Source: a virus (Duplodnaviria > Heunggongvirae > Uroviricota > Caudoviricetes). Taken from it: a stretch of 43,652 bases of DNA. This document shows positions 1 to 43,652 of this stretch, in pieces. Both the position numbers and the translations under genes were made by a program. The notes beneath the pieces are model-generated. The model was not told the origin of the DNA. It saw only the letters and a program-made list of their open reading frames with translations, and ran no database searches. Each line of letters starts with the position of its first letter. Positions within the stretch are counted from its first letter, which is position 1. The stretch lies in IMG/VR virus record IMGVR_UViG_2617270938_000005, positions 1-43,652 of that record. The stretch is one strand, 5' to 3'.

Positions 1-753
1 TTAAATGTTTTTGCCTTTCAGCTGATAATAATTTTTGTAATAGGTGTAAATAGTTGCCATTTCAACATCCGTTATTGCCCTAGATACAATCAGGCATGCC
101 CGCATGAAGATAGTGGCAGTCGTGGCTCCCTCGACAGAACCGCCCAGCAGAATTTTTGACGAAGGTACAGCATAAGGAGTCGTCGCTGCGGTGCGGGTTG
201 CTGACTGTGATGTGCGTGGCAGATCAAGCTTAGTCAGCATTGATCCGCTACCGTTGTCTCGCACAAACCGACTGACTGCCATTTCGCCATCAATTGCGGC
301 AGTAGACGGGATAAGGTCGGCCTGTTGTGCTGCACCTGCTGCAGTCAACCATTTAGCTCTCCACGCTGTAGCCGTAGTTTGTGTACCACGAGTACGCTGT
401 GGCGCGTTCATCTGCACCCGGCCCACAACAGCACCAATTACCCCTGGATGGACAGCTATTGTCACCATTGTCAGATCGCTGCCGTTATATGCTGCTATGT
501 CGATGTTTGTATCCAGGTGGTTAGCCTCAGTGAGGCTGACGCCGTAATCACCAAGAACAGGAGAGCCAACAACGGACATAGCAGCTCCAACCCGGTTTCT
601 GGTTAATGATGCAGTGTCTTTTACGTCAAAATCAGCCTGCAGGATAATCCCCGGTATTAAAGCCGGAAGTTGGGTGATGTCGTTTGGATAAGGGTAAGTG
701 TCAAGGTAACGCGTGGCTGTCACACCGTTATCAATATAAAAGCGGGTAGTCAT
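1..753 (-). CDS. hypothetical protein at distal end of tail cluster (possible fibre/spike accessory)
   Basis: Complete 250-aa ORF, stop at 1-3, directly downstream of tailspike gene on same strand; no recognisable motif. Confidence 0.35.
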   Translation of the reverse strand: MTTRFYIDNGVTATRYLDTYPYPNDITQLPALIPGIILQADFDVKDTASLTRNRVGAAMSVVGSPVLGDYGVSLTEANHLDTNIDIAAYNGSDLTMVTIAVHPGVIGAVVGRVQMNAPQRTRGTQTTATAWRAKWLTAAGAAQQADLIPSTAAIDGEMAVSRFVRDNGSGSMLTKLDLPRTSQSATRTAATTPYAVPSSKILLGGSVEGATTATIFMRACLIVSRAITDVEMATIYTYYKNYYQLKGKNI

Positions 754-766
754 GATTTACAGTCCT

Positions 767-2989
767 TTAAAGCTGGATGGAGAAAACGCAAAGGTCGTTA
801 TAGAGAGGCAGGCCGGATAGTGACGTCCCTGTTTGGGAATCTCTGATACACCCGCGCGAACCGGTTACAGGGCCGGGGTTTTGTCCGGCAATCCCCTGGC
901 TTGCATAAGATATCGCCGTCGCAGTGGTAGAATCGGTCTTGGTGATAACTATTTTTGCTGCTGATCCGCTGCCGCTAACGGCTACCGAAGCAATTGTGGC
1001 CCCGGTCAGGACAAAGCCGTAGTTGCCTGGATCGGTAACCCTCGAGGTGTCAATCACGAGATCACCAACACAACCCGCCACTGGTATAGTGATTGTGGTT
1101 CCTGACTGCACAACACCAGACTCTATCGGCACAAGCGCGGATTTTGTATTGTCATTCAGCCACCCACCAACCACCGCGCCAATAACTTCGCCTTCTGTCC
1201 GATACCCTGCGCTGGTCAGATGCTCACCGTCTGAATACGGGCGGGCATACTGTGCGCTGGCAAGATGGATTAATGCGTTATCACGGGCTTCCTGATATTG
1301 TGCGATACCGATGTTATTAGTTTTGGTCGAACCGGCAGTTCCGCCGTATGGAATGGTATTAGATAACTGGCCTACAAACATGTGAAGCGACTGGCTTTTT
1401 CCTGTTGCCGCGTTAATGACAGACTCATACTGAGCACGGAGAGTCTCCATTGCGGCGCGATAACTGGATATAGATGTGCCTGCTGCTGCATTCTGGTTGC
1501 CGTGGATAAGCACCATTACGGGAACATACTGCATACCCAACTTTTCAGCCATGGCTACAGCTGACTGAATCATTTTCGTTGCACCAGTAAAAGTCGCTGA
1601 ACCGGATGAAATGTCTGCGATTGCAGTACCGGATGAGCACGCATCGGAAACCAGAACCGTATGCCCGGTGAGATCATGAATTTTAAACGCCATACCGCTT
1701 GATGGCGACTCCTGTCCAGGCCGCGTCCCAGCATTCTCCCGGCATGGGATGACAGCCTCAAGGAGCGATTCATTCAGCGTGTCATACTTAAAATCGACTT
1801 TCGGGCCGGTCTCAAACGAGAGTATGCCGTAATCTGCCTGCGCTGTTGTCGTTACAGGGCTTTGTGCTTGCGTTGAACCGCCTGCAGCAAGAGACTGACC
1901 AGTTATAATCAGGTGAATAAGAAAGCGCAATGACTCTCGCGCCCGGTAATTCCCGTCATAAGTGGATCGATAAGTGATGTAGTTGCCGCTGACATTCGAC
2001 AAATAACGCAAAAATTCCGCATATGCCACTGGCGCAATATTTGAAACTCCGGAGTCGTTCGTGATCTGAGTTACATCGCTGCCATCTACCGCAATGATAT
2101 TTCCATCAACTGAAGCAACCATTGGGAATTCAGAGGCGTCATCATCAGGTGTGTCATCGCCCACCTGCTCCACGGTACCATCTGTGCGAACTCGCCGAAA
2201 AATTCTCCCCTGTCCGTCCATATGTATTTCAGAATAGTCACTGACACTGTCATCATCAGCAAACCACGTGGTCAGGCTGCCATGTGTCAGATTGCCAAGG
2301 GCAGAAATGTTAAATATTTCTTCACCAGTGGCGCGCATCTGGCAGACAAATCCTCCACCTGCAATTTGCACAAGCTCAATCCCTGAACCAATCATCAATG
2401 CCGGAAACTGGCTCGTGCCATCGGTATAACGGCGATAAACGGCATGCCCTACACTATCAAGAATGAGCTCAGCAATATCTGGGTATGCATCGGTAGTCTG
2501 AGCAGCACCGAAAGCCATAATTTTCGCCAGTTCAGTGGCAACCAAATCTCTCAGCGCGTCAACATATCCAGCAGAAATCATCCTGCGACCGGTTGGCTGC
2601 AACGTTCCGCCAACGTTCATGACCTCGATCGCGAGGGCGCTGTCATCCGGGCTGCGATAATAAGTAGTGCTCCCCTCGGGGATATTAGCAATATCTGCCT
2701 GTGCCGCGGCCAGTGTCATATACTGCCGGCTGAGAGGGATCAGGTTCTGCCTGGTTTCCTCAACTACAGCATCCCTTTCTTCTTGCGAGGTTTCAAAGTC
2801 TGCTTGCTGCTGCGTTAGCTGGTTGTCCGCCTTAACATTAACGCCATGCAAAGTATCTAACTGTTCGCCCGTGCGTGTGGTAATGGTTTCATCACTGCTA
2901 TTAACGAACTTGTCAATAGACTGCATATTATCCCATGCATCAGGCATGGATGCAGACGGCACAGGATTGCCGGTATCGTATTCACTCAT
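767..2989 (-). CDS. tailspike/tail fibre protein with putative esterase-like domain
   Basis: 740-aa ORF at end of tail module; central motif LIITGQSLAAGGS resembles the GQS(N) block of SGNH/sialate O-acetylesterase-type hydrolases. Confidence 0.5.
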   Translation of the reverse strand: MSEYDTGNPVPSASMPDAWDNMQSIDKFVNSSDETITTRTGEQLDTLHGVNVKADNQLTQQQADFETSQEERDAVVEETRQNLIPLSRQYMTLAAAQADIANIPEGSTTYYRSPDDSALAIEVMNVGGTLQPTGRRMISAGYVDALRDLVATELAKIMAFGAAQTTDAYPDIAELILDSVGHAVYRRYTDGTSQFPALMIGSGIELVQIAGGGFVCQMRATGEEIFNISALGNLTHGSLTTWFADDDSVSDYSEIHMDGQGRIFRRVRTDGTVEQVGDDTPDDDASEFPMVASVDGNIIAVDGSDVTQITNDSGVSNIAPVAYAEFLRYLSNVSGNYITYRSTYDGNYRARESLRFLIHLIITGQSLAAGGSTQAQSPVTTTAQADYGILSFETGPKVDFKYDTLNESLLEAVIPCRENAGTRPGQESPSSGMAFKIHDLTGHTVLVSDACSSGTAIADISSGSATFTGATKMIQSAVAMAEKLGMQYVPVMVLIHGNQNAAAGTSISSYRAAMETLRAQYESVINAATGKSQSLHMFVGQLSNTIPYGGTAGSTKTNNIGIAQYQEARDNALIHLASAQYARPYSDGEHLTSAGYRTEGEVIGAVVGGWLNDNTKSALVPIESGVVQSGTTITIPVAGCVGDLVIDTSRVTDPGNYGFVLTGATIASVAVSGSGSAAKIVITKTDSTTATAISYASQGIAGQNPGPVTGSRGCIRDSQTGTSLSGLPLYNDLCVFSIQL

Positions 2990-3047
2990 GGTCGCCCCAA
3001 TAAAAAACCGACCATAAGGTCAGTTTGCTTTCTGGTAATTTAGTGAC

Positions 3048-3245
3048 TTAATTCTTGCTATTTATTTTTGAATATTCTTTATCATCGTAAAATAGCCCGT
3101 CTGCCTTGTTATAAAACATCCCTGGCTGGCAAAATACACTTTCAGGATATTCGATAAGTTCAGCACCATCATATTCATAACCGCTTTCCGCAATTATGAT
3201 GTTTTTAACTATTCCACTTTCAATGACTGCGTAATTACCTGCCAT
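3048..3245 (-). CDS. small hypothetical protein (possible tail fibre assembly factor)
   Basis: 65-aa ORF between fibre and tailspike genes, AT-rich. Confidence 0.3.
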   Translation of the reverse strand: MAGNYAVIESGIVKNIIIAESGYEYDGAELIEYPESVFCQPGMFYNKADGLFYDDKEYSKINSKN

Positions 3246-4114
3246 TATGCGTACTCCTCAATGATGACATAGCCGTTAGCGCCCTTCCCTGATGCCCTGG
3301 CGATTGAGTCATATGATGCGCCAGCACCACCTCCACCAGGGAAAAATCCATCATCACCGGATGAACTAACGTGTGGAAGGCCACCATAACTACTGTGCGA
3401 TGCGCCACCTACACCACCCAGGCTTACACCAGATCCACCCTGTCCTCCCTGACCAGCCACTGAGAATATTGTCCCAACAGATGGAGCTCCCGGAATTCCG
3501 CCAGCAGAATTACCAGCAGAGTTTCCGCCCTTACCACCACCTGCTGAGATACCCAGCGCGGTAATGGTAGTGTCTCCCCCATCACCGCCATTTCCTGCAC
3601 TCCCTGCAGCAACTGCCGCACCACCAGCGCCAATAACGATATTCGCCCCATTAATGGTGCTTACGTCATATAATCCCTCAACATATGCACCACCCGCCCC
3701 ACTAGGCGCACCAGTCCCTGCGACGTCTGTCCCCTTACCCCCGCCGCCTGCACCCCATGCCTTGATTCTGACTTTTTTAGTGCCAGCAGCTTTTACCCAT
3801 GCTCCGCTAGCGGTAAAAACCTGAATGCGGAGCAGGCGTCCTTCTGCCTGATTATTAAGTGCGGACTTGAGAATATTTAGTAACGTGGCAATGTTTCCAT
3901 TATCCAGGACATCGCTTCCTGTGCTATCCGCCATGAATTGTGCAAGGACGGCAGCAATTGTAGAGGATTGCCGTAGTGCTTTATTTACTTGTGCTGACGA
4001 GGCTTTGCCGGAAAGAAAACCAGATGCCAGTACAGATAGCGCTTCATAATCAGCCTGTGATAATACGTTTGCCCCGCTACCAGTAGCGAAGGGTTTAAAA
4101 TCGTTAGTCGCCAT
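3245..4114 (-). CDS. tail fibre protein, glycine-rich repeats
   Basis: N-terminus MATNDFKPFATGSGANVLSQADYEAL is fibre-like; long G-rich repeat tract; start taken at second Met abutting upstream gene. Confidence 0.55.
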   Translation of the reverse strand: MATNDFKPFATGSGANVLSQADYEALSVLASGFLSGKASSAQVNKALRQSSTIAAVLAQFMADSTGSDVLDNGNIATLLNILKSALNNQAEGRLLRIQVFTASGAWVKAAGTKKVRIKAWGAGGGGKGTDVAGTGAPSGAGGAYVEGLYDVSTINGANIVIGAGGAAVAAGSAGNGGDGGDTTITALGISAGGGKGGNSAGNSAGGIPGAPSVGTIFSVAGQGGQGGSGVSLGGVGGASHSSYGGLPHVSSSGDDGFFPGGGGAGASYDSIARASGKGANGYVIIEEYA

Positions 4115-4887
4115 TAAAATCTCTCTCCCCATGACCCGCGGTCGAAGCCAGCGATATAGTCATTTTCGATATCGAAGCCAAAAAACTGATAACCATCACT
4201 GACGGTCTCTATTTCACGGACACGAACCCCTGCGGCTTTAACCGTCATATAACCGTTCCGAATCGCCCACCATAGCTCGCTGTTAACATGGTCAATCGGG
4301 TTAATGTCATAGCGCGAAGGCACGTAACCTGCCGGTAATGCGATAAAGGGGCCTTTATTGACGGCGCTATCCAGAATTAACCGGTCTATTTCACTTAGGG
4401 CTACCGATGGGTCACCGAGTATCCAGATGGAAATCGACATATCCTGGTTGTCGACAATAGCCATGCGGATCCCGGACCCGGCAAGGGCGGCATCAAGAAT
4501 TGAAGGCAGCGAATCGTTCTGACCATCCCAGTTGTTTATTGCCACTTTCACCTTCAGCATTAGCCGATATATTTCATCGCTTAGATCGATAAAACCGTCG
4601 TTTGGGTCATATGGTCCCTGCCAGACCCCCTGATCCCAGCCAACCCGTTCGGTGTCCCACGAAAAATAAATCCCGGTTACCGGTGTTGCCACGCGACGGG
4701 AACGACCAACCCATTCGCCTACAACGTCAAGCTGCACGCCAATGGCGGTATCAATATCAAAATCGGGTATTAGCCGTGACATTGCATCGGAAACATCGCT
4801 CAGTGGCCTGGTGGACAGGTCAACGTGTGCAAAGAACTTTGGTTTACCGGCGTGGTAGTTTGTTATGCGGTCAGTGTATCTGCTCAT
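4114..4887 (-). CDS. tail/baseplate protein (gpI-like)
   Basis: 257-aa ORF coupled downstream of baseplate J-like gene. Confidence 0.45.
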   Translation of the reverse strand: MSRYTDRITNYHAGKPKFFAHVDLSTRPLSDVSDAMSRLIPDFDIDTAIGVQLDVVGEWVGRSRRVATPVTGIYFSWDTERVGWDQGVWQGPYDPNDGFIDLSDEIYRLMLKVKVAINNWDGQNDSLPSILDAALAGSGIRMAIVDNQDMSISIWILGDPSVALSEIDRLILDSAVNKGPFIALPAGYVPSRYDINPIDHVNSELWWAIRNGYMTVKAAGVRVREIETVSDGYQFFGFDIENDYIAGFDRGSWGERF

Positions 4888-6080
4888 GAGACCACCAGAT
4901 TAATATTGCTGACGGCGCAGGATGCTGACTGGTCAAAGGCAATATCCACGTTTGCCGCGGCTACGCCACCGGCAGACGTCCCGATCAGCAACTCGGTAAT
5001 GTCGTAATACCTGGCATTACCACCACTGACAACACCAAGGTTAGCCGGTGAGTAAACGCGACTGAGAAGAACGCTGGCGCCGATTGCCAGTGAGTTAATG
5101 TAGGCAGATACAGCCGCCTTTATCTCTTCGCCAACCTGGGATGTGTAGCCCGTAAGAGGTTCGATAGTGATTTTGACGTAAATGGGTACATCGACCGGCC
5201 TTGAAAAACCTACCGGGTGAGGGTTTCCGTACTTATCAGGCACAACAATCACCGTACTACCGTAGGGTGTTACGCCCTGCCCTTTCACACCACGAATGCT
5301 GTTTGCAATGACCGTCGCATCACCACCTTCTACAATGGCGGCGATTGAGTGCGGAGGCAGGCCATTTGCATCAGTGGTATCTGTATCGTTCTCATACAGC
5401 TTGTGTCGCGTTACGCCGCTGATATTTGCTATCGCGCCATCTACCGCCTCAAACGGCGTCAGAGACGGTAAAGCAACGCTCTGTGATTGCCGGACACGCA
5501 ATTCAGCATTTGTTTCGGCAGCAACGCCTACCGTAGCCGCTTGCGGGTTAGTTACTGATACCCAACCACGTGTCGGGGTGTTTATCTTATTGACTGCCCC
5601 GGCAGGGGCCGCCACAGCGCCAGCAACAGAACACGTCGCTGTAGCAATAACCGTCCCATCAATACCAATTGTCACCTGAGCAGGAAGATTCCAGATGATG
5701 CCGTTGGCATCTTTCACAGAGCCGTTTGTGATTAACGTTCCGGCCTCACCTTCGATCAGCTCATCGACCGTAGAATTTGTCGCAGCCCGGCGAGCGATGC
5801 CGTTAATTTTGACGTTACTGGTTAATGCATCGTCCAGCGCCGTCGACGGAGAAAATGACCGGTAAACAGAAATGGCCGTGTTGTTGGCATCATGAATGGC
5901 CAGAGCCACCAGAGCGACCATCTGGCCGTCTTTGCTGTCCGGGTCGAGATAGGCATCACTGCCATAAATCTGCTGAAAATAGCTAATCAGGGTGCTGAGT
6001 ATCGTCTGATAATCAGGCGCACTTATCCCCTCAGCGGTTACCGTTGCCGATAAGCCGAGTGTGTCGAGGTCCAGAGCCAT
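4884..6080 (-). CDS. baseplate J-like protein
   Basis: 398-aa ORF in baseplate position; size and position as in Mu/P2-type baseplates. Confidence 0.55.
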   Translation of the reverse strand: MALDLDTLGLSATVTAEGISAPDYQTILSTLISYFQQIYGSDAYLDPDSKDGQMVALVALAIHDANNTAISVYRSFSPSTALDDALTSNVKINGIARRAATNSTVDELIEGEAGTLITNGSVKDANGIIWNLPAQVTIGIDGTVIATATCSVAGAVAAPAGAVNKINTPTRGWVSVTNPQAATVGVAAETNAELRVRQSQSVALPSLTPFEAVDGAIANISGVTRHKLYENDTDTTDANGLPPHSIAAIVEGGDATVIANSIRGVKGQGVTPYGSTVIVVPDKYGNPHPVGFSRPVDVPIYVKITIEPLTGYTSQVGEEIKAAVSAYINSLAIGASVLLSRVYSPANLGVVSGGNARYYDITELLIGTSAGGVAAANVDIAFDQSASCAVSNINLVVS

Positions 6081-6436
6081 TACGCCTCCGAAGTTACTGT
6101 GGTTGTCCCGTAGATGGTTTCCACCGTTGCTGTGAACGTTACACGGCGCGTGGTACCGTCAACGGTGGTGTTAAATGCAGTGATTGAGCTAACCCCCTGC
6201 GTTTCTAGGATCCGCTTACGGATAGCGAGGTTGTAGGTATCCGGCCTTTGCTTACCCAGAACGGACTGAATCCATGGCGTACCTTCTGTGGTGTCCAGAA
6301 ACCACTGACCGTACCAGAGCAGGAAGCGCGTTTTAATGGCCTGCGCTACAGCCTCGGGTGAGTTAACCAGCCAGGTATCATCGCCCTGACCGAAGGTGTA
6401 ATCCCCATCGTCATCTTCTCGACGGTATCGCATATC
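6080..6436 (-). CDS. baseplate protein (gpW/gp25-like)
   Basis: Small ORF between V-like and J-like genes; start taken at internal Met abutting upstream gene. Confidence 0.4.
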   Translation of the reverse strand, partial: DMRYRREDDDGDYTFGQGDDTWLVNSPEAVAQAIKTRFLLWYGQWFLDTTEGTPWIQSVLGKQRPDTYNLAIRKRILETQGVSSITAFNTTVDGTTRRVTFTATVETIYGTTTVTSEA

Positions 6437-7088
6437 ATCCTCCGAGTGGTGCTGTACTGCTGCCACCAGGCTCAACGCCACCATGCGTATGCTTATCAAC
6501 GATTGAGCCATCCACCAGTTGCAGGCGGCCGTCCGAGAGAATTTTAAGCCCGTTCAGGTTAAAACCTCCCGGCGCCGTGCCGTTGATAGCTCCACTGGCA
6601 GGATTAAGGCTCAACTTTGTTTCCCCGTCATCACTGCGCAGCTCTACCGCACTGGTGCTGATACCGCCGATTTTCTTCGCCTGCGACTGCGGGCCGACAA
6701 TGCAGAAGGCATCGGATAAATCATGCATGCGCTCGTCTACTGGCTCCTGAATACCTCCACTTTGCCACCAGAAATCAATACAGCGGTCTGCAAAGATAAC
6801 AAGGCATTCATCACCAGGCTTAACAGGAAAAGTCAGCGTACAGCCTCCGCCACGAGGGAAAACGACAGGAACGTCCACCAGCAGTGGGAGGTTTACCGAT
6901 ACCTGGGTGCCGGATTCGTCCTTCTCTGCGCCTTTAATGGCTGGCTGAACAACAGCGGTGACAGCATCCGGATCAAACGACTGGACGATGCCGGGCATAG
7001 AAACACGCAGCGCCGACATGACAGAGCCAGCAAGTCTTACATCGGCCTGTTCTTTGTTACCAAGTTGAGCGCTTAAAGAAACTGGCAT
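6435..7088 (-). CDS. baseplate assembly protein V-like (spike)
   Basis: 217-aa ORF, position and Gly-rich C-terminus consistent with gpV-type spike. Confidence 0.45.
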   Translation of the reverse strand: MPVSLSAQLGNKEQADVRLAGSVMSALRVSMPGIVQSFDPDAVTAVVQPAIKGAEKDESGTQVSVNLPLLVDVPVVFPRGGGCTLTFPVKPGDECLVIFADRCIDFWWQSGGIQEPVDERMHDLSDAFCIVGPQSQAKKIGGISTSAVELRSDDGETKLSLNPASGAINGTAPGGFNLNGLKILSDGRLQLVDGSIVDKHTHGGVEPGGSSTAPLGG

Positions 7089-7104
7089 TCATATGTCTCC
7101 AGAA

Positions 7105-7130
7105 AGTAAAAAACCCAGCCGAAGCTGGGT
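7105..7130 (-). terminator. rho-independent terminator after ant
   Basis: Hairpin ACCCAGC-CGAA-GCTGGGT with T-run on minus strand (plus A-run 7108-7113). Confidence 0.6.
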
Positions 7131-7148
7131 TGTCGCGTTGGTTATCTG

Positions 7149-8063
7149 TCAGTAGTTATGTACTGAAGGAGGTAATTCTTTATTCTTAAGTCTCATCCAT
7201 GCGGAAAGATTCGCTGGTCCGTCTGGCTCATTGATATCAACATCTCGTGTGTGATTGATTAAAACGTCTCTCGCCATTCCGATAACATACGAGAATTCAT
7301 GACCGTAGTCGTAGCATCTGCCGGAATAGTTCGATTGAATTTGTTTTAATGCCGGATACAGTTCGCGGAATAATGCCTGTGAACGGTTGGCATAATCCCA
7401 TAACCATACAAGGCTGTTTGCTTCTTTTGCAGAAAACTCGTTTGCTTTCTTCTCTTGTTTGCCAATGAACTCACCTTCAAGTGGAACTCGAGCTGCAAGT
7501 GACAGTGCTTCTGTAAACTGCTCCTCACTGATTTCTTTGTATGAACATCCAAAATGGGATTTCAGTGACGACCACATGGTGATCATCGCCTTCGCCTGTT
7601 TTTCTTTTGGCAGAGACTGACCGCGACTCATGACGAGTTGTTTAATAGCTTCCTGCTGTTCAGTGGTGATTTTACCAGGCAACGCCTTTTTAGCTTTCGG
7701 TGTATTTCCGTAAGACCCCGTTTTACGAATGGATGGCAAAACTTCAGCTGTTACCCATTTGCGGAATTTGTGCGGGACTGAACCTTTATTGACGGCATCA
7801 CGGCAGCGCAGAACCAATGTATACATACCTGATTCGCTCACAATGCTTAAATTCTGCTCACCACCAAGGGTGTAACTTAAAGTTACTCCCTTCTCATCGT
7901 CATCAAGTGCAGTAAGCGCCTTGCGTGAGTTAGTCAGGGCTAAAGCATCACAAACATCTTTTGCTACAAACCACGGCTCACCGCACTTGTTGATGACGCG
8001 GATTTCACTGTCGCCGAATTTGAAGATGGTGAAATCGTTTTGTGCCTTTGCTATACTTTTCAT
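7149..8063 (-). CDS. ant: antirepressor (Bro-N domain)
   Basis: N-terminal [16 protein letters not shown]...[11 protein letters not shown] matches Bro-N/antirepressor N-domain (cf. P22 Ant). Confidence 0.75.
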
Positions 8064-8095
8064 GTCAATATTTCCCGATCAGATTTGTTGATGTA

Positions 8096-8136
8096 GAAGC
8101 CTCGCCAGTTCCCGCTGTCGGGGCTTCGTTATTTTT
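8096..8136 (+). terminator. hairpin plus T-run in arc-ant spacer (possible sar-like antisense RNA terminator)
   Basis: GAAGCC...CCCG-CTGT-CGGG...GGCTTC hairpin followed by GTTATTTTT on plus strand; no plus-strand gene upstream. Confidence 0.35.
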
Positions 8137-8296
8137 AGAGAGCATTCCGCATTTTCTCCCGGTACTTCAACCACCAAGCTAATCCTTGAACCAACACTGA
8201 GTTTTCTGACATTCCCTCTTCCTCTGCAATGCGCTTAACTTCTTCCTTAAAGCGGTACGGGTAGCGAAGAGTTGTCTTTACTTCATTCTTTTCCAT
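8135..8296 (-). CDS. arc: Arc-like ribbon-helix-helix regulator
   Basis: 53-aa ORF (same length as P22 Arc) with AAGGAG RBS, immediately upstream of ant, divergent from mnt-like gene. Confidence 0.5.
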   Translation of the reverse strand: MEKNEVKTTLRYPYRFKEEVKRIAEEEGMSENSVLVQGLAWWLKYREKMRNAL

Positions 8297-8318
8297 GCTG
8301 TCTCCTTATTTCATAATG

Positions 8319-8333
8319 AAGGCAAATTGCCTT
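8319..8333. promoter_or_regulatory. 15-bp palindromic operator AAGGCAA-A-TTGCCTT in divergent arc/mnt promoter region
   Basis: Perfect inverted repeat between TTGACT (-35, minus strand) and the arc start. Confidence 0.5.
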
Positions 8334-8352
8334 TAGAGTCAATTTACCATGA

Positions 8353-8382
8353 TTGCACATGAAGTCAAGTTGCCTCTACAAT
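8353..8382 (+). promoter_or_regulatory. candidate sigma70 promoter for mnt-like gene
   Basis: TTGCAC - 18 nt - TACAAT, about 20 nt upstream of RBS GAGGTGA and ATG 8404. Confidence 0.45.
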
Positions 8383-8403
8383 GATTTTTATTTGAGGTGA
8401 GTT

Positions 8404-8727
8404 ATGTCAGAAAAATTTCCCAGCCAAATGCAAGACAAGTTCACCGTGAGGTTTCCTGACGGATTGCGCGATGCTATAGCTGAACGAGCTAAACGTAATG
8501 GCAGATCAATGAACTCAGAGATTGTGCAGATACTGGAAGATGCCTTGAATGCAGAAAATACTCTTGGGGAAATAGCAGATAAAATTAACAGCGTCTCGGT
8601 TCCGCTAAATGTTGATGCGCTAGTTCAACTTCAAGCCCAGGTTATCGCCATGCAAAAAGAAATACAGGAAAAGTTCAGAGAGCAGAACGAAAAGTTGAGA
8701 GAACTGCTAAACAAAAAACCCACCTGA
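8404..8727 (+). CDS. mnt: Mnt-like repressor (RHH)
   Basis: RNGRSMNSEIVQILEDAL closely matches P22 Mnt ANGRSMNSELLQIVQDAL. Confidence 0.7.
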   Translation: MSEKFPSQMQDKFTVRFPDGLRDAIAERAKRNGRSMNSEIVQILEDALNAENTLGEIADKINSVSVPLNVDALVQLQAQVIAMQKEIQEKFREQNEKLRELLNKKPT

Positions 8728-8734
8728 CGGTGGG
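8711..8734 (-). terminator. rho-independent terminator (mainly minus strand)
   Basis: CCCACC-TGAC-GGTGGG hairpin with T-run on minus strand (plus A-run 8713-8718), after the 8752 gene stop and overlapping mnt stop. Confidence 0.6.
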
Positions 8735-8751
8735 TTACGGAGAGGGCAAGA

Positions 8752-9087
8752 TCATTTAACCTTTCGGCAATCGTACGTCCAAAATTCCCGAGGCTCGTCC
8801 ATATTTTTGCGGATAACTTCAACGTTGAGGATCGCTTTTTTGTTTCGTTTGATGTAGTCCATACCTAACCAACGTCCAGTATTAGGATCAGGTAACATCC
8901 ATTGCATCATGACGTTATCGAAATCGTCTTTTTGTTTCAAAAAGGTCATTTTTTGTGTTTCTGGCTTTTGACCATTGATGTGCATGAGGCCATCATTGCC
9001 AGCATCAAAGCGGAATGGTCCGCACTGCGTTGCCGCCGAAACGGTTAACGGCAGGGCCAAGAATAAACAAAAAAATACTTTTTTCAC
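8752..9087 (-). CDS. small secreted protein (signal peptide), moron-like
   Basis: MKKVFFCLFLALPLTVSA-A signal peptide with AXA cleavage site; ATGA start/stop overlap with upstream tail gene. Confidence 0.5.
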   Translation of the reverse strand: MKKVFFCLFLALPLTVSAATQCGPFRFDAGNDGLMHINGQKPETQKMTFLKQKDDFDNVMMQWMLPDPNTGRWLGMDYIKRNKKAILNVEVIRKNMDEPREFWTYDCRKVK

Positions 9088-10121
9088 TCTACATCTCCGA
9101 CTTTGTCCAAAGTGCCTTTTGCCAATAGTTCTTTGCCACCTTTAGCCAGGCAAAGCAGGTCCATATACCACGCCTGCCCGCGAGTATCGCCAGTATAGTC
9201 AATGCTGCCGACAATGTAATCACCATCGGTATTGATTGCCGCCAGCTGCGACCCGGGAAGCCCATCGACATAGATGTTACCGTCTGTGGTACTTTCGCCT
9301 AAGATACCTGGTGACTGGCCAACCTGGTCATTACCGAGAGCCTGACGATATACAGAGGCCTGATCCAGCCTGATAAGCCCACCAAGCTTAATATTCGGGT
9401 TTATCAGACAGCGCACATTTACCCCGGCGCCCATCGTCTGCTGAGGCATACCGATCAGGCCCGTATTGGCGTTCAGTACAATCGCTTCCTGTATGTACTT
9501 ATCATCAGGAACAATATGCACCTGGTTGTTTTCGTACCACCAATTAGCCTTACATTGCCCTGCAAGGCTGTACATCAGGCGTCCAGTGTTCTGATAAATA
9601 GTGCGGCCGCGGGGGAATACAGTTGGACCAAAATCCGGCCTGCTTCCCTCTGTAATGCCATAAGGGCTAAGGGACTGCATACCCAAATCAAACAGGTCAG
9701 CATGCTTCCAGCCTGCCGATACTGTCGTTTTCACGCTGGCGTTGAGATGCCCCTCCCAGCCATCAATACACTGGATGAGCACCCAACTATCGGTGACGTT
9801 ATCTTTTCCGGTAACGGTAAAGCGAATATCACCGTTAAAGATGATCCCCACATTTTTATCAGGATAGTTACCACTGCTGTCTGCTGTGCCGTTATACCCG
9901 GCAATAGCCCTTACACGAGTAAACTCTTTACCCATGATCCGGTTTTGTGTCTCCGGCGACAGATTGTAGATTTTGAAGTTACCCACGAATCCGTTAAAGA
10001 TAGTCGCGGGCATCTTCTGGATATTAAACGTCACCTTAAAATCCGACAGCGAAACACCATCACCCTTGTCGTCAATAAGCTGCAGCTCAAAGTGCCGCAT
10101 CCAGTTCTGAGACATAATCAC
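9084..10121 (-). CDS. tail/baseplate hub protein (putative)
   Basis: 345-aa ORF in baseplate position downstream of tape measure region. Confidence 0.4.
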   Translation of the reverse strand: MIMSQNWMRHFELQLIDDKGDGVSLSDFKVTFNIQKMPATIFNGFVGNFKIYNLSPETQNRIMGKEFTRVRAIAGYNGTADSSGNYPDKNVGIIFNGDIRFTVTGKDNVTDSWVLIQCIDGWEGHLNASVKTTVSAGWKHADLFDLGMQSLSPYGITEGSRPDFGPTVFPRGRTIYQNTGRLMYSLAGQCKANWWYENNQVHIVPDDKYIQEAIVLNANTGLIGMPQQTMGAGVNVRCLINPNIKLGGLIRLDQASVYRQALGNDQVGQSPGILGESTTDGNIYVDGLPGSQLAAINTDGDYIVGSIDYTGDTRGQAWYMDLLCLAKGGKELLAKGTLDKVGDVE

Positions 10122-10420
10122 TCCGTTACTGCGTAGAGATGGCTTTTAATGCCGAGGTCGGTTTGGGTTGGATTATCATTTGCTGGGTCGTCGCAATTGA
10201 CATAGAGCGAAAAGCCAAGCCCGAGATAGCGATACTGAGCCAGCAGGTTGGCGCCGGTGATAAGCGGGATCCCCTTTATCAGGTCGGCCCCGGTACTGTC
10301 CATAATATCCAGACACCAGAAAGCAGCACGCCAGGTGACAGCCATTTGCAGGCTTTGACCTGCAACAGATATGGAGAATCGCTGGTTTTCTGGTGATAGA
10401 GGGATTTCTGAAACAGCCAT
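10118..10420 (-). CDS. hypothetical tail protein
   Basis: 100-aa ORF translationally coupled within tail module. Confidence 0.35.
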   Translation of the reverse strand: MAVSEIPLSPENQRFSISVAGQSLQMAVTWRAAFWCLDIMDSTGADLIKGIPLITGANLLAQYRYLGLGFSLYVNCDDPANDNPTQTDLGIKSHLYAVTE

Positions 10421-11020
10421 TTAACCTCCCGAGATGAAACCGACAAACCGGCTTATTAGCGACTCATCTTTCGGAGTCGGTGTCTTTACTCCTGAATTTT
10501 GCACCGCTGACGTGTTTACCCCCTCTTTCATGTTTTCCTTCGCTGCCACGCTGACTGTCTGCGTTTGGCTGGTGATTATTTCCCTCAGTGTAACTGTCGC
10601 CATCAGTACGTTTTCGCTGGTACGTTCGGTCGTCACATCCAGAGAGCGGATCACCATATTGGTATAAAGACGCTTCCCGGTGGTTACATCAAGCAACTGC
10701 CTTTCCTGCTGCATTTTGAGCAGCTCAGCATAGACTTCCTTAGGCCCCATGTTGTTAAGGGGCGTAGACAGCCCGATGCCTGCTGTATCATAAAAATCCA
10801 GCAAGGAACCACCACCAGCAAAGCCTATCTCCATAACGACTTCTGACGGGCGCCGATATGCATGGTCTGCAATGAACCCTGTTCCTGCGCTTGTAGGCCT
10901 TTCAACTGGATGCTCTGTCACCTCCAGAGCATCGCTATGACGCTCTGAAACCACCACATCGGGTATCATCAGACCAATACGGCGGCTCCGCTGCTGGAAA
11001 AGGGTTGAAAGAATATCCAT
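10421..11020 (-). CDS. tail protein downstream of tape measure (DNA-circularisation-like position)
   Basis: 199-aa ORF abutting tape measure stop. Confidence 0.35.
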   Translation of the reverse strand: MDILSTLFQQRSRRIGLMIPDVVVSERHSDALEVTEHPVERPTSAGTGFIADHAYRRPSEVVMEIGFAGGGSLLDFYDTAGIGLSTPLNNMGPKEVYAELLKMQQERQLLDVTTGKRLYTNMVIRSLDVTTERTSENVLMATVTLREIITSQTQTVSVAAKENMKEGVNTSAVQNSGVKTPTPKDESLISRFVGFISGG

Positions 11021-13020
11021 CAGCTCGGCCCCCTGGTTAGTTGCTGGGTAGCGCGTGCATTAACGTTGCCCTGGCTTTCAGAGACGATTTTCCCCGCCTC
11101 TCTCGGATCGCTGACACCAGAAATGTTGATAACGGTATTCTGGTTCAATGTCGCGCCAGCCCCCGGCATATTGCTCAACACCTTCGGGATATATTGCCTG
11201 GTTTCCTGCGGCATCAGCGCCATGCCGTATTTCTGCACGTTACCGATCCCCCAGTTATACGAGGCCAGAGCTTTACCCAGATCTCCGCCGTTCTTCTGCA
11301 GGAGCATCGATAGATATCGCGCCGCCGCTTCCGCTGACTTGATCGGGTCGAAGACATCATTCCCGCGTAGCCCCATATCCCGAGCGGTGCCAGGCATAAA
11401 CTGGAACATTCCCTGTGCGCCGGCACCGGATACAGCGAACTGATTTCCCCCTGATTCAGTGATAGCGACACTTCGCAGAAGACCAGAAGGAAGGTTATAC
11501 ATAGCCTCCAGCTTACCCATCATCGGGGCCATCCATCCAAGCAACTGAGCGCCAGCTTTTGAAGGTGACGGTCGTTTCACTGATTGTCCGTACTGCGTGG
11601 CATCACCATTCCACCAGTCAACAGCCTTATCCCATAACCCCTGCCCGACAGAGGCGGCACCCTGAATAATCGGGCTATCACTCCACGCTGCGGCTGCGCC
11701 TTTAAGCGAATCCCATGCGCCTGAGAAATCGCCACTAATAACCTTTCGCAGAGCGTCCACCAGCGAACCAAGGATTTTGATTGAACTGCGGACGCTTTCG
11801 ATAATCTGGTCAAACAGCCATTTGCCATTAAATTTCGACGTATCGATATTAATGAATTCAAGGAATCGCTTACCCAGATCGACGATGGCAGAGCCAAGGT
11901 CTTTAACCTTCAGATAGATGCCACTAAAGTCCTTACTCAGGCTGGCAAAAGCCTTTTGGGCATATTTGATACCCGGCTCCCATTTCCCCCAGTCTATGAG
12001 CGACTGGCCGCCTTCTTTCCACGTACGGTAATCGTCGTAGAGACCTATCAGCGCGGCTCCCAGCATAAAGACACGGCCAATGGGCGACATCGCAAAGGCG
12101 GTATTCAGAAGGCGCCATGCAACCATCAATGCGCCAAATACCTCAATAACTTGTCTGGTTTCGGTACCGAGTGATTTCCACCAGTTGATAATGTCCCCTG
12201 TGAGCTGTATCAACCGATAAACCACCCGGCCAATGATTTCACCAAACCACAGGACACCTTTGACACCAGCAGTGATAGCCCCTTCAATTTTCGGGAAATT
12301 CTCCATGATCTGACGGCGCAGGCGGTCCAGCGAGCCCGTCAGACCATCGGCCAGACTGGAACCGATTTTGTCCCGCGCCATACCGGCCATTTCGCCGAGG
12401 GAACGGAGTGAGGTCATAAACCTGTTAGACGCAGCAGCAGCCTGTTCAGGATTGAACCCGATGGCCTTTTTCATCGCGTTGTACTGGCCCATGTACTCAC
12501 CAATACCACGGCGCATTGCCATCAGGGTATTTTCATCAATACCCAGCATCTGTGCGTACTGGTTTGCACGGTAGTACGGCATGCTGCTAAGACGCTGGCC
12601 GACGCCGGTAAAGATCGTCGCCATATCCCGCATGTTGCCGCTGGCATCACGCGTTTGAACCCCCAGCCGGTTCAGGAAACCCTCAGCGCCGGGATTGTTA
12701 CGCATGAACCTGGCAAGATTTTCGAGAGAGCCGCGGGCCCCGTCGACACTGCCGCCAACCTGACTAACCGCATACCCAATCTGCTTAATGCCCTCCACCG
12801 TCGCGCCTGTGCGCTGAGAGGCCCAGTACAGGTCGTCGAGACCGCTGGCAATTTTCGCGGTGAATGCAACGACGGAAAGTGCCGCCGCCTCAACTTTGAC
12901 GCCCAGTTCAATCGCTTTAAGCGTTGTCCCGGCAACGACGGCATCGAATTTTCTGGCGCCAGCCTCATCAACTTTGAACCCAAGCGAGATCAGAAAGTCC
13001 TTGAGCGTTTCAGCGTTCAT
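11020..13020 (-). CDS. tail tape measure protein with C-terminal lytic transglycosylase (SLT) domain
   Basis: 666-aa ORF after frameshifted chaperone; C-terminal AITESGGN...GMFQFMPGTARDMG...YNWG is SLT-like. Confidence 0.8.
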   Translation of the reverse strand: MNAETLKDFLISLGFKVDEAGARKFDAVVAGTTLKAIELGVKVEAAALSVVAFTAKIASGLDDLYWASQRTGATVEGIKQIGYAVSQVGGSVDGARGSLENLARFMRNNPGAEGFLNRLGVQTRDASGNMRDMATIFTGVGQRLSSMPYYRANQYAQMLGIDENTLMAMRRGIGEYMGQYNAMKKAIGFNPEQAAAASNRFMTSLRSLGEMAGMARDKIGSSLADGLTGSLDRLRRQIMENFPKIEGAITAGVKGVLWFGEIIGRVVYRLIQLTGDIINWWKSLGTETRQVIEVFGALMVAWRLLNTAFAMSPIGRVFMLGAALIGLYDDYRTWKEGGQSLIDWGKWEPGIKYAQKAFASLSKDFSGIYLKVKDLGSAIVDLGKRFLEFINIDTSKFNGKWLFDQIIESVRSSIKILGSLVDALRKVISGDFSGAWDSLKGAAAAWSDSPIIQGAASVGQGLWDKAVDWWNGDATQYGQSVKRPSPSKAGAQLLGWMAPMMGKLEAMYNLPSGLLRSVAITESGGNQFAVSGAGAQGMFQFMPGTARDMGLRGNDVFDPIKSAEAAARYLSMLLQKNGGDLGKALASYNWGIGNVQKYGMALMPQETRQYIPKVLSNMPGAGATLNQNTVINISGVSDPREAGKIVSESQGNVNARATQQLTRGPS

Positions 13021-13623
13021 TAGCCTCTCTCCATTTCGCTATACGGTTTTCGTTATCGGCTTTCAGGTCCAGCCAGTCATTCATACGGGCAATATCAGCC
13101 AGGTCTACTGATCCATCTTTCAGGGCGGTGTAAGGGATAAGCCCGGCATCCACCGGGCGCATCAGGAAATCCTCACCTTCTGGCATGGATTCCAGGACAG
13201 GACCTATGGCTGGGTAGGCGTCCCGCTGCCGGGGAGTTCTTTCAAAAAATTTCCCAGGCTGTCGGCGACCACCCGCGCCACCAGCTGCAGCATCGTGAAC
13301 AGGTCGATATCGTCGAACATCAGCGCGCCCTGATCGAATACCTTCGTCCAGCCCTTTTCGTGCTGGCGGGAAACGACGCTCAGACACGGATGAATCACCG
13401 CGTTAACGTCCTCGTCCGGCAGCGCGGCCAGCGTATCGGCAATTTTCGGCAGTACGCTTTCCAGCACTGCACCAGAGTTACCCGCAGCGGCCTGCGCTTT
13501 CAGCGTGGAAAATTCGCTAACGAGCCCAGCCAGCACCGGCAGCAGCTTACGGCTTACCTTCAGTTGCTGGAATACGTCGAGTTTGGCGGTTCGATAATTA
13601 ACGCCTTTGATTTCAAATTCCAT
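13010..13623 (-). CDS. tail assembly chaperone -1 frameshift fusion product (GT-like)
   Basis: Slippery run GGGAAATTTTTTG (plus 13243-13255) near the end of the G-like ORF; the -1 frame continues as FFERTPRQRD... to a stop at 13010. Confidence 0.55.
13204..13623 (-). CDS. tail assembly chaperone (G-like)
   Basis: 139-aa ORF between tube and tape measure genes. Confidence 0.6.
   Translation of the reverse strand: MEFEIKGVNYRTAKLDVFQQLKVSRKLLPVLAGLVSEFSTLKAQAAAGNSGAVLESVLPKIADTLAALPDEDVNAVIHPCLSVVSRQHEKGWTKVFDQGALMFDDIDLFTMLQLVARVVADSLGNFLKELPGSGTPTQP
13243..13255 (-). other. programmed -1 ribosomal frameshift slippery site
   Basis: Overlapping X_XXY_YYZ heptamers G_GGA_AAT, A_AAT_TTT, T_TTT_TTG in zero frame. 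Confidence 0.55.
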
Positions 13624-13626
13624 CCG

Positions 13627-14070
13627 TTAAAACTCCCCCAGCAGCTGGTCAATCTTGCCGCAGTCAAAGACCCAGGAAACCGTATTGCCGACTTTGGCGT
13701 TAGCGTGATCGGGTTGCTTCTGGAAAGCACAAGAACGCGCTGTAGTGGTATCACCTGATACTTTGTTGCGAATGACGATGACGTTATTGCCCCACGTCGC
13801 CGAGGACAGGCTCTGTGCGTTGTACATCAGCGAGAGCTTTTTGTTTACCGGGGAGGTTTTCAGCAAAGTTACCGTGATAGTGCCGCTCTTACCGGCGTGC
13901 AGGCTGTGCATCACCTCACCATCGGCGCCGACGGTCATGGTGTTTTTTGCCTCGGTCATCGCAACCGTAATACCTTCTTCGGAGTTCGCCGAGCCGTAGC
14001 CCAGATCGATACTGCCGGTTGGGCCCGTCAGGGATGCCGAGACGTCAATAAAACTATAGGTTCCGCTCAT
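13627..14070 (-). CDS. tail tube protein (putative)
   Basis: 147-aa ORF between sheath-like gene and chaperone, as in contractile tails. Confidence 0.5.
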   Translation of the reverse strand: MSGTYSFIDVSASLTGPTGSIDLGYGSANSEEGITVAMTEAKNTMTVGADGEVMHSLHAGKSGTITVTLLKTSPVNKKLSLMYNAQSLSSATWGNNVIVIRNKVSGDTTTARSCAFQKQPDHANAKVGNTVSWVFDCGKIDQLLGEF

Positions 14071-14079
14071 GGTCGCTCC

Positions 14080-15225
14080 TTATCGCACCACATTGATCTG
14101 CACGTCGGCATAGTGAATGGCACCCGCCAGTTTGATCGCCGCCTGAATCACCGGCGACTTACGCGCTTCCCTGTCGGACTGCGCCTGGTTTTCTACTGAA
14201 TCGGCGTGGACGTAGTAACCCTTGGTCAGTGTGTCACCTGATTCAATCTGGCCGATCGGGCCGCCATTCCATACACCCGGAGCCACCAGGCCGTTATTAA
14301 CCGCCTGATCCAGTGAGGCTTCGACGTTGGTCATTAACCGGGTTACGCCTGCGTCGGTCTGCGGGATTTTGGTGGCCGAGGTGTAAAGCAGGTTATAGAG
14401 ATTGGTCTGAACGTAGTTCTGCAACCAGTCGAGCCCGTGGCGCTCGTCGAAGAAGTCACCGTTCGCCATGACACCCTGTTGCAGGATCGCCGTGTCGTTG
14501 GCGTAGTACACGAATACATTGCAGTTTTTTGCATCAAGTGCCGATGCCTGGCTGACTGTCAGTGTTTCATACCCGACACCCGGCTCCTGCTTAAACTTGA
14601 GCGTAATCGCGGTATTACTGCCATTGAAATTAACCGTGAATGCCCGGCCAAATGCAGATAACGCAGCGTATTTATTACCCGATGAATACTGAATAAAACT
14701 GCGTGAATATCCGGCGGTTTTCAGTTTTGATGCCAAATCATCGCTGGATGCAGTCTGCAGGCATTTCTCATCGCTTGTCGTAATCGCCAGAATACGGCTT
14801 ACAGAAGAGGATTCGATCGCCGCAGCCACTTTCAGCCAGTCTGCATCCGGAATATCTTCATCGTCTGCAATCCCCAGTCCATACCATGAAGTATAATCGA
14901 GCATGGCATTCACAGCCTGCTCCAGCGTCTCAGGCGTGGCCTGTTCGCTGTCTCCCTTCGTTTTCACCCAACGACCAACAAAAACCTCCTGAGGTTTCGG
15001 TGATTGTGAGAAAAACACCTGCGCAGCCTTATATTCTGGTGATTCCACGCCAAAATCTTTTCCAATATCTTCCGCGGCAGAATAACGGCGAATGCGCTCA
15101 CTTACCGGAATGATTGTGGACGGGCCGAGAATGAGTAATGCACCAAAATTTCGCCCTGATGCTGCACGCGGCGACATGATCACATCAACATTAACAACGT
15201 TTGATACAGGCAAGCCCTGTGCCAT
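14080..15225 (-). CDS. tail sheath protein (putative)
   Basis: 381-aa ORF immediately upstream of tube gene. Confidence 0.5.
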
Positions 15226-15228
15226 AGC

Positions 15229-15852
15229 TTAATCTCCGAAAAAGATGACTGGTGCTTCCACCAGCGATTTAATACCGTACTGGCGGATGATTTTGCGGCG
15301 CAGGTCAACGCTGATATCGTACCGGCGCACCCACTGGTTATTGATGAGTTCGGGCAGATTGAGGATCCGCCCATGCTGCAGAAATGTCAGGCCTGAGCGG
15401 TTGAGCTCGTCATTGTTCTGCGAGACCAGCAGACCGTCACGAAAGCGCGTGGCCATTGCCATCCCCTGCGGGCCATAGAAGCACAAGATCAGGCTCACGG
15501 TCTCATGCGACCACTGTTCGGTGTTCTCTTCGCCCTGCACGTACGCCGGGTTGAAGTCCTCCTGAATGCCGGTGATACCGAACGCGCACCAGGTGGTGCC
15601 GTTTTTGGGTATCTGCTTTTGCGGGTCAGTCCAGCGTGGGTAAACCAGCGTGGCAGCCTGCCCTGTCACACCCCGTATCCAGCGGCTGATTAGCCGTTCC
15701 AGATCCTCATCGTAGGGCGGTGAATCACCGACGGGGGTCAGATATCCCGCCGTTGTGCTGTCGTTACTCAATTGGCGTTCCCCCGTCGAATTCCAGAAGC
15801 TCGCAATGCGCCTGAACGAACCCGGCACCGTACGCCGTATACGGGTCGACAA
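15229..15852 (-). CDS. hypothetical virion protein (tail completion?)
   Basis: 207-aa ORF; 5' end overlaps upstream ORF so true start uncertain. Confidence 0.3.
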   Translation of the reverse strand: MSTRIRRTVPGSFRRIASFWNSTGERQLSNDSTTAGYLTPVGDSPPYDEDLERLISRWIRGVTGQAATLVYPRWTDPQKQIPKNGTTWCAFGITGIQEDFNPAYVQGEENTEQWSHETVSLILCFYGPQGMAMATRFRDGLLVSQNNDELNRSGLTFLQHGRILNLPELINNQWVRRYDISVDLRRKIIRQYGIKSLVEAPVIFFGD

Positions 15853-16149
15853 ACGTCACACGATAATCTCGCCCGCGGTAGGTTACGATATCGGCATCTA
15901 ATCCGGGTTGCCCCTGAGTCAGCCTGAACTGCGTCACGATGAGAATGGCCCCGTTGATGTTCTGTCCGGCGGCCATACGCTTCGCTTCCAGTGAACGGTC
16001 GACGGTTACGACACCAGAGAACGGAATAGCCTGCGCGGTATTGGTCGGAAAATTATCTTCGTCCACTGTCTGCACCTGTCGATAACACACCAGAGACAGG
16101 TCGACAAAGTCCGGATCAAGCAGAACATCCGTCACATCGAGAAACGGCA

Positions 16150-16150
<1 letters not shown>
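15764..16150 (-). CDS. hypothetical head-tail joining protein
   Basis: 128-aa ORF in connector region. Confidence 0.3.
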
Positions 16151-17331
<1,181 letters not shown>

Positions 17332-17361
17332 TCATGAGCGGCCCTTTCGGGCCGCCGCAGG

Positions 17362-18303
17362 TTAGATGCCGTCGACGTAGGCCAGAGTTTCCGGATAAAC
17401 CGGCTCTACTGCACCCAGCTTGCCGTAATAGGTTACGAGCTGATACAGGCCGCGATACTGGATCGGCACGCTCATCAGCGGAACCATCGGGAAGCGAACG
17501 TATTTCTTGTCGTTGGTGTAGAACATCATGCGATCAGAGTTCGACACGCCACGACCTTTCGCCCATTTCACCGGACGGATGTTCAGAGGACGCCCGTTCT
17601 GGTGGTATGCGATGGTGTTGGTTTCCAGATAGGTCAGCAGGGACTGGTTACCAGCGCTGGATACGATGGTGCTTGCCAGCAGAGAGAACTGCTCCGGCGG
17701 GATCAGCATGTCCGTCGGTACCATGGAGTAAGCTGAGTTGGCCCACGCAGCACTCAACCCGGCATTAATGCTCGCCCGGATTTCGTCAGCGGTGGAGGTC
17801 GCCCAGGTCTTCGCGGCGTTGGTCGGCGTTACCTGCGTCAGGTTCAGCAGGCCTTTAACGTTCAGACCGGAATCGCCGATATAAACCTGCTCGTCCGTGT
17901 CCATGTTCCACTTCAGCTGCATGCCGTCGTACTTCTGCGTGTCGATCGGGCGACCAACCTGCGCAGCTGCCTGCAATTCAGGAACGGTCCAGCCAAGCTC
18001 CATACCCCACAGTGTGAGCGGGAAGCCAGTTTTTGCGATGTCGACGTTAAGGCCAGCCATCGCGGTCGCGGCTTTGCTAAGCCAGTTTTTACCGTTAGCA
18101 TTCGGCGTACCGGCAGCAGCAAAAGTGGTGTTAGTGAACGAGCTGATCTCATCAGCAATAGACACGTCTTCACGCAACTGGATATCGCGCGACCAGGTGA
18201 AATTCACCAGCGGCAGATTCAGTGTCTGATCGAGACGCTCCAGCTCATGGACAAGAAAGGCACCAGTGCCGTCGACTGTCGCCTGGTCAAATGTCATTGG
18301 CAT
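17362..18303 (-). CDS. major capsid protein (putative)
   Basis: 313-aa ORF downstream of scaffold/protease and decoration-like genes. Confidence 0.55.
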   Translation of the reverse strand: MPMTFDQATVDGTGAFLVHELERLDQTLNLPLVNFTWSRDIQLREDVSIADEISSFTNTTFAAAGTPNANGKNWLSKAATAMAGLNVDIAKTGFPLTLWGMELGWTVPELQAAAQVGRPIDTQKYDGMQLKWNMDTDEQVYIGDSGLNVKGLLNLTQVTPTNAAKTWATSTADEIRASINAGLSAAWANSAYSMVPTDMLIPPEQFSLLASTIVSSAGNQSLLTYLETNTIAYHQNGRPLNIRPVKWAKGRGVSNSDRMMFYTNDKKYVRFPMVPLMSVPIQYRGLYQLVTYYGKLGAVEPVYPETLAYVDGI

Positions 18304-18314
18304 TTGCGATTTCC

Positions 18315-18809
18315 TTAAATATTGAAGGCCAGCTCAATGTTGCCGCTGGTGTCGCCAGGGCCATTGAAGTAAGCGTTAGTGATCTGGACGGTATTCGAGC
18401 CATCAGCGGCGGCAAGGAACGCGCCGAGAGGGCTTGAGGCGGATGGTGTGGCCACTCGCATGTAGACCGGGCCATGCAGAGCAACGCTGGATGCATCCGC
18501 GCCGATGTTTACCGTGACGTAACCACGTACCAGGCAATCGCCGGTGAAGTTTTTACCGCTGCCTACCTGCTGGACTTTATCCGGCTGGCTGGCGGTCGGA
18601 TACGGACGAACATAAATGCCCACCAGCTCCGACGCTGTATCGCTCGCAGCGATTGGCACAAATTTCCCGGAGGAAATCTTGCCGCCAAGGCCGTAAGCGG
18701 GGAAAAGGTTGGAGGAGTCCAGCAGCTGAGGTTCAACCGTCAGATCCTGCGGACGAGAAATTGCCCCGGCGATGCCCGCTGGCATCCGGTAAAGAAATGT
18801 ATTACCCAT
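18315..18809 (-). CDS. head structural/decoration protein (putative)
   Basis: 164-aa ORF between scaffold-like and capsid genes. Confidence 0.3.
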   Translation of the reverse strand: MGNTFLYRMPAGIAGAISRPQDLTVEPQLLDSSNLFPAYGLGGKISSGKFVPIAASDTASELVGIYVRPYPTASQPDKVQQVGSGKNFTGDCLVRGYVTVNIGADASSVALHGPVYMRVATPSASSPLGAFLAAADGSNTVQITNAYFNGPGDTSGNIELAFNI

Positions 18810-18812
18810 TGG

Positions 18813-20015
18813 TTAGCCTCGTTTAGACCAGAATTCCTGCGCGGCCTGATTCATACCGGCAATGGTTTTAACAGTGGTGGCAGTCTGCGTTTGCAGGCTG
18901 TCGACGGTTTTGGTATTGCGGTTTTTCGCCAGCTCAGAAACAGCCGTGAAAGCCATATCTACCGTGGCTTTTTTCAGCTTGCTGATATCGGCATCACCGA
19001 CAATAGAGCGCACCAGAGATTGATCGGCAGAGGCGAGCACCTGACGCTTGAATGCTGTCGGCTTCGCCTTCTCTGGCAACTGGATGCCTGGCTGAATCAG
19101 ATCGGCACGGTAAGCGGCGTCGCCGGTAACCTTACCCTCTTCTTCCTTTTTCTCCTCTTCGTCCTCGGCATCGCCGGTTCCAGGAGCAGTTGCCGCAGGC
19201 GTGAGTTTGGCCACCGCCTCAATCAGCGCCTTACCCCATGCAGGAATTTCTTCCTCGGCATCGCCGGTACCAGGCAATGCCGGGCCGGGAAGCGGATTTT
19301 GCGGCGCAAGGTTGATGACCACTCCGCCAGGTGTCATAGAGGTCGATACGTCGTTATCGCCCGTGACATCATCAGGCGGGTTATCAATGAGACTTGCCAT
19401 TTCGGCAGCGTCCCCGGTTTTACGGGCCTTCAGGAGCCGGGTAAACCAGTTTTTAGTAGTGCTTGGCATAGAATCCCCTATTGCACAACGGAAACCGGCC
19501 CGCCCGTTAGGGACAAGGGCCAGATGGTTAGCGGTAATCGCAGATTGCTTTGCGAGACCAGGTGAAATTTGTTCGTAATCGGCGTCGTACCCGCAGCTGA
19601 CCTCATCATCACCATCATCAATGGCCTGCAGGGCTTCCGGGGTTTTAACGATGACATCAGCCAGCAGCAGATCGGTTTTATCGTCCGTGCCACGTCGTAC
19701 GTTCTGGATGTGCCCGTGAGCCAGCTGGCGCCAGTTGTCAGGGGTAACAAAGATGATCTGCCCGTCAAAATCTCGCGGATGGCCGATAGTAACTGCCATG
19801 CCTTCGAATGACGCCATGGCTCGCTCGCTGAACACCTCTTCTGGCATCCGGCGTACGATGACTTTCCCTCTGTCGTTTGGGACAAGCTCAGGCCGCTCTG
19901 TGGCGTCGTACTCCTGCTCACCAGTCCTTGCGATCGGGACGTCCTTAAATAGGACTGACCCATCAGCAAGTTGAAAGCGGGTATTACCCAGGCGGGTTTT
20001 AAAGAAATATTTCAT
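18813..20015 (-). CDS. prohead protease/scaffolding protein (putative)
   Basis: 400-aa ORF with acidic, Ala/Pro-rich middle region, located between morphogenesis protein and capsid. Confidence 0.4.
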
Positions 20016-20035
20016 GGATTACCTGCTGAATTGCG

Positions 20036-20065
20036 GGCAAAGAAAAGGCCGCTGAATAGCGGCCT
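20036..20065 (-). terminator. rho-independent terminator after moron
   Basis: GGCCGCT-ATTCA-AGCGGCC followed by TTTTCTTT on minus strand. Confidence 0.65.
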
Positions 20066-20070
20066 CGTTG

Positions 20071-20493
20071 TTAGTTACTATTTAATCTTTCTCGTAATAT
20101 CTTGGCTTTCTCAAGCTTTACTTTTGCCGATTCGAGAGTTTCTCTTGCTTGTTGCACCCTCCTGGCATCCTTGTTTGGATTACTTCCACGCCCTCCCCAG
20201 TCCGGGCTAGATATCCTTTCCCAAGCTTGTTTTGCGGATAATAAATAGCGTTCAGCACCTTCCACATCAGAGGCATTTCTTAACCACTCTAAATAGAACT
20301 TGGTAGCTTCTTCACAATTTTTTAAGAAATTCTCAATATCAGATTTTCTTGTTTTCCCCGTTGGCAGCGAGAATGGGCACCATTCAGATTGCTCTAGGGG
20401 TCTAAAATACCAAGAATATACCCATTGCCCGTTGATAAAATCGCGTTCATGGGTGAATTCTAACCCGTTAAGCTTATGTATGTTTTGCTTCAT
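20071..20493 (-). CDS. hypothetical protein, moron inserted in head module
   Basis: 140-aa ORF in visibly AT-richer segment with its own downstream terminator; no recognised family. Confidence 0.5.
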   Translation of the reverse strand: MKQNIHKLNGLEFTHERDFINGQWVYSWYFRPLEQSEWCPFSLPTGKTRKSDIENFLKNCEEATKFYLEWLRNASDVEGAERYLLSAKQAWERISSPDWGGRGSNPNKDARRVQQARETLESAKVKLEKAKILRERLNSN

Positions 20494-20517
20494 TTGCTAT
20501 CCCTATCGAGTTGTTAC

Positions 20518-20534
20518 TAATGCATTATGCATTA
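20518..20534. promoter_or_regulatory. 17-bp perfect palindrome TAATGCAT-T-ATGCATTA upstream of moron
   Basis: Perfect inverted repeat overlapping stop of the head morphogenesis gene, 25 bp upstream of moron start. Confidence 0.4.
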
Positions 20535-21314
20535 TTTTCTAAACTCAGGGATCTGCACTTCTGGCCAGCAATCGCAGTTCGGCAGGCATCCGGCGTGTCC
20601 GGTCATGCCGTCAAGAGTTGGCGGGTTATCCCAGCGCACAAATTTATCTTTCATTCCTCGGTGCGATGGCCTGGTACCAGCCCCCTTGATGCGCCACCAG
20701 TACCCCTCAGAGCCAACTGACAGCGCCCGAGCCTGAGTTAATGCGGTAGTTGCACGCCCTATCTCAGTGCGGGCTATCATCCGCGCCCTGCTGGCCGCCA
20801 CGTCACCGGATTGCATGATCATCTCGTAAAGCTGATCGGGGCGCTCACCATGGATGACAGCCTGTATCGCACGCTCCTGAATTTCTCTTATTCTTCCGGC
20901 CGCCTCTAATGGCAGAGACTTCATGTAGCGAATCTGCCGATAAACGATGTCTTGCGCCACCATGCCGACAGGAGTGTTACCAATCACGTCACGCAGACCA
21001 GCGGATATTTCTTCCGAAACAGAGCGCCACTGATTCCACTCTTCTCGCTCCACCTGGGCAAACATCTTTCGACCGACCATTTCTGCCCAGTCGTCGATCA
21101 CCCCGGAGTAGTCAACAAGCGATTTAGCAATGCTCTCAGCGCTTGCCTGTGAACCATCGTAGGAACCCGTGACGATTTGATTTATCTGGTCGACTATCGC
21201 CAGTAGGCTTTTCTGATACTGGACCTCCGATCGGCGGCGGAGGGCTGGTTTCAGATTCAGTCTCCTGCCACTGTTTCGCCGCATTCTGGATATCCTCATC
21301 GCTAATTGAAGCAC
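20532..21314 (-). CDS. head morphogenesis protein (Mu F / SPP1 gp7-like)
   Basis: C-terminal motif ...GHAGCLPNCDCWP typical of gp7/F family; 5' end overlaps portal so start uncertain. Confidence 0.6.
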   Translation of the reverse strand: MLQLAMRISRMRRNSGRRLNLKPALRRRSEVQYQKSLLAIVDQINQIVTGSYDGSQASAESIAKSLVDYSGVIDDWAEMVGRKMFAQVEREEWNQWRSVSEEISAGLRDVIGNTPVGMVAQDIVYRQIRYMKSLPLEAAGRIREIQERAIQAVIHGERPDQLYEMIMQSGDVAASRARMIARTEIGRATTALTQARALSVGSEGYWWRIKGAGTRPSHRGMKDKFVRWDNPPTLDGMTGHAGCLPNCDCWPEVQIPEFRK

Positions 21315-22587
21315 CGATGCCGGTAACGTCAGACAGCTCGCGCAAATCTGTCAGAGCAGCAGCCGGCGACATGCCCAAATCACGCACCGCGGTTGCAAGA
21401 GCGGTAGTTGTGTTGGTTGCCACCGTGGAGCGATCGGTGTCGCTCATCTGCCACAGGGGGTTAAACTCAAAGGTGAAATCTTGCGGCAACGGCTCGCCAA
21501 ACTCTGAGCGATGCAGTACATCGAATAACAGGCGGATGTGAGGCCGTAAATCTCGCTCCTGAAGCGTTCCAACGTCGTCGTAGTAGTTCGCGAGGTCAGC
21601 GTCACCGGTTGAAAAGCCCTTCGGTGACTGGCGGAACAGACGGACAAGAGGAATGCCAACAGCACCCGCGATATCCTCTTTAAACTCGCTAAGCAGGTCA
21701 GACAGGCCCGCGAAAGAATAGGAATGTGTTTCAAATTCGTCCTCCGAATCAAACAGGGACATACCCTCGTTCGTCTGGTACTGGCGAACTAACTCCATTT
21801 GTTTAACCAGCGCTTCGAATGGTTTACCGCCCATGGCGATAATTTCACGCAGCTTTTTAATCTTTGCCGTTCGCAGATGTGCCTTGTAGGCAAGCTGGGC
21901 GGCGCCGACGCTGGTGCTATCGTAGGAAGTCAGGCGATCGAAGATGCGCTCGACAATGGACATGCCCCACTCGTTTTCGGTGATTTTCTGCTGGTAGGGC
22001 AGTTTCACACCATCCATGCGAATCAGTCGGCTGTGGTGAACGGTCCACGCAGGAAGCCCCTGCGCCGTCGTCACGATGTCATAGAATTCTGGCTTGCCGA
22101 GATTGGGGCCAAGCGCCTTAATGCGCCTGGTGAGCTGTGGGTTAATCATCCAGCGGTCAAGTACAGCCAGACCTTTAAAGCTGCCCTTGCCAACCTTATC
22201 CAGCACCAGCGGCGTCAGCGGTGCCTGACCTTCAATCAGAATCAGCGCCCCCGCCCCGCCATACAGCCGGGACCATTTCAGCGTCTCGTTGATGCAATCC
22301 CAAAGCTGAAGCTCATCGAACCGTGATTCCAGAATGCCACGACGTTTCGGGTCAATCTCACTGGTGATCCGCACGCCCTTTTTGGTCATATCGTCCGCTT
22401 TCGAATCGACTGCAGCGCCAATAATCCAGGAGGAACGATAAGCCCACTCGATGAGCAGGCGGTTTCGGCTGGTATAGTTCGCCCTGTAGGTCGATGCGGC
22501 ATGCTGGTTAGGCTGCTGCATACCGACACGGGCAACAAAGTTATCGTACGAATCCGCCGTGGCGACTCGTCCTGTTTTCTTCGCCAT
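21136..22587 (-). CDS. portal protein
   Basis: 483-aa ORF downstream of terminase genes with acidic C-terminal tail. Confidence 0.6.
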   Translation of the reverse strand: MAKKTGRVATADSYDNFVARVGMQQPNQHAASTYRANYTSRNRLLIEWAYRSSWIIGAAVDSKADDMTKKGVRITSEIDPKRRGILESRFDELQLWDCINETLKWSRLYGGAGALILIEGQAPLTPLVLDKVGKGSFKGLAVLDRWMINPQLTRRIKALGPNLGKPEFYDIVTTAQGLPAWTVHHSRLIRMDGVKLPYQQKITENEWGMSIVERIFDRLTSYDSTSVGAAQLAYKAHLRTAKIKKLREIIAMGGKPFEALVKQMELVRQYQTNEGMSLFDSEDEFETHSYSFAGLSDLLSEFKEDIAGAVGIPLVRLFRQSPKGFSTGDADLANYYDDVGTLQERDLRPHIRLLFDVLHRSEFGEPLPQDFTFEFNPLWQMSDTDRSTVATNTTTALATAVRDLGMSPAAALTDLRELSDVTGIGASISDEDIQNAAKQWQETESETSPPPPIGGPVSEKPTGDSRPDKSNRHGFLRWFTGKR

Positions 22588-22824
22588 GGTGACTATTCTC
22601 CGGCTTTTTCGGTACTCGTGGCGGATAGGATAATTTGTTAAAAAACGACCCGATTTAACATAATGACTGTTACCCGCACCAGCCGGATCCCTCCCATGAT
22701 GAAATGTCCGCCAAAGGCTTATTTATCGGGGTTAAGTGGCTAAAAGCGCGTGAATAAAACATGCATAAACAGGGTCGAAAAATGAATAGCGTGAATTTTG
22801 CGTGAAACGGTTATTTCCAGGTAT

Positions 22825-24225
22825 TTAGCTGTTTCCCAGCGCTTCCCAGATATCCATTGCCGTATCGGTTGGAGCAAACGCCATGATGAACGCGTCGGCC
22901 ACGTTCGGCGATGGTACGTCACGCTTGGCGAGGTCTTTCTTGCTTTCCACCATCACGCGCCCGTTTTTGTCAAAATCACGGTGCGGCGTGGTAAGTTCCA
23001 GCTTGAGCTTTTCCAGCAGCGGACAGGATGAGTCAATACTAATCAACTCATCTACCGGGTACTGCTCGCCGTTCTTTACCGCGTTGAAGGTGTTACGGAA
23101 GCGATCCGCTACCAGCCACCAGGCTTGCGCTTTGAGGTTGGCGAAAAAATCTTTGTTCGGGATGCCAATGTATTCGTAGTCCGGCTCATTCACACCAGCG
23201 CCAGCGTTGAAACGCTGATAGTTGATGCGGGATGCGTTCATGTTTTCGCGCTTACGATCCTCATTAATTTCTGAGAATTTCGCGCCAGCAGATGCCCCAA
23301 CGCCGATTGAGTCGTAGACGATATCAGCATCGCGCTCCAGTGCTGCCTGATACGTACGCTGGCAGCTCTTCAGCAATTCGTCTTCTTTCGCCTTCCACTC
23401 ATCCGCCCAGTACACGACGGAGCCGTGGCGATAGACGTTAGCGCACCTATCGGCGCCGCTATCGGCAACGTCGAAGCCAATACGCTTACGCCCGCTTGGC
23501 TCGAAATTCAGGATTTTGTGGGCATCAACAGCCGCCTCAATCCATGACAGCTTGATAATGGCCGCATCATCATCCGACTCTGGCACGCCTTCGTAGACAT
23601 GCTTAAACCCATCCGGATCCCGGCGCTTAGCGGCTTCGATAACCTTCAGCATGGTGTCGGACAAAAAGGGGTTTTCATCGTAGTTGATTTTGCGTATCAG
23701 CGTATCTTCTGGCGGGTCGACCACAAAGTTACGCCAAACGAAATCAGTCACCAGTCCGGGGTTAAAGATAAACCAGCACTCTGAGCCCTCTTTACGGATG
23801 GTAGGCTCCAGTATCTTCCACTGGTATTCCGTCAGCGCGTGGGCCTCTTCAAGCCACAGAACGTCGATACCTTCCAGAGACTTAATCTCTTCAATGTTGC
23901 GCCAGAGCCCATAAAACACGAATTCAGACCCGGTCACCCGGTTAATGATTTTGTTGTTCAGAATGCGGAAACGATGCCGCAGGCCAAAGCGGTCAATCTG
24001 AATTTTGAGCAGGGTATACACCGACTCTTCAATTTTGTTCTGGATCTGACGTGCACAGCAAAAGCGCAGGCTGTATTTATTCGACAGAAATATGGCGATG
24101 CCAGCGGCATCCCATGATTTTGACGATGACCGACCACCATAAAGCACTTTGTTACGCGCCTGCGTCGTCCAGAAGCTACGCAGGACCGGATTCAGCGTCG
24201 GTTTGGATGTCAGAGTAGAAGTCAT
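22825..24225 (-). CDS. terminase large subunit
   Basis: ATPase motifs (LYGGRSSSKSWDAAG Walker A-like) and nuclease C-domain; start uncertain (24225 to 24333). Confidence 0.8.
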   Translation of the reverse strand: MTSTLTSKPTLNPVLRSFWTTQARNKVLYGGRSSSKSWDAAGIAIFLSNKYSLRFCCARQIQNKIEESVYTLLKIQIDRFGLRHRFRILNNKIINRVTGSEFVFYGLWRNIEEIKSLEGIDVLWLEEAHALTEYQWKILEPTIRKEGSECWFIFNPGLVTDFVWRNFVVDPPEDTLIRKINYDENPFLSDTMLKVIEAAKRRDPDGFKHVYEGVPESDDDAAIIKLSWIEAAVDAHKILNFEPSGRKRIGFDVADSGADRCANVYRHGSVVYWADEWKAKEDELLKSCQRTYQAALERDADIVYDSIGVGASAGAKFSEINEDRKRENMNASRINYQRFNAGAGVNEPDYEYIGIPNKDFFANLKAQAWWLVADRFRNTFNAVKNGEQYPVDELISIDSSCPLLEKLKLELTTPHRDFDKNGRVMVESKKDLAKRDVPSPNVADAFIMAFAPTDTAMDIWEALGNS

Positions 24226-24952
24226 TGAGGTCACGCTCTCCGTTGCCATCATCAATACCTGCATCACGGCGAAGACGATCGGCCTCCAGCGACACCTTGT
24301 CAGTAGCAGCCTTGCGATAGTCCGTATCAGCAAATATTTTGCCTACCGTCGCAAGCGTGCCGACGATGGACTCAATACGAACGGTATTGCGCATCATCGC
24401 CTTCTCGGCGGCGCTGATATTTTCCATCAACACCTTTCTTTCCTGGTCCCCTTCAGCATCTTCCAGCTTGGTCAACCACCGGCCAATATTCTCTGCGGCG
24501 ACAAGGTTGTTAGCCCGAAGGCGAAATAATTCGTCTTCGAGTGTCAACGCTTTCGCGTCTTCAATGACCTCATCTTTGAGCAGAAGGCGCCGGGCGTAAC
24601 CACCATGCTTTAACGCCTGCTGGTTGCCGGGTTGGAATGGGTTGGTCGGCGGATCGGTACGCACCCCGCGTATCGGTTTCGTATCTGGTGGAGGTTCGGC
24701 TTTTGCTTGCGTACTTTTTTGCGTACGGCCAGCGCTGGCAGGCTTTTCGCTGGTACGCACCTTGCTCTTTTGCGTACCACTTTGCGTACCATTTTTGCGT
24801 ACCTGCGTACCGCTATTGCGTACCCAGTCAAATTTTTTAGCCCTCTTCCTGATAGCCCCTTCAGTAACGCCGTATTTATCGCCTATATCACGGAGACTAA
24901 GGACTCCGGCCCGGTATGCCGATTCGATGGCCTCCCAGTCCGGTTTTGCCAT
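24176..24952 (-). CDS. terminase small subunit
   Basis: N-terminal HTH (LSLRDIGDKYGVTEGAIRKRAKKF) and position upstream of large terminase. Confidence 0.6.
   Translation of the reverse strand: MAKPDWEAIESAYRAGVLSLRDIGDKYGVTEGAIRKRAKKFDWVRNSGTQVRKNGTQSGTQKSKVRTSEKPASAGRTQKSTQAKAEPPPDTKPIRGVRTDPPTNPFQPGNQQALKHGGYARRLLLKDEVIEDAKALTLEDELFRLRANNLVAAENIGRWLTKLEDAEGDQERKVLMENISAAEKAMMRNTVRIESIVGTLATVGKIFADTDYRKAATDKVSLEADRLRRDAGIDDGNGERDLNDFYSDIQTDAESGPA
24708..24823. repeat. array of 7 direct TGCGTAC(C) repeats plus one inverted copy inside the small-terminase gene
   Basis: Copies at 24708, 24720, 24771, 24783, 24796, 24804, 24817 and inverted at 24753; they encode GTQ tripeptides. Confidence 0.7.
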
Positions 24953-25009
24953 AATTTTGTCCTCGCCTTGACATTATCGAGCCACCTCTGGAAGTGGCTC
25001 TGTAATACC

Positions 25010-25477
25010 TTACTTCAGGCATTGCGTGGTGATGTATTCCTGCAGCGCCCTCAATGCTGTTTGGTCGCTGACGATTCCGGACCGGATACCGAGAACGTTT
25101 CGTCCAGCAACTGCAGAGAGTTCGACGGTGGCATCATTGCCCATGCTGGCGGCGCCGGTGGTTTGGGTTGCGGCTGACACTGGACACTTGCCTTTGACGA
25201 GCACCCGACCACCATTATCAAGCTTGCGCTGCAGAGCATCATTTTCAGCTTTTGCATCGGCTAACTCCTTCGTGTATTTAGCATCGAGTGCATCAGCATC
25301 ACGCTGGCGCTGCTGCATGTCAGTAATGGTGGCGGTCGCCTGCTTCAGCTCACTGACTTTTTTATCGCGCTGTTCTTTGTAGGCGATGGCGTTATCACGG
25401 TAATGATTAACAGCCCATGACAGGCAAACGATGATGCAGATAACCAGAGCTGAGATAATCGCGGTTACTCTGCTCAT
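25010..25477 (-). CDS. Rz: i-spanin Rz
   Basis: N-terminal TM segment plus coiled-coil periplasmic domain; lambda Rz-like. Confidence 0.85.
25051..25257 (-). CDS. Rz1: o-spanin Rz1 (embedded in Rz)
   Basis: MQKLKMML...VVGCSS lipobox, proline-rich, embedded in alternate frame of Rz. Confidence 0.7.
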
Positions 25478-25950
25478 ACCTCAATCTCTCTGACCGTTCC
25501 GCCAGCCTCTTTGAATTTTGCAATCAGGCTGTCAGCCTTATGCTCGAACTGACCATAACCAGCGCCCGGCAGTGAAGCCCAGATATTGCTGCAACGGTCG
25601 ATAGCCTGACGAATATCACCGCGGTCAATCATCGGTAAAGCGCCACGCTCTTTAATCTGTTGCAGTGCCACAGCGTCCTGGCTTTTCGGAGAGAAGTCTT
25701 TCAGGCCAAGCTGCTTGCGGTAGGCATCCCACCAACGGGAAAGAAGCTGGTAGCGTCCGGCGGCTGTTGATTTGAGTTTGGGGTTTAGCGTGACGAGTTT
25801 GCGAGGGTGATCGGAGTAATCAGTGAATAGCTCTCCGCCAACAATGACGTCATAACCATGATTTCTGGTTTTCTGCCGTCCGTTATCAGTTCCCTCTGAC
25901 CACGCCAGCATATCGAGGAACGCCTTACGTTGATTATTGATTTCCACCAT
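25474..25950 (-). CDS. R: endolysin R (lytic transglycosylase)
   Basis: Near-identical to remembered lambda R sequence. Confidence 0.9.
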
Positions 25951-26257
25951 CTTCTATTCCGGCTTTTTTAGCAGCGAAGCGTTTGATAAGCGAACCAATC
26001 GAGTCAGTACCGATGTAGCCGATGAACACGCTCGTTATATAAGCGAGATTGCTACTTAGTCCGGCGAAGTCGAGAAGGTCACGAATGAACCAGGCGATAA
26101 TGGCGCACATCGTTGCGTCGATTACTGTTTTTGTAAACGCACCGCCATTATATCTGCCGCGAAGGTACGCCATTGCAAACGCAAGGATTGCCCCGATGCC
26201 TTGTTCCTTTGCCGCGAGAATGGCGGCTAACAGGTCATGTTTTTCTGGCATCTTCAT
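25934..26257 (-). CDS. S: holin S
   Basis: [20 protein letters not shown]... dual-start motif; lambda S-like. Confidence 0.9.
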
Positions 26258-26372
26258 GTCTTAGCCCCAATAAGGGGATTTGCTCTATTTATTTAGGAAT
26301 AAGGTCGATTACTGATAGAACAAATCCAGGCTACTGTGTTTAGTAATCAGATTTGTTCGTGACCGATATGCA

Positions 26373-26402
26373 CGGGCAAAACGGCAGGAGGTTGTTAGCG
26401 CG
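26373..26402 (-). terminator. GC-rich hairpin terminator downstream of tRNAs
   Basis: 10-bp stem GGCAGGAGGT/ACCTCCTGCC followed on minus strand by GTTTTG. Confidence 0.5.
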
Positions 26403-26499
26403 ACCTCCTGCCACCCGCTTTCACGAAGATCATGTGTAGAAGGCCGCAGCGTAACTATCACTGATGAATTCAGGATAGCCAGTGGCTACGGCTCAGTTA

Positions 26500-26575
26500 T
26501 GGTGCTGTTTAACGGACTTGAACCGCTACCCATTCGCTTACAAGGCGACCGCTCTACCATTGGAGCTAAAACAGC
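26500..26575 (-). tRNA. tRNA, anticodon UGU (Thr)
   Basis: Manual cloverleaf: acceptor GCTGTTT/AAACAGC, D-stem GCTC/GAGC with GG, anticodon loop CTTGTAA, T-loop TTCAAGT, encoded ACCA 3' end. Confidence 0.65.
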
Positions 26576-26580
26576 ATGTT

Positions 26581-26655
26581 TGGCGGGACAGCGTGGACTC
26601 GAACCACGATAAGAAGGTTAACAGCCTTCCGTAATCACCTTTATACGACTGACCC
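26581..26655 (-). tRNA. tRNA-like, anticodon GUU (Asn), with stem mismatches
   Basis: Anticodon arm GAAGG-CTGTTAA-CCTTC, T-arm CGTGG-TTCGAGT-CCACG, CCA end; one T-T mismatch each in acceptor and D stems. Confidence 0.5.
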
Positions 26656-26659
26656 AAAT

Positions 26660-26700
26660 AAAAAAAGCCACCGTTGCAACTTAAGAGTCACTAACGGCAG
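26660..26700 (-). terminator. candidate tR'-like hairpin plus T7 run downstream of the late promoter
   Basis: Minus strand GCCGTT...AACGGTGGC followed by TTTTTTTATTT. Confidence 0.35.
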
Positions 26701-26711
26701 CTTACCTTCTA

Positions 26712-26741
26712 ATTATGGCTAAATGGATAATTGCATGTCAA
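26712..26741 (-). promoter_or_regulatory. late promoter pR'-like
   Basis: Minus strand TTGACA - 18 nt - CATAAT overlapping the 3' end of Q. Confidence 0.55.
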
Positions 26742-27237
26742 GGCCTTTAACAGCAACATGCTTAACTTTCTCAACACGTTTACGCATTTTGAAAGCATTT
26801 TGCATTGGCTGGTACAAAACAAATAACGACGCTTTCAGGATGTCGTCAATTTCGTTTCTACAGGTTGCCAGTGAAGGTTTTCTCCATCCCTCGCCACCAC
26901 GTCCACACATCTTGCGTGGCTTTGCAGTCGCGTGATAGTAGGATGCAATTGCTCGCTTAGATGAACCATGAGCGTAGTAGCTGAGGAGGATGCCAAAGGC
27001 TTTCTTGTCAATGTACATGACGGAATCGACGACCTGAGAAATCAACATTCCATCATCATCATTACACATTGGCCTTGTCATAACTCTTCCCGGCTCTACG
27101 CTCTCCATGAACTTCGCTATTACGCTGCTCATGCGCTTTTCCAGGCGGCCTGAATAAACCCATGCGCCCCACAGTTCAAGCCATCCATTCAGCCAATCGT
27201 GCTGTTCTTTGGTGAGGTTTAGTTCTCTTATACCCAT
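26719..27237 (-). CDS. Q: antitermination protein Q (phage 21/82-type family)
   Basis: Position upstream of lysis genes; [10 protein letters not shown] motif resembles the WGAW motif of Q82-type antiterminators. Confidence 0.65.
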
Positions 27238-27899
27238 GCGCCTTCTCCCTGTACCTGAATCAATGTGAGGTTTCCGCAGAACACTGCGCCGGTATCGATA
27301 TACATCTGGTTGGCAAATTTGAGTGGTTTCACTGCTGGCGTATGACCAAAGATGAACGTGTCCGCGCCTTTGATTTCTTTCACGATCCCGTCTTGTGAGT
27401 TGCCGATTCGTTCGCGGTTCCAGATTACCTGCTGAGGATCAACTGGCTTTCCAAATTCGTATTCGTTACAAGGATAATCGGCGTGGCAGATGACATATTT
27501 TTTACCTTTGCTCACCAGTTCGATGATTAACGGAAGTTCTTCTGCTTTATGGGCAAGAGCTTTAGCCAGAATCTCTTTGTCGTAATCGAGATTAAAGAAC
27601 CAGCCACCGCCATTAAGCAGCCAGTGATTAACGTTTCCACGCTCTGATAAGCCATCAATCATCATTTGCTCATGGTTTCCACGTACAGCTCTGAACCAGG
27701 GGAATGTGATTAATTCCAGGCATTCAACGTTCTCTGCACCACGATCAACCAAATCGCCCACCGAGATAAGCAGGTCTTTTTTGTTGTCGAATCCAATCGT
27801 ATCCAGTTTGTTCATCAGGTTCGTGTAGCATCCGTGCAGATCGCCAACTACCCAAATATTTCGGTATTTGCTGCCATCAATTCTTTCGTAGATATTCAT
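27228..27899 (-). CDS. ninI: Ser/Thr protein phosphatase (lambda NinI-like)
   Basis: Metallophosphatase motifs GDLHG, GDLVDRG, GNHE. Confidence 0.85.
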
Positions 27900-28507
27900 G
27901 CAGCCTCACTTCTGCTGTTTCGCAGTTTTTTAAGTTTCTGTTGATACTCCGCCTTGATGGTCCTGCACTCTTCGACAGTCCAGCGATGGCGGTTATGGTT
28001 TGATTCGATTTCGTCTACTGCTTCCTGCCCGATGCGGTTAATCAGTTCGACGCGATACGGAACGAGATTTCCGCTTTTGTGCTGGTTGCACACCACGCAT
28101 TGCTTGTGAATATTGCGTTCATCAAATCGGAGTTGAGGCGCCGCAGCAGTTGTCCGGTAATGCCCGGCATCCCACTGAGCAGACGTGAGCGTTCCGCACG
28201 AGATACATGGTAAGTCGCGGTCTCTTTCTCTGATGAAGGCGTTTACGGCTTGTTGGGCTTGTTTAATCCAGTAACTGCGGGGCTTTAAGGCGAGTTTTCG
28301 AATCTTAAGTTTATCTTTCTGTTTCTGATCCTCTCGTCGTCGTTTCTTCTCTGCTGCTTTTTCCGCTTTTTCGCGTTCTTTACTTCGTCGTTCGAGTGCT
28401 ATCTTGGTTCCACACTCTGGAGAGCACCACCACTGATTAGCGAATGCAGGGTGAAACCATTCCCGACATTCATCGTTTTTACATCGTCTTCGCGCTGGTT
28501 TAGCCAT
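27896..28507 (-). CDS. ninG: NinG/Rap recombination protein
   Basis: Near-identical to remembered lambda NinG. Confidence 0.85.
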
Positions 28508-28670
28508 CGTCTTCTTCCTCGTACATTGAGCTATTCGGATCGCTCATCAGTTCTGCGCAGCAGTGCTCACACACGTGAACTTCCAGCACATGCAGCTTCT
28601 GACCGCAGTTAGCGCACGTTAAAGCTCGCTCGACACTTCCTTGTTCGTAACTTCGATTTTGGTCAATCAC
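28500..28670 (-). CDS. ninF: NinF-like small zinc-finger protein
   Basis: GTG-start 56-aa [13 protein letters not shown]...CANCGQ...CEHCC, overlaps ninG start; not in ORF track (under 60 aa). Confidence 0.6.
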
Positions 28671-28849
28671 CTTGTTTTCCTCGCACGTTCTCTAAGCCAC
28701 CGGATATCCCACAGGTGAGCCGTGTAGTTGAAGGTTTTTACGTCAGATTCTTTTGGGATTGGCTTGCGTTTATTTCTGGAGCGTTTCGTTGGAAGGTATT
28801 TGCAGTTTTCGCAGATGATGTCGGTGAAACTTCGTCGCTGTCGCCTCAT
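28667..28849 (-). CDS. ninE: NinE-like protein
   Basis: [23 protein letters not shown]...; ATGA overlap with ninB stop. Confidence 0.6.
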
Positions 28850-29286
28850 GCCGCCCTGTCTCCCCATCTTGCTTTCCACTCCAGAGCCAGTCGCGCTTCG
28901 TCTGACCACTTAACGCCACGTTCTGTACCGAATGCCTGTATAAGCTCTAATAGCTCCGCAAATTCGCTTACTCGCATCCTGCTGGTTGACTGGCCTATTA
29001 CCACAAAGCCATTCCCGGCAAGGTTAGGAACAACGTCCTGCTGCTTTAATGCTGCGGTAAACACACACTTCCAGCTTTCTGCATCCAGCCAGCGACCATG
29101 CCATTCAACCTGACGAGAGACGTCACCTAAGCAGGCCCATAGCTTCCTGTTTTGGTCTAAGCTGCGGTTGCGTTCCTGAATGGTTACTACGATTGGTTTG
29201 GTTGGGTCTGGAAGGATTTGCTGTACTGCGTGAATAGCGTTTTGCTGATGTGCTGGAGATCGAATTTCAAAGGTTAGTTTTTTCAT
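28846..29286 (-). CDS. ninB: NinB (Orf) recombination mediator
   Basis: [31 protein letters not shown]... near-identical to lambda NinB. Confidence 0.9.
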
Positions 29287-29359
29287 GACTTCCCTCTCCC
29301 CCAAATAAAAAGGCCTGCGATTACCAGCAGGCCTGTTATTAGCTCAGTAATGTAGATGG

Positions 29360-29650
29360 TCATCTTTTAACTCCATATACCGCCAATACCCGTTTCATCG
29401 CGGCACTCTGGCGACACTCCTTAAAAACCAGGTTCGTGCTCATCTTTCCTTCCCGTTCTTCCCTGGTAGCAAACCGGTAATACACCGTTCGCCAGACCTT
29501 ACCTTCGATAACCAGAAGACCTGCCCGTGCCATTTTAGCCGCGGCCTGATTTATGCTGGTTACTGTTGCGCCTGTTAGCGCGGCAACGTCCGGCGCACAG
29601 AAGCTATTATGCGTCCCCAGGTAATGAATAATTGCCTCTTTGCCCGTCAT
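29360..29650 (-). CDS. ren: Ren protein
   Basis: Near-identical to lambda Ren. Confidence 0.85.
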   Translation of the reverse strand: MTGKEAIIHYLGTHNSFCAPDVAALTGATVTSINQAAAKMARAGLLVIEGKVWRTVYYRFATREEREGKMSTNLVFKECRQSAAMKRVLAVYGVKR

Positions 29651-30348
29651 ACACTTGCTCCTTTCAGTCCGAACTTAGCTTTGATTTCTGCGATCTTCGC
29701 CAGAGCCTGTGCACGATTTAGAGGTCTACCGCCCATGACAGGAAGTTGTTTTACTGGTTCAGGGATCGCCTCACCACGGTTAATTCTCGCAGTCATATGG
29801 ACAAGCTCATCTGCGGCCTTACGGCGTAATTCCGCATCAGTAAGCGCATTGGCCCGCATGTTCTGATACAGGTTGGTAACCAGCCAGTAGTGCGCGTTTG
29901 ATTTCCACGGATAAGACTCCGCATCCGGATACAGGCCTCGCTTCCGGCAATACTCGTAAACCATATCAACCAGCTCGTTGACGTTTGGCAGTCCGGCGAT
30001 AACGGATGCTTCTTCCCGGCACCATGCAACAAACTGCCCGGGTGATGGCAGAAATGGTCGATTCTGCCGACGGGCTACGCGCATTCCTGCGTTAACCTGT
30101 TCCATTGTGGTGATCCCGTTTTCCCGGAAAGCCAGAACCCACTGGCGGCGGATTTCGTTCAGTTCGTTCTGGTCACGGTTAGCCAGGCTCGCCGGGAAAG
30201 TTGCCAGTAACTGGCTGAACACACCGTTGATGATCTGCGCTACCTGCTGTACCTGCGGCTTTTCGTCGTACTGTTCCGGCATGTTGTTGGCGATCCGACG
30301 CATCTGCTCACGGTCAAAGTTAACCATCTGTGCGGCGATGTTTTTCAT
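29647..30348 (-). CDS. P: replication protein P (DnaB loader)
   Basis: Near-identical to lambda P. Confidence 0.9.
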   Translation of the reverse strand: MKNIAAQMVNFDREQMRRIANNMPEQYDEKPQVQQVAQIINGVFSQLLATFPASLANRDQNELNEIRRQWVLAFRENGITTMEQVNAGMRVARRQNRPFLPSPGQFVAWCREEASVIAGLPNVNELVDMVYEYCRKRGLYPDAESYPWKSNAHYWLVTNLYQNMRANALTDAELRRKAADELVHMTARINRGEAIPEPVKQLPVMGGRPLNRAQALAKIAEIKAKFGLKGASV

Positions 30349-31244
30349 AGATCCACCCCGTAAATCCAGTCTGTGTTTGTCAGGTCGAGTTTTGGTTTGC
30401 TTGCTGTCACGACTGCCTGTTGCTTGTTACGGTTGATTTCGAGCTGGGTCCACTTGTCGCGGAGTTTGGCCGGACTCAGCACGTTACCGGACCAGAAGTT
30501 GTCCTGGCAGGCCCAGCGGAAAAGCACACACATATCGCGGTGGTTACGTCCGTCACGTTCACGCATCAGGCGGATATCGTTAGCCCACCCAGCAAAATTC
30601 GGTTTTCTGGCTGATGGCGCGATGGTCTTCACCATGTCAAACATCCACTCTGCGGCGGTCAGGTCTTCTGCTGTTCCCCACTTGCTGCCGCTCTGAATTG
30701 CAGCATCCGGTTTAACCACAGAAAGATCGTTTTCTGGCTGGTCAGAGGATTCGCCAGAATTCTCGGACGAATAATCTTTTCTTTTTTCTTTTGTAATAGT
30801 GTCTTTTGTGTCCCCCTGTTTTGAGGGATAGCAATCCCCCAATTTGAGGGATGTTTTATCCCTCGTTTTAGGGGATTTTCCCTCGTTTTGAGGGATACAC
30901 CATTCTGAGATGTTTTTATTTGGTCCAAACATGCCGCCTTGCTGCTTGATAATATTCATTCTGACGAGTTCTAACTTGGCTTCATTGCACCGTTTGACAG
31001 GTAACTTTGTAATCTCGCTAAGTTGAGAATCGGTGATTCTGTCCATTGGTTTATTCCACCCATAGGTTTTACGCAGAATGGCAAGCAGCACTTTAAACTG
31101 TCGCTTGGTCAGATCTGCGCCCGAATAAGCCTCAAGCAGCATATTTGATAGTCTGGCGTAACCATCATCGAGATCTGCCACATTACGCTCCTGTCCGGCA
31201 AAGTTACCTCTGCCGAAGTTGAGTATTTTTGCTGTATTTGTCAT
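30345..31244 (-). CDS. O: replication initiator O
   Basis: Near-identical to lambda O; contains ori iterons. Confidence 0.95.
   Translation of the reverse strand: MTNTAKILNFGRGNFAGQERNVADLDDGYARLSNMLLEAYSGADLTKRQFKVLLAILRKTYGWNKPMDRITDSQLSEITKLPVKRCNEAKLELVRMNIIKQQGGMFGPNKNISEWCIPQNEGKSPKTRDKTSLKLGDCYPSKQGDTKDTITKEKRKDYSSENSGESSDQPENDLSVVKPDAAIQSGSKWGTAEDLTAAEWMFDMVKTIAPSARKPNFAGWANDIRLMRERDGRNHRDMCVLFRWACQDNFWSGNVLSPAKLRDKWTQLEINRNKQQAVVTASKPKLDLTNTDWIYGVDL
30770..30900. repeat. ori-lambda: four iterons (TCCCTCAAAACGAGGGA-like) plus AT-rich region inside O
   Basis: Plus strand CCCTGTTTTGAGGGATA, CCCCCAATTTGAGGGAT, ATCCCTCGTTTTAGGGGAT, CCCTCGTTTTGAGGGATA adjacent to T-rich tract. Confidence 0.85.
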
Positions 31245-31276
31245 AATGACTCCTGTGGATTGATCCAGTAATTCCC

Positions 31277-31573
31277 TCAGAATTGCATATCAATTTGCTT
31301 AGAGTCCCCGGCGGCCACCGGGGATTTTTTCTTTGTGATTCCATCAAGCGCATACTTAAAAGCCCTACTAATCGGACTGATGTCTGATGCCATTCCGAAA
31401 GCACACAAGACTGAAGCAATAAATCTCCAGTCCGTTCTGCTTATCTTCGATTCATGACAGCCAATCATCTTTGCCAGACCGCGCTGAGTAAGCGTTGACA
31501 GGTTGATAAGTAAATCTGTTTCTGCGCGATCAACGTCGCGCTGTGATAGTTTGCTGTAACTTGTTCGTTCCAT
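31277..31573 (-). CDS. cII: transcriptional activator CII
   Basis: C-terminus KKKSPVAAGDSKQIDMQF resembles lambda CII KKRPAATERSEQIQMEF; position after cro/nutR. Confidence 0.8.
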   Translation of the reverse strand: MERTSYSKLSQRDVDRAETDLLINLSTLTQRGLAKMIGCHESKISRTDWRFIASVLCAFGMASDISPISRAFKYALDGITKKKSPVAAGDSKQIDMQF

Positions 31574-31676
31574 TTCTTAAGATTTCCAATAGTGAATAGC
31601 TAGTTGAAAGGTATACGTGGAAACGCATATGGCCTTAGTTGGTCAGATATCTTTGAACTCGCTTTTCAGCGACGTA

Positions 31677-31703
31677 GGACGAATGTCCGTTGTTACAAAG
31701 AGC
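31677..31703 (-). promoter_or_regulatory. nutR (boxA GCTCTTTGTAACAACG plus boxB hairpin GGAC-AUUC-GUCC)
   Basis: Between cro stop and cII; matches nutL arrangement at 34344-34371. Confidence 0.55.
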
Positions 31704-31714
31704 GGCTCCGCTTA

Positions 31715-31930
31715 TTAAGCGGCTTTGTGTTCCGGCGGGAACACGTCATCAAGACTTACTTTTGCGCCTAACTTATTTAGGCACGCAACAAGAGCACGGC
31801 ATGTTTTAAGGTCTGGGAAGCGACGACCAGATTCCCAATGTCCGATAGCTCCCTGTGTGCATCCAACTGCCTTAGCAAGTGTTGTTTGAGAGATATTCAG
31901 TGACTCTCGATATTTTCGTAGGTTGCTCAT
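31715..31930 (-). CDS. cro: Cro repressor (HTH)
   Basis: 71-aa HTH protein divergent from cI; start at MSNLRKYRESL with GGAGGG RBS. Confidence 0.8.
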   Translation of the reverse strand: MSNLRKYRESLNISQTTLAKAVGCTQGAIGHWESGRRFPDLKTCRALVACLNKLGAKVSLDDVFPPEHKAA

Positions 31931-32040
31931 ATGCCCTCCATAGTAACCTCGAATAAAAAATACAATATGTACTTTCCAAATACAAGCAAAAATACACATT
32001 GTGCATGGATGGTTCCAGTACAGAGCGTAATAATAAGGAC
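31931..32040. promoter_or_regulatory. oR/pR/pRM region with TACAnnnnTGT-type operator repeats
   Basis: Repeats tacaatatgtact (31961-31973) and tacacattgtg (31993-32003); related sites in oL; candidate pR TTGTAT-17-TATTTT on minus strand. Confidence 0.5.
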
Positions 32041-32700
32041 ATGAAAATGAAATGGTATGAACTGGCTAGATCCAGAATGAAAGAGCTCGGCATAACTCAA
32101 GAGAAGTTAGCCGAAGAGCTAGGTATGACGCAGGGTGGGATTGGACACTGGTTGCGCGGATCTCGTCATCCATCTCTTAGTGATATTGGTGTGGTGTTTA
32201 AATACCTTGGTATTGATAACATATCATTCAACCACGACGGGACATTTTCACCTGTTGGCGAATACTCATCGGCCCCAGTTAAAAAACAATATGAGTACCC
32301 TGTATTTTCTCATGTTCAGGCTGGGATGTTCTCTCCAGAACTCAGAACCTTTACCAAAGGCGATGCGGAGAGATTGGTAAGCACAACCAAAAAAGCCAGT
32401 GACTCTGCATTCTGGCTTGAGGTTGAAGGTAACTCAATGACCGCACCAACAGGTTCCAAACCCAGTTTTCCTGACGGGATGTTAATTCTGGTTGACCCTG
32501 AGCAAGCTGTTGAGCCCGGCGATTTCTGCATAGCCAGACTTGGTGGTGATGAATTTACCTTCAAGAAACTGATCAGGGATAGCGGTCAGGTGTTTCTACA
32601 GCCACTAAACCCACAATACCCAATAATCCCATGCAATGAGAGTTGTTCCGTTGTGGGGAAAGTTATCGCTAGTCAGTGGCCTGAAGAGACGTTTGGGTGA
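32041..32700 (+). CDS. cI: CI repressor (HTH_XRE plus S24 LexA-like peptidase domain)
   Basis: N-terminal HTH; AG cleavage site; GNSM ... FKKL Ser/Lys dyad. Confidence 0.9.
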
Positions 32701-32746
32701 CAAGAAGCACAGGTATTAACAATAACTTTCATGGTGATACGAATCA

Positions 32747-33289
32747 GTGGCTAAAAAAGGCGACTTTAAGCCTACCCAGAAAGAGGTTGACCAAGCTATT
32801 ACTCGCTTGAAAAAAGTAACTTTTAGCGGAGTTACATGGACCGGAAGTGAGGGACGAACCCCAATCTGGTTTAAATTGGATCTCAAAGCTTTTGATGAAA
32901 TTGGCAACCCAATCACAGGCATAAGATTTATGCTTCACTGGCGTCCTCCTATCGTTGAAGGGGTGGATATAGTGAAGATTTCATTTGTGATGTTTCTTCA
33001 TGACAGGCGCATTTACGCGCTTGATCCGTACCCTGCGGATAACAAGCCACACCGTAATAAATCTATAGTGAACCATCCAGATTTTGTTGAGGTGGCTCGA
33101 GGTCCTCACTATCACATGTACTTCGAATCAGCTGGGGAAGAAATTGCACTTAAGCTTGAAACGAACATCAAGCCAGATGATTTTTTTGGCTACTGGAATT
33201 ATTTTTGCGAGGCGCTTAATATCATATATGAAGGCAGCCCACCTTTACCTAATCAAGATAAATCAGGTCAGTTATCATGGGAAATGTAA
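32747..33289 (+). CDS. hypothetical protein A of cI-linked two-gene cassette (rexA position)
   Basis: 180-aa ORF with GTG start 46 nt after cI stop; no recognisable family; overlaps downstream ORF by 13 nt. Confidence 0.5.
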   Translation: MAKKGDFKPTQKEVDQAITRLKKVTFSGVTWTGSEGRTPIWFKLDLKAFDEIGNPITGIRFMLHWRPPIVEGVDIVKISFVMFLHDRRIYALDPYPADNKPHRNKSIVNHPDFVEVARGPHYHMYFESAGEEIALKLETNIKPDDFFGYWNYFCEALNIIYEGSPPLPNQDKSGQLSWEM

Positions 33290-34053
33290 CGTGTTCAACA
33301 GTCATATCTAAGCTCGGGTTTGAATGCCACCCAATGAGCGACACGTTGCTGCGCGTTATTAGTCCATTCACATACTACGATGATTGTGAGCAGATAAGTG
33401 TATTCGTTCAAGAGATGAGTGGTCAGTATAGGGTTACAGACTACTGCGATACATTGATGAATATTGAATCACGCGGCATCCACCTGACTAAAAAGAAAAT
33501 TGATCTGATCAGGTCATCACTCGCTTCGCAAGGAATTTCATTAAATGACTCTGGAGAGATATCTGCGTGGGCAGATGAGTCGTCCGTTGGACAGGTAACT
33601 GCAAATGTTATTCGTGGTGGGATTCTTGCATCCGCCCAAACTGCTGATTGGTATGCTGAGGTCAAAGACGATAAGTTCGAAAAATGTGTAATCAGTTACT
33701 TAAAATCAGCAGGGCTTGGGAAGCGACTAGTCTTAAAGGAAAAAGTGAAAGGTATTAGTGGGCATAACATTACTGTTCCGTTAACGCTAAGGAATGAGTC
33801 TCGACTAATACCACCAAAACGCGGGTTTACGGTAAGCCTTGCCAGCAGTAAGGGATGGAATACTGCCCACTCAACAGTTGGGAAGATTGTTGACTTAAGT
33901 CAGGTCGTTCCTGACATAAACAATAGATTTGTAATAGTTGACAGCGATGGGTTAACACCTGAGCTACAGCAACTATCATTACTATTTAATGATACCGCAC
34001 GAGTGTTGCCATTCCATACCAGAGACTCTTGGATTGAGTCTCTGGTAGCCTAG
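33277..34053 (+). CDS. hypothetical protein B of cI-linked two-gene cassette (rexB position)
   Basis: 258-aa ORF (alternative start at Met 33334); followed directly by terminator; no recognisable family. Confidence 0.5.
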   Translation: MGNVTCSTVISKLGFECHPMSDTLLRVISPFTYYDDCEQISVFVQEMSGQYRVTDYCDTLMNIESRGIHLTKKKIDLIRSSLASQGISLNDSGEISAWADESSVGQVTANVIRGGILASAQTADWYAEVKDDKFEKCVISYLKSAGLGKRLVLKEKVKGISGHNITVPLTLRNESRLIPPKRGFTVSLASSKGWNTAHSTVGKIVDLSQVVPDINNRFVIVDSDGLTPELQQLSLLFNDTARVLPFHTRDSWIESLVA

Positions 34054-34083
34054 AAAAACCCGGCCTCAGCGCCGGGTTTTCTT
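34054..34083 (+). terminator. rho-independent terminator closing the cI operon (timm-like)
   Basis: CCCGGC-CTCAGC-GCCGGG hairpin followed by TTTTCTTTG. Confidence 0.75.
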
Positions 34084-34224
34084 TGCCTCACCCCCCACCT
34101 AAAGACACATAACCAAATGTATTTATTGAAAAATAAATAGATACAACTCACTAAACCACGCAATTCTGATCTCTCCTTACATCGCCGAGGCGATACACCC
34201 ACGCTAAAAAACAACACTATTAAA

Positions 34225-34297
34225 TACAAAGTGTTATAAAAAATCACCCCATTTTAGAACAAATCGTATTGACCCAATAAAGTACATATCGTACTAT
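34225..34297 (+). promoter_or_regulatory. oL/pL: TTGACC-17-TACTAT promoter with overlapping palindromic operator AGTAC-ATATC-GTACT
   Basis: -35 at 34269-34274, -10 at 34292-34297; operator 34281-34295 and tacaaagtgtta at 34225-34236. Confidence 0.6.
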
Positions 34298-34343
34298 TTA
34301 ACCGTCAGCAGGACGCTGGAAGCCAAACGGAACAGACTGGCAG

Positions 34344-34371
34344 GCTCTTTAAACAACGTCGAACTCTCGAC
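34344..34371 (+). promoter_or_regulatory. nutL (boxA GCTCTTTAAACAACG plus boxB hairpin GTCGA-ACTC-TCGAC)
   Basis: Between pL and N; parallels nutR. Confidence 0.55.
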
Positions 34372-34487
34372 TACGTGGCTGAAAAGCCAGATCACCCAAC
34401 CACATGAGCTGTGGGATGCAATGCCGAAGCAACCGTCTCAGGAGGAGCTTCGAGATTGCATCACCAAAGTTTATTCGGGAGGAATCT

Positions 34488-34760
34488 ATGTCCAGAAAAA
34501 CAGAATTTAAAGGCACCTCAGCTTCTCGTCGTAGAGCTCGTCGCGCAAACCTGCAAAGTCAGGAGGCGATTAGCTCCGACAAGCTACACAGACCAACCCC
34601 CTCTCGAGTGGTCTTGCAATGCAAGCGCAAACCAGCAATGAGAGCAGAAGTAATAACACTGACAACGTTGACCAGAAAATATGAAGGCTCAACTTGTCTT
34701 CCAAATGTAGCTCTTTACGCGGCAGGCTACAGGAAATCAAAACAACTGACAGCAAGGTGA
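34488..34760 (+). CDS. N: antitermination protein N (P22 gp24-like)
   Basis: Arg-rich motif SRRRARRANLQ; C-terminus LPNVALYAAGYRKSKQLTAR matches P22 gp24 LPGVALYAAGHRKSKQITAR; GGGAGG RBS. Confidence 0.8.
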   Translation: MSRKTEFKGTSASRRRARRANLQSQEAISSDKLHRPTPSRVVLQCKRKPAMRAEVITLTTLTRKYEGSTCLPNVALYAAGYRKSKQLTAR

Positions 34761-34818
34761 CTTGTGTTGGTCGCCAGAAAACGAAGGGCAAATCCATCGC
34801 ATTAATCTGAGGTGGCCC

Positions 34819-34983
34819 ATGAAGAACAGCATCAAGTGCCCGGTATGCGGTCGTGACTTCGATCCACGCACTCCGGTCTGCCACATCAGCAAGTATCACC
34901 AGTCAGCGAAGAACTGCGAGCTGGAGAAGATACGCGATGCCCGGCGGCAATATTTCAAAGTAACAGCGAGTGAGGTTCGGTGA
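34819..34983 (+). CDS. small zinc-ribbon protein
   Basis: 54 aa with CPVCG...C..H motif. Confidence 0.35.
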   Translation: MKNSIKCPVCGRDFDPRTPVCHISKYHQSAKNCELEKIRDARRQYFKVTASEVR

Positions 34984-35321
34984 TGGAAAATAAAACGGCT
35001 AACGGGATGTACGTACTGCGTGGTGAGCTGAAAAAGGGACTGATAGCGGAGCTGGTAAAGGCATACGACCAGCTGACTCAGGAGTCAGAAAAATTAAAGA
35101 TCCTCGGACTCAGGTATAACACCCCTCGACGCATTGTTTATGGCTTTATGTATGAGGTTGCAGCATTAACCGTCAAGGAAATTATGTTTAAAACTGAGGG
35201 TGGCTTTTACATCCCACAGGATGACTTCGAATCGAGCGACGATATCGATTCATTAGCCAAAGAGATCATCGATGTAATTGACTGTAATGGCGCATTCCTT
35301 GAGCGCCTTCTTAAGGAGTAG
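34983..35321 (+). CDS. hypothetical protein
   Basis: 112-aa ORF, TGATG start/stop overlap. Confidence 0.35.
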   Translation: MENKTANGMYVLRGELKKGLIAELVKAYDQLTQESEKLKILGLRYNTPRRIVYGFMYEVAALTVKEIMFKTEGGFYIPQDDFESSDDIDSLAKEIIDVIDCNGAFLERLLKE

Positions 35322-35323
35322 CC

Positions 35324-35515
35324 ATGAAAAAACTGTATGAAAAACTCCCGGTCGTAGTGCAGGGGTCATTTTGGGTCTGCTTATCACTGCGGCCATTCTT
35401 CTGTCTACCCCGCCAGTCGTCATGTTTCTTCGTTGGTGGTTCAGAGTTTGGGGTGTCTGATCGGCGCAAGCATTACGCACAGAACGAATCGAGCGGGTCG
35501 AGTGGCCTGCGGTGA
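35324..35515 (+). CDS. small hypothetical protein
   Basis: 63-aa ORF with AAGGAG RBS. Confidence 0.35.
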   Translation: MKKLYEKLPVVVQGSFWVCLSLRPFFCLPRQSSCFFVGGSEFGVSDRRKHYAQNESSGSSGLR

Positions 35516-35535
35516 ATAAACAAAGGGGTGAGGGT

Positions 35536-35718
35536 ATGGAAAATTTGGACAATGAACTGAAAAGAGTAGTTCAGGAACTGGCCAATGAAGAAGGCATCAG
35601 TTTTGCCGATGCCGTGGACGTTTCGATTAAGACGCTTCGTTACGAAATTCAGCATAGAAAGTCTTTTAATGGGTCGCCTGACCCCGATGGAGGCGCATCA
35701 GGAGTAGAGGTACGCTGA
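35536..35718 (+). CDS. small hypothetical protein
   Basis: 60-aa ORF with GGGTGAGGG RBS. Confidence 0.3.
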   Translation: MENLDNELKRVVQELANEEGISFADAVDVSIKTLRYEIQHRKSFNGSPDPDGGASGVEVR

Positions 35719-35864
35719 CCAAATATCGAAGCGGCAAACAAAAATCGCTGGGGTTTGACGATTGGTGTAACTGGATAGATAGATACGGAACTTGGTGGGA
35801 TAAATAACAGGTAACTTAAGCGTATTTACTTTCGCAGCAAACCACTTATTTGAGAGGAATTAAT

Positions 35865-36488
35865 ATGTCATCAATCCGCTTAACTACGAGAATGAAAGAG
35901 AAAATCGCTCGTAACGCTTTAATTAAGTCTGGGGTTTTCACTGAACTTGAAGAAGTAACAAAGTTAAAGAACCAGCTTGCACTTGACGCCAGAGTTATTG
36001 CGTTTGGCGGTAAAAAGAAAACTGAGGAAGTGGATCAGTTATCATCCAAGTTGGTAGCTATAAGTGAAGAACTTGAAAAGATGGGATGTTCATTTTACTC
36101 ATACGATGTTAGTTCTACTTCAATTTATCTGACTGTATCTGGCAGAAGGGTTGGATGGCATTCATATGGGAAAGACGGCAACGGCGAAGATATATTGCTC
36201 CCTACTCCGACAAAAGATAAATGCATGTTTGACGCAGAGCACGAAATAACAAAAAGGTTTGATGAAATCTGCGCATTGCAACAAAAACTTGAAGTCAGGA
36301 AAAAGGATATCGAATCAAATGTATGGGCTGCTTTGAACTCAGTCACAACAGTTAAGCGACTTATTGAAGTTTGGCCTGAAAGCAAAGAATTGCTACCAGA
36401 AGAAGCAGATAAAGCAAGTACAGCACTTCCTGCTTTACGGGTAGAAGATTTGAATAAGATGATTGGACTTCCTTCCGAGGCCGCATAG
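35865..36488 (+). CDS. hypothetical protein
   Basis: 207-aa ORF with GAGAGG RBS. Confidence 0.4.
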   Translation: MSSIRLTTRMKEKIARNALIKSGVFTELEEVTKLKNQLALDARVIAFGGKKKTEEVDQLSSKLVAISEELEKMGCSFYSYDVSSTSIYLTVSGRRVGWHSYGKDGNGEDILLPTPTKDKCMFDAEHEITKRFDEICALQQKLEVRKKDIESNVWAALNSVTTVKRLIEVWPESKELLPEEADKASTALPALRVEDLNKMIGLPSEAA

Positions 36489-36620
36489 TCGGCCTTTACT
36501 TTTGGCATAAACAACAGAATAAACACTGCACTGTGTATTCATTCCAACGAGTGAATACACGGAGCAATGTCGCTCGTAACTAAACAGGAGCCGACTTGTT
36601 CTGATTATTGGAAATCTTCT

Positions 36621-36648
36621 TTGCCCTCCAGTGTGAGGGCAATTTTTT
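36621..36648 (+). terminator. rho-independent terminator (tL-like) inside pL operon
   Basis: TTGCCCTC-CAGTGT-GAGGGCAA followed by TTTTTT; next gene starts 13 nt later. Confidence 0.7.
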
Positions 36649-36660
36649 GACGGAGGATAT

Positions 36661-37629
36661 ATGAGTGAAGTAACAGATTTAGTTGTTATTGAAAAATCAA
36701 ATGCAATGACTGTATTTCAGTCTGCCGACCAGATTGAAGAAATTCTCCAAAAGGTTGAACGTGAAGTTATGTCCTTTGTGCCTGATGTTACAACGGCAAA
36801 GGGCAGAAAGGAGATCGCTTCTCTGGCGTATAAAGTTGCGCAGACGAAAACATATCTCGATGGTCTTGCCAAAGACCTTGTTGCTGAACTGAAGGAAATT
36901 CCAAAGCTAATTGATGCTAACCGTAAGACAGTGCGTGATCGCCTTGATGAGCTGAAAGCCAAGGCGCGCCAGCCTCTTACTGATTATGAGGAAGAACAGG
37001 CGAGGATTAAAGCCGAAGAAGAAGCTAAGGCAGCAGCTGAAGCTCTCGCAAAGCAAATTGAGTCTGACCATGAAATAGCGATTTTGATGGATCGCGAATT
37101 TGACCGCCAAAGAGAAGAGGCAAGACTCAAAGCTGAGCAGGAAAAGCGAGAGCATGAAGAACGCTTAAAAAGAGAAGCTGAAGAGAAAGCCAGAGCTGAA
37201 GCCGAAGCAAAGGCAAAAGCCGAAATTGAAGCAGCAGCAAGGCGAGAAGCAGAAGCTAAGGCCGCAGCGGAACGTGCAGAGCGTGAACGCATTGAAGCCG
37301 AGCAACGAGCACAGCGCGAAGCAAAAGAGGCAGCAGGACGAGCTGAAAGAGAAAAGCATGCGGCAATTGAAGCAGAACGCCGTAAAGCACAGGAGGAGGC
37401 AGAACGAATCCGTCGCGAGGCTGAAGCAAAAGAGCAAGCCAGAATCGCAGAAGAAAAAAGAATCAAGGACGAAGAAGAGCGCAGAGCAAAGGATAAAGCT
37501 CACCGGAAAGAAGTAAATAACAAAATACTTGCTGACCTTATCAAGGTTGGCGCATCAGAAGATGTTGCTAAAAATATCATAATAGCCATCGCAAAAGGCG
37601 AAGTATTCGCAACAAAAATAACCTACTAA
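36661..37629 (+). CDS. hypothetical protein with long E/A/K/R-rich coiled-coil
   Basis: 322 aa; central region of AEAKA/EEAER-type charged repeats. Confidence 0.45.
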   Translation: MSEVTDLVVIEKSNAMTVFQSADQIEEILQKVEREVMSFVPDVTTAKGRKEIASLAYKVAQTKTYLDGLAKDLVAELKEIPKLIDANRKTVRDRLDELKAKARQPLTDYEEEQARIKAEEEAKAAAEALAKQIESDHEIAILMDREFDRQREEARLKAEQEKREHEERLKREAEEKARAEAEAKAKAEIEAAARREAEAKAAAERAERERIEAEQRAQREAKEAAGRAEREKHAAIEAERRKAQEEAERIRREAEAKEQARIAEEKRIKDEEERRAKDKAHRKEVNNKILADLIKVGASEDVAKNIIIAIAKGEVFATKITY

Positions 37630-37653
37630 TAAAACCAACATAAGGAACCACCC

Positions 37654-37785
37654 ATGATTTACGCAATCGCGGGAGGCGCTCGCATGGGTGCCTTCCAATT
37701 AAATGAATCTTTACTTGAACGAATCACCCGTAAATTACGTGACGGATGGAAAAGAGTTGAGGTCTTATTATGCGCAATGAAATAG
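37654..37785 (+). CDS. cIII: CIII (FtsH inhibitor)
   Basis: MIYAIAGGARMGAFQLNESLLERITRKLRDGWKRVEVLLCAMK; lambda CIII core ESLLERITRKLRDGWKRL conserved; not in ORF track (44 aa). Confidence 0.75.
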   Translation: MIYAIAGGARMGAFQLNESLLERITRKLRDGWKRVEVLLCAMK

Positions 37786-37922
37786 CCATCAATCACCAGA
37801 TGCTTCGTGCGGCACAAAACAAAGCAGTAATAGCCAGATTTATTGGTGATTCCAAAATGTGGCTTGAAGCAAATAAAGAGATGAAATCAGCTATCAACCT
37901 TCCATGGTATCGCAGGAAATGA
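37770..37922 (+). CDS. kil: Kil-like protein
   Basis: 50-aa ORF overlapping cIII end, as in lambda; ...ARFIGDSKMWLEA... reminiscent of Kil. Confidence 0.5.
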   Translation: MRNEIAINHQMLRAAQNKAVIARFIGDSKMWLEANKEMKSAINLPWYRRK

Positions 37923-37997
37923 GTTTTACAGATAACTGGTCAGACGAAGAATTCATTCGTCAGATGAAAGAATTAATCGGTAACGAAGGAGATATTC

Positions 37998-38168
37998 ATG
38001 TCACTTGCAACCACAGTGAAGGAGAGCAAGTTACAGAGACGCATGTACACGCAGAAAGCTCTCTGGTATCGCCATAATGGCGACCGCGAAGGAATGCGGG
38101 TATGCCTTAATTTGTCCCGAGTCGAAGTATTAAATCAGCGTTATTTCCTTGGGCCGTGTCCATTCTGA
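37998..38168 (+). CDS. small hypothetical protein
   Basis: About 56-aa ORF with AGGAG RBS; end coordinate approximate. Confidence 0.3.
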   Translation: MSLATTVKESKLQRRMYTQKALWYRHNGDREGMRVCLNLSRVEVLNQRYFLGPCPF

Positions 38169-38176
38169 GGTGAATT

Positions 38177-38884
38177 ATGGATTTGAATAAATTCGATGAG
38201 CCATTCAGCCCTGAAGATATCGAATGGCGAATACAGCAAAGCGGTAAAACACGCGATGGCAAAGTGTGGGCTATGGTGCTGGCTTATGTCACGAACCGGG
38301 CAATCATGAAACGCCTGGACGATGTTTGCGGCAAAGCAGGATGGCGCAATGAATACCGCGATATTCCCAACAACGGCGGCGTTGAATGCGGCATATCAAT
38401 AAAGATTGATTCCGAATGGGTAACCAAATGGGATGCTGCTGAAAACACGCAGGTAGAAGCCGTCAAAGGTGGTCGTTCCGGTGCAATGAAGCGCGCTGCC
38501 GTTCAGTGGGGAATCGGTCGGTATCTGTATAACCTTGAGGAAGGTTTCGCACAAACATCTCTCGATAAAAAGCAGGGATGGCACAGGGCAAAACTCAAGG
38601 ATGGAACAGGATTTTACTGGCTCCCTCCATCGCTGCCGGGATGGGCAATACCAGCATCAGATAACAAACCATCACCAGAAAATACCAACCAGAAATCTCC
38701 ATCGGTTGACTGCGAACAAATCCTGAAAGACTTCAGCGATTATGCGTCAACAGAAACTGACAAGAAAAAACTCATCGAGCGTTATCAGCGTGACTGGCAA
38801 TTAATGGCTGGCAATGAGGAGGCGCAGGCTAAATGCGTTCAGGTAATGAACATCAGAGTTAACGAACTAAAACAGGCGGCATAA
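38177..38884 (+). CDS. Rad52-family single-strand annealing protein
   Basis: N-terminal SPEDIEWRIQQSG...VWAMVLAYVTNRAIMKRLDDVCGKAGWRNEY is Rad52/Sak-like; lies in the recombination slot next to ssb. Confidence 0.65.
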   Translation: MDLNKFDEPFSPEDIEWRIQQSGKTRDGKVWAMVLAYVTNRAIMKRLDDVCGKAGWRNEYRDIPNNGGVECGISIKIDSEWVTKWDAAENTQVEAVKGGRSGAMKRAAVQWGIGRYLYNLEEGFAQTSLDKKQGWHRAKLKDGTGFYWLPPSLPGWAIPASDNKPSPENTNQKSPSVDCEQILKDFSDYASTETDKKKLIERYQRDWQLMAGNEEAQAKCVQVMNIRVNELKQAA

Positions 38885-39358
38885 ATGTCAAGCAGAGGCG
38901 TAAATAAGGTGATTATCCTTGGTCGGGTAGGACAAGACCCGGAAGTTCGATACTCACCATCAGGAACAGCGTTCGCTAACCTGACAATAGCCACGTCAGA
39001 ACAATGGCGAGATAAAAATACTGGCGAGCAAAAGGAATTGACTGAATGGCACCGCGTGGTAATGAGCGGGAAACTGGCAGAAATTGCCAGCGAATATCTG
39101 CGAAAAGGCTCTGAGGTTTATCTTGAAGGTAAATTGCGGACAAGAAAATGGCAGGATCAAAGCGGACAGGATCGGTTCACTACCGAAATCATCGTGGGCG
39201 TTGGTGGAACCATGCAAATGCTTGGTGGCAAGCAAGGAGGCAATGAACAGTCTTCACCTCAGCGAAATAACGGTCAGCAACAAAGACAGCAACCTCAGCA
39301 GCAGGGAAATCACAGCGAACCACCTATGAACTTCGACGATTCGGATATTCCGTTCTAG
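38885..39358 (+). CDS. ssb: single-stranded DNA-binding protein
   Basis: OB-fold N-terminus, Gln/Gly-rich linker, C-terminal DDSDIPF tail. Confidence 0.9.
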
Positions 39359-39367
39359 GAGCTGAAT

Positions 39368-39847
39368 ATGAAAATCTGCTCAAGATGCCATCAACAGAAG
39401 GAAGAAAGGGACTTTCAAATCAGAAGAGCATCCAGAGATGGATTAACTGCCGCTTGCCGGGCTTGCCTGGCTGAATACGACAAAGAACGCGCTGGATTGC
39501 CACATCGAGTATCAGCAAGGAGAGAATATCAATCATCGGAACGCGGAAGAGAACGGTGTAACGCAGCCAAAAAGCGGTTCATTCAGAGCAACCCATGGAA
39601 AAGAAAAGCCCACATCATTGTGGGTAATTTTTTGCGCGACGGTAAGCTAATCCGACCACCACAATGTGAGTGCTGCGGATCAGAATGTAAACCACAGGCG
39701 CACCACTGCGACTACAGCAAACCAACCGATGTGATGTGGCTCTGCAAGTCATGTCATGCCGAGTGGCACAAACATAACAAACCTATCTACCCAGACGAGG
39801 AACCAGTAACTCTCCCCTTCCCTCGTCACGCTATTCACGCAATTTAA
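39368..39847 (+). CDS. HNH endonuclease-like protein
   Basis: Cys clusters and HHCDYSKP...WLCKSCHAEWH HNH-type motif. Confidence 0.5.
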   Translation: MKICSRCHQQKEERDFQIRRASRDGLTAACRACLAEYDKERAGLPHRVSARREYQSSERGRERCNAAKKRFIQSNPWKRKAHIIVGNFLRDGKLIRPPQCECCGSECKPQAHHCDYSKPTDVMWLCKSCHAEWHKHNKPIYPDEEPVTLPFPRHAIHAI

Positions 39848-39860
39848 TCAGGAGAAAATC

Positions 39861-40154
39861 ATGCCAGCGCCTCAGTATGGTGCGGATGACCCGCGCCGCT
39901 GTTCCGGCAAATCCGTATCGGAGGTGCTGGATAAATTCAGAAAAAACTACGATCGGATAATGTCGCTACCGCAGGAAACGAAAGAGGAAAAGGAATTTCG
40001 CCACTGTATATGGCTTGCAGAGAAAGAAGAACTCGAGCGAATTTACCAGACATCAATCCGACCATTCCGCAAAGCCACATATACCCACTTCCCTGAAATT
40101 GACCCGCGCCTGCGTAATTACCGCTCACGCTATGGCGCTATCAGTAATGACTGA
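39861..40154 (+). CDS. hypothetical protein
   Basis: 97-aa ORF. Confidence 0.3.
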
Positions 40155-40165
40155 GGAATTTACCA

Positions 40166-40329
40166 TGAGAGGACTTGCATACAATCCCGGTATTCTTCCG
40201 GCAGAAATGATTATTCGCCAACGCGTAAAGCCAATGCCATCGAGAGAGGAATTGCTTAAGAGAAATTCTTTTCCATCAGTGAATCAAAACAAATATCTGA
40301 ATGCAATGTGGCGGAGTGGGAAGAAATGA
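40166..40329 (+). CDS. small hypothetical protein
   Basis: 54-aa ORF inside the 40015..40329 frame; start chosen at internal ATG to avoid overlap with upstream gene. Confidence 0.25.
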
Positions 40330-40952
40330 AACAAATGTCACTAATTGAGATGGATGGATTCCTGAAAGGTAAATGCATCCCACGAGATTTAAAGGTTAAC
40401 GAAACAAACGCTGAATATCTGGTGCGTAAATTTGCTGAAGCGGAGGCCAAGATTTTGGCGCTGGCCGAAGACCAACAGAAAGCGATTGAGTCAATTAAGC
40501 AGGCTGATTCGGCTGTTAAGTTGGCACACGAGAAGTTTTCGGCGCTGGCGGCGGAGAATGTGGCATTGCGTGAAGTGGTTGAACGCATGATAAACCAATT
40601 TGCAATGAGCGGTATTTCTCCAGAGGAGAAGTCAATCAATCCCGCAGCGTCGCTCATGTTTGATGCTAAATCAGCACTGTCTATGTCAGCAACCGACGCC
40701 TTCACGGCTGAAATTCGGGCGGAGGCTCGCAACGAGGGGATTAACTATACCGCAAGTCGTCTTGCTGCTGCTTTCAACCACGGATTTATCAATAAGTCTT
40801 TACGTGAAGTTTTCGACGTTACGCGCATGATTCTGTCAGCGAAAGAAGAGTTGGCTAATGAACCGCATCCGATTGATGGCCTGTCTGGTGAATATGCGGA
40901 GAAATCCCTAGAAGAATGGGCGGAACAGATTCGCAAAGGAAGCAGCCAGTGA
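40308..40952 (+). CDS. hypothetical protein (coiled-coil)
   Basis: 214-aa ORF. Confidence 0.4.
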
Positions 40953-41224
40953 ATATCGACACCACGATAACGCTCGATACGGCCCTAAATACCGGTCTGG
41001 CACTTCTCGGTTGGCTTTACATCATGTCCCGTACATGGCGATGGCTGGGTTCCATTTTCCTGAAACAGTGGAAAAAACGGCGCAAACAGGAACTGCGCCA
41101 GAAGGCATTAGAAGCGTTCTATGACGCATTTGAACTTGGCAGCATTGAACCAGGCACAACAGCGAGGATAGCGACAAAAGGCGACCTGATGATAGTGATG
41201 TTCAGACAGGAGAAAACAAAATGA
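40916..41224 (+). CDS. small membrane protein (putative)
   Basis: Hydrophobic segment LALLGWLYIMS followed by basic stretch; true start uncertain. Confidence 0.3.
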   Translation: MGGTDSQRKQPVNIDTTITLDTALNTGLALLGWLYIMSRTWRWLGSIFLKQWKKRRKQELRQKALEAFYDAFELGSIEPGTTARIATKGDLMIVMFRQEKTK

Positions 41225-41445
41225 CAGAACAGACGATGACAAATCGCGAACTTGTGGATGCCGCGATTGAACTTGCTGGCGATTTTTATTCCATGATGGG
41301 TTACGAGCATCGACCTGGTTTTAAGTATTGGGAGTCACCGCATCCGCAAGAACAACAGGTGTTTGAAATGGCTTGCCGTGCTTTTGAGTTTATTCGCGGT
41401 TCTGATGTGATGGACGCCGTTGCCGACTTGGAGGATGAAGAGTGA
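41221..41445 (+). CDS. hypothetical protein
   Basis: 74-aa ORF, coupled. Confidence 0.3.
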   Translation: MTEQTMTNRELVDAAIELAGDFYSMMGYEHRPGFKYWESPHPQEQQVFEMACRAFEFIRGSDVMDAVADLEDEE

Positions 41446-41849
41446 ACAAGATTGACTATCAGGCACTGCGTGAAGCGGCAGAGAAAGCCGGTGAAGATAA
41501 GTGGCAGGCTAAAAAAATAAATGGTGATTTTTTTGTTATTCGTCACGGTAGTTATACAAGACAGCATGGCTACACATCGTATCAACCCATTGCGGAGATT
41601 GATTGTAAGCCAGTCCGGGATTTTGTTGCCAAGGCTAATCCGGCTACCGTGCTGGAATTACTGGATGAACTGGAAGCAGCAAAAAAGCGCATTGCAGAAC
41701 TGGAAGCGCGGGAAATATCGCTCCCGGAACGTAGCAGCATGCTTCATCGAACAGATTTTCACGATGATTACCAAACGGTAATGGCATACAAAGTTTCTGA
41801 AGTCATCGCTGCAATCCGCGTCGCTGGCATTCGCATCAAAGGAGAGTGA
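41442..41849 (+). CDS. ead/Ea22-like protein
   Basis: N-terminal IDYQALREAAEKAGEDKW resembles the conserved start of ead/Ea22-like prophage proteins. Confidence 0.5.
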   Translation: MNKIDYQALREAAEKAGEDKWQAKKINGDFFVIRHGSYTRQHGYTSYQPIAEIDCKPVRDFVAKANPATVLELLDELEAAKKRIAELEAREISLPERSSMLHRTDFHDDYQTVMAYKVSEVIAAIRVAGIRIKGE

Positions 41850-41850
41850 T

Positions 41851-42114
41851 ATGGCAACTTTGACAAAAAAAGAACAAGCATGGTTGAGCGAATTACAGGA
41901 CGTTCTTGATCGCTGCCCATCACCGAAAAAAATTGGTTTTTACACCATTGGCGATAAAAGCATTTACCTGTATGACCTGCGCCGCATGGATGAAATCATG
42001 GAGGCTCTTGATAATCGTTCGTCGATGGATTGGTGTGTTGCTGTCCATGATATGAATGCAGGGTTTGATGAAAAGATTTTGTTCCCCTCATCAGTTGAAA
42101 GCACTGCGGGTTAA
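41851..42114 (+). CDS. hypothetical protein
   Basis: 87-aa ORF. Confidence 0.3.
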   Translation: MATLTKKEQAWLSELQDVLDRCPSPKKIGFYTIGDKSIYLYDLRRMDEIMEALDNRSSMDWCVAVHDMNAGFDEKILFPSSVESTAG

Positions 42115-42124
42115 GGAGTAACAC

Positions 42125-42658
42125 ATGACCACTATTACCAAAGAACGTATTGAATTGTTCATTAAAAATCCGCTTTATAACGGGCTTACCCGTGGCGAAC
42201 AAATGGAACTGGCACGGATTGCACTGGCATCGCTGGAAGCAGAGCCTGTAAGCCAAACTTACAACTTGCCAGAATTAATCGAAGGCATGGAAGTTTCCAT
42301 TGATGTAAGCACTTGTGATGCTGATTTCGGTAATCGCTATTTCGGCACCGTCACCGAGGCGTTAGAACTTGATACAGCCAAGAATGGTTACATCCTCCTG
42401 GTTCAGGACGCAGAGCCAAACTTCGATGTAAATGGCAACTCTCCGGTAACTCCGGATGGTTGGATAAGCTGTAGTGATCGAATGCCGGAAGACACCAAAA
42501 TGTTACTGGCATTTAGTCAAGGTGAAATCGTGGCAGCATATTGGAACTGGGTTGTAAATCCAATTGATTACAAAAAATATAGAGCTTTCACGTATTTATC
42601 AGGAAATATCTTGGATGACGTAACTCACTGGATGCCGCTACCAGAGCCTCCACTTTGA
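42125..42658 (+). CDS. DUF551-like protein
   Basis: C-terminal ...HWMPLPEPP typical of DUF551. Confidence 0.5.
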   Translation: MTTITKERIELFIKNPLYNGLTRGEQMELARIALASLEAEPVSQTYNLPELIEGMEVSIDVSTCDADFGNRYFGTVTEALELDTAKNGYILLVQDAEPNFDVNGNSPVTPDGWISCSDRMPEDTKMLLAFSQGEIVAAYWNWVVNPIDYKKYRAFTYLSGNILDDVTHWMPLPEPPL

Positions 42659-42754
42659 AAGCGAAGCTTATACATATCTTTTACATCAGCAATCTATTGT
42701 TAATCTCCAATCAATGTTACGTTGTCATCTCACTCATGCTTTGGAGGTAGTGAT

Positions 42755-42934
42755 ATGTCTTGTCCAAAATGCGGTTCTGGAAATATTGCAAAAGAAAAAA
42801 CAATGCGTGGATGGTCTGGTGATTATGTGTGCTGCGATTGCGGATACAACGACTCTAAAGACGCATTTGGAGAGCGTGGTAAAAACGAGTTTGTCAAAAT
42901 TAATAAAGATCGCGAAGGCAACGGAAAAAGCTAA
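42755..42934 (+). CDS. small zinc-ribbon protein
   Basis: MSCPKCGSG...CCDCG with GGAGG RBS. Confidence 0.4.
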   Translation: MSCPKCGSGNIAKEKTMRGWSGDYVCCDCGYNDSKDAFGERGKNEFVKINKDREGNGKS

Positions 42935-42999
42935 TTTATTTATTCATATATGAAAACAATGTAACCAATATTCGAATTGAAGAACTGAAAGAACACCAA

Positions 43000-43022
43000 G
43001 CCGCCTGATGGCGGTTTTTTAT
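43000..43022 (+). terminator. rho-independent terminator
   Basis: GCCGCC-TGAT-GGCGG followed by TTTTTTATT. Confidence 0.6.
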
Positions 43023-43034
43023 TGGAGACAAGAA

Positions 43035-43379
43035 ATGTCAGATTTGGCTATGAAGGTTTTGAAATGGCAATCGACTGGCGATGTTGGCATCAGTAGCGCA
43101 ACTCTTGCCTCAATCGCATGTGGACTGAAAAAGAATATCTATGGTCATCACTTCGGCGCTCCACATGACGCAGCAGACTTCCGGCGATGCGTTGCACTTG
43201 TTGAGCAGATTCCAGAAATCAGAGATTCATTCGACAAGGTTGCAAAGCGCGTTCCGGCATTCAAAGAAATCCTCAACGAATGGGATTCACTCGTTGCTCT
43301 GTTGAAGTCTGAAATGAAGACGTACGGGAACAAAGCACCAGAGACTTACAGAAGAATCAGCGAGCTACGCAAGGACTAG
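43035..43379 (+). CDS. hypothetical protein
   Basis: 114-aa ORF starting 13 nt after the terminator, GGAG RBS. Confidence 0.4.
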   Translation: MSDLAMKVLKWQSTGDVGISSATLASIACGLKKNIYGHHFGAPHDAADFRRCVALVEQIPEIRDSFDKVAKRVPAFKEILNEWDSLVALLKSEMKTYGNKAPETYRRISELRKD

Positions 43380-43420
43380 CCACAGCCTCACACTCGATGA
43401 GGCCTGTTCATATCTGATAG

Positions 43421-43447
43421 AGCCGCTATATGGCGGTTTATTTTTGC
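43421..43447 (+). terminator. rho-independent terminator
   Basis: AGCCGC-TATATG-GCGGTT hairpin followed by TATTTTTG. Confidence 0.55.
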
Positions 43448-43460
43448 CTGGAGAATTAAG

Positions 43461-43652
43461 ATGACCGATACCAGCCTGATTCCTGAGAAAGAAGTGATGA
43501 ACAAGCTCGGTGTTTCATCACGTCAGACAATCTGGAACTATACCAAACGGCACGGATTTCCGAAGCCAGTCAGAACCCACCCCAAATCATACCTTCGTGA
43601 AGCTGTTGAAGGGTGGATTCTTAACGGTGGCGTTAATCAGAAATGCTCCTGA
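43461..43652 (+). CDS. xis: excisionase/AlpA-family DNA-binding protein
   Basis: LIPEKEVMNKLGVSSRQTIWNYTKRHGFPKP matches AlpA/Xis HTH; last gene before window edge, int expected beyond. Confidence 0.7.
   Translation: MTDTSLIPEKEVMNKLGVSSRQTIWNYTKRHGFPKPVRTHPKSYLREAVEGWILNGGVNQKCS

Follow-up and report, generated by a model that had tools for sequence, protein, structure and literature searches.

Esterase-bearing tail fibers are already known to be common among Klebsiella prophages, and phage-host matching in this genus is usually predicted from β-helix depolymerases. Among the enzymatic domains of Klebsiella prophage RBPs, SGNH ranks first in frequency, and two SGNH fibers, 164_08-KL2 and 174_38-KL55, hydrolyze pNP-acetate without capsule depolymerization (Otwinowska et al., PLoS Biol 2026, PMC13123978); the fibers are classed there by the ECOD category "SGNH hydrolase," without a SASA subfamily or a downstream partner gene being named. 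In phage G7C, the SGNH domain of gp63.1 deacetylates the host O-antigen and is required for adsorption (reference 58 of PMC13123978; bioRxiv survey 10.64898/2026.05.12.724579). A fiber with a Pfam SASA match, gp21, is found in the Acinetobacter siphophages fLi-Aba02/03 (PMC11058221). Members of the SASA clan (PF03629), including At4g34215 (2APJ), the C. acetobutylicum protein 1ZMB, mammalian SIAE (8F9O), XAC1771 (7KMM), and E. coli NanS (3PT5), share with the protein described below their fold, a GQS block, a block III of the form (H/Q)G(E/N), and a DxxH block V. The closest structure of all is the Pan3 tailspike (9VYH, released 2025-11), which is the best match of our protein by both sequence profile and fold.

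The window analyzed here is the whole 43,652-nucleotide stretch of IMG/VR virus record IMGVR_UViG_2617270938_000005 (Caudoviricetes). The gene of interest and those that precede it are as follows:

4884..6080: baseplate-J gene
4114..4887: DUF2612-like gene
3245..4132: glycine-rich fiber gene
767..2989, minus strand: distal tail protein gene (ATG start, 740 aa, stop codon at 767..769 in the ORF listing)

An earlier note, made from the sequence letters, had described a 740-aa distal tail protein here. The ORF was found, on the minus strand, and its position after the baseplate-J, DUF2612-like, and glycine-rich fiber genes, at the end of the baseplate gene cluster as judged from gene order, together with a match to PHROG 4201 ("tail fiber protein"; E 1e-89), bears out that description. 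Database copies of the protein are all named "hypothetical protein" or, erroneously, "flagellar biosynthesis protein." A scan for promoters and terminators over 1..4200 gave results that were overall not above chance. With the aid of a full-length AlphaFold2 model (pLDDT 87), the protein can be divided from its N terminus to its C terminus into the following regions:

2729..2989, minus strand: phage-specific N-terminal anchor, aa 1-87 (predicted to be helical, including one long helix over aa 47-82)
2582..2728, minus strand: small α/β junction domain, aa 88-136 (PHROGs and identity breakpoints)
2477..2581, minus strand: helical neck and linker, aa 137-171 (helix at aa 140-159 by DSSP in the full-length model)
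1937..2476, minus strand: all-β domain, aa 172-351 (about 18 short strands, β-propeller-like, pLDDT 78-95)
1142..1936, minus strand: SASA-type SGNH esterase domain, aa 352-616 (conservation, Pfam SASA matches of relatives, profile search, and Foldseek)
770..1141, minus strand: C-terminal β-sandwich fused to the esterase, aa 617-740 (model pLDDT >90, conservation)

Profile searches and structural modeling indicate that the protein ends in a sialate-O-acetylesterase-type (SASA/SGNH) domain, the kinship suggested in the earlier note. The link to SASA is transitive, via relatives, because the protein itself lacks a Pfam match: scans of the full protein and of aa 346-740 recovered none even at E<=10, and a direct phmmer search with the whole protein against the PDB gave no match. 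PF03629 is matched by 19 of 29 relatives at E<0.01 (best, 1.3e-10); one of these, P0191, scores 41.7 bits against a cutoff of 24.8 and covers profile positions 2-224 of 226, and the TSK1 homologue, at 23.9 bits, lies slightly under the threshold. Since its relatives match and it misses the threshold itself, the protein is a divergent relative of the clan and not a formal Pfam member. A profile search against the PDB retrieved the 9vyh tail spike (E 1.6e-28) and the SASA esterase 2apj (E 8.8e-5). An AlphaFold2 model of aa 346-740 (pLDDT 90.5, pTM 0.91) displays the SGNH-type three-layer α/β/α flavodoxin-like fold, and Foldseek with this model returned 38 PDB entries at E<=1e-3; nearly all are SGNH/GDSL/SASA esterases (probability 1.0). 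They include the Pan3 tailspike 9vyh (E 9e-20, TM 0.75), dog sialic acid esterase 8f9o (E 1.6e-11), the CE20 acetylesterase XAC1771 7kmm (E 7e-11), 1zmb, 2apj, NanS 3pt5 (E 2.4e-5), and esterase fibers of Shigella phages. The SASA-type proteins SIAE, XAC1771, 1zmb, 2apj, and NanS outrank the GDSL lipases and aryl esterases. The SGNH/CE-family fold put forward for this protein is recovered in the model.

The motif from which the kinship had first been proposed, GQS, occurs once in the protein, at aa 364-366, within LIITGQSLAAGGS (aa 360-372; window 1874..1912, minus strand). The bare tripeptide is not beyond chance (0.34 expected from the composition of the protein), and we take the motif as real because it is conserved across the family and not because of its frequency. 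The family defined by aa 346-740 has 1,669 representatives, at 50% identity, at E<=1e-3. In an alignment of 88 diverse family domains (26-47% identity), G364, Q365, S366, G497, and H590 are 100% conserved and D587 is 92% conserved; the GQS, HGN, and SDGEH motifs persist in virtually every one of 120 close homologues, HGN in 120/120. The codons of the predicted active site are as follows:

1892..1894, minus strand: Ser366, predicted nucleophile, block I (88/88 conserved; topology)
1496..1504, minus strand: His496-Gly497-Asn498, block III (conservation)
1220..1231, minus strand: Asp587-Gly-Glu-His590, block V DxxH (H590 100% and D587 92% conserved; aligned with 2apj)

In the model, the putative catalytic residues fall where blocks I, III, and V canonically lie in SGNH enzymes, after β-1, after β-3, and before the last helix, respectively. 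Ser366 opens a helix (aa 366-369) that follows a strand at aa 356-364, H496-G497-N498 comes after a strand at aa 487-495, and the DxxH sits in the loop preceding the last helix (aa 593-613) and aligns in the profile search with the DNLH of At4g34215 (2apj). The Ser, Asp, and His residues expected of such an enzyme are conserved, as S366, D587, and H590. For block II, the candidate glycines G454 (75%) and G463 (93%) were picked by inspection only. Further invariant residues of the esterase domain, E427, Q541, and Y581, are specific to the family and, with a Leu after the Ser and the fusion to a phage fiber, distinguish the protein from the SASA clan.

Some departures from the clan bear on whether the domain is an enzyme at all. 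An esterase fold might have been kept as a lectin-like binding module that recognizes polysaccharide without hydrolysis, and three features are in keeping with this: block I reads GQSL against the GQSN of SASA proteins, 93% of the family having Leu in place of Asn; block III alternates between E and N, being HGN in the protein against HGE in most relatives (among the 88 domains, 83% have E and 12% have N at position 498); and the Pfam SASA model does not pick up the protein at all. Against it stands the retention of Ser, Asp, and His across the 88 divergent domains and essentially all 120 close homologues, which a role limited to binding would hardly explain without catalysis; moreover, other Klebsiella prophage SGNH fibers are active (PMC13123978). 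We therefore regard a purely lectin-like domain as unlikely and favor an active hydrolase. The Glu at position 498 in most relatives is also found in the "QGE" motif of SASA proteins.

The C-terminal β-sandwich is strongly conserved at D647, G658, R712, and R716-D717-S718. The layout of an esterase followed by a β-sandwich is common to SIAE and CE20 proteins, and the two-domain esterases SIAE and XAC1771 align with the model at TM 0.57-0.58 over >420 columns. In the Pan3 tailspike, the profile alignment covers residues 316-741 of 745, and the two proteins have in common the order GQS ... HGE ... D-x-x-H, followed by a β-sandwich with RG-x-x-RD. With the full-length model as the query, the Pan3 match grows from ~450 to ~590 columns, the ~140 additional ones extending upstream into the β stalk. 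Pan3 differs in being a podovirus with a cyanobacterial host, in its 16-17% identity, and in several insertions in the esterase domain. The C-terminal 380 aa are also homologous to fLi-Aba02/03 gp21 at 25% identity. The tested Klebsiella fibers 164_08-KL2 and 174_38-KL55 resemble our protein in biological setting, as temperate Klebsiella RBPs with a C-terminal SGNH head in place of a β-helix depolymerase; a search for the motifs of the protein in the supplements of PMC13123978 gave no sequence match and no tie to a K locus. G7C gp63.1 serves as a functional model of a virion RBP with an SGNH esterase. Its structure (4QNL) is absent from the best 50 structural matches, which points to a different SGNH subfamily and architecture and makes the analogy one of function and not of close kinship; G7C is, moreover, a lytic N4-like podovirus on E. 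coli, unlike the temperate phage of the window. Two further assignments were rejected: membership in NanS-p, whose proteins are free of a fiber and combine an N-terminal DUF1737 with a SASA domain, in that the protein has no DUF1737 or other Pfam domain and its N terminus is a tail-fiber anchor, and a β-helix capsule depolymerase, in that the full-length model has no right-handed parallel β-helix segment and the structural matches include none.

An active SGNH hydrolase could also act on another substrate, such as a lipid ester, O-acetylated peptidoglycan, or a decoration with some other acyl or ester group. The chemistry of SGNH enzymes is varied, the Foldseek list extends to aryl esterases, lipases, and acyltransferases (E 1e-4 to 1e-2), and the bioRxiv survey 10.64898/2026.05.12.724579 calls the substrates of such Klebsiella RBPs undetermined. 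The best matches are nevertheless all carbohydrate O-acetylesterases (SIAE, CE20, CE6-like, NanS, and At4g34215), and at the tip of a fiber surface glycans are what is met first. On balance, we consider a substrate other than O-acetyl groups on capsule or O-antigen improbable, to about the same degree as a lectin-like head, and prefer an acetylated surface polysaccharide. By analogy, modification of such a receptor would agree with the published experiments on Klebsiella prophage SGNH fibers (PMC13123978).

The N-terminal part of the protein has the hallmarks of an exchangeable attachment module. Relative to the orthologue in E. coli 20KM2222, the anchor is 25-60% identical and the remainder ~100% identical, and the N terminus is 88-94% identical to that of sister Klebsiella prophage fibers with other distal parts. 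Some of these sister fibers are annotated as SGNH hydrolases. The junction domain (aa 88-136) is common both to phages with the same anchor and to phages with the same esterase: PHROGs 31000, 33908, and 38670 match aa 87-163, the match to the VIK251 fiber begins at aa 88, DNA identity to the nearest prophages ends at window position ~2586, and identity to the E. coli cassette begins near aa 80. As read from these sequence comparisons, recombination junctions at ~aa 80 and ~aa 134 flank the junction domain, and the N-terminal ~80-135 aa form a swappable baseplate anchor; the same esterase head recurs behind different anchors, in tails of both the myo and the sipho type. In the monomer model, the long helices at aa 47-82 and 140-159 would fit a coiled coil, and the former is a probable trimeric coiled coil. 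The neck and linker are modeled with low confidence (pLDDT 54-81). In the all-β domain, no enzymatic fold was detected; TolB, BamB, tricorn, and designed propellers are weak Foldseek matches obtained only with the N-terminal half in the query. By sequence, the N-terminal half gave a chance match only against the PDB, and aa 1-351, half of the protein, received no family assignment in Pfam and PDB sequence searches.

This architecture bears on the two least probable alternatives. In Stx prophages, genes for NanS-p proteins are found close to those for the tail, and with the structural match to NanS (3pt5, E 2.4e-5) one might envisage a nonstructural NanS-p-like prophage esterase, released at lysis and supplying the host with harvested sialic acid or some other sugar. 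We find this very unlikely given a tail-fiber N terminus common to other RBPs, a coiled-coil neck and stalk, the occurrence of the same head behind more than one anchor, in tails of myo and sipho type, and a best structural match, 9vyh, that is a tailspike resolved in the virion. Equally remote is a glycosidase or lyase that depolymerizes glycan, with either the N-terminal half or the C-terminal sandwich doing the cutting; the lack of a family assignment for aa 1-351 leaves room for it, but against it speak the absence of a β-helix/pectin-lyase fold and a middle ~180 aa of short strands with only weak propeller-like matches.

On the basis of homology and modeling, we think it likely that the protein is an RBP of a lambdoid temperate Klebsiella/E. 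coli myophage that de-O-acetylates capsule or O-antigen via its SASA-type head. The fiber would presumably be a trimer, with the ~80-135-aa N-terminal anchor plugging into the baseplate of the phage, the helical neck and β-propeller-like domain serving as the stalk, and the SASA-type SGNH hydrolase and β-sandwich forming the distal head. In the predicted triad, Ser366 would serve as nucleophile, with His590 as base and Asp587 as acid; the oxyanion hole would be provided by Asn498, the predicted block III contributor, and the backbone amides of Ser366 and probably Gly454 or Gly463. The head may bind O-acetylated capsule or O-antigen and hydrolyze the acetyl ester while leaving the glycan chain uncut, and either a bind-and-release cycle or unmasking could then bring the virion to a secondary receptor. 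The hosts infected would be set by which acetylated glycan is recognized. The SASA-type reading accordingly predicts a host range tied to surface-glycan O-acetylation, outside K-locus typing, and would give a function to a family with >1,600 50%-identity representatives. Esterase fibers of this kind escape depolymerase-based host prediction and, in this case, standard Pfam annotation. The analysis names S366 and H590 as residues to mutate and ~aa 80 and ~aa 134 as graft points for host-range engineering. The literature on the host K type of VIK251 offers a passing mention only.

The fiber gene is followed directly by a second gene:

1..753, minus strand: partner gene, 250 aa, downstream of the fiber gene after a 13-nt gap

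An AGGA lies 9 nt ahead of its ATG as a ribosome-binding site, and the gene is probably cotranscribed with the fiber gene. Its product is 68% identical to VIK251_00050, which adjoins the 57%-identical VIK251 fiber, and the fiber and partner genes are jointly 99% identical at the nucleotide level in E. coli 20KM2222, with three E. coli genomes carrying the cassette; by these comparisons, the esterase and the partner gene move together as a cassette. The partner protein had no PDB or Pfam matches. It is probably a ConA-like jelly-roll protein, a label that derives from the name of one 43%-identical UniRef homologue, "Concanavalin A-like lectin/glucanase," and from the annotation of the Acinetobacter analogues. 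The order of an esterase gene and then a ~250-aa gene recurs in Klebsiella myo- and siphophages, E. coli prophages, and Acinetobacter siphophages. In fLi-Aba02/03 (gp21 and gp22) and HD01_00020/21, the esterase fiber is likewise followed directly by a ~250-aa gene that is annotated or classed as ConA-like. fLi-Aba02/03 differ in host and tail type, and gp22 lacks significant similarity to the partner in the window; more generally, comparison of the window and VIK251 partners with the HD01/fLi-Aba02/ST13 group or the TSK1 partner yielded no significant similarity.

Given this recurrence, we tentatively raise the possibility, which we hold to be appreciable but short of even, that the unit of host-range exchange is the two-gene cassette, comprising the esterase head from ~aa 80 and the ~250-aa jelly-roll protein, with cooperating products. 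The partner might then be a fiber-docking lectin subunit that sets glycan specificity; alternatively, it might be a dedicated folding factor, or a glycanase or lyase of the jelly-roll type that acts after acetyl removal. If the cassette is the unit, the recurrent gene order would be the signature of a two-component receptor-recognition module that is widespread and has gone undescribed. The cassette also suggests that recombinant work may need coexpression of the downstream gene. An acyltransferase was sought in the window, and none was present in the subset of ORFs scanned. Next to the cassette of the E. coli 20KM2222 prophage lies an Acyl_transf_3 O-acetyltransferase gene, which, were the two-gene unit real, would hint at an acetylate/deacetylate conflict over one receptor.

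The 740-aa ORF at positions 767 to 2989 (minus strand, ATG start) is real and codes for a protein of tail-fiber type whose C-terminal part (aa ~352 to 740) is a divergent SASA/SGNH esterase head that has kept the catalytic motifs. The earlier note's description of it as a tail protein is borne out by PHROG 4201 'tail fiber protein', which matches aa 50 to 739 (E value of 1e-89). The GQS-type motif on which that note based an SGNH/sialate O-acetylesterase reading is present in LIITGQSLAAGGS (aa 360 to 372), with the single GQS at aa 364 to 366. Given the protein's own amino acid composition, 0.34 GQS would be expected by chance; hence, the motif alone proves nothing, and the case rests on homology and fold.

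The fiber itself matched no Pfam family even at an E value of ≤10, nor any PDB chain by phmmer. The Pfam search proposed in the earlier note therefore failed on the fiber but succeeded through its relatives, with 19 of the 29 scanned matching SASA (PF03629; best E value of 1.3e-10), which makes the fiber a distant relative of this clan that falls short of the formal Pfam cutoff for SASA. When aa 346 to 740 served as query in an exhaustive HMMER search, 1,669 50%-identity representatives came up with E values of ≤1e-3 (818 at ≤1e-10), many of them fiber length and some free-standing proteins of 330 to 420 aa; a NanS-p-like free enzyme is an unlikely reading of the window protein, with its near full-length match to a tail fiber family. 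One relative (P0191) exceeds the curated SASA threshold (41.7 versus 24.8 bits) over profile positions 2 to 224 of 226, so that the match includes the N-terminal GQS(N) block, and the homolog in Webervirus TSK1 lies slightly below it (23.9 bits). Among solved structures, the family profile retrieved a 745-aa 'tail spike protein' (9VYH; residues 316 to 741; E value of 1.6e-28) and the SASA-family esterase At4g34215 (2APJ; E value of 8.8e-5), aligning the D-G-x-H-L-T of the family on the D-N-L-H-L-T of the latter. Conservation was counted in 88 full-coverage representatives with 26 to 47% identity to aa 346 to 740:

G364, Q365, S366, G497, Y581 and H590: 100% conserved
E427: 99% conserved
Q541: 98% conserved
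D587: 92% conserved
Position 498: Glu in 83%, Asn in 12%; Asn in the fiber

The three catalytic motifs are also kept in essentially all of 120 close homologs (69 to 94% identity), and a head that only binds, without hydrolysis, is unlikely.

AlphaFold2 modeling of aa 346 to 740, with a 29-sequence alignment as input, gave a confident model (pLDDT of 90.5, pTM of 0.91), which Foldseek matched best to SASA-type enzymes in the PDB:

Cyanopodophage Pan3 tailspike 9vyh: E value of 9e-20, TM of 0.75
Dog and guinea pig sialic acid esterase SIAE: 1.6e-11
CE20 acetylesterase XAC1771: 7e-11
1zmb: 5e-8
Deacetylase FI8: 5.1e-7
2apj: 6.1e-7
Another CE20 enzyme, 9ega: 2.0e-6
NanS 3pt5: 2.4e-5
Esterase-type fibers of phages SFP21A, Moo19 and B2: 1.9e-5 to 1.6e-4

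The head thus almost certainly has the SGNH-type esterase fold that the earlier note had asked structure prediction to reveal. Generic GDSL lipases and aryl esterases rank below, with weaker E values, and an ester other than an acetyl ester is unlikely as the substrate. Superposition on SIAE and XAC1771 gives a TM of 0.57 to 0.58 over >420 columns, which indicates that the C-terminal β-sandwich (aa 617 to 740) belongs to a common two-domain layout; within it, D647 and G658 are invariant and an R712...R716-D717-S718 motif is conserved. In the predicted secondary structure, S366 follows the strand at aa 356 to 364, at a helix start; H496-G497-N498 follow the strand at aa 487 to 495; and D587/H590 lie in the loop preceding the last long helix (aa 593 to 613). 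The model accordingly places these three motifs at the canonical block I, III and V positions of the known SGNH fold.

The full-length model (pLDDT of 87) divides the remainder of the protein as follows:

aa 1 to 87: helices, including a long helix at aa 47 to 82
aa 88 to 136: small α/β domain
aa 140 to 159: helix
aa 172 to 351 (window 1937 to 2476, minus strand): all-β stalk of ~18 short strands

No β-helix was seen in this model, and a depolymerase is an unlikely reading of the protein. Compared with the C-terminal model, it lengthens the Pan3 match to ~590 columns and brings in weak β-propeller matches (TolB, BamB, tricorn and designed propellers; E values of 1e-4 to 1e-3), on which basis we tentatively call the stalk propeller-like; it appears from the model to be common to the Pan3 tailspike. 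In BFVD, the fiber model matched Klebsiella phage tail fibers and phage esterases.

These results support the interpretation given in the earlier note. We consider it very likely that the head is an active acetylesterase and, somewhat less firmly, likely that the protein is a receptor-deacetylating receptor-binding protein (RBP). The fiber would be trimeric and virion borne, with Ser366, His590 and Asp587 hydrolyzing O-acetyl esters on capsule or O-antigen, and de-O-acetylation would be needed for, or tune, adsorption. This model leans on published work on esterase RBPs, an already established kind that works alike. Among the enzymatic domains of RBPs from Klebsiella prophages, SGNH is found most often, and two such prophage SGNH fibers hydrolyze pNP-acetate and depolymerize none of 118 K-types (PMC13123978). 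PMC13123978 further cites deacetylation of O-antigen by G7C gp63.1, and the tailspike of Acinetobacter phage Aristophanes deacetylates K26 capsule (PMC8471582, as summarized in PMC11058221). Under the term 'capsule surface remodeller', a 2026 preprint (10.64898/2026.05.12.724579) lists SGNH RBPs of both Mydovirus and temperate phages and describes their substrates as still undetermined. The nearest solved relative of the fiber is the Pan3 tailspike, whereas G7C gp63.1 is not close and is absent from the top 50 structural matches. In the protein collection listing, copies of the fiber are unnamed, 'hypothetical protein' or misnamed as 'flagellar biosynthesis' proteins, so that a named function is a real annotation gain. 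Several carry the name 'flagellar biosynthesis, cell-distal portion of basal-body rod', an error that has been carried into the records of phages, among them ST13-OXA48phi12.5 and KPP5665-2.

The window corresponds to a temperate phage of the lambdoid type whose baseplate is that of a contractile tail; it encodes a CI-like repressor, O/P replication proteins, NinG, Q, Erf and SSB, along with terminase, portal, tape measure and baseplate J. Klebsiella prophages and phages P18-100, ST11-VIM1phi8.3 and Wanchaivirus PDP110P2 (~93% identity) and Mulock (88%) match it over 2.6 to 20 kb. The fiber gene is penultimate in the late operon, preceded by a glycine-rich fiber and a small ORF and followed by an ORF of 250 aa, which extends to window position 1. 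Genes of note are:

3048 to 3245, minus: 65-aa ORF after the glycine-rich fiber; PHROG 18617
3245 to 4132, minus: glycine-rich 295-aa fiber; Pfam Gly_rich_2, PHROG 863 and 11303
7149 to 8063, minus: Ant-type antirepressor inside the tail/baseplate cluster; PHROG 245, E value of 1e-110
11020 to 13020, minus: tape measure with a C-terminal lytic transglycosylase-like segment (aa ~476 to 660); PHROGs 2013, 669 and 13449
26500 to 26655, minus: tandem tRNA-Thr(TGT) and tRNA-Asn(GTT) between the Q antiterminator and lysis genes
35850 to 36488, plus: 212-aa early-region protein; full-length Pfam Nmad5 (nucleotide modification associated domain 5), E value of 1e-70

Given the second, glycine-rich fiber, the phage probably carries two RBPs. 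A terminator-like hairpin (3005 to 3026, minus strand; 9 pairs and a T-run) separates the 65-aa ORF from the fiber start codon, directly ahead of the esterase cassette; taken together, such sites are no more numerous in the fiber region than expected by chance.

The 250-aa partner (1 to 753, minus strand) starts 13 nt past the fiber stop codon, with AGGA 9 nt before its ATG as its own ribosome-binding site. It has only 58 detectable relatives and no match in Pfam or PDB; a 43%-identical homolog is named 'Concanavalin A-like lectin/glucanase superfamily' in UniRef. In TSK1, HD01, ST13-OXA48phi12.5 and fLi-Aba02, an ORF of 246 to 259 aa begins only a few bases past a distant esterase fiber gene (25% identity), and the one in fLi-Aba02 is ConA-like by both annotation and SUPERFAMILY class. 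The partners of HD01, fLi-Aba02 and ST13 are mutually homologous (E values of 6e-31 and 1e-8) and show no significant sequence similarity to the window partner, which leaves common ancestry unproven.

In sister Klebsiella prophages, aa 1 to 140/153 are kept at 88 to 94% identity with divergence beyond, some carrying other 'SGNH/GDSL hydrolase' heads behind the same N terminus; DNA identity with them is confined to the region above position ~2586 (aa ~134). A second junction, at ~2750 to 2770 (aa ~80), is seen in Escherichia coli 20KM2222, which shares window 1 to 2770 at 99.1% nucleotide identity and whose 727-aa fiber is ~100% identical after this point and only 25 to 60% before it. The aa 88 to 136 domain between the junctions is common to both sets and, from these alignments, looks like a graft point for swapping heads and anchors. 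In the lytic Mydovirus VIK251, a counterpart of aa 88 to 740 with 57% identity stands behind a Tail_spike_N anchor. In E. coli XJW9B277 (NZ_CP068041.1; locus L007, 3501 to 7136), head and partner form a cassette at 90% nucleotide identity beside a TipJ host specificity gene, so that the head also serves on a siphovirus tail of the lambda type; IS26 is inserted just upstream, and ISKox3 is nearby. The partner accompanies the head every time (68% identity in VIK251; 99% and 90% nucleotide identity in 20KM2222 and XJW9B277, respectively), and the cassette occurs in only 3 of 5,426 complete E. coli genomes. Its exchange behind different anchors and in different contexts indicates that the esterase head is a mobile specificity cassette of several tail types.

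No acyltransferase gene was found among the window ORFs scanned. In the cassette-carrying prophage of E. coli 20KM2222 (NZ_CP151050.1), an ORF of 87 aa and a gene for an Acyl_transf_3 acyltransferase (PF01757; E value of 4e-15) stand immediately upstream of the esterase fiber gene in divergent orientation (locus L006, 9052 to 10406, plus strand), and this acyltransferase and the esterase may form an acetylation/deacetylation pair with one surface glycan as their common target.

Follow-up and report, generated by a model that had tools for sequence, protein, structure and literature searches.

An intact, terminator-bounded copy of the P22 second immunity cassette in the tail gene cluster of a temperate myovirus

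The region 7102-8736 of the window (the whole stretch of 43,652 nucleotides that was analyzed) is an intact copy of a known type of element, the "second immunity" cassette of phage P22, which is here a portable, terminator-bounded unit in a temperate phage. It contains the ant, arc-like, mnt-like and sar-like genes, a palindrome, and two hairpin terminators, one on either side. It is quite likely that this region is a complete and intact P22-type immunity I (immI) cassette, or "ant moron", which was acquired horizontally and operates as proposed below. Immunity I of P22 consists, in order, of mnt, the promoters Pmnt and Pant with the operators Omnt and Oarc, arc, sar, ant, and the terminator t_ant (Sauer et al. 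1983; Villafane et al. 2008, PMC2629481). The genes here follow the order and orientation annotated in P22, and as in P22 the cassette lies within the late structural operon, with ant pointing in the direction of that operon. What has been published on the ant moron of P22-like phages agrees with the cassette (PMC2629481). It shows the properties of a moron in the Hendrix/Juhala sense, which are its own promoter and terminator, variable presence among syntenic phages, and deviant composition. The organization had been likened to P22 immI in an earlier sequence-only reading, and the alignments with P22 Ant, Arc and Mnt bear this out, since all three proteins show similarity to their counterparts. 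The term "second immunity region" is apt because the prophage also carries a conventional immC, with a CI-like HTH+S24 repressor, Cro, CII and Q.

The ant gene (7149-8063, minus strand) encodes a protein of 304 aa. Pfam detected the Bro-N domain (5.7e-20) expected from the sequence-only reading, together with P22AR_C (2.2e-29). The protein matches PHROG 245 "anti-repressor Ant" over residues 1-288 (1e-110), and BLASTP with P22 Ant showed 61% identity over 190 aa (E 1e-79). The resemblance to P22 Ant is confined to the C-terminal part; the alignment lies within the C-terminal two-thirds, and the last ~115 aa are about 85-90% identical. Ant is chimeric. Its N-terminal Bro-N domain (110 aa), in contrast to the C-terminal part, is not homologous to the N-terminal domain of P22 Ant, and the whole protein is a three-part mosaic of the Bro-N domain, a linker common with the Ant proteins of Stx phages, and P22AR_C. 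Because the N-terminal domain is Bro-N instead of the P22 type, the target recognition of Ant could differ from that in P22. No match to Ant was found among PDB sequences. Control of ant by LexA, of the Gifsy or SPC32H type, was considered and rejected, as there is no CTGT-N8-ACAG site with up to one mismatch in or near the island.

The unusual N-terminus allows another explanation, in which the Bro-N protein, instead of being an antirepressor, is a DNA-binding regulator or another effector sharing P22AR_C, and the ribbon-helix-helix (RHH) genes control a different function. The combination of Bro-N and P22AR_C is an architecture without a solved structure or biochemical study. This explanation is nevertheless improbable. 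The match to PHROG 245 extends over residues 1-288, although the family name is an annotation, and the C-terminal identity to P22 Ant is very high. The full P22-type control is also kept, including the sar-like RNA aimed at the ribosome-binding site (RBS) of ant.

The Pant operon begins with the arc-like gene (8135-8296, minus strand), which lies 71 nt upstream of ant. The sequence-only reading had recognized it as a 53-aa RHH gene, and its product matches PHROG 582 "Arc-like repressor" (3.8e-10). Its score for Pfam Arc, 19.2 bits, is just below the cut-off of 20.4. P22 Arc is also 53 aa in length, and the two proteins are 41% identical over 29 aa. The top PDB matches are Arc variants.

The divergent mnt-like gene (8404-8727, plus strand) encodes a protein of 107 aa, which contains RNGRSMNSEIVQILEDAL, as reported before, and a Pfam Arc domain (1.5e-18). 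An N-terminal ribbon-helix-helix is followed by a predicted long C-terminal helix. The protein is 51% identical to P22 Mnt over 37 aa. Its C-terminal half, which makes it 24 aa longer than P22 Mnt, is unrelated; no sequence similarity to the tetramerization domain of P22 Mnt was seen in the alignment. An AlphaFold2 monomer model without alignment, of low confidence (pLDDT 61) and used for secondary structure only, contains helices at residues 21-31, 38-63, and 70-103. The local pLDDT of the long helix 70-103 is ~86 in this low-confidence single-sequence model. A search of one genome per species found only distant relatives, in Xenorhabdus, Yersinia, Citrobacter, Erwinia and others, which shows at the sequence level that Mnt-like relatives are spread across Enterobacterales.

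The closest solved protein in sequence to the Mnt-like protein is AmrZ of Pseudomonas aeruginosa (PDB 3QOQ; E 3e-9), an Arc-family RHH tetramer, followed by Mnt (1MNT; 2.7e-6) and Arc (5e-4). The beta-strand DKFVVRLPEGMR of AmrZ is aligned with DKFTVRFPDGLR. In the alignments, the DNA-reading triads of the Mnt-like protein (K12/T14/R16) and the Arc-like protein (K7/T9/R11) correspond to H6/N8/R10 in Mnt, Q9/N11/R13 in Arc, and K18/V20/R22 in AmrZ. Both RHH proteins have K-T-R here, whereas P22 Arc has Q-N-R and P22 Mnt has H-N-R. The G-x-S/T/N turn motif of RHH proteins is present in the Mnt-like and Arc-like proteins, as NGRSMNSE and EGMSENS. AmrZ differs from the Mnt-like protein in being a chromosomal global regulator and in the central residue, which is Val instead of Thr, and the C-terminal domains do not lend themselves to comparison.

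The spacer between the divergent arc-like and mnt-like genes is 107 bp in length. A promoter scan by consensus, which finds Pant and Pmnt of P22 where they are annotated, revealed a candidate Pant at 8341-8368 on the minus strand (TTGACT-16-TGgTAAATT, with an extended -10 and a predicted start near 8334) and a candidate Pmnt at 8354-8382 on the plus strand (TGCACA-17-TACAAT, with a predicted start near 8389). The two candidates overlap back to back, and the overlap is predicted to be smaller than in P22. They are 9/12 matches to the consensus, and the scan of the region gave 8 sites against 4.0 +/- 2.1 expected. Five operator classes retain the hexamer positions of Pant. The anatomy, as predicted from sequence, is P22-like, with divergent promoters that overlap and a symmetric operator where Pant starts.

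Three operator-like sites are observed in this region. Site C (8319-8333, strand-neutral) is the perfect palindrome AAGGCAA-A-TTGCCTT with the core GGC-N5-GCC, and covers about +1 to +15 of Pant. It is exactly where the sequence-only reading placed it, and its Omnt-like spacing, 6 nt past the predicted -10 of Pant, is the same as in P22. Only 6 palindromes of the 7+(0/1)+7 form are found in the 43.6-kb window, so ~0.015 would be expected per 107-bp spacer. The pattern GGC[AT]5GCC occurs once in the window, at site C. The core of site C, GGC-AAATT-GCC, shares its geometry with the AmrZ operator GGC-AAAAC-GCC, as AmrZ reads two GGC half-sites with exactly this spacing. Site C is a putative operator and is likely to be the analogue of Omnt.

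The direct repeats AGTCAAnTTnCC, noticed earlier in the same region, are real, and their interpretation is revised here. Read on the minus strand, they are GGCAACTTGAC (8374-8364) and GGTAAATTGAC (8348-8338). The former, site A (8364-8374), is located in the spacer of Pmnt and contains the -35 of Pant (TTGACT, 8368-8363), and the latter, site B (8338-8348), overlaps the -10 of Pant. By their sequences, the repeats are degenerate copies of the putative site C operator, lying over the two promoter hexamers of Pant. In all operator classes, site A is followed by a -10-like element.

The operators of the GGC-N5-GCC type differ from those of P22, which are AGGTCCACGGTGGACCT for Omnt and of the TAGA type for Oarc. 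In other Mnt classes, a palindrome of different sequence is found at the equivalent position. Across at least 5 classes, the operator sequence changes with the N-terminus of Mnt, while the remainder of Mnt is near-identical. The operators follow the N-terminus of Mnt, not the type of Arc. This co-variation may be mere linkage, because both the mnt and arc genes abut the spacer. The natural series of Mnt N-termini and operators is a ready data set for the rules of RHH recognition. Comparison of the operator classes yielded no distinct operator for Arc in the divergent region. A P22-like Oarc with TAGA half-sites was considered and rejected; TAGAG/CTCTA beside sites A and C are extensions of the GGC-type half-site (TAGAGGCAA in the relative L065).

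A sar-like antisense RNA gene is predicted at 8064-8137 on the plus strand. It is complementary to the RBS of ant and the spacer between the arc-like gene and ant, and its terminator consists of a stem at 8096-8127 and the T-run behind it. The layout is that of sar: the predicted RNA of about 70 nt would begin beside the ATG of ant, as in P22, and a rho-independent terminator is located at the stop codon of the arc-like gene. A candidate Psar (8029-8057, plus strand; GTGAAA-17-TATACT, with TG) lies inside the first codons of ant. Its position is that of the annotated Psar of P22, with the -10 in codons 3-5 of ant in both phages. Across unrelated N-terminal domains of Ant, most copies retain this -10, as TATACT, TACAAT or TATAAT.

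In the whole window, Rfam at the gathering threshold detected only two tRNAs, and sar appears in E-value mode only. For the sar-like gene, the score of the Rfam family sar (RF00262) is 28.5 bits (E 0.0068), short of the gathering score of 43. The score is 97.8 for P22 and 48 and 44.6 for two relatives. The covariance model R1 was built from 17 relatives, with the window left out. Its sole match in the window is at 8066-8137 (51.8 bits, E 1.6e-9). Pairing in the hairpin is 100% across 18 sequences that include 29 double changes, compared with 0 of 500 shuffles, and the fold z-score is -4.57. Its many G-U pairs are compatible with the plus strand only. The sequence-only reading does not mention the sar-like RNA, the strand of the terminators, or the chimeric nature of Ant.

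The flanking terminators proposed earlier correspond to hairpins at both ends, but the right one is no canonical terminator of mnt, and both T-runs are on the minus strand, which is the strand of the late operon. At the left end, the intrinsic terminator t_ant (7102-7131, minus strand; AACCCAGC-TTCG-GCTGGGTT-TTTTAC, stem 7112-7131) lies 24 nt upstream of the start codon of the spike gene. Its sequence is almost that of the ant terminator annotated in P22 (16012-16035). The right boundary hairpin (8707-8736, minus strand; AACCCACC-GTCA-GGTGGGTT-TTTTGTTT, stem 8717-8736) has the stop codon of the mnt-like gene in its loop. It is homologous to the P22 hairpin 14511-14526, which also overlaps the stop codon of mnt. 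On the strand of the mnt-like gene, only TTACGG follows the stem. The right hairpin would insulate the cassette from upstream transcription of late genes and morons. Homology among the cassette copies stops exactly at this hairpin, with at least 8 different sequences beyond it in other loci. In at least 8 contexts with different flanks, the cassette ends at the two hairpins.

The direction of the two terminators is the basis of another explanation, in which the cassette is a transcriptional valve. The terminators and the nearby RHH proteins would set the flow of late transcription to the spike, baseplate and fiber genes, and Ant would be secondary. The short distance between t_ant and the spike gene fits this explanation, and the Klebsiella phage relatives have a terminator here as well, though a different one. 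The ant moron of P22 has been suggested to influence tailspike levels, but the proposers themselves call the effect possibly accidental (PMC2629481). The Klebsiella phage relatives cope with unrelated cargo. Besides, a valve leaves the conserved and elaborate control of ant by two repressors and an antisense RNA unexplained. A valve as the main function is accordingly rather improbable, and the reading as an immunity cassette is preferred.

It is conceivable, though less likely than not, that the cassette represents a "single-specificity" variant of immI with a swappable block of operators and mnt, and that the hairpins are the ends of a portable unit for late operons. In such a variant, the Arc-like and Mnt-like proteins, with their shared K-T-R triad, would compete or cooperate on a single set of three related GGC-N5-G(C/A)C sites, in contrast to the two distinct operators of P22. 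If so, the immunity specificity could be re-programmed by swapping a block of ~170 bp, consisting of the operators and the first ~20 codons of mnt. The late-direction hairpins would then be the functional ends of a unit insertable into any Q-antiterminated late operon.

Two regulators outside the island are relevant to the proposed working of the immI cassette. One is a CI-type repressor (31999-32700, plus strand) with HTH_3 and peptidase S24 domains in Pfam, which is 36% identical to P22 C2 over 207 aa (E 3e-42) and is the presumed target of Ant. The other is a Q-type late antiterminator (26719-27237, minus strand; Pfam Phage_antitermQ, 1.3e-25), which presumably allows read-through of both cassette terminators. 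The late genes are all on the minus strand, downstream of Q.

Judged from homology and anatomy, repression and antirepression by the cassette would proceed as follows. In a lysogen, the Mnt-like RHH protein expressed from Pmnt would bind the GGC-N5-GCC palindrome at the start of Pant, probably as a tetramer (two dimers), and keep arc-ant silent. When Mnt is absent or lost, as in a fresh infection or the superinfection of another lysogen, Pant would become active and Ant would be made. Ant would bind CI/C2-type repressors non-covalently and block them. The Arc-like protein, from the same transcript as Ant, would shut off Pant, and also Pmnt, via the degenerate operators over the -35 and -10. 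The sar-like RNA of ~74 nt, starting beside the start codon of ant, would pair with the RBS of ant and block the residual or read-through translation of Ant. Both late-direction hairpins would shield ant from upstream transcription in the lysogen. In lytic growth, Q-modified polymerase would have to pass both terminators to reach the downstream spike, baseplate and fiber genes. Phage Kapi1 has a homologous mnt-arc-ant locus without detectable mnt expression in lysogens (PMC12922286), so homologous loci need not behave like P22.

The target of Ant may also lie in other phages. In this explanation, the cassette works mainly between phages; Ant hits the repressors of other lambdoid prophages in trans, as crosstalk or warfare, and not its own CI. 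P22 Ant is reportedly active on several heteroimmune repressors (Susskind and Botstein 1975, cited in PMC2629481), which fits such a role. A near-identical C-terminal domain of Ant, and whole cassettes, are shared by phages with different backbones and presumably differing immC, which argues for broad rather than cognate targeting. However, the resident CI is a homologue of C2 and is a plausible target of Ant, too. P22 requires Mnt to maintain lysogeny (PMC12922286), so P22 Ant does hit its own repressor. A mainly inter-phage role is somewhat unlikely, and it is compatible with the proposed working rather than a true alternative to it. Such cassettes are candidate routes to SOS-independent induction and to cross-induction of co-resident prophages, and the candidates for cross-induction include Stx phages with the same module.

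The host of the cassette is a lambdoid-regulated myovirus prophage with a Mu/E217-like baseplate, whereas P22 is a podovirus. Within the late operon, the cassette separates the spike gene from the baseplate-hub side, where the hub gene and a cargo gene of 111 aa are located; the site in P22 is between gene 16 and gene 9. The GC content drops from 0.50-0.55 in the tail genes on either side to 0.41-0.46 across 7100-9100. Klebsiella phage backbones with ~94% identity lack the cassette and carry other cargo at the same site. The GC dip and this absence agree with the earlier claim that the island is inserted among tail genes. No Pfam domains were detected in the Klebsiella phage cargo (188 aa and 61 aa), hence there is no sign of an analogous regulator. 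Compared with P22, there are no sieA or other extra genes in the cassette.

Lambda-like Stx phages such as 2851 (NC_049943), 1717 and YYZ-2008 carry ant/arc/mnt cassettes between the tail genes L and K, in a siphovirus tail cluster. Their copies show ~93% nucleotide identity over the 3' half of ant and t_ant (7109-7697) and over the body of mnt and the hairpin (8434-8734), and have the same cassette ends. They differ in the N-terminal domain of Ant (P22_AR_N type), Arc (57 aa, K-N-R), the N-terminus of Mnt, and the operators. The mnt gene is unannotated in the RefSeq record. Annotation of such cassettes is incomplete in other respects, too; many annotations call the 53-aa gene "hypothetical", some miss the mnt-like gene altogether, and the sar-like RNA is below the Rfam threshold.

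Cassettes with the same two hairpin ends are observed in at least 4 unrelated late-gene contexts, at tail-gene junctions. The classical immI circuit of P22, with two RHH repressors, an antisense RNA and an antirepressor, is thus not restricted to P22-like podoviruses. As a compact 1.6-kb terminator-bounded cassette, it reaches the tail clusters of siphoviruses and myoviruses throughout Enterobacterales.

Degraded ant morons are known in several P22-like phages (PMC2629481), and the present copy could likewise be a decaying, non-functional remnant. This is very unlikely and is largely refuted by the intact ORFs. All ORFs of the cassette are full-length, and all three protein-coding genes have good ribosome-binding sites. 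The operators, promoters, sar-like hairpin and both terminators are intact. A ~92% identical cassette is present in many E. coli genomes. DNA that is 100% identical over 3.5-8.9 kb was found in three other assemblies or sequencing runs, the longest, 8.9 kb, in GCA_000700385.1.

The window is a complete temperate prophage with lambdoid regulation. All of its late genes are read from the minus strand and follow a gene for a Q-type antiterminator (27237..26719), and a conventional immC region is present with a CI-like repressor, a Cro-like gene, CII, O and P. The CI-like repressor (31999..32700, +) has HTH_3 and peptidase S24 domains and is 36% identical to P22 C2 over 207 aa; the Cro-like HTH gene is at 31999..31715 (-). 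The Klebsiella temperate myoviruses P18-100, ST11-VIM1phi8.3, Wanchaivirus PDP110P2 and Mulock are about 94% identical to the structural half of the window. The immI cassette (7102-8736) has a baseplate-hub gene (10121..9084) as its upstream neighbour and a membrane-puncturing spike gene (7088..6435) as its downstream neighbour, with a gene for a 111-aa exported protein (9087..8752, -) between the hub gene and the cassette. This 111-aa ORF shows a signal-peptide-like N-terminus (MKKVFFCLFLALPLTVSA...), low GC and a match to PHROG 3443 (unknown function). It is also found in the Klebsiella phage relatives (~80% nucleotide identity), and looks like a separate moron that is part of the backbone.

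The sequence-only reading had described an island organised like P22 immI and bounded by terminators, and all the elements it named were found where it had placed them. The ant gene (8063..7149, -; 304 aa) encodes Bro-N (5.7e-20) and P22AR_C (2.2e-29) domains. Upstream of it, the 53-aa RHH gene (8296..8135, -) matches PHROG 582 "Arc-like repressor" (3.8e-10), and its score on Pfam Arc, 19.2 bits, is slightly under the cut-off of 20.4. The divergent Mnt-like gene is a 107-aa ORF at 8404..8727 (+) with an Arc domain (1.5e-18). The stems of the two bounding hairpin terminators are at 7112-7131 and 8717-8736, and the T-run of both is on the minus strand.

The alignment proposed in that reading was done against the fully annotated P22 record (L003, NC_002371), and all three proteins align to their P22 counterparts. 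Ant matches P22 Ant (E 1e-79) only in the C-terminal two-thirds, of which the last ~115 aa are near-identical; the N-domain of P22 Ant is replaced by the N-terminal Bro-N. The Arc-like protein is 41% identical to P22 Arc across the RHH core. The Mnt-like protein is 51% identical to P22 Mnt over 37 aa, whereas the C-terminal halves of the two are unrelated. In nucleotide alignment, window 7108-7481 and P22 16034-15661 share 89.6% identity. The ant terminator annotated in P22 falls within the aligned stretch, so the left terminator of the cassette is the native t_ant. A counterpart in P22 was likewise found for the right hairpin (window AACCCACCGTCAGGTGGGTTTTTTGT, P22 AACCCGCCGTCAGGTGGTTTTTTTGT), and both overlap the mnt stop codon and face the late-operon direction. 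The homologous P22 hairpin and its T-run are at 14511-14526, where the P22 record carries no terminator annotation. The earlier observation is confirmed, and the immI interpretation is supported with corrections.

In the 107-bp arc-mnt spacer, the palindrome AAGGCAA-A-TTGCCTT is exactly at 8319-8333. The "direct repeats" reported with it are present, but they are degenerate operator copies that enclose the -35 and -10 of Pant, the arc-ant promoter. Site A (GGCAACTTGAC, 8374-8364, minus-strand reading) contains the -35 (TTGACT, 8368-8363, -), and site B (GGTAAATTGAC, 8348-8338, minus-strand reading) contains the extended -10 (TGgTAAATT, 8346-8341, -). The palindrome, site C (8333-8319), is 6 nt beyond the Pant -10, the same gap as from the Pant -10 to Omnt in P22. 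The candidate mnt promoter, Pmnt (TGCACA-17-TACAAT), is at 8354-8382, with site A between its -35 and -10. Applied to P22, the promoter scan picks up both annotated promoters, Pant and Pmnt, which validates it for promoter finding here; the window promoters are candidates with only 9/12 consensus matches.

Palindromes of the 7+(0/1)+7 kind occur six times in the 43.6 kb, with 0.015 expected per 107-bp spacer, and the core GGC[AT]5GCC occurs once in the whole window. Among solved structures, the Mnt-like protein is closest to AmrZ (3QOQ; E 3e-9), whose beta-strand residues K18/V20/R22 read two 5'-GGC half-sites in GGC-AAAAC-GCC (PMC3325190). K12/T14/R16 of the Mnt-like protein fall at the aligned positions, and site C, GGC-AAATT-GCC, has the same geometry. 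The K-T-R triad is shared by the Arc-like protein (K7/T9/R11). In P22, in contrast, the triads of Arc (Q/N/R) and Mnt (H/N/R) differ, and the two proteins bind different operators.

The comparison of relatives covered 80 IMG/VR loci fetched with the Mnt protein, together with several annotated loci from E. coli and phages. Close-class Mnt bodies are near-identical from about residue 20 on, the N-termini fall in at least five classes, and the operator sequence varies with the Mnt class. In the K-T-R and K-V-R classes, a palindrome keeps its distance from the start of arc (21-23 nt). The K-T-R operators are AAGGCAATTTGCCTT, as in the window, or TAGAGGCAATTAGCCTCTA, in a relative of ~81% nucleotide identity, and the K-V-R operator is GGCATAATGCC with two GGCATATTGCT repeats. 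The R-N-R operators, TTGGTTCTAGAACCAA and ACCAAGTTGGT, are 27 nt from the arc start. One Arc type is paired with two different operator sets, indicating that the operators track Mnt rather than the Arc type, with linkage as a possible alternative.

The island inventory of the sequence-only reading holds for what it listed, but it missed a sar-like antisense RNA. Rfam sar (RF00262) matches 8065-8131 (+) with 28.5 bits (E 0.0068), short of the gathering score (43); the control values are 97.8 bits for P22 and 48 and 44.6 for two IMG/VR relatives. The match lies exactly in the 71 nt between arc and ant and is antisense to the ribosome-binding site of ant. A covariance model was built from 17 different aligned arc-ant spacers of relatives, with the window excluded. 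Searched against the whole window, it gave a single match, 8066-8137 (+), with 51.8 bits and E about 1.6e-9. Across 18 sequences, all 234 cells of the sar terminator hairpin are paired (100%), with 29 double (compensatory) changes; the observed covariation was reached in 0/500 shuffles. The hairpin has many G-U pairs, and on the ant-sense strand these would become A-C mismatches; thus, the structure is selected on the antisense transcript. The sar sequence of the window folds with -26.4 kcal/mol (z = -4.57).

The candidate sar promoter, Psar (8029-8057; GTGAAA-17-TATACT, with TG), would start at 8064, the base adjoining the ant ATG, and the predicted positions of promoter and start agree with the annotated Psar and sar of P22. 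M-x-S/I-I/V-A is retained in most Ant proteins, including those with otherwise unrelated N-domains, apparently because ant codons 3-5 double, on the opposite strand, as the Psar -10. The first 5-6 ant codons (M-[KNT]-[SI]-[IVL]-A/S/T-K/I; window 8052-8063, equivalents in loci L003-L086) are kept in most copies. Locus L081, which has a related immI cassette, matches Rfam sRNA-Xcc1 (RF02221) at 1054-1138 (+) with 73.6 bits, unrelated to the present finding.

Homology to the Klebsiella-phage backbone ends at 7131 and restarts at 8749, and Stx-phage homology covers 7109-7697 and 8434-8734. Outside both hairpins, divergence is immediate across all loci, with at least eight contexts on each side. 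Late-gene contexts of at least four kinds contain the cassette: in Stx phages, e.g., 2851, it separates the lambda-type tail genes L and K; in the window and E. coli LWY24, it is between hub and spike; in another myovirus prophage, it is flanked by an SLT/tape-measure gene and a baseplate gene; and in P22-like phages, it is beside gene 16. Part of the region is matched in about 1,165 of 5,426 complete E. coli genomes, and assembly GCA_000700385.1 has 8.9 kb of DNA 100% identical to the window. GC falls from about 0.53 to 0.41-0.46 over 7100-9100. The closest phage relatives have other cargo at the same hub-spike junction (3029-3817 in Klebsiella phage ST11-OXA48phi15.1, L001), a 188-aa protein (PHROG 36675, without Pfam domain) and a divergent 61-aa ORF, which also terminates in a late-direction terminator right before the spike gene. 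The hub-spike junction is a cargo hot-spot.

The cassette is the "ant moron", the immunity I region described in P22-like phages as a high-flux insert of the late operon (PMC2629481). In Stx phages and E. coli genomes, automatic annotation has already labelled the same module piece by piece. Compared with P22, the cassette is in another type of host phage and at another insertion site; its Ant is a chimera with Bro-N, the C-terminus of its Mnt-like protein is unrelated, its operators are of the GGC-N5-GCC type, and its two RHH proteins have the reading triad in common. In the RefSeq record of phage 2851 (L002, NC_049943; about 5250-5640), Ant and the Arc-like repressor are annotated and mnt is missing, although the sequence contains an intact Mnt-like ORF of 107 aa. 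The Ant annotation in that record begins inside the sar terminator hairpin, upstream of what is probably the true start (MTSLAIA...).

The analysis shows homology and anatomy, the rarity of the operator, its co-variation with Mnt and the covariation of the RNA. The most likely working of the cassette is inferred. In a lysogen, the Mnt-like protein bound to site C would keep Pant silent. As a caution, no mnt expression was detected in lysogens for a homologous locus in phage Kapi1 (PMC12922286). When the Mnt-like protein is absent, Pant would make the Arc-like protein and Ant, and Ant would block CI/C2-type repressors. The Arc-like protein would then close the divergent promoters via sites A and B, and sar would block the translation of Ant from transcripts that are residual or arise by late read-through. 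The right hairpin would shield ant from upstream late/moron transcription. t_ant would end the operon 24 nt ahead of the spike start codon, so late expression of spike, baseplate and fibre would need Q-mediated read-through.

Three other features of the prophage were observed. A perfect 7-1-7 palindrome, CCGCTTATTAAGCGG (31708-31722), one of the six in the window, overlaps the stop codon of the Cro-like gene. Genes for tRNA Thr-TGT and Asn-GTT (26500-26655, -) separate the Q antiterminator gene from the lysis genes, a position known for tRNAs in Stx-type lambdoid phages. The listed 143-aa ORF at 6080-6511 (-) overlaps the spike gene by 77 nt. Its true start is probably near 6433, because the same gene is called as 117 aa (Sheath_initiator) in public contigs 100% or 99.4% identical.

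Follow-up and report, generated by a model that had tools for sequence, protein, structure and literature searches.

A probable sar-type antisense RNA gene in the arc-ant spacer of a myovirus-tailed lambdoid prophage of E. coli

Our analysis of a 43,652-nt stretch of viral DNA (the window, by which we mean the whole stretch at its full length) indicates that positions 8064-8136 on the plus strand very probably form a gene whose product, a cis-encoded antisense RNA of ~70 nt, is a homologue of sar from Salmonella phage P22. P22 sar is a well-studied antisense RNA that blocks translation of the antirepressor Ant. As judged from the sequences, we establish here homology to sar, a conserved promoter, a conserved and co-varying RNA structure, and selection acting on the plus strand. 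The element is a divergent form of a known family and involves no new mechanism. The features on which the argument rests are as follows:

7149-8063, minus strand: ant, an antirepressor gene of 304 aa (Bro-N and P22_AR_C domains by Pfam; PHROG "anti-repressor Ant")
8029-8057, plus strand: Psar-like promoter (promoter scan; column alignment with P22 Psar)
8064-8136, plus strand: predicted sar-like antisense RNA of ~68-73 nt (Rfam sar, covariance models R1 and R2, fold, P22 geometry)
8064-8092, plus strand: hairpin I, with a 7-bp stem pairing 8064-8070 with 8086-8092 (MFE fold)
8096-8136, plus strand: hairpin II, a predicted intrinsic terminator in which 8096-8109 pairs with 8114-8127 around a UCCC loop, followed by GUUAUUUUU
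8135-8296, minus strand: arc-like gene for a ribbon-helix-helix repressor of 53 aa (PHROG 582 Arc-like repressor, E = 3.8e-10)
8311-8384, no strand assigned: candidate divergent control region (promoter scan, inverted repeats, analogy with the P22 annotation)
8404-8727, plus strand: mnt-like gene for an Arc-family repressor of 107 aa (Pfam Arc, E = 1.5e-18; PHROGs Arc-like regulators)

An earlier note on this DNA had pointed to a hairpin at 8096-8127 in the arc-ant spacer followed by a U-tract on the plus strand, and inspection of the sequence bears this out. The 5' arm GAAGCCTCGCCAGT (8096-8109) and the 3' arm GCTGTCGGGGCTTC (8114-8127) of hairpin II enclose the loop TCCC (8110-8113), and 13 of the 14 stem positions are paired, the remaining one being a C.U mismatch. 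Directly 3' of the hairpin, the plus-strand tail GTTATTTTT (8128-8136) overlaps by 2 nt the stop codon of the arc-like gene (TAA on the minus strand, 8135-8137). At the other end of the spacer, 8061-8063 reads CAT, the complement of the ant start codon. The nearest ORFs upstream of the hairpin all lie on the minus strand, so no plus-strand gene feeds the terminator, and its description as an orphan stands. A generic terminator scan of the region returned 6 sites against 3.9 +/- 2.0 expected, which is insignificant alone, and we did not rely on it as evidence.

The predicted RNA is encoded in the arc-ant spacer (8064-8136, plus strand), antisense to the ant ribosome-binding site. Its +1 (G8064) was placed by homology with P22 sar and its 3' end in the U-tract at 8129-8136, giving an RNA with a predicted length of ~68-73 nt and two stem-loops, the second of which is an intrinsic terminator. 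The 5' end adjoins the ant start codon without including it, and the ant ribosome-binding site and leader just 5' of the AUG are fully complementary to the RNA. Read from the sequence, the apical UUUCCC of hairpin I (8071-8076) is complementary to the ant Shine-Dalgarno sequence GGGAAA, located 9 nt before the AUG.

The earlier note had seen no convincing -10/-35 for such an RNA, a statement that our promoter prediction on the plus strand in the ant 5' end overturns. The scan identified a -35 hexamer GTGAAA at 8029-8034 and, at 8049-8057, the extended -10 TGcTATACT, with a spacer of 17 nt. This predicted promoter falls within codons 2-12 of ant and is oriented against both ant and Pant. The sequence TGNTATACT is unique in the 43.6-kb window, its sole occurrence being this site, and the promoter and the annotated Psar of P22 (NC_002371 15097-15125, GTGTTA-17-TATACT) occupy matching alignment columns. 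The -35 hexamer of the window is weak (3/6), so promoter activity would depend on the extended -10. Across the family, a -35-like nTGnnA with at least 3/6 matches is present in 56 of 60 upstream regions, compared with ~48% of shuffles, and the phage or prophage sequence RM10410 has a better -35 (TTGATA, 17-nt spacer).

The pattern that we used to search for family members (see below) forced part of the -10, and we added two pattern-independent checks of promoter conservation. Copies found by the structure model alone still carry an extended -10 (TGcTAAAAT, TGcTACAAT or TGcTATACT), which, in copies whose 5' end the model places well, precedes the RNA start by ~6 nt and stands immediately ahead of the ATG complement. 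The extended -10 is also kept beside unrelated antirepressor genes, in RM10410 and PhiR5_1; the antirepressor DNA of RM10410 is unrelated to that of the window, yet identity to the window starts exactly at TTGCTATACT. Coding constraint on the Ant N-terminus or recent shared ancestry could be the source of part of this conservation.

In a search with the Rfam sar model (RF00262), 8065-8131 on the plus strand matched over the full model length with 28.5 bits (E = 0.005), short of the 43-bit gathering score, and a search at gathering gives no match in the window. The gathering score is an operational cut-off for a narrow seed, and of 15 representative family variants only 4 exceed it; a search at gathering misses the other 11 as well as the window. 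Loci named beside this shortfall are window 8064-8137, L010, L012, L035, L003, L004, L002, L063, L134, L136, L124 and L126. Most true relatives of sar lie outside the curated family. Two further Rfam hits were rejected: a match to ctRNA_pGA1 (23.2 bits, E = 0.098; gathering, 45 bits) covers the terminator hairpin only, and one to mir-1824 (E = 0.23) is weak and attributable to chance.

Covariance models built from relatives of the element gave far higher scores. Model R1 matches 8064-8137 at 83.3 bits. R2 is a leave-out model of 25 relatives, P22 and Rfam-accepted members among them and none with the window's variant; blind to the query in this way, it still matches 8064-8137 on the plus strand at 68.8 bits (E ~4e-13). 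This is its only strong match in the window, the sole other one reaching 19 bits at this locus on the minus strand. Hairpin I is identical at 25 of 29 positions to that of locus L020, which scores 71.6 bits with the Rfam model.

A five-way alignment contained 39 invariant columns, including TTGCTA.A.T..TCATGT and GAAGCC...GGGG.TT, and a search pattern derived from these columns retrieved ~140 loci from viral and genome collections. The variants come from Enterobacterales phages and prophages. Among the named sources are Salmonella phage P22 and phages of E. coli, Klebsiella and Edwardsiella, as well as Xenorhabdus, Hafnia, Erwinia, Tatumella, Pluralibacter, Citrobacter, Mangrovibacter and Entomohabitans genomes. 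Six loci from non-enterobacterial MAGs (L127, L133, L140, L143, L144 and L145) have neither the fold nor a model match and were set aside as chance matches to the pattern. In Xenorhabdus (loci L129, L131, L136, L137 and L138), several loci contain a cluster of two or three sar-like elements spaced within a few kb, which suggests that antirepressor modules occur there in tandem, each paired with an antisense RNA of its own.

The 73-nt plus-strand RNA folds with an MFE of -26.4 kcal/mol, compared with -13.4 +/- 2.6 kcal/mol for shuffled sequences (z = -4.9; none of 200 shuffles equals it). We examined covariation in a structure-aware, covariance-model alignment of 93 family members. It replaced an alignment of 55 variants by MAFFT and RNAalifold, which recovered the terminator stem in part and mis-registered stem I because loop lengths differ. 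In the structure-aware alignment, 95.2% of stem cells pair, compared with 29-46% when partners are slid, and changes on both sides of a pair occur in 14 of 21 pairs (172 cells); none of 500 shuffles reaches the observed values, although the counts are somewhat inflated because a model-fitted alignment of related sequences was used. All seven pairs of hairpin I show double-sided changes across the family, and hairpin II has compensatory changes in 7 of its 14 pairs, with 96.9% of its cells paired.

Comparison of the relatives revealed mosaic junctions on both sides of the element and within it. In RM10410, sar is identical and arc 91% identical but ant is unrelated, with the breakpoint at the -10, and 2013C-4991 has the same ant and sar with a different arc, with the breakpoint just after the terminator stem. 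Kapi1 combines a window-like hairpin I with a P22-like hairpin II, placing the breakpoint inside the element. The corresponding window positions are ~8047, ~8127-8136 and within 8064-8095 (loci L147, L148 and L149). Across the junctions where the adjoining ant or arc has been exchanged, the window's sar variant is 97-100% conserved.

Whole-antirepressor single-linkage clustering merged all of these proteins through their mosaic domains, and we then clustered the N-terminal and C-terminal parts apart from each other. The antirepressors that the cassette faces have four different N-terminal Pfam domains (P22_AR_N, Bro-N, ORF6N and KilA-N), and all of these proteins begin M-x-S/I/N-I/V/L-A (L001, L002, L004, L021, L081 and L147). 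This shared start arises because ant codons 2-5 spell the Psar -10 (TGnTAnAnT; window 8049-8063). It seems that either the promoter dictates the first residues of Ant or domain swaps occur right after codon 5. At three loci, the annotated antirepressor CDS runs upstream through sar and overlaps arc (Kapi1, L149 786-1730; GF-2, L002 870-1745; PhiR5_1, L004 848-1597). The sar-anchored ATG lies ~66-80 nt further in, so the annotated start codons of these three genes are probably mis-called.

The earlier note had named one reading that would undo its proposal, namely that the hairpin acts only as an attenuator on the minus-strand arc-ant mRNA. We extend this reading to a processing site or stabilizer in that mRNA, with no plus-strand RNA made. 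The hairpin is indeed also transcribed within that mRNA, where a weaker version of it can form. The minus-strand leader of the window nevertheless folds at the level of shuffled sequences (z = -0.05), and the sequence 3' of the hairpin on that strand (CUACAUCAACAAAUC) contains no U-run. We compared the two strands across 85 distinct variants (a slightly different extraction gave 96) and found a mean MFE of -29.4 kcal/mol for the plus strand and -19.8 kcal/mol for the minus strand. The plus strand folded better in 85 of 85 variants, a gap of ~10 kcal/mol in favor of the sar strand. This asymmetry arises because 374 of 1923 plus-strand pairs (~19%) are G.U and hence A.C on the mRNA strand. A conserved plus-strand promoter, moreover, points into the hairpin. 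Together, the covariation and the strand asymmetry argue that the RNA structure is under selection on the plus (sar) strand, and we regard action on the minus strand only as very unlikely.

A second alternative is that the locus is an inactive relic of sar, kept through recent acquisition of the module and neither expressed nor needed in a myovirus-type prophage. A score below the Rfam gathering threshold, a weak -35 and one mismatch in the terminator stem are what such a relic might display, but decay is hard to reconcile with 97-100% conservation across exchanged neighbors. Differences from P22 in the stems are mostly pair-preserving (U-A to A-U and G-U to G-C, for example), neither the extended -10 nor the U-tract is damaged, the U-tract being better than that of P22, and the arc, ant and mnt reading frames are uninterrupted. 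We give this reading only a slight chance. The junctions at the -10, after the terminator stem and inside the element, and the variety of antirepressor domains that the cassette faces, could alternatively mean that its chief role is as a recombination linker for swapping antirepressor and arc modules, with RNA function secondary. A pure linker needs sequence identity and not base pairing, whereas the compensatory changes and the G.U asymmetry indicate selection on an RNA. Junctions would also gather at any conserved functional segment, and the two roles are compatible; as the chief role, recombination strikes us as barely credible. A sar-like antisense RNA encoded in the arc-ant spacer, as the earlier note had tentatively proposed, is by comparison supported by the Rfam match, the alignment with P22, the R2 match, the covariation and the strand asymmetry, all of them properties of the sequence.

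The genes around the predicted sar make up an immI module of the P22 type, with divergent mnt and arc-ant units, Arc-family repressors, an antirepressor, and predicted operators and promoters. Ant is 61% identical to P22 Ant over its C-terminal 190 aa only. The arc-like gene is the first of the arc-ant operon, and its product shares 41% identity with P22 Arc across 29 aa (E = 8e-6); a Pfam search with this protein returned no match. The mnt-like gene is divergent from arc-ant, and the interval 8311-8384 between the two is a candidate arc/mnt control region, its Pant, Pmnt and operators being assigned by analogy. Candidates for Pant lie on the minus strand at 8368-8341 or 8342-8313 and a candidate Pmnt on the plus strand at 8354-8382, and operator-like symmetry, including the near-perfect palindrome AAGGCAAATTGCCTT at 8322-8336, overlaps these candidate divergent promoters.

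Besides being lambdoid (Q antiterminator, lysis cassette), the prophage has a myovirus tail and is integrated beside tRNA-Arg/intS in E. coli. Its immI module lies inside the minus-strand late operon, between a baseplate hub gene (9084-10121) and a spike gene (6435-7088), in a myovirus-type baseplate cluster with spike and gpJ-like genes at 4884-7088 (context 4884-10121, locus L146). Two strong minus-strand intrinsic terminators, with 8-bp GC-rich stems and a T-run, bracket the module at 8717-8736 and 7112-7131; the former overlaps the mnt 3' end, and the latter follows ant and resembles the P22 ant terminator. In E. coli LWY24, a 99%-identical prophage has no ncRNA at the position of sar in its RefSeq annotation. 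Between mnt and the baseplate hub gene, an ORF of 111 aa (8752-9087, minus strand) has a signal-peptide-like N-terminus (MKKVFFCLFLALPLTVSA...), matches PHROG 3443 (function unknown) and has no Pfam match; it may be a moron or exclusion gene. Elsewhere in the window, adjacent phage-borne tRNA-Thr(TGT) and tRNA-Asn(GTT) genes lie at 26500-26655 on the minus strand.

By analogy with P22, the one phage for which such action of the RNA is known, we envisage that the RNA is transcribed, pairs with its target and represses translation of ant. Host sigma-70 RNA polymerase would start at the extended -10 promoter (8029-8057) inside ant and run in the opposite direction to it, cross the entire arc-ant spacer, and stop at the intrinsic terminator (hairpin 8096-8127 and U-tract), with the tail lying over the arc stop codon. 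The RNA would fold into two hairpins, hairpin I displaying the anti-Shine-Dalgarno UUUCCC. Since it is perfectly complementary to the ant leader, the RNA is expected to pair with the arc-ant mRNA, and it may pair likewise with read-through mRNA from the late operon. Pairing would occlude the ant ribosome-binding site and keep antirepressor synthesis low, which would protect the prophage repressor and limit Ant during lytic growth. Because immI lies within the late operon, we infer that late read-through transcripts would also carry ant and need control by sar. Interference between Pant and Psar is known from P22; we did not use it as evidence.

With a predicted promoter, RNA and terminator, what had been an orphan terminator becomes a recognizable gene that would complete the immI switch of the prophage. 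Modestly new are the carrier, a myovirus-tailed lambdoid E. coli prophage, the Bro-N-type Ant as target, the mosaic junctions flanking and inside the element, and a divergent sar variant that is missed at the Rfam gathering score. The sar cassette stays intact while the surrounding antirepressor and arc genes are swapped, and its recognition is relevant for annotating prophage immunity regions and for predicting antirepressor cross-regulation between co-resident prophages. Psar-sar occurs across Enterobacterales (Xenorhabdus, Hafnia, Erwinia, Klebsiella and Edwardsiella), with the Psar -10 set in codons 2-5 (M-x-S-I-A) of antirepressors that have at least four unrelated N-terminal domains. We speculate, while regarding the idea as doubtful, that Psar-sar is a portable cassette far wider than the curated family, which serves as a junction for antirepressor and arc exchange, holds its -10 fixed in ant codons 2-5, and may allow silencing in trans. 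Since an identical leader occurs in unrelated antirepressor genes, sar from one prophage could silence the ant of another phage. If true, such trans-silencing of ant mRNA from co-resident or superinfecting phages would be an RNA-based layer of cross-immunity.

The predicted RNA resembles IS10 RNA-OUT, lambda OOP and plasmid ctRNAs (RF00236) in being a short, hairpin-rich cis-antisense RNA that lies opposite the 5' end of its target and ends in an intrinsic terminator. These RNAs are made constitutively and occlude ribosome-binding sites. They have no sequence homology with the window's RNA, and the ctRNA_pGA1 match reflects a common shape.

The likeness to P22 sar is far closer. A BLAST search against phages in "distant" mode missed P22, and we made the comparison through accession NC_002371, which annotates sar at 15021-15090, the sar terminator at 15021-15058 and, within ant, Psar at 15097-15125. 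There, ant starts with its ATG at 15091 and arc ends at 15022, so that in P22, too, the terminator overlaps the arc stop. Both RNAs are encoded in the arc-ant spacer, run antisense to the ribosome-binding site of ant and begin a single base away from its AUG, and both loci share the flanking order mnt, arc, ant. The -35, the extended -10, the ant start, hairpins I and II and the arc stop fall in the same alignment columns; the TGcTATACT promoter occupies the same position within ant, and the two-hairpin fold, the GAAGCC...GGGGCUUC terminator and the tail over the arc stop are common to both. P22 sar folds at -29.5 kcal/mol (z = -5.3), against -26.4 kcal/mol (z = -4.9) for the window element. 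Local pairwise identity with P22 was uninformative, the alignments being too short; judged by eye from the alignment and not calculated, the two RNAs are roughly 60-65% identical. They differ in stem I, which has 7 bp in the window and 6 in P22 with the register shifted by 1 nt, in the inner terminator stem, and in the U-tract, which is longer and better in the window. The target differs as well, the Ant N-terminus being Bro-N in the window and P22_AR_N in P22, as does the carrier, a myovirus-tailed lambdoid E. coli prophage here and a P22-like podovirus there.

Modules of the immI type have been described in other phages. In the P22-like phages epsilon34, L, ST64T and Kapi1, mnt-arc-ant forms an "ant moron" inserted in the late operon (PMC2629481), and the Edwardsiella myoviruses GF-2 and Edno5 carry an mnt-arc-ant module inside a myovirus genome (PMC6372524). 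The description of GF-2 and Edno5 covers ant, arc and mnt only and leaves sar unmentioned (PMC6372524); we found a sar homologue in GF-2 (L002 1665-1737). Compared with the immI regions of the P22-like phages, GF-2 and Edno5, the module in the window is distinguished by its position between the baseplate hub and spike genes.

Follow-up and report, generated by a model that had tools for sequence, protein, structure and literature searches.

A predicted exported accessory protein encoded directly after the baseplate hub in SEN34-like temperate myophages of Enterobacterales, with a possible role in phage exclusion

Comparison with described systems

Spackle of phage T4 (Sp, gp61.3) and Sim of phage P1 are soluble periplasmic superinfection-exclusion proteins, the former helical and with a cysteine pair. 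Cor, from phages phi80, N15 and T1, and Llp, from phage T5, are receptor-blocking proteins that act through FhuA; both are lipoproteins matured by signal peptidase II (SPase II), as is Bor. The gp15 protein of phage HK97, the product of a moron in the tail operon, resides in the inner membrane.

The gene described here, called X below, lies in a window of 43,652 nucleotides (the whole stretch of DNA that was analysed), which represents a temperate phage with a contractile tail of the SEN34/Mulock type, the remainder being a lambdoid early region. X would be an exported accessory protein of a prophage tail region; it is widespread among prophages, and its make-up is not surprising. It lies outside the Spackle, Sim and gp15 families by sequence or fold; these are nonetheless its nearest functional analogues. 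As with Spackle and Sim, X would be a small and soluble periplasmic protein that is released from a predicted cleavable Sec signal and for which an action after adsorption is proposed, and it likewise comes from a contractile-tailed phage with a peptidoglycan hydrolase in its tail; a cysteine pair is present in both X and Spackle. It has no sequence similarity to the two and, unlike an early or lysogenic gene, is coupled to a late gene of the tail, and it differs from the helical Spackle in its predicted all-β barrel. With morons of the HK97 gp15 type, X shares a location amid conserved tail genes, a lower GC content, a following intrinsic terminator and an envelope-targeted product, and it appears to be unneeded for virion assembly in sister phages. 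Unlike them, it occupies one fixed position in ∼92% of the phage group and is coupled to a structural gene. The prediction for X is a soluble protein of the periplasm, in contrast to gp15 in the inner membrane. Cor and Llp are also small exported proteins encoded in a tail-gene region, but a lipobox is nearly absent from the X family, the X gene is not beside a receptor-binding gene, its alleles show no link to the fibre region (rho = 0.05) and there is no sequence relation. Finally, avidin, streptavidin and other calycin-type barrels (including MliC/PliC) resemble X in a predicted domain of ∼90 residues with an eight-stranded up-and-down barrel, but with only 2–10% identity among the avidin-type matches and nothing significant by Foldseek; the likeness is one of fold.

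The gene and its place in the tail cluster

The features of the window around X, in the direction of transcription of the tail genes, are as follows.

9084..10121, minus strand: baseplate hub gene, directly 5′ of X (Pfam E217_GP41, phrog_196)
9084..9098, minus strand: coupling junction of X, with GGAG at 9098..9095 and the GTG start lying over the hub stop TGA at 9086..9084 (GTGA)
8752..9087, minus strand: X gene (phrog_3443; PHROG E = 7.4e-48), an open reading frame with start GTG at 9087..9085 and stop TGA at 8754..8752, translated as a 111-aa precursor
8709..8736, minus strand: intrinsic terminator directly after X (8-bp stem at 8736..8717, T tract, z-score −3.5 versus shuffles)
7132..8748, no strand assigned: variable cargo slot, here with a P22 immI-like cassette; sister phages are homologous up to 8749 and again from 7131 onwards
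8404..8727, plus strand: mnt-like Arc-domain gene in the slot (Pfam Arc)
8135..8296, minus strand: arc-like gene in the slot (Pfam Arc)
7149..8063, minus strand: ant antirepressor gene in the slot (Pfam Bro-N and P22_AR_C; PHROG Ant)
7104..7131, minus strand: conserved intrinsic terminator before the spike gene (window hairpin at 7131..7112)
6435..7088, minus strand: gene for the membrane-puncturing spike, the first after the slot (Pfam N-terminal spike domain, E = 7.8e-45; GpV Apex motif)

An earlier sequence-only reading of this DNA had drawn attention to a 111-aa open reading frame at 8752..9087 on the minus strand, and the frame is present with the translation quoted there. It lies well beyond chance, with a PHROG match at E = 7e-48, 134 homologues, a dN/dS of ∼0.03 and a signal architecture that has been kept. 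The same reading had described a four-nucleotide overlap, ATGA, with the stop of the upstream tail gene; the overlap stands, but its letters are GTGA, the start codon being GTG. The Shine–Dalgarno sequence GGAG (9098..9095) is located 7 nt 5′ of this start. The arrangement recurs throughout the family: of 72 non-redundant junctions, 63 have the start of X overlapping the hub stop and the other nine place it at no more than +7 nt, with ATG (45), GTG (25) or TTG (two) as the start codon. For the hub gene itself, homologues point to M3 (position 10115) as the true start.

The hub gene is preceded on its 5′ side by genes for the plug (Pam3_gp18), a Dit-like protein and a 666-aa tape-measure protein (TMP) with a C-terminal SLT domain; on the 3′ side of X, past a 1.6-kb insert, follow the spike, the sheath initiator and baseplate J. 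X was found directly after the hub in all but one of 111 fetched loci, and the order is kept down to 28–33% identity, as in Salmonella phage SEN34, Klebsiella phage Mulock and E. coli vB_EcoM-683R1. Selection of loci by hub similarity alone gave X in 71 of 77 (∼92%). Instead of being an occasional moron that closes a tail module, X has a fixed post-hub slot, in ∼92% of the phage group, in the middle of the tail and baseplate cluster.

Two terminators frame the region between X and the spike gene. The one that had been reported directly after X is real (hairpin z-score −3.5 versus shuffles), with its stem now placed at 8736..8717, and it sits on the cargo side of the homology break. The second is far more widespread: 77 of 80 non-redundant loci have a terminator-like hairpin at most 90 nt 5′ of where the spike gene starts; it is of the type AACCCGC-loop-GCGGGTT-TTTT and, in three minimal loci, is found directly 3′ of X. 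Since this pre-spike terminator is conserved in 77 of 80 loci, X closes the TMP–Dit–plug–hub transcription unit, and the terminator marks the ancestral end of a unit running from TMP through the hub to X. The description of X as the end of the tail operon is thus right for this unit, as the conserved terminator before the spike shows, but not for the cluster, in which baseplate genes continue downstream. The layout read from these loci is TMP–Dit–plug–hub–X, optional cargo, the conserved terminator, and then the spike with the remaining baseplate genes.

The slot between X and the spike spans 65–2972 nt in 106 loci, with a median of 898 nt. Among the cargo are immI cassettes, a Fic/Doc gene preceded by a small gene, pairs of a TPR-like and a small protein and an HExxH protein of 188 aa, as well as lipoproteins, membrane-anchored proteins and other proteins with signal peptides; most of the cargo is without family assignment.

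Signal peptide, family and predicted fold

The precursor is divided as follows.

9034..9087, minus strand: predicted Sec signal peptide of X, residues 1–18 (MKKVFFCLFLALPLTVSA; rule-based test)
8755..9033, minus strand: predicted mature periplasmic domain of X, ∼93 aa, from QCGPF to YDCRKVK

The N-terminus of the precursor reads MKKVFFCLFLALPLTVSA-ATQCGPF, in which MKK, VFFCLFLALPLT and VSA-A form the n-region, h-region and c-region, respectively, so that all of the features of a signal for Sec and signal peptidase I (SPase I) are present. Cleavage is predicted after VSA, and the site could sit one or two residues later. A rule-based test (basic n-region, hydrophobic h-region of ∼7–20 residues and small residues at −3 and −1) was applied to 103 aligned family members. 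Lys or Arg occurs within the first eight residues in 102 of them, all 103 contain an uncharged stretch of 9–21 aa, and 93 have small −3/−1 residues shortly before a conserved cysteine; a lipobox-like motif, defined as [LVI][ASTVI][GAS]C at the end of the signal peptide, occurs in only four. Column conservation averages 0.39 over the signal region and 0.73 over the mature part. Because the architecture is kept while the signal sequence drifts, the segment is best explained as a cleaved Sec signal. X is very likely to be exported, and we infer a periplasmic location.

On export and on the lipobox, the proposals made from the sequence alone agree with these data. Export is borne out by a Sec/SPase I-type architecture that is conserved across the 103 members while its sequence is not, and the absence of a lipobox extends to 99 of the 103, the window protein included. 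The count of two cysteines is correct for the predicted mature protein (Cys22 and Cys107) but not for the precursor, which has three, with Cys7 inside the signal peptide. Cys22 and Cys107 are invariant or near-invariant in the family alignments, which show a variable N-terminal segment of ∼20 residues followed by a conserved domain of ∼90 residues, from QCGPF to YDCxKVK.

The window protein matches the phrog_3443 profile with E = 7.4e-48, residues 2–111 aligning over positions 2–114 of 115. A search of 5.8 billion proteins yielded 134 relatives; those with a source name all come from Enterobacterales, with E. coli, Salmonella, Klebsiella, Citrobacter, Enterobacter, Kosakonia, Pantoea, Erwinia, Pectobacterium, Rahnella and others as named hosts. 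Two of the Salmonella copies are named from S. Typhi. A profile search of 1.84 billion cluster representatives returned only 55 clusters and, judged from these searches, the family appears to be real but narrow. A blastn search detects X in no fewer than 78 of the 5426 complete E. coli genomes. Two long profile matches, P0158 and P0174, were judged to be spurious, as they are repetitive β-rich proteins. X had no match in Pfam, NCBIfam (release 20.0), PADLOC or the PDB, and permissive scans of 30 family members against the profile collections likewise gave nothing. The Pfam families MliC, Inh and avidin gave no match to X, which likewise has no sequence similarity to MliC/PliC, Ivy, Spackle or RI, and none of these is among the listed fold matches. 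An X homologue in the hub-to-spike slot of E. coli AF20 is named 'STY1065/STY2022 family phage-derived protein' by NCBI; despite this name, neither the homologue nor the window protein matches an NCBIfam 20.0 HMM. The X family is already catalogued under phrog_3443 and under the STY1065/STY2022 label, neither of which assigns a function, and no publication on it was found in the library searched.

A confident AlphaFold2 model of X, computed with the family alignment (pLDDT 88.6, pTM 0.75), contains eight β-strands. Cys22 and Cys107 are located on the first and last strands of the barrel (E19–22 and E101–110) in this model and probably form a disulfide that closes it. Foldseek searches of the model against the PDB and BFVD gave nothing significant (E > 0.3), and the matches to avidin-type folds are at the level of topology only, with 2–10% identity. 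The modelled fold would thus be that of a generic up-and-down barrel, for which a close informative relative is absent.

Allele exchange, replacement and candidate functions

Phages with TMP, Dit and plug proteins identical to those of the window (100%) and with a hub of 97–98% identity carry X alleles that are only 64–75% identical. In such pairs the nucleotide identity is ∼100% up to about position 9135, drops to 43–50% across the final 15 hub codons together with the N-terminal half of X, and is 70–83% over the C-terminal half of X, with homology ending at 8749. The L032 group displays the reverse pattern, with 98–100% identity from 9179 to 8752 within a backbone of 55–80%. The mosaic breakpoints lie at ∼9135–9180, and the last ∼15 hub codons (about 9135..9084) move together with the X cassette. 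In 283 pairs of loci with hub and plug both at least 95% identical, the median X identity is 0.69, the alleles being 56–75% identical. The same is seen inside one genome: Pantoea dispersa S68 contains two co-resident sister prophages with 98–100% identity in Dit, hub and spike and 73% identity in X. The identity of X correlates best with that of the hub (rho = 0.76), and the median dN/dS within alleles is 0.031 for X versus 0.036 for the hub, which indicates strong purifying selection. The GC content of X is 41–42%, compared with 51–55% for the flanking tail genes, and is lower than that of the hub gene in 78 of 83 alleles. X thus combines several marks of a moron in the Juhala/Hendrix sense: an extra gene amid conserved genes, deviant GC content, a terminator of its own and sharp mosaic boundaries. 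It appears to be the constant first occupant of an accessory-gene slot at the 3′ end of the TMP–Dit–plug–hub operon in SEN34-like temperate myophages of Enterobacterales, and it passes between phages as a discrete allelic cassette.

All six loci without X among the 77 selected by hub similarity have another exported protein directly after the hub. In five of them this is an unrelated protein of 80–84 aa with a signal peptide and CTTxNTGTTYC repeats, and in the remaining one it is a 233-aa lipoprotein. Judged from these loci, X is dispensable for the tail, with an exported protein of some kind favoured at the post-hub spot. Some phages carry the X domain as the C-terminus of a lipoprotein of ∼290 aa (lipobox LSGC with Thr at +2), again encoded directly after the hub; the proteins P0127 and P0137 are examples of such rare fusions. 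Pantoea carries a diverged, stand-alone copy of X, which lies between fliE and yedD in the remains of a prophage that has no tail genes; the neighbours of this copy are O-antigen-modification genes of the gtrA/gtrB type and for an acyltransferase, and a gene for a CI-like repressor. O-antigen-modification genes and a CI-like repressor are typical lysogen-protective cargo. Stand-alone copies of this kind must have a promoter of their own. Since X outlives the loss of tail genes and is swapped between identical tails, it is not expected to be a part of the tail. X shows neither of the marks of a baseplate structural gene, which are to be indispensable and to co-vary with its partners: it is replaced in six of the 77 loci, and alleles of 56–75% identity accompany hub and plug proteins that are at least 95% identical. 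The initial view of X as non-structural accords with the sister phages that lack X or carry an unrelated exported protein, with the alleles swapped between identical tails and with the tail-less Pantoea copy, and we consider it probable that X is an accessory, non-structural protein.

The main challenge to this assignment is that the hydrophobic segment of X could be a membrane helix, with X forming part of the hub/spike complex or assisting hub assembly at the membrane. Such a role would suit a gene that always adjoins the hub and is coupled to it, whose identity tracks that of the hub best (rho = 0.76) and which is under purifying selection as strong as that on the hub. However, an h-region of 9–21 residues, a basic n-region and an AxA-type c-region are near-universal in the family while their sequence is unconstrained, as in a cleaved signal, and the invariant cysteine pair fits an oxidizing compartment. 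The 56–75% identical alleles on tails of at least 95% identity, the unrelated exported proteins or lipoprotein that sister phages carry in place of X, the lipoprotein fusions of X and its tail-less copy also argue for a non-virion protein. The baseplate proteins described for the structure of Pseudomonas phage E217 include no product of the gene that separates hub gp41 from tip gp43, and the paper makes no mention of gp42 (PMC10329688). E217-type phages were considered as a source of an X analogue outside Enterobacterales and set aside, as ORF40 (177 aa), which phage SN has in the position between hub and spike, encodes no signal peptide. Overall, membership of X in the virion or its assembly is improbable. 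Still less credit is given to a blocker of the Cor/Llp type, which would have X attach to the outer-membrane receptor of its own phage from the periplasmic side and stop adsorption or triggering. X is a small exported protein from a tail-region gene, and the few variants that are lipoprotein fusions would have an outer-membrane tether, but 99 of 103 members have no lipobox, there is no similarity to a known family, and the gene adjoins the hub at a distance of 4–6 kb from the fibre genes. A receptor-matched model was rejected because X alleles gave no association with the fibre region: over 53 loci, X identity and fibre-region similarity have a Spearman rho of 0.05, the lowest of the seven tail genes tested. 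The sequence-only reading had already found X not recognizably Cor-like, which is confirmed by the missing lipobox and family match and by the unlinked fibre region. We regard Cor/Llp-type action as very improbable, and masking of the phage's own outer-membrane receptor is less likely than a block in the periplasm.

Two further possibilities accept X as a soluble periplasmic protein and give it another task. One is that of a helper in the lytic cycle that restrains the SLT domain of TMP or a host enzyme, tunes the timing of lysis in the manner of T4 RI, or prevents the waste of progeny on infected cells and debris. Coupling to the hub in 63 of 72 junctions, presence in ∼92% of the phages with this tail and the SLT domain at the TMP C-terminus are consistent with it, and in size, export and cysteine pair X resembles periplasmic enzyme inhibitors such as T4 Spackle, PliC/MliC and T4 RI. 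X has no sequence similarity to MliC/PliC, Ivy, Spackle or RI, however, nor are these among the listed fold matches; its alleles differ where the TMP/SLT proteins are 100% identical, the Pantoea copy persists with no tail or lysis genes nearby, and six sister phages have no X. We consider this role unlikely. The other possibility is a conversion or fitness factor unrelated to phages, a periplasmic calycin-like binder of a lipid, a cofactor or a peptidoglycan fragment that benefits the lysogen. The retention of X in a decayed Pantoea prophage next to O-antigen-modification genes and its moron-like low GC content point in this direction. The fold match behind it is one of topology only (avidin-type, 2–10% identity; Foldseek E > 0.3), the hosts range from the plant-associated Pantoea and Erwinia to E. 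coli, Salmonella and Klebsiella, for which a shared niche factor is not obvious, and a fixed place with tail-gene coupling in more than 100 loci argues for a phage-related role. A phage-unrelated benefit is, in our judgement, also unlikely.

The reading that we tentatively prefer is superinfection exclusion, which the sequence-only reading had raised together with conversion, in a topology like that of T4 Spackle or P1 Sim. X would be translated by coupling to the baseplate-hub gene, exported via Sec and cut by SPase I; the mature protein would fold in the periplasm into a small eight-stranded β-barrel, probably stapled by Cys22–Cys107. Its target would be the envelope of the cell, infected or lysogenic, and there it may stop other phages at a periplasmic step that follows adsorption. 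X would also be made in lysogens. Exclusion is favoured by the export of X, by its location in a hotspot of accessory and envelope genes, by its retention beside lysogen-protective genes in a decayed prophage and by a swapping of allele cassettes such as is typical of specificity determinants. The tight coupling to the hub implies late lytic expression of X, which counts against exclusion, as does the lack of a match to any PADLOC defence model. A further mark of a moron would be a promoter of its own that gives expression from the repressed prophage; the only sigma-70-like match for X, at 9220..9192, is weak (9/12) and lies within a coding motif of the hub that is invariant. Presence in ∼92% of the loci and the correlation with the hub (rho = 0.76) would also fit a conserved role in the lytic cycle. 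Since prophages with near-identical tails co-reside in Pantoea dispersa S68, exclusion of the phage's own kind would be either not absolute or allele-specific. The proposal as a whole, an exported, accessory, periplasmic barrel with a role in phage exclusion, is a real possibility that falls short of being probable; exclusion as the function of X, taken by itself, is put forward with similar or slightly greater reserve.

A more speculative extension, which we hold to be doubtful, is that X is the founder of a soluble periplasmic exclusion family with allele-specific targets. A conserved face of the C-terminal half would dock on a conserved element of the tail or envelope, the hypervariable N-terminal half would set specificity, and the hub-to-spike slot would be an envelope-acting anti-phage island. 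If exclusion were allele-specific, prophages with identical tails could differ in the relatives that they exclude and hence co-reside. A block of infection in the periplasm would make X a new family among the few soluble periplasmic exclusion factors, and if X does exclude phages it may help to explain failures of phage therapy on lysogenic clinical strains. Prophages of E. coli, Salmonella, Klebsiella, Pantoea, Erwinia and Pectobacterium commonly carry a member of the X family, for which there is neither a Pfam entry nor a solved or closely similar structure.

The gene order hub–X–cargo–terminator–spike is also of use in annotation, as it defines a predictable accessory hotspot for these phages. 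Public annotations of X homologues often begin at an internal Met, giving products of 77, 92 or 100–104 aa from which the signal peptide has been lost.

Gene start and forms of X

In public annotation, genes for X, the 111-aa predicted Sec-exported protein (phrog_3443) that follows the baseplate-hub gene, often begin at internal Met codons, giving products of 77, 92 or 100–104 aa that have lost the signal peptide (proteins P0004–P0030). In many cases the gene really starts at a GTG or TTG that overlaps the stop codon of the hub gene. A start was also at issue in the window at 6080..6511 (-), where the mechanical call of 143 aa shares 77 nt with the spike gene; its 117-aa Sheath_initiator homologues indicate that the ATG at 6433 is the real start. 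X also occurs as the C-terminal domain of two fusion proteins (P0127 and P0137), in which it is preceded by a lipobox (LSGC or LVSC) and an uncharacterised domain of about 190 aa. The fusion genes adjoin the hub gene directly downstream, in the same tail module.

Mis-started annotations and fusion variants of X (coordinates of each related locus)
L001 3870..4103, mis-started X
L002 4615..4893, mis-started X
L009 5079..5312, mis-started X
L195 6001..6876, lipoprotein fusion variant
L196 6001..6876, lipoprotein fusion variant

Two genomes each hold two prophages with the X-type tail, Pantoea dispersa S68 (L022 and L026) and Kosakonia oryziphila REICA_142 (L018 and L021). The P. dispersa pair is identical in Dit (100%) and nearly so in hub and spike (98% each), with X alleles that are only 73% identical and differ mostly in the N-terminal half. 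The NCBI family name implies two copies of the family in S. Typhi (STY1065 and STY2022). Diverged paralogues of X stand alone in Pantoea chromosomes (L027 9992..10342; L112–L116), in a prophage remnant flanked by fliE on one side and yedD on the other. Around them lie genes for O-antigen modification (gtrA/gtrB-type and Acyl_transf_3), the gene of a CI-like repressor and dinI; no tail genes lie beside these copies.

Other occupants of the position after the hub

At all six loci without X, among the 77 selected by hub similarity, an unrelated predicted exported protein occupies its position. In five (L137, L147, L162, L164 and L174) this is a protein of 80–84 aa with a predicted signal peptide, repeated CTTxNTGTTYC motifs and four Cys residues, encoded about 10–30 nt past the hub end; in the sixth (L172 5048..5749) it is a 233-aa predicted lipoprotein. 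None of these replacements matched Pfam. Pbunaviruses likewise carry a gene between hub and tail tip. In Pseudomonas phage SN this is ORF40 (L117 7818..8351; 177 aa), the equivalent of E217 gp42; the SN protein is unrelated to X and lacks a signal peptide. The cryo-EM paper on E217 (PMC10329688) does not include gp42 in the baseplate proteins that it describes.

Cargo between X and the spike gene

The slot between X and the spike gene is an accessory-gene hotspot with highly diverse cargo (106 loci; for example L060, L090, L028 and L078), most of whose proteins match no known family. Among the cargo are a Fic/Doc gene with a small gene upstream, an HExxH protein of 188 aa, pairs of a TPR-like protein (about 250–270 aa) and a protein of about 130 aa, a membrane protein that combines a zinc ribbon with a tRNA_anti-like domain, lipoproteins and proteins with a TM anchor. 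An intrinsic terminator directly 5' of the spike gene, conserved in 77 of 80 related loci with stem pairing kept and loops differing, separates two transcription units within the tail cluster. Late transcription may pass it by antitermination or begin again at a promoter further downstream.

Features of the window between X and the spike gene
7104..7131 (-), conserved intrinsic terminator
7149..8063 (-), antirepressor gene (Bro-N and P22_AR_C domains)
8135..8296 (-), arc-like gene
8404..8727 (+), mnt-like Arc-domain gene, divergent from the other two genes

In the window the slot (7132..8748) holds a P22 immI-like cassette, placed within the tail cluster, with a GC content of 41–46%. The gene order X-mnt-arc-ant resembles the sieA-mnt-arc-ant order of P22, and Stx-converting phages match the mnt-like segment (8435..8735) at 93.7% identity.

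Follow-up and report, generated by a model that had tools for sequence, protein, structure and literature searches.

A conserved slippery run in a phage tail assembly chaperone gene points to a programmed −1 frameshift of the G/GT type

The tail assembly chaperone gene analyzed here very probably gives rise to two proteins, the chaperone itself (G) and a longer fusion (GT) made by a programmed −1 frameshift on a slippery run. The gene lies in the window, which is the whole 43,652-nucleotide (nt) record IMGVR_UViG_2617270938_000005 of a Caudoviricetes virus. In tailed phages, a −1 shift on a slippery sequence yields a short and a long tail assembly chaperone from one gene. Because this is the textbook way of fixing the ratio of the two chaperones, the site adds no new principle. 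The frameshift site is real, strongly conserved, and ordinary, and the genome of a close relative, Klebsiella phage Mulock, already has it annotated; it is an instance of a known mechanism with minor annotation value.

Profile matches and positions of open reading frames (ORFs) give the minus-strand order of tail sheath, tail tube, tail assembly chaperone, overlapping −1 ORF, and tape measure. The tail sheath protein (381 amino acids, positions 14080 to 15225) matches Pfam DUF3383 (E217_gp31_N in newer Pfam; E = 4e-102) and phrog_205 “tail sheath” (E = 2.5e-134). The tail tube protein (147 aa, 13627 to 14070), which is encoded directly upstream of G, matches Pfam KPP10_Orf10 (formerly DUF3277, now Phage_Tube_PhiTE; E = 4.7e-63). 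Gene G (13204 to 13623, with its stop codon at 13204-13206) has a 139-aa zero-frame product that matches Pfam Phage_TAC_15 (PF21822, E = 7e-36) and phrog_1688; residues 6-131 of this protein align to positions 1-123 of the 127-position Phage_TAC_15 HMM with 124 bits (cut-off of 22). The tape measure protein (666 aa, 11020 to 13020) has a C-terminal SLT lytic transglycosylase domain (Pfam SLT, E = 5.5e-25) and matches phrog_2276 “tail length tape measure protein” (E = 1.5e-211).

The overlapping ORF of 125 aa (13010-13387, minus strand) is offset from G by 2 nt, which is the −1 frame, and reads ...GKFFERTPRQRD.... Its portion from the slippery run onward is the −1-frame extension, or T part (13010 to 13243, minus strand), which re-reads the G at 13243, comprises 77 codons followed by a stop codon at 13010-13012, and translates as ERTPRQRDAYPAIGPVLESMPEGEDFLMRPVD...AKWREANER. 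An initial reading of the window, made from the sequence only, had proposed that the −1 frame continues exactly from the chaperone gene into this ORF, which ends at the start of the tape measure gene. The continuation is confirmed by the GKFFERTPRQRD stretch, and the end point is refined: because the T frame ends 11 nt past the tape-measure ATG (13020; T-frame end at 13010), it overlaps the start of that gene rather than abutting it.

The slippery run is GGGAAATTTTTTG (13243 to 13255, minus strand). The zero frame crosses it as CTG GGA AAT TTT TTG, corresponding to L123, G124, N125, F126, and L127 of the 139 residues, and, therefore, its three overlapping X_XXY_YYZ heptamers, G_GGA_AAT (13255-13249), A_AAT_TTT (13252-13246), and T_TTT_TTG (13243 to 13249), are all in the phase required for tandem −1 slippage. 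This in-phase trio at codons 123-127 agrees with the sequence-only reading, which had located overlapping slippery heptamers at this minus-strand run. In-frame heptamers of the X_XXY_YYZ form occur 36 times in 12,191 codons (0.3%) of the window ORFs of at least 150 aa, and no second run of three overlapping heptamers was found among these ORFs. The distance from the run to the stop codon of G is 36 nt, the same value that PMC10885494 gives as the mean site-to-stop distance for the set of Xu et al. With respect to efficiency in Escherichia coli, PMC4066793 ranks H_HH.U_UU.Y heptamers, a class that includes A_AAU_UUU, among the most efficient; U_UU.U_UU.G is outside the class that Sharma et al. 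give there as most efficient, and G_GG.A_AA.U is outside the efficient V_VV.A_AA.R class. Given that the first and third heptamers fall outside the efficient E. coli classes, shift efficiency may be low, with some uncertainty as to which heptamer is actually used.

We compared the run across 148 related loci, which comprise 128 unique sequences and 41 lineages below 90% identity. All three heptamers occur in 108 of the unique sequences; T_TTT_TTN remains in frame in 126 of the 128 and is the sole heptamer in 10. Among the first 91 related loci, 89 share the 13-mer without any change, and the flanking DNA is just ~69% identical in the more distant relatives. T_TTT_TTN is kept from Enterobacterales as far as Sphingomonas and Pseudochelatococcus, whose G protein is 35% identical. 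Codon choice within the run is also constrained: Phe126 is encoded by TTT in 41/41 lineages (44% elsewhere in the same gene), Leu127 by TTG in 34/34 Leu codons (11% elsewhere), Asn125 by AAT in 33/33 (40% elsewhere), and Gly124 by GGA in 32/40 (7% elsewhere), and the third base of codon 125 is T in 41/41 lineages, although these counts overstate the number of independent events because the lineages share phylogeny. In the aligned sequences, the family-wide invariant is T_TTT_TTG/T/C, which indicates that T_TTT_TTG is the conserved core shift site. G_GGA_AAT is dispensable: 20 of the 128 unique sequences lack it, and several lineages (e.g., L035 and L066) lost it via synonymous Leu-codon changes. 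The T-run is absent from two distant loci (L140 and L141, Bryobacterales), both of which have a CCUUUUA site and a GC hairpin (−21 to −24 kcal/mol); among the related loci, a downstream hairpin is confined to these two.

The pattern of constraint changes at the run. Before the site, per-position entropy peaks at zero-frame position 3 (1.16-1.53, compared with 0.51-0.70 at position 2), and the stretch upstream of the run shows the zero-frame pattern only. After the site, the maximum moves to zero-frame position 2 (1.32), where the −1 frame has its wobble base, and the minimum lies at position 1 (0.87). Judged by these entropies, the zero frame is under protein-coding constraint up to the run and the −1 frame from there on. 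Across the 41 lineages, conservation of the −1 peptide FFARTPRQRD...LPDGEDFLMRPV...DGSVDLADIARMNDWLDLKADN begins at the run. Upstream of the run, the remainder of the 125-aa ORF (13256 to 13387, minus strand) is non-coding, being an open off-frame reading of G. In 23 of 126 unique relatives (e.g., L005, L009, and L011), the −1 frame is closed by a stop codon 1-5 codons ahead of the T-run, and in four of them (L096, L128, L132, and L135) this stop directly abuts TTT_TTT, in agreement with the earlier proposal that this upstream part is not an independent gene. The same reading had recognized the conserved G/GT arrangement, with which the gene order, the in-phase conserved run, and the frame-specific constraint all agree; each sequence-level prediction of the G/GT type (Xu, Hendrix & Duda 2004) that the analysis covered was borne out at the locus.

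The predicted GT fusion has 204 aa and a mass of ~22 kDa. In it, the G fold (residues 1 to ~127) would be joined through ~20 flexible linker residues to a helical T domain, ~57 residues long, in which DUF6889 lies. The −1 extension matches Pfam DUF6889 (PF21829, E = 3e-20) with 72 bits (cut-off of 23.9) and phrog_4364, of “unknown function” (E = 2e-27). In AlphaFold models, for which the G and T parts were modeled separately, T residues 1-20 (13184 to 13243, minus strand) form a predicted flexible Pro/Arg-rich linker (pLDDT 47-59) that takes in the stretch overlapping the G tail (13207-13242); its motif FFARTPRQRD is conserved in the −1 frame despite the low pLDDT. T residues 21-77 (13013 to 13183, minus strand) form the predicted folded domain with DUF6889 (block-mean pLDDT 87-96), with helices at T residues 24-32, 38-43, and 48-75, the first of which spans the Met that the RefSeq annotation pipeline (PGAP) uses as a start (13162). 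In about half of the family, CTG replaces the ATG at 13162. A PDB sequence search with the fusion gave zero matches, and a Foldseek search with the T domain returned nothing meaningful and no solved structural relative.

The peptide expected at the junction depends on the heptamer. Slippage of both tRNAs on T_TTT_TTG would give ...VVADSLGNFL-ERTPR... and the peptide VVADSLGNFLER, and slippage on A_AAT_TTT or G_GGA_AAT would give ...SLGNFF-ERTPR... and the peptide VVADSLGNFFER. An exact look-up of the two window junctions and three possible Mulock junctions in the protein collection found none of them. Two assembly variants give a single ORF that carries both Pfam domains and has the predicted junction: one with an extra T (L148, encoding P0002) and P0136, for which two fewer Ts are inferred from its protein junction SLGNF-ERTP. 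Three other candidate domain fusions (P0001, P0040, and P0248) were rejected as indel or deletion artefacts or prophage remnants.

The site appears to act without RNA stimulators. The sequence-only reading had suggested looking for a stimulatory downstream RNA structure, and none emerged: folds of the window gave z = −0.64 (100 nt) and +0.27 (48 nt) with nothing stable, and the mean z across the 41 lineages is about 0 with nothing conserved. No Shine-Dalgarno (SD)-like element at dnaX-type spacing was seen in the upstream sequence. The stimulator-dependent class of bacterial −1 frameshifts (dnaX or IS3-IS911 type) is defined by a structured RNA element (hairpin or pseudoknot) located 5-9 nt past the heptamer, by an internal SD upstream of it, or by both, and the window site falls outside this class. 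G-T shifts of tailed phages require no stimulators (PMC5009743).

The downstream frame could instead be an independent gene for a 50-aa or 58-aa “DUF6889 family protein” with its own ATG (13162 or 13186), in which case the run would be incidental. PGAP does call a 50-aa CDS in E. coli, other records have 58-aa versions, and in the window GGUGAGGA, which forms an anti-SD duplex of −7.7 kcal/mol, stands ahead of the inner ATG at 13162. However, this SD-like element pairs equally well where the codon is not a start (−6.6 vs −6.3 kcal/mol) and is, therefore, a by-product of encoding D-G-E-D, and there is hardly any SD in front of the ATG at 13186 (−3.6 kcal/mol). No start codon of the −1 frame is conserved in the 41 lineages; the best alignment column is start-capable in just 20 and the MPEGE column in just 8. 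Conservation of the −1 peptide sets in at the run, which is ~28 residues before the inner Met, and this Met falls within the first predicted T-domain helix. The database calls range from 42 to 64 aa and are ragged, with at least 7 different N-termini, and an independent gene would leave the fixation of synonymous codons at the run unexplained. We rejected this gene as the main explanation on start conservation, SD energy, ragged N-termini, and the structure model, and consider it very improbable, though some independent initiation at the inner ATG is possible in the window’s own lineage. By the same comparisons, the downstream ORF has neither a conserved start of its own nor a selected SD, and protein-level selection is seen only from the shift site onward.

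The same GT would also result from transcriptional slippage, with RNA polymerase adding one U at the T6 and the minority mRNA being translated normally. An added nucleotide in the mRNA and a −1 ribosomal slip are indistinguishable from sequence alone, the T6 or T7 homopolymer is the one family-wide conserved element, and one added T does yield a fusion ORF (L148). Programmed transcriptional slippage, however, is expected at a homopolymer of at least ~9 or, for shorter runs, next to a hairpin in the nascent RNA; efficient bacterial cases are documented at 9 A or T, and slippage is undetectable at T5C5 without such a hairpin (PMC5009743). The run here has 6 Ts, with a family maximum of 7, and the coding strand ahead of it shows neither a hairpin nor a terminator-like stem. 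Moreover, the fixed GGA (32/40) and AAT (33/33) codons build non-homopolymeric heptamers that are relevant only to tRNA re-pairing, and the identical heptamer of phage P2 is treated as a translational frameshift in PMC3091744. We regard transcriptional slippage as very improbable. A chance run or another T-rich element, such as an intrinsic terminator, combined with a −1 ORF that is a non-functional relic, has next to no probability. Two copies of the run with one mismatch (36637 and 39622, plus strand) do follow GC-rich hairpins and look terminator-like, but there is no such stem upstream of the run on the minus strand, which is the coding strand, and a terminator at the run was rejected. The exact 13-mer occurs once in the window, where shuffles give 0.10 expected matches with at most one mismatch, and the T domain has a protein sequence that is highly conserved across phyla, and it folds confidently. 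The chance, terminator, and relic readings are already effectively refuted.

Under programmed −1 frameshifting, we infer the following course of events from the sequence. The majority of ribosomes would terminate at the stop of G (13204) and release the 139-aa chaperone, and a minority would slip back 1 nt on G_GGA_AAT_TTT_TTG (13255-13243) and continue in the −1 frame to 13010, making the 204-aa GT. The run alone, without an RNA stimulator, would fix the low G:GT ratio. By analogy with lambda, the G parts would coat the tape measure protein and the T domain would recruit its putative partner, the tube subunit, and both G and GT would be missing from the virion. Beyond this, we tentatively consider a reading that is itself unlikely, in which the run is a tuned multi-site, structure-free cassette: phages of Enterobacterales would have stacked A_AAU_UUU and G_GGA_AAU on an ancestral U_UUU_UUG, offering the ribosome an opportunity to slip at each of several consecutive positions and thereby raising or buffering G:GT, and Bryobacterales would have reached the same output via the weaker CCUUUUA and a GC hairpin. 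If that were true, the chaperone family would be a natural series in which frameshift efficiency is set by site multiplicity or by RNA structure.

The main use of these results is in annotation. RefSeq (PGAP) calls the T part a stand-alone “DUF6889 family protein,” and many other NCBI records call it “NTP pyrophosphohydrolase.” The stand-alone call is spurious, and the stand-alone Pfam status of DUF6889 is contradicted, as the domain is the C-terminal part of the predicted frameshift product. Our comparisons indicate that DUF6889 is the T domain of the GT frameshift product in contractile tails of the E217/KPP10 type. In the literature library searched, neither DUF6889 (PF21829) nor Phage_TAC_15 (PF21822) is mentioned by any paper. 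Among 5,426 complete E. coli genomes, 231 contain a match to this type of locus, and in 51 of these the match covers 80% or more of the query. The comparisons offer a concrete correction to those who curate PGAP, Pfam, and PHROGs (phrog_4364), and experimenters have a defined junction peptide to seek, from a fusion of ~22 kDa as opposed to a stand-alone DUF6889 peptide of 5-6 kDa.

The closest known systems include the tail assembly chaperone of HK97 (PDB 2ob9), gpG/gpGT of lambda, E/E+E′ of P2, and the chaperone locus of Mulock. The window locus shares with lambda the position of the gene, a −1 shift near the 3′ end of G, and a fusion that has the N-terminus of G. The slippery heptamer of lambda is GGGAAAG, from which G_GGA_AAT of the window differs in the last base alone, and this lambda-like first heptamer is the dispensable one in the window’s family. 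Lambda has a non-contractile tail, and its proteins are not detectably homologous by sequence to those of the window. PMC5009743 describes the lambda shift as a low-level one without stimulators (Levin et al. 1993; Xu et al. 2004, 2013, 2014). P2, like the window locus, combines a contractile tail with a chaperone gene that precedes the tape measure gene, and for its −1 frameshift it uses TTTTTTG with no structure downstream (Christie et al. 2002, cited in PMC3091744). This heptamer is the core heptamer of the window’s family, to which the window lineage adds two further overlapping heptamers upstream. P2 and the window show no detectable sequence relationship, the window G being a Phage_TAC_15 protein and its T part DUF6889, and the products differ in length (91 aa for E and 142 aa for E+E′, compared with 139 and 204 aa). 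The nearest system is that of Mulock (CPT_Mulock_014 and CPT_Mulock_015, MN098327.1), an orthologous locus with 88% nucleotide identity over a 1.2-kb query and a G protein 92% identical to that of the window. The genome announcement of Mulock has no mention of the chaperone, and its annotation is computational only; the window differs from it in the sequence of the G tail and linker. Mulock has the same GGGAAATTTTTTG run in the same phase, its −1 extension likewise ends 11 nt inside the tape measure gene, and its proteins are annotated as “tape measure chaperone” (QFG06716.1) and “tape measure chaperone frameshift product” (QFG06717.1), the latter as a joined CDS whose span of 617 nt matches the reconstructed 205-aa fusion.

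On the minus strand, a tail sheath gene of the DUF3383/E217_gp31 type (14080-15225) is followed by a tail tube gene (KPP10_Orf10/DUF3277; 13627-14070), a 139-aa ORF (13204-13623), an overlapping 125-aa ORF (13010-13387), and the gene (11020-13020) for a tape measure protein of 666 aa that carries an SLT domain. The 139-aa ORF, G, encodes the tail assembly chaperone (Pfam Phage_TAC_15, E = 7e−36; phrog_1688, E = 1e−56), and the 125-aa ORF lies 2 nt out of register with it, in the −1 frame. Positions 13243-13255 read GGGAAATTTTTTG in reverse complement. Because the chaperone frame reads this run as CTG GGA AAT TTT TTG (L123-L127), it holds three overlapping heptamers (G_GGA_AAT, A_AAT_TTT, and T_TTT_TTG), all in X_XXY_YYZ phase. 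The exact 13-mer has a single copy in the window (0.10 matches expected by chance at ≤1 mismatch). Among the window's long ORFs, in-frame heptamers make up only 0.3% of codons, and no second triple overlap was found. The slippery heptamers that the sequence-only reading placed close to the chaperone's 3′ end are thus borne out. Its −1 frame does continue into the overlapping ORF, but does not end exactly at the tape measure start: the stop (13010-13012) lies 11 nt within that gene.

Similar stretches occur on the plus strand. At 36598-36663, GGGCAATTTTTTG, a copy of the run with one mismatch, lies 3′ of a hairpin (CCCTC-CAGTGT-GAGGG) and is followed by GGAGG and an ATG (36661); the arrangement resembles an intrinsic terminator separating an Nmad5-domain gene (35850-36488) from the gene after it. 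At 39606-39634, GGGTAATTTTTTG follows a hairpin (CCCAC-ATCATT-GTGGG) within a 159-aa ORF that has no Pfam match (39368-39847). Its codon phase matches that of the chaperone run (V-G-N-F-L, with in-frame T_TTT_TTG), and its −1 frame ends after 5 codons (FFARR-stop); this may be a terminator within a mis-called ORF, or a coincidence.

We compared 148 related loci from annotated phage and E. coli records, IMG/VR viral contigs, GTDB genomes (one per species), and one Logan contig, which yielded 128 unique sequences spanning G to its −1-frame extension, T, and 41 lineages below 90% G identity. The relatives reach Bryobacterales, Sphingomonas, and Pseudochelatococcus, where G identity is 35-45%. All three heptamers are found in 108 of the 128 unique sequences. 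Only G_GGA_AAT is lost in 8 (in L035 and L066 via synonymous CTG to CTT or CTA), T_TTT_TTG is the only heptamer in 6, and the remainder carry T_TTT_TTT (4), C_CCT_TTT (1), or no canonical heptamer (1). Given these counts, the family-wide invariant is in-phase T_TTT_TTN, present in 126/128.

Synonymous codons at the run are fixed far above their frequency in the rest of the gene. Across the 41 lineages, which share ancestry and are therefore not independent trials, Phe126 is always TTT (44% elsewhere), codon 125 always has T as its third base, Asn125 is AAT in 33/33 (40% elsewhere), Leu127 is TTG in 34/34 Leu codons (11% elsewhere), and Gly124 is GGA in 32/40 (7% elsewhere). The fixation holds even with flanking DNA ~69% identical. 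Records attributed to Flavobacteriia hosts (L005, Elizabethkingia phage EKP1; L114, a Chryseobacterium sp. 18061 contig) carry the module at ~70% nucleotide identity to enterobacterial phages with an identical slippery core, and may have been assigned to the wrong hosts or come from impure samples. In L116 (Enterobacter sp. R1(2018)), probably a decaying prophage, the run is intact and the −1 frame stops early (…ILRPARRRFSG-stop), truncating the T domain.

Coding constraint changes frame at the run. Upstream, the entropy profile is the usual one for the zero frame (position 3, 1.16-1.53; position 1, 0.63-0.99; position 2, 0.51-0.70). Over the 12 codons that follow the run, entropy is highest at zero-frame position 2 (1.32), the −1-frame wobble position, and lowest at position 1 (0.87), the −1-frame second position. 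The −1 translation is kept from the T-run onward (FFARTPRQRD...LPDGEDFLMRPV...DGSVDLADIARMNDWLDLKADN..RI..W), and the tail of G in the zero frame shows little conservation and is predicted to be disordered. Since a −1-frame stop lies 1-5 codons upstream of TTT_TTT in 23/126 sequences, the portion of the 125-aa ORF that precedes the run is not an independent gene, as the sequence-only reading had held. In L096, L128, L132, and L135 the stop abuts TTT_TTT, which pins the shift to that heptamer in those genomes.

A slip on T_TTT_TTG would give a 204-aa GT fusion with the junction ...VVADSLGNFL-ERTPR..., and a slip on either upstream heptamer would give ...GNFF-ERTPR.... According to Sharma et al. 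(PMC4066793), efficient E. coli classes include H_HH.U_UU.Y, hence A_AAU_UUU, and G_GG.A_AA.U and U_UU.U_UU.G fall outside them. For the window's lineage, A_AAT_TTT and T_TTT_TTG are both plausible shift sites, and G_GGA_AAT, which is evolutionarily dispensable, would be the weakest candidate. Some relatives differ in homopolymer length. L148:1896-1909 (Logan SRR23924998) has T7, versus T6 in its 97.7%-identical relative L008, and encodes a 213-aa protein (P0002) with both Pfam domains and the junction GNFF-AYTPYQ, as predicted. The single proteins P0136 (SLGNF-ERTP, a run shorter by two T) and P0255 also have both domains, with junctions implying T4. These variants may be constitutive-fusion mutants or sequencing errors; L148 and P0136 illustrate the fused reading and are not independent proof of it. 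P0248, a 108-aa E. coli protein, joins the T domain in one frame with a Pam3_gp18-like baseplate plug, a homologue of window 10118-10420, which implies deletion of the tape measure and Dit-like genes and thus a prophage remnant.

Slippage of RNA polymerase on the T run would make the identical protein, but we consider it very improbable. Such slippage has been described as efficient on stretches of 9 A or T, and on T5C5 none is detectable unless a nascent hairpin adjoins it (PMC5009743), whereas the run here is T6, T7 at most, and the coding strand has no terminator-like stem 5′ of it. The fixed GGA and AAT codons, moreover, make non-homopolymeric heptamers, which matter only to tRNA re-pairing. 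A stimulatory RNA structure, which the sequence-only reading suggested looking for, did not emerge 3′ of the site: folds of the window (z = −0.64 and +0.27) and of the 41 lineages (mean z ~0) gave none stable or conserved. The same is reported for lambda G-T (PMC5009743) and P2 E/E′ (PMC3091744). The distant Bryobacterales homologues L140 (1876-1950) and L141 (1918-1990) lack the T6 run and read GGG/GGC CCT TTT ATG at the site (L141 has C_CCT_TTT, L140 no canonical heptamer); a 5-6-nt spacer is followed by a GC-rich hairpin of 10-11 bp (−21 and −24 kcal/mol, z ~−2.5), found in no Enterobacterales lineage. These loci may have exchanged a structure-free shift site for a structure-assisted one.

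An alternative, which we consider very improbable, is that the downstream frame is a small gene with its own start, as in RefSeq, where PGAP calls a 50-aa "DUF6889 family protein" from MRPVD (ATG at 13162), and in records with a 58-aa version from MPEGE (13186). The evidence argues against this. Only 20/41 and 8/41 lineages, respectively, have a possible start (ATG, GTG, or TTG) in these columns, and the alignment offers no better one. The SD-like GGUGAGGA before 13162 pairs with the anti-SD just as well where the codon is CTT or CGC (−6.3 versus −6.6 kcal/mol), so it merely results from the coding of D-G-E-D; at 13186 an SD is nearly absent (−3.6 kcal/mol, versus −8.3 to −11.5 at neighbouring genuine starts). 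The 120 stand-alone database calls (42-64 aa, a few artefactual outliers aside) use at least 7 different start columns. AlphaFold models T as a ~20-residue low-confidence linker and a confident helical domain (pLDDT ~87-96), with PGAP's Met within the first helix (T residues 24-32). The T part (13013-13186, minus strand) is widely deposited as a stand-alone DUF6889 protein (P0121-P0135, P0150-P0243) and many NCBI records call it "NTP pyrophosphohydrolase", a name for which this analysis found no support and which looks like a propagated misannotation.

The conserved in-phase run, the fixed synonymous codons, and the switch of constraint to the −1 frame uphold the earlier G/GT assignment: the chaperone is very probably subject to programmed −1 ribosomal frameshifting, and every sequence-testable defining feature of the Xu-Hendrix-Duda G/GT arrangement is present. 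DUF6889 and phrog_4364 should accordingly be annotated as the T domain of the predicted frameshift product. The family also supplies a modest set of naturally varying shift sites, among them the two Bryobacterales loci with CCUUUUA and a hairpin in place of the T-run. The closest phage record, OZ035745.1 ("Wanchaivirus PDP110P2"), matches the query at 97.9% identity. HK106 and mEp234 are members of Wanchaivirus, which is placed in Hendrixvirinae. Despite that name, the sheath and tube encoded at this locus are of the E217/KPP10 contractile-tail type, so the record is either a mosaic genome or of doubtful genus assignment.

Our literature search, which included the genome announcement of Klebsiella phage Mulock (L001), found no paper mentioning a frameshift in this G/T family. 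Mulock shares 88% DNA identity, 92% G-protein identity, and the same 13-mer with the window. A third Mulock CDS named "tape measure chaperone" (CPT_Mulock_016, L001:2585-4205) is a homologue of the window's SLT-domain tape measure, and its name appears to be an annotation slip. Because Mulock carries a joined CDS, "tape measure chaperone frameshift product", the finding is already known in kind and, effectively, in the family; the shift site given for P2 in PMC3091744 is identical to the family-wide T_TTT_TTG.

Follow-up and report, generated by a model that had tools for sequence, protein, structure and literature searches.

The window, that is, the whole 43,652-nt stretch analysed, is a lambda-like temperate Escherichia coli prophage with its head genes on the minus strand (Table 1). 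Inside the head operon, a 140-aa open reading frame (ORF140) is lodged between a MuF head-morphogenesis gene and a DUF2213 gene of the prohead protease/scaffold type. A sequence-only reading had placed the frame at 20071-20493, where it is indeed present on the minus strand, and had described it as a self-contained moron with its own terminator and an upstream palindrome. A 531-bp query spanning nearly the whole junction matches 44 of 5426 complete genomes, and several RefSeq E. coli chromosomes are 100% identical to it.

The MuF protein measures 182 aa from its annotated start, in a reading frame open to position 21314, and is of the short type. Its PF04233 match stops 11 residues before the stop codon, and no C-terminal toxin extension is found on the MuF of the window. 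The late genes of lambdoid phages are read by Q-modified polymerase. Because the window codes for a Q antiterminator, late-gene transcription by Q-modified polymerase is expected in this prophage as well, by analogy with its lambdoid counterparts. A sigma-70 promoter match of 11/12 lies at the 3′ end of the Q antiterminator gene.

Table 1. Coordinates of the head operon, the MuF-DUF2213 junction and associated features in the window.
Feature	Position	Strand	Basis or remark
Q antiterminator	26719-27237		PF06530 E 1e-25
Large terminase	22825-24333	-	head operon
Portal	21136-22587	-	head operon
MuF head-morphogenesis gene (upstream flank)	20532-21080	-	PF04233 E 5e-13; phrog_324 E 1e-76; RefSeq annotation
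17-bp perfect 8+1+8 palindrome TAATGCATTATGCATTA	20518-20534	.	overlaps MuF stop TAA (20532-20534)
ORF140 leader, 38 nt	20494-20531	-	Shine-Dalgarno AGGGA at 20504-20500, 6 nt before ATG
AT-rich cargo segment, ~465 bp (38-nt leader + ORF140 + 5 nt)	20066-20531	-	absent from empty-slot relatives
ORF140 (140 aa; WP_029363697 in RefSeq E. coli records)	20071-20493	-	ORF list
Intrinsic-terminator-like hairpin GAGGCCGC-TATTCA-GCGGCCTT + TTCTTT T-run	20036-20066	-	stem 20066-20045
Conserved leader and ribosome-binding region of the DUF2213 gene (GCCCGCAATTCAGCAGGTAATCC)	20016-20035	-	near-invariant in 39 distinct junction sequences
DUF2213 (Pa193_gp24) prohead protease/scaffold-type gene (downstream flank)	18813-20015	-	PF09979 E 5e-36; phrog_530 'head maturation protease' E 2e-47
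Cement protein	18315-18809	-	head operon
Major capsid protein	17362-18303	-	head operon

The inserted segment and the resident hairpin

The segment is AT-rich, as had been claimed for it: the GC content in 400-nt windows is 0.42 over 20000-20599, compared with 0.52-0.60 in the neighbouring head genes. ORF140 itself has a GC of 0.409 and a GC3 of 0.383, against 0.55-0.57 and 0.57-0.69 in five flanking head genes. The interruption of otherwise adjacent genes is also borne out, with MuF and DUF2213 joining directly in the closest relatives. The gap between them is 516 nt in the window and 51 nt in Klebsiella phage Mulock, Wanchaivirus PDP110P2 and many E. coli prophages. Mulock, PDP110P2 and several Klebsiella prophages are the nearest relatives, 83-95% identical in both flanks, and they match in two pieces in which 1501 query bases correspond to 1036 subject bases. 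In the empty-slot phages, the hairpin comes immediately after the MuF stop codon and precedes the DUF2213 start; the cargo segment is located between this stop codon and the hairpin. A 2-kb query matches 79 E. coli genomes, 44 of which contain the insert, and among the 18 insert-less E. coli matches listed, 14 join both flanks and four match a single flank. ORF140 is absent from PDP110P2 and from Mulock and GZ7, the latter two isolated as free phages from wastewater or sewage, and the closest relatives without it have head genes 94-99% identical to those of the window. The segment is supported as an accessory insertion between two head genes and as compositionally foreign.

The hairpin lies 5 nt past the ORF140 stop codon and folds with a free energy of -16.1 kcal/mol (z -3.6), which one of 200 shuffles equals. 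A terminator-like structure is therefore present where the insert had been credited with one, but it does not belong to the insert, since it is found in empty slots and covaries as part of the backbone. In relatives without ORF140, it lies directly 3′ of the MuF stop, and the hairpin, the T-run and the leader GCCCGCAATTCAGCAGGTAAyCC precede DUF2213 in empty slots, ORF140 slots and most other occupied slots alike. Across 28 distinct versions aligned, 89% of cells are paired and five of the nine pairs have changed on both sides. This covariation score is reached by none of 500 shuffles, and sliding the partner columns collapses the pairing. In a deeply diverged relative (L016), a different stem sequence occupies the same place, followed by T7; in phage ST16-OXA48phi5.2 and nine IMG/VR loci, an unrelated 64-aa ORF sits on the other side of the hairpin. 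Judged by its distribution and covariation, the hairpin is a resident element of the head operon and not part of the cargo. A hairpin beside an inserted gene should not be taken as that gene's own terminator before relatives have been checked.

On the upstream side, alignments of the ORF140-type slots share a CATAAT just past the MuF stop and a block TCAACTC..TAGGGAT.GCA.ATG. This CATAAT, 30 nt ahead of the ORF140 ATG, is retained in all slots of the ORF140 type. Its score is as high as the 99.5th percentile in the Citrobacter locus alone, and no credible -35 element is recognised to pair with it. A consensus scan of both strands over 19500-21500, of a kind that can miss weak, activator-dependent or non-sigma-70 promoters, returns no sigma-70-like site. 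With a weight matrix built from approximate textbook hexamer frequencies, no site in the 250 nt preceding the ATG scores above 3.2 bits, a value at the 98.5th percentile of positions across the window and thus at background level. A promoter of ORF140's own finds no backing in either scan, and nothing in the sequence appears to argue for expression from the prophage. With the hairpin conserved in the backbone and no promoter above background, the description of a self-contained unit does not hold.

The palindrome is perfect and overlaps the MuF stop, exactly as first described, but neither significance nor a role can be attached to it. Dinucleotide-shuffled windows contain 0.5 perfect 8+1+8 palindromes on average and at least one in 43% of shuffles. 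Its fold as RNA is weak (-5.5 kcal/mol, z -1.4). In the orthologous loci of K. oxytoca and Citrobacter, and in L093, the element is degenerate, and no palindrome is formed at the orthologous loci L005, L010, L065 and L093. Because it is expected by chance and is not conserved, the candidate operator is rejected and the palindrome is judged a chance feature.

Cargo of the MuF-DUF2213 junction

The junction was surveyed in 80 related IMG/VR loci collected by the DUF2213 protein, in 77 of which both MuF and DUF2213 were located. The slot is occupied in 47 of these 77 loci, with cargo falling into 12 size classes (Table 2), and ORF140 is absent from 69. In most size classes the cargo is AT-rich, at 0.39-0.50 GC compared with 0.52-0.56 in the flanks. 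On this survey, the MuF-DUF2213 junction is a hypervariable cargo slot, which is more interesting than ORF140 alone.

Table 2. Gap between MuF and DUF2213 in 77 related IMG/VR loci.
Gap (nt)	Loci	Content
3-69	30	empty
249	9	64-aa ORF
261/262	14	conserved AT-rich element without convincing ORF
302	1	66-aa ORF
332/341	3	54-aa ORF (phrog_35409)
455/459	2	
477	4	
509-516	8	ORF140 family
528	1	
632	1	
743/744	2	
773	1 (L092)	214-aa HNH homing endonuclease (phrog_374, E 7e-74)
934	1	

An RNA reading of the other cargo is not supported: Rfam gives no match in eight loci, and RNAalifold yields a weak consensus structure for the ORF-less element. Among the other small cargo ORFs tested, no Pfam helix-turn-helix (HTH) domain is found, the one sub-threshold match lying in the 214-aa HNH endonuclease. 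The slot resembles free-standing homing-endonuclease sites and accessory hot spots in phage structural operons in that one relative (L092) carries an HNH endonuclease there and the flanks are mosaic. It differs from homing-endonuclease insertion sites in that ORF140 has no nuclease motif and homing at the slot is presumed.

The flanks differ in their nearest relative. DUF2213 is 99% identical to that of PDP110P2, while MuF is 94.7% identical to that of an E. coli prophage and 89.8% to that of Mulock. The window falls inside a clade of empty-slot phages in the neighbour-joining trees built for both flanks, and all three outgroups carry ORF140. Against K. oxytoca, dS is 0.64 for ORF140 and 1.3 for both flanks. 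From the mosaic flanks, the tree nesting and the lower dS of ORF140, we infer that cassettes in the slot have been gained and lost by recombination within the conserved flanks. The homing endonuclease would be one possible driver of this exchange. The slot is precisely bounded and often exchanged, in a head module widespread among E. coli, Klebsiella and Citrobacter prophages. Such slots are practical places to seek counter-defence or host-modulating proteins in clinically relevant Enterobacteriaceae.

ORF140 and its homologues

In the same slot, ORF140 homologues are found in K. oxytoca (76% identity), Citrobacter (55%) and lineage P0006 (about 44%), within head modules diverged to about 44-60% protein identity. 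ORF140 is, with homologues in this position, no one-off recent arrival, and its divergence is roughly similar to that of the neighbouring head proteins. The retention of position across head modules diverged to 44-60% could mean an optional head-related role, an observation that runs against the explanation preferred below.

Across the K. oxytoca and Citrobacter orthologues, 71 of 140 columns are invariant, and the dN/dS relative to the K. oxytoca orthologue is 0.20, indicative of purifying selection. Scanned in full with HMMER, a set of 1.84 billion representative proteins yields a family of 49 clusters, 27 of them at E <= 1e-10, whose members are nearly all stand-alone proteins of 135-160 aa. 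One metagenomic homologue consists of the ORF140 domain fused to a tail resembling the ParD antitoxin (E 1e-3, short of the Pfam cutoff). The AlphaFold2 model, built from three sequences only, reaches a pLDDT of 91. The predicted fold comprises an N-terminal four-strand sheet (residues 6-41), followed by helices at 50-58, 60-74, 77-94 and 106-139. A PDW/F-GG-x-G-NNP-N/G-K motif (PDWGG.G.NPNK) is conserved in the loop joining the last two helices, which form a helical hairpin, and P32, A63, N105 and P106 do not vary among the 23 aligned family sequences. With a pI of 9.1 the protein is basic; it is also hydrophilic (GRAVY -0.99) and soluble, and its sequence contains neither a signal peptide nor a membrane segment.

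The absence of a recognisable motif, noted from the sequence at the outset, persists after searching, with no usable match in Pfam, PHROGs, NCBIfam, PADLOC or the PDB. Pfam returns EF-G-binding_N alone (E 0.098), PHROGs values of E 0.015-0.028, and NCBIfam and PADLOC no match; all 23 family members scanned against PHROGs are likewise without a match. The family profile against PDB sequences gives spurious TPR/PEX5 similarities only (E 0.17 or worse) and no anti-CRISPR (Acr) protein. In Foldseek, AcrIF24 and an AcrIF protein appear at non-significant values (E 0.5-1.2). A literature search for WP_029363697 gives no match. By its conservation, ORF140 is a real protein-coding gene of a small orphan family. 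The lack of a known domain, the AT-rich composition and the dispensability would suit passenger DNA without function, or a false ORF call within an AT-rich spacer, a reading that is disfavoured and hardly credible given the dN/dS, the 71 invariant columns across orthologues of 55-76% identity, the homologues reaching as far as a Vibrio phage (37.5% identity) and the confident fold model.

Low GC is specific to the enterobacterial subclade. The homologue in Vibrio phage Va_90-11-286_p16 matches its surroundings (0.39 vs 0.41), and so do metagenomic homologues (0.49 vs 0.49; 0.655 vs 0.63). The Vibrio phage homologue, 37.5% identical, is situated in an accessory region, where a transposase is its neighbour and Phd/RelE are close by; other distant homologues follow a DNA methyltransferase or lie near AAA_15/FRG genes or near HipA. 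All-against-all BLASTP of the neighbours reveals no neighbour gene shared among these distant loci, only one weak pair. The distant homologues thus stand outside head modules, which argues that ORF140 is not an assembly component. It is not carried by all functional members, being absent from Mulock and GZ7, and has no PHROG structural match. ORF140 is, on these comparisons, neither a conserved structural or assembly gene nor needed for capsid assembly.

Likeness to known systems and the role of ORF140

The moron concept is reportedly that of Juhala, Hendrix and colleagues, from HK97/HK022. Like the morons of lambdoid late operons, ORF140 is an extra, dispensable, AT-rich gene between adjacent late genes, with a terminator-like hairpin directly downstream. 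Unlike them, it has no detectable promoter, the hairpin is backbone and present without the gene, and it keeps its place in head modules that have diverged deeply, instead of being a one-off addition. ORF140 can be called a moron loosely, as an extra, foreign and dispensable gene, but not in the strict sense of an autonomous promoter-gene-terminator unit.

In Mu-like Pseudomonas phages such as JBD30, D3112 and DMS3, the anti-CRISPR region has the Mu gene-G homologue on one side and the protease/scaffold gene on the other (PMC3993853). This region is the low-GC 'RGP G' (PMC4378225). The loci have a conserved promoter 5′ of their genes and, at the 3′ end, a conserved HTH gene (aca). The present slot is alike in its nearly identical position after portal and MuF-type genes and directly before a protease/scaffold gene, in its low GC and its mix-and-match small orphan ORFs, and in being empty in some relatives. 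It differs in that the conserved 5′ promoter and 3′ aca gene of those loci are not seen at the ORF140 slot; the 516-nt slot has neither a second ORF nor an HTH aca gene. ORF140 also resembles none of the known Acr proteins by PDB sequence profile or fold. The Mu-like Pseudomonas anti-CRISPR region is the closest positional analogue of the slot. ORF140 is a further uncharacterised gene in a familiar class of phage accessory genes.

The preferred explanation, rated at a probability of 0.55, is that ORF140 is a late-co-transcribed accessory cargo allele in a hypervariable slot and acts in phage-host or phage-phage conflict. The slot lies in a lambda-like, Q-antiterminated head operon of E. coli/Klebsiella prophages. 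Since the cassette consists only of a short leader with a ribosome-binding site and ORF140, with no promoter or terminator of its own and a resident hairpin behind it, ORF140 would most likely be carried on the Q-dependent late transcript of the head genes and be produced in lytic growth. The transcript would end at the resident hairpin, through which Q-modified polymerase should read. Recombination in the conserved flanks would swap cassettes or lead to their loss, as the mosaic flanks and the homing endonuclease in a relative's slot suggest. The product would be an accessory cytoplasmic protein, most likely acting in such conflict, for instance in counter-defence or host takeover; no homology or fold match points to a particular conflict function.

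A classical self-contained moron would instead be expressed in the lysogen from its own promoter, stop at the downstream terminator and confer a lysogenic-conversion, exclusion or defence phenotype. The AT-rich insertion between genes adjacent in relatives is what such a unit predicts; the functional-looking terminator 5 nt past the stop would insulate the downstream head genes from a lysogenic transcript, the CATAAT is conserved upstream of the ATG, and some distant homologues lie near toxin-antitoxin and defence-like genes. Against this reading, the consensus scan finds no promoter, the best matrix score is background, the CATAAT has no recognisable -35, and the terminator is present without ORF140. 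Exclusion proteins commonly carry a signal peptide or membrane segment, whereas ORF140 has neither, and PADLOC gives no match; the classical unit is unlikely. An optional head-associated protein would be produced together with the head proteins, packaged in the capsid like the internal or ejection proteins T4 IP and P1 Dar, or as a partner of MuF, and delivered with the DNA to the next host. MuF of SPP1 is a capsid-internal, portal-associated protein. ORF140 is basic, has no promoter of its own in the scans, and diverges roughly in step with the head genes; in four diverged enterobacterial lineages it always sits downstream of MuF and ahead of the protease/scaffold gene, in their orientation. 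The distant family members outside head modules, the absence from close relatives with 94-99% identical head genes, the lack of a PHROG structural family and the persisting compositional foreignness nevertheless make such a role quite improbable.

Small ORFs (<150 aa) follow 89% of the genes for MuF toxins and 25.5% of those for short MuF proteins, and ORFs directly downstream of muf are proposed to confer immunity to the C-terminal toxin domains of MuF (PMC5576092). ORF140 fits this pattern in being shorter than 150 aa, without a known domain and immediately downstream of muf in a temperate-phage packaging and head module, and the one distant homologue with a ParD-antitoxin-like tail would suit an orphan immunity gene of a MuF polymorphic-toxin system. 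[quoted passage not shown] No family member is found beside a long MuF, and members also occur far from any muf gene. A role as MuF immunity gene is rejected here and rated very improbable.

A bolder reading treats the junction of MuF and the protease/scaffold gene as a counter-defence cargo slot functionally equivalent to the Mu-like Pseudomonas anti-CRISPR region, with the ORF140 family as a new inhibitor of a host immunity system or machine, made late or packaged in the capsid. This reading is decidedly unlikely. If it were true, roughly ten other orphan cargos of the slot would form a ready candidate list.

The MuF–DUF2213 junction and its cargos

The late head operon contains a terminator-like hairpin at the junction of the head-morphogenesis gene MuF and the protease/scaffold gene DUF2213, and this element is conserved at the equivalent position in 60+ loci, including phages whose slot is empty. 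The resident hairpin may keep out transcription that is not antiterminated; alternatively, it may confer stability on the mRNA or provide a joint for recombination.

Related loci carry other cargos in the same slot. The free-standing HNH homing endonuclease of one relative suggests that homing could drive turnover of the junction. An unrelated 64-aa orphan ORF, also present in 9 IMG/VR loci with a 249-nt MuF–DUF2213 gap, is inserted downstream of the resident hairpin, replacing the usual DUF2213 leader, and has no match in Pfam or PHROG.

The commonest non-empty cargo is an AT-rich element of ~210 nt, found in L056 and 13 other IMG/VR loci (L066-L068, L071, L074, L076, L080, L085, L086, L089, L090, L098, L099). 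No convincing ORF was seen in the element, and Rfam returned no match. The element contains two invariant blocks, AAATGTT..GAAAATGTT and TAAG.AC..TTATGTTAAATAG, the 5' one of which also stands at the head of longer slot cargos (455-934 nt). RNAalifold gives it a weak consensus structure of -9.8 kcal/mol with 3 covarying pairs. Candidate identities for the element are a promoter or operator module, a small RNA and a micro-ORF.

Features of the window and of related loci
Feature	Location	Strand	Remarks
Resident hairpin	20016-20066		terminator-like
HNH endonuclease, 214 aa	L092 2795-3439		phrog_374, E 7e-74
Orphan ORF, 64 aa	L002 2026-2220		MKKVHIESKRAGDRR...; Klebsiella phage ST16-OXA48phi5.2
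~210-nt element	L056 3240-3450		example
P0010, 325 aa	L025 1767-2744		metagenome
Terminator hairpin	7131-7112	-	strong
Antirepressor	7149-8063	-	Bro-N + P22_AR_C, E 6e-20 and 2e-29
Promoter-like sites	8290-8410	both	cluster
Arc-like repressor	8404-8727	+	PF03869, E 1.5e-18
Terminator hairpin	8736-8717	-	strong
ORF	8752-9087	-	apparent N-terminal signal peptide (by eye)
Q antiterminator	26719-27237	-	PF06530
TTGACA-18-CATAAT	26741-26712	-	11/12, best promoter match of region

A relative of ORF140 with a ParD-like tail

In P0010, a member of the family of ORF140 (the 140-aa cargo of the window), the ORF140-like domain spans residues 144-279. The C-terminal tail matches the C-terminus of the ParD antitoxin (PF03693) at E 1.1e-3, below the gathering score, and no ParE-like gene was seen downstream of the P0010 gene.

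A second insertion and the Q region

Within the tail/baseplate genes, a second insertion occupies positions 7149-9087, and over this stretch the window differs from the closest E. coli records. The module looks like a P22 immI-type unit, comprising an antirepressor, an Arc-like repressor and an ORF with no match in Pfam. This unit has a promoter-plus-terminator anatomy, whereas ORF140 has none.

The Q region of the window differs from RM9513, otherwise the closest E. coli record. The best promoter match here overlaps the 3' end of the Q gene and is a candidate late promoter.

Follow-up and report, generated by a model that had tools for sequence, protein, structure and literature searches.

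A heptamer array within the small-terminase gene of a Klebsiella prophage is a candidate docking site for TerS

Results

The terS locus

The window, which is the whole 43,652-nucleotide stretch of viral DNA analysed here, carries a head-morphogenesis operon in which terS directly precedes terL on the same strand (Table 1). Lysis genes precede terS, and a portal gene (Phage_portal_3, E = 2e-101) follows terL. The start codon of terL is ambiguous (ATG at 24264, 24249 or 24225); the annotation of a relative gives an overlap of 50 nt with terS. An earlier reading of the DNA letters (hereafter the original prediction) had placed a repeat array inside the small-terminase gene, and the match of this reading frame to PHROG 370 agrees with that placement. 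Counterparts in Klebsiella phages GZ7 and ST405-OXA48phi1.2, at 98.7-98.8% DNA identity, are annotated as terminase small subunit. For GZ7 and Klebsiella phage Mulock the terS identity is 97-99%. TerS matched no family in a Pfam search, and a lambda Nu1-type family was likewise not detected by Pfam. The match to NCBIfam TerS_not_xtmA scored 18 bits against a cut-off of 120, and a PDB sequence search returned chance matches only (E >= 0.1). A scan for promoters and terminators around terS found nothing exceeding shuffle expectation.

Table 1. Features of the terS region. For direct sites the first coordinate is the plus-strand start of TGCGTAC.
Feature	Coordinates	Strand	Basis or coding context
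terS, small terminase, 258 aa	24176..24952	-	PHROG 370 'terminase small subunit', E = 2.8e-100
N-terminal three-helix HTH DNA-binding domain, aa 1-43	24824..24952	-	predicted fold
Helix 3 codons, aa 31-40, EGAIRKRAKK	24833..24862	-	inferred recognition helix; mutual-information peak
Predicted disordered linker, aa 44 to ~106	24635..24823	-	structure model
Candidate TerS-recognition part of pac: nine (G)GTACGCA heptamers	24657..24823	-	motif count, reading-frame check, relatives
Site 1	24817..24823	-	direct; codons GTA-CGC-A (VRN)
Site 2	24804..24810	-	direct; codons gGT-ACG-CAg (GTQ)
Site 3	24796..24802	-	direct; codons GTA-CGC-A (VRK); abuts site 2, 8-nt spacing
Site 4	24783..24789	-	direct (GTQ)
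Site 5	24771..24777	-	direct (GTQ); 12-bp unit gained or lost among relatives
Site 6	24753..24759	+	inverted; coding strand GTG-CGT-ACC (VRT)
Site 7	24720..24726	-	direct (RTQ)
Site 8	24708..24714	-	direct (STQ)
Site 9	24657..24663	+	inverted (VRT); outside the span first predicted
terL, large terminase	22825..24264	-	Pfam Terminase_3, E = 5.8e-40; overlaps terS 3' end

TerS structures were monomer models built from a shallow alignment of relatives more than 90% identical. The N-terminal domain was modelled as a confident tri-helical HTH whose structural neighbours were DNA-bound HTH domains. The linker model had a pLDDT of ~30 for aa 48-106 and no secondary structure, and the helical core after it (helices 111-165 and 169-202) had block-mean pLDDT values of ~65-89. 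The predicted structure has the two elements expected of a small terminase with an N-terminal HTH, namely the HTH itself and a helical core after it. A Foldseek search with the full-length TerS model returned coiled-coil and BAR-domain look-alikes only. These were discarded, since such matches arise because the full-length model consists mostly of long helices and a disordered linker (mean pLDDT 59).

Layout of the heptamer array

The array occupies nt 130-296 of terS and is a nine-copy cluster of GGTACGCA, with seven direct and two inverted copies in 167 bp. The core common to the copies is TTGCGTAC(C), which reads (G)GTACGCAA on the coding strand. Seven direct copies of TGCGTAC and one inverted copy were found at exactly the positions originally predicted. 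All eight are real, but the predicted extent, 24708-24823, left out a ninth, inverted copy, and the span of the array was therefore redrawn to include it.

The original prediction had described these copies as a tandem array, mostly of a longer form, TTTTGCGTACC. The longer form was exact in only two of the seven direct copies. Nor was the array strictly tandem: start-to-start spacings on the coding strand were irregular (13, 8, 13, 12, 18, 33, 12 and 51 nt), and the sites fell into a group of five direct and one inverted, followed by two direct and then one inverted. Tandem Repeats Finder detected the array only as fragments with periods of 8, 12 and 21, and a regular tandem repeat was rejected.

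Eleven copies of the heptamer were counted in the whole window, compared to 3.86 ± 1.89 expected from dinucleotide-preserving shuffles, and none of 100 shuffles reached 11. Only two copies (3248 and 12553) were located outside the array. At the shuffle rate ~0.015 heptamers would be expected per 167 bp, so nine copies in that length are far beyond chance; a Poisson estimate from the shuffle numbers, allowing for every window position, was <1e-17.

Constraint at the DNA level

One word was found in three translational contexts: xGT-ACG-CAx in five copies, GTA-CGC-Axx in two, and the inverted GTG-CGT-ACC in two. The claim that the copies encode GTQ was therefore accurate for part of the array. 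Five encode xTQ (GTQ three times, RTQ and STQ once each), whereas the others encode VRN, VRK and, in the two inverted copies, VRT. When synonymous codons were resampled with the protein fixed and the codon usage of the window, the copies averaged 0.78 and none of 20,000 trials gave more than 5, compared to the 9 observed. Because the word is read in three contexts and synonymous resampling falls short of nine, the constraint on the heptamer acts on the DNA. The signal is thus in the nucleotide sequence rather than in a repeated peptide, and the peptide repeat follows from the DNA word, not the reverse, a point that the original prediction missed together with the two additional reading contexts and the ninth copy.

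The repeat might be only a slippage-prone, low-complexity peptide linker (GTQ/VRK), with the word as a by-product that has no function as DNA. Such a reading draws on the predicted disorder of the encoded linker, on differences in unit number among relatives, and on identical GGTACGCAA tandem repeats that encode collagen-like GTQ runs in unrelated phage tail genes. It is already disfavoured by the use of one word in three reading contexts and two orientations and by the resampling result, and further evidence from relatives makes it highly improbable. In Pantoea phage PdC23, three GTACGCA copies lie in a 70-bp non-coding stretch upstream of terS; a frameshifted terS (L021) retains every heptamer copy; and among relatives a change of helix 3 is accompanied by a simultaneous change of the word in every frame. 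The class word of phage Y7 is spread from -110 to +304 around the terS start.

Conservation and copy number in relatives

Absence of the repeat from close relatives had been named in advance as an observation that would count against a packaging role. GTACGCA copies were present in all 80 IMG/VR relatives, and four core sites were present in nearly all. Close homologues ranged from 249 to 267 aa and carried 1-4 GTQ units; a 21-bp duplication (VRNSGTQ) and a duplication of KSTQ were also seen among them. Since copy number varies among close relatives, the predicted slippage and length variation of TerS are real.

The association was also seen at greater distance. An EGAIRK-type helix is common to HK639 (E. 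coli), Salmonella SEN34, Edwardsiella GF-2/Edno5, Erwinia EhrS_59 and Aeromonas pAEv1818, and all of these carried 3-7 GTACGCA copies at nt 130-280 of terS. The TerS bodies of the window and HK639 showed no detectable similarity (E = 14). A repeated heptamer just past the segment encoding the N-terminal HTH was found in more than 300 related terS genes, and the HTH homologues Orisa03, Y11, L225, L235 and L253 lacked a clear array of at least three copies. The density of the cognate heptamer in relatives was 19.6 per kb in the array compared to 0.082 per kb in 609 kb of flanking DNA. In a reverse search of IMG/VR, at least 55 of 78 GTACGCA triplet arrays lay directly after such an HTH.

Covariation of the word with helix 3

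At least 11 classes of helix 3 were distinguished, each with its own repeated heptamer. EGAIRK was paired with GTACGCA, DTAIRK with GTTCGCA, HATILK with GTAACCA, HGAINK with GTATCCA, and EGTIRS with TCACGCA. The class-by-motif matrix for 226 distinct genes was diagonal, with 2.5-6 copies of the cognate word and ~0 of non-cognate words. This pairing persisted across TerS bodies without detectable mutual similarity and in hosts from Klebsiella to Pseudomonas, Bordetella and Halomonas; the protein search for the family covered the best 120 of 2,080 matches.

Within a 171-aa TerS type, four sites hold their position, orientation and frame while the word differs, and the encoded residues change exactly as the changed DNA word requires. 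The peptides at the four sites are VRS, VRT, GTQ and inverted VRT in EhrS_59; VTK, VTK, GNQ and inverted VVT in ENT1; and VTR, VTT, SDQ and inverted VVT in PS-1.

Mutual information between residue columns and heptamer bases peaked at residues 31, 32, 35 and 36, in predicted helix 3. Residue 32 accounted for 1.26 of the 1.39 bits of entropy at base 3. Residue 35 accounted for 1.16 of 1.25 bits at base 4 and 0.93 of 0.97 bits at base 5, and residue 36 for 0.43 of 0.59 and 0.52 bits at bases 1-2. In a hold-out set in which one class, HATILK, was predominant, 69 of 71 new genes had the word predicted from the helix as a top 7-mer. The helix-to-word classes were derived from the same kind of data as their tests, and the matrix, the mutual information and the hold-out overstate independence because the sequences are phylogenetically related.

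The word could alternatively be recognised by something other than TerS, for example a DNA-binding protein of the host, a system for restriction-modification or methylation, or another protein of the phage. GTACGCA contains the palindrome GTAC, and the pac repeats of P1 are methylation sites (PMC10028697). However, the word covaries across diverse hosts with an HTH encoded a few dozen bases upstream, most variant words (GTAACCA, GTTCGCA, GTATCCA and TCACGCA) lack GTAC, and the word is neither depleted nor enriched elsewhere in the window. We give this explanation scarcely any weight. The DNA-level constraint, the presence of the array in relatives and the covariation with the recognition helix instead support, at the level of sequence, the original suggestion that the array is a TerS recognition or pac region.

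Packaging mode

Edno5, whose HTH class and word match those of the window although its TerS body differs, was reported by PhageTerm to have circularly permuted DNA with no fixed ends (PMC6372524). The nearest relatives of TerL outside the clade were PB1-like myophages at 54% identity, with Acinetobacter and Serratia phages also among them. The term headful is used here on the strength of Edno5, a relative with another TerS body. The deposited genomes of close relatives break at points that are arbitrary or set by convention, such as the start of terS or of terL, and not at common physical ends. The breakpoints of the Klebsiella phage records RCIP0034 and RCIP0098, inside terS at window position 24265, were rejected as physical ends; they coincide with the terL ATG and reflect deposit convention. 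Data on packaging were found in neither the Mulock genome paper nor the paper on PseuP_222.

These observations bear on whether TerS binds the array but the DNA is packaged with fixed ends (cos or direct terminal repeats), the array being a cosB-like anchor beside a defined cut. The lambda-type cosB also consists of TerS-bound repeats whose sequence follows that of the recognition helix, and in N15 one of these repeats is located within the gene for TerS (PMC4669245). The relationship of TerL to PB1-like myophages is compatible with this arrangement, and nothing in the window fixes the packaging mode. The permuted DNA of Edno5, the assignment of TerL to Pfam Terminase_3, the failure to detect a lambda Nu1-type family in TerS, and the deposited genomes without common physical ends argue against it, and we consider fixed-end packaging unlikely.

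Discussion

The array in terS of this Klebsiella prophage is very probably a docking place for the DNA-binding domain of TerS itself, from which genome packaging would start. We think it likely that the nine (G)GTACGCA heptamers are binding sites of the HTH encoded by the same gene and that they together form the recognition part of the prophage's pac site. The sequence patterns suggest specific binding of the heptamers by the cognate TerS. We further infer the TerS stoichiometry, the wrapping of DNA, the place where TerL would cut, and a headful mode of packaging in preference to fixed ends.

Small terminases with an N-terminal HTH are expected to form rings of 8-12 subunits that bind TerL. 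In the proposed mechanism, a TerS oligomer would display several HTH domains, and helix 3 of each would read one heptamer through residues 31, 32, 35 and 36. With sites mostly 12-13 bp apart, several domains could occupy one stretch of concatemeric DNA. The TerS-DNA complex would then recruit TerL, which would cut nearby and begin packaging, most probably by the headful route. Placement of the sites directly downstream of the codons for the reading domain would keep protein and site genetically linked. The tolerant linker would absorb the coding cost, visible as the GTQ, VRK and VRT peptides, and the repeats would render the linker region prone to gain and loss of units.

TerS may bind the array for another purpose, for example to regulate expression of the late operon or its own transcription or translation. 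A link between the word and the TerS HTH is all that the covariation establishes, and it does not tell what binding achieves; the sites also lie within the template of the TerS transcript, where bound protein could act as a roadblock. However, we are aware of no earlier case in which TerS regulates itself through sites inside its gene, which counts against this possibility. The arrays of PdC23 and Y7, which lie ahead of the gene or extend across its start, suit a packaging signal with a flexible position just as well as a regulator, and what TerS is established to do by binding DNA is to recognise the genome for packaging (PMC9611059, PMC4669245). A purpose other than packaging initiation seems improbable.

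A recognition signal of this kind resembles several known packaging sites in part. The P1 pac comprises 161 bp inside pacA with seven hexamers (PMC10028697), compared to nine words of 7-8 bp in 167 bp of terS, and in both cases the words are clustered (HEX4 and HEX3 in P1) within the gene for the recognition subunit. Synonymous recoding of the pacA repeats reduces P1 packaging (PMC10028697). Unlike GTACGCA, the P1 words TGATCA/G contain GATC and are under Dam-methylation control with IHF/HU bending, and the cleavage site has been mapped in P1.

The cosB sites of lambda, 21 and N15 likewise contain several short TerS-binding repeats in mixed orientation, one of which (rR2) lies within the TerS gene of N15, and matched changes in recognition helix and repeat explain their packaging specificity (PMC4669245), as the at least 11 classes described here may do. 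In contrast, the lambda R sites are ~16 bp long and non-coding, between cosN and the Nu1 start, with an IHF site and cos packaging. The sites in the window are 7-8 bp and intragenic and do not have the form of a lambda-type cosB site. gpNu1 is also a winged HTH in a tight dimer, and no Nu1-type Pfam family was detected in TerS of the window.

Among headful phages, SPP1/SF6 pac has direct repeats (boxes A, B and C) around the TerS gene start, and its TerS carries N-terminal HTHs on an oligomeric ring, with a wrapping model that places HTHs about one helical turn apart (PMC4737164). The SF6 DNA-binding domain, however, bound pac weakly and without sequence preference, and the boxes were uncorrelated with binding (PMC4737164), whereas the residue-to-base covariation found here argues for base-specific readout. 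P22, a lambdoid headful phage, also has its signal within the small-terminase gene (PMC9611059), but as a single 22-bp asymmetric site in gene 3 rather than a heptamer array, and P22 TerS is thought to use C-terminal elements and not an exposed N-terminal HTH (PMC4737164, PMC9611059). In the best-studied pac TerS proteins (SF6, SPP1, P22 and Sf6), binding in vitro was weak or sequence-independent (PMC4737164, PMC9611059), and base-specific readout by an HTH is for this reason not the norm in pac phages. A 2022 review described the DNA-binding mechanisms of TerS as 'unclear and controversial' (PMC9611059). Our literature search, which covered subscription journals in part, found no account of a recognition site for this TerS family; an earlier description is possible.

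Across the wider set of genes, we lean towards the view that phages and prophages of Proteobacteria share a large, modular TerS family in which an HTH of ~43 aa recognises a 7-bp word through a simple code that is for the most part one-to-one, each phage having 3-9 copies of its word in or just before its own terS. The pattern in the aligned genes suggests a code in which residue 32 would pair with base 3, residues 35 and 31 with bases 4-5, and residue 36 with bases 1-2.

How the small terminases of headful phages choose viral DNA is a long-standing open question, and this family lends itself directly to experiment: the word is short, the array is defined, the HTH is small, and natural switches of specificity indicate which residue should read which base. 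For the window alone, the array marks the probable packaging origin of the prophage. If the reading is true, it would also explain why these phages have a GTQ/VRK repeat of variable length as their TerS linker, and the natural covariation would supply the support for base-specific reading of pac that in-vitro studies of SF6, SPP1, P22 and Sf6 have failed to give. Packaging specificity at pac would then be predictable from protein sequence alone and could be reprogrammed, and the array would serve as a small cis element in the construction of transducible plasmids or phagemids. It would further allow pac and pseudo-pac sites to be predicted in prophages of Klebsiella, Enterobacter, Salmonella, E. 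coli and Pseudomonas, which is relevant to the spread of genes for resistance and virulence by generalized and lateral transduction.

Gene context and copies of the repeat

The array-bearing ORF lies downstream of lambda-like lysis genes (holin, lysozyme, Rz) and overlaps a Terminase_3 large terminase gene (terL), which is followed by a Phage_portal_3 portal gene. Its 258-aa product showed no match to any Pfam family in a Pfam search and matched PHROG 370 'terminase small subunit' (E = 2.8e-100). The gene has 94-99% DNA identity to genes of Klebsiella phages GZ7 and Mulock and of a number of induced K. pneumoniae prophages, and part of these genes carry the annotation terminase small subunit. 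This context and these matches indicate that the window is a Klebsiella lambdoid prophage and the ORF its small terminase (TerS) gene, terS.

Several other features were observed around terS. The terL start is ambiguous among three in-frame ATGs, for an overlap with the terS 3' end of 50-89 nt; relatives are annotated with 50 nt. Records of Klebsiella phages RCIP0034 and RCIP0098 begin exactly at the 24264 ATG, and this breakpoint was rejected as a physical end: it is a deposit convention that coincides with the start codon. A hairpin (10-nt arms GAGCCACCTC / GAAGTGGCTC, 2-nt loop, 90% complementary) lies in the short interval that separates Rz from the start codon of terS, where a terminator scan found no T-run terminator. 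Genes for tRNA-Thr (anticodon TGT) and tRNA-Asn (GTT) sit between the Q-like antiterminator and holin genes; the array-encoded linker contains Thr ACG and Asn AAT codons.

Positions of the array and of features near it (window coordinates unless stated).
Feature	Position	Strand	Source
terS	24176-24952	-	
TGCGTAC, direct copies	24708, 24720, 24771, 24783, 24796, 24804, 24817	+	word search
TGCGTAC, inverted copy	24753-24759		word search
TGCGTAC, second inverted copy	24657-24663		word search
TGCGTAC outside the array	3248, 12553		
terL candidate start codons	24264, 24249, 24225		
Hairpin	24979-25000		
Rz	25010-25477		
Holin	25934-26257		
tRNA-Thr	26500-26575	-	
tRNA-Asn	26581-26655	-	
Q-like antiterminator	26719-27237		
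Heptamers of Pantoea phage PdC23 (locus L174)	1432-1457 and 1550-1556		

Word search recovered the seven direct copies and one inverted copy of the original prediction and added a second inverted copy just beyond the predicted span, giving nine copies within 167 bp (24657-24823). The 43.6-kb window holds 11 copies versus 3.86 ± 1.89 expected from dinucleotide-preserving shuffles, none of which reached 11; only two lie outside the array. The array lacks the regular period of a tandem repeat: successive copies start 13, 8, 13, 12, 18, 33, 12 and 51 nt apart, and Tandem Repeats Finder returned only fragments with periods of 8, 12 and 21.

A DNA-level word read in three contexts

In coding-strand orientation the repeat takes the form (G)GTACGCA. 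Five copies are read xGT-ACG-CAx (three as GTQ, one each as RTQ and STQ), two are read in another frame as GTA-CGC-Axx (VRN, VRK), and the two inverted copies are read GTG-CGT-ACC (VRT). The earlier description of the repeats as encoding GTQ holds for three copies and not for the others. Selection on the peptide does not produce a single 7-bp word that recurs in both orientations and is translated in three different ways. When the protein was held fixed and each codon redrawn from the window's own codon usage (20,000 trials), heptamers averaged 0.78 with a maximum of 5, versus 9 observed. The repeat is a DNA-level word, not a peptide repeat.

Absence of the repeat from close relatives that share packaging specificity had been named as one observation that would count against a packaging role; at least three GTACGCA copies were present in all 80 IMG/VR relatives with window-type TerS. 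Core sites at nt 130, 143, 151 and 164 were found in nearly all of them, and GTACGCA was almost missing from the flanks (about 2.3 kb per locus). Close TerS homologues (249-267 aa) differ by whole units, with GTQ present one to four times and with 21-bp VRNSGTQ and KSTQ duplications, and the suggestion that the array slips and varies in length is therefore correct. In one relative (L021, IMGVR_UViG_2875262337_000001, terS at 1501 onward) a frameshift after about residue 61 leaves a 113-aa product, and all eight heptamers are retained at their usual positions; unless the frameshift is a sequencing error, the gene is a pseudogene in which the DNA signal has been kept.

The word changes with the putative recognition helix

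E. coli phage HK639 and Salmonella phage SEN34 have in common with the window TerS only the first ~45 residues, which include the N-terminal three-helix DNA-binding domain (HTH). No similarity was detected between the remaining HK639-type and window TerS bodies (BLASTP E = 14), and the HK639 and SEN34 proteins belong to PHROG 1206, not PHROG 370. Each gene nevertheless carries, between nt 175 and 275, four copies of GGTACGCA that are without exception read in the VRx frame. Three to seven copies were likewise found in Edwardsiella GF-2 and Edno5, Klebsiella 2b LV-2017, Erwinia EhrS_59 and Aeromonas pAEv1818. The window HTH (aa 4-51) also matches PHROG 30948 (E = 2.4e-6), an 80-position family without assigned function, as do those of HK639 and ENT1 (E about 2e-9); stand-alone copies of the domain may exist in phages.

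A tblastn search using the 46 N-terminal residues identified terS genes in phages that infect many hosts. A further 80 prophage loci (Enterobacterales, Pseudomonas, Halomonas, Bordetella and others) came from a degenerate-pattern scan in which each species was represented by one genome. The class word of each locus was taken as the most frequent 7-mer within 230 nt downstream of the HTH codons.

Helix-3 classes of TerS and their words.
Helix 3 (aa 31-36)	Word
(E/D)G(A/G)(I/V)RK	GTACGCA
DTA(I/V)RK	GTTCGCA
HATI(L/I)K	GTAACCA
HNTI(L/M)K	GTGACCA
HV(A/G)I(A/G/Q/T)K	GTTACCA
HGA(I/V)NK	GTATCCA
HTAIN(K/N)	GTTTCCA
HTAIQK, DTAIQK, HQAISK	GTTGCCA
EKSIRN	GTCCGCA
EGTIRS	TCACGCA
EST(L/V)RS	TCGCGCA

Across 226 distinct genes, with classes defined and tested on related data, the class-by-word matrix held 2.5-6 cognate copies per array on its diagonal and about 0 for other words. 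Cognate word density was 19.6 per kb in the array and only 0.082 per kb over the 609 kb that surround the arrays. A clear array was not found in some HTH homologues (Orisa03, Y11, L225, L235, L253). The GTCCGCA class has a sole example in the data set, an Azorhizophilus paspali prophage (L230) with an unusual helix 3, INEKSIRNRAAA, and six copies.

Mutual information was calculated over 80 non-redundant N-terminal domains whose arrays hold at least three copies. Residue 32 paired with base 3 (1.26 of 1.39 bits of base entropy) and residue 35 with base 4 (1.16 of 1.25). Base 5 paired with residues 35 (0.93) and 31 (0.85 of 0.97 bits), and residue 36 with bases 1-2 (0.43 bits, of 0.59 and 0.52). 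AlphaFold2 placed HTH helices at residues 6-15, 20-27 and 31-40, with pLDDT of 80-89 when the full-length protein was modelled and 88.5 when the domain was modelled by itself. The covarying residues thus occupy positions i, i+1, i+4 and i+5 of the third helix, which usually serves for recognition in an HTH. Residues 48-106 were modelled at pLDDT about 30 without secondary structure, followed by helices at 111-165 and 169-202. The DNA that carries the array (aa 44-99) thus encodes the linker between HTH and helical core; such a predicted disordered linker could tolerate peptides dictated by a DNA word.

The clearest example is the 171-aa TerS type, in which four sites are constant in position, orientation and frame while the word differs, and the encoded residues shift exactly as the DNA word requires. 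The layout therefore tracks the TerS body and word identity tracks the HTH.

Words and encoded peptides at the four sites of the 171-aa TerS type.
Phage	Word	Peptides
EhrS_59	GTACGCA	VRS, VRT, GTQ, inverted VRT
ENT1	GTAACCA	VTK, VTK, GNQ, inverted VVT
PS-1	GTGACCA	VTR, VTT, SDQ, inverted VVT

Independent searches and non-coding arrays

A further IMG/VR scan yielded 72 distinct genes outside the earlier set, 71 in a defined helix-3 class. The helix-predicted word was a top 7-mer in 69 of these 71, a figure that overstates the support since most belong to one class and the sequences are related; in the two misses it still occurred at three copies.

IMG/VR was also scanned for three GTACGCA with gaps of 1-9 nt, ignoring proteins. 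In at least 55 of the 78 evaluable arrays, the copies came shortly after an (E/D)G(A/G)IRK-type HTH within a TerS-like ORF. The others were perfect tandem repeats, for instance tail-gene stretches that encode collagen-like GTQ runs, AQVRT 15-mers and microsatellites. Examples are (GGTACGCAA)n encoding GTQGTQ in apparent tail-fibre genes (contigs L348, L392, L415) and GTACGCA-containing AQVRT repeats (L353, L419), which would be false positives for a word-based pac-site predictor.

Pantoea phage PdC23 (OL396571.1; helix VTEGAIRKQAK) has three GTACGCA in a 70-bp non-coding stretch upstream of terS, one inside terS and one about 480 bp upstream, five in 2.2 kb versus 0.16 expected; its array is intergenic. 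Pseudoalteromonas phage vB_PalP_Y7 (L181, about 1376-1790), whose HTH (PSSTIRARAK) is close to the ESTxRS class, carries eight CGCGCAA in both orientations between positions -110 and +304 relative to the start of terS, one base offset from the class word TCGCGCA. The array can therefore exist without coding.

Discussion

We class the array as a candidate pac-type TerS recognition array. In layout the closest known system is P1 pac, which takes up 161 bp of pacA and is built from seven TGATCA/G hexamers, split into two clusters with the cut site between them (PMC10028697). These hexamers are Dam sites, whereas the heptamers contain no GATC, and the array is therefore not of the P1 family. In logic the closest are the cosB sites of lambda, 21 and N15, where R sequences and the gpNu1 recognition helix co-vary between specificity groups and N15 has one R copy within its TerS gene (PMC4669245). 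Those R sites, about 16 bp long and for the most part located outside the gene, function in cos packaging; the array is not of the lambda family because it has short sites inside the gene and no Nu1-type Pfam domain was detected in its TerS. In P22 the signal is one 22-bp site within gene 3 (PMC9611059). Boxes are found close to where the TerS gene begins in SPP1 and SF6, and the SF6 domain bound them without sequence preference (PMC4737164).

We propose that the TerS HTH binds each heptamer and that a TerS oligomer contacts several sites simultaneously. Family-wide, direct-direct spacings peak at 12, 13 and 15 nt, roughly one helical turn, resembling the DNA-wrapping model under discussion for SF6, with HTH domains about one turn apart (PMC4737164). 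The complex would recruit TerL, which would cut nearby, and packaging would then probably be headful, because Edno5, with the same HTH class and word, was reported by PhageTerm as permuted without fixed ends (PMC6372524). Sites beside the codons of their reading domain would keep protein and target linked through recombination, which fits the same HTH-word pair on TerS bodies without detectable similarity.

A full-text literature search that covered only part of the subscription-journal papers found no prior description of this family's recognition site or of a helix-to-word table. The kind of element is familiar. TerS DNA recognition has been reviewed as unclear, and this family offers a concrete, testable answer to that question (PMC9611059).
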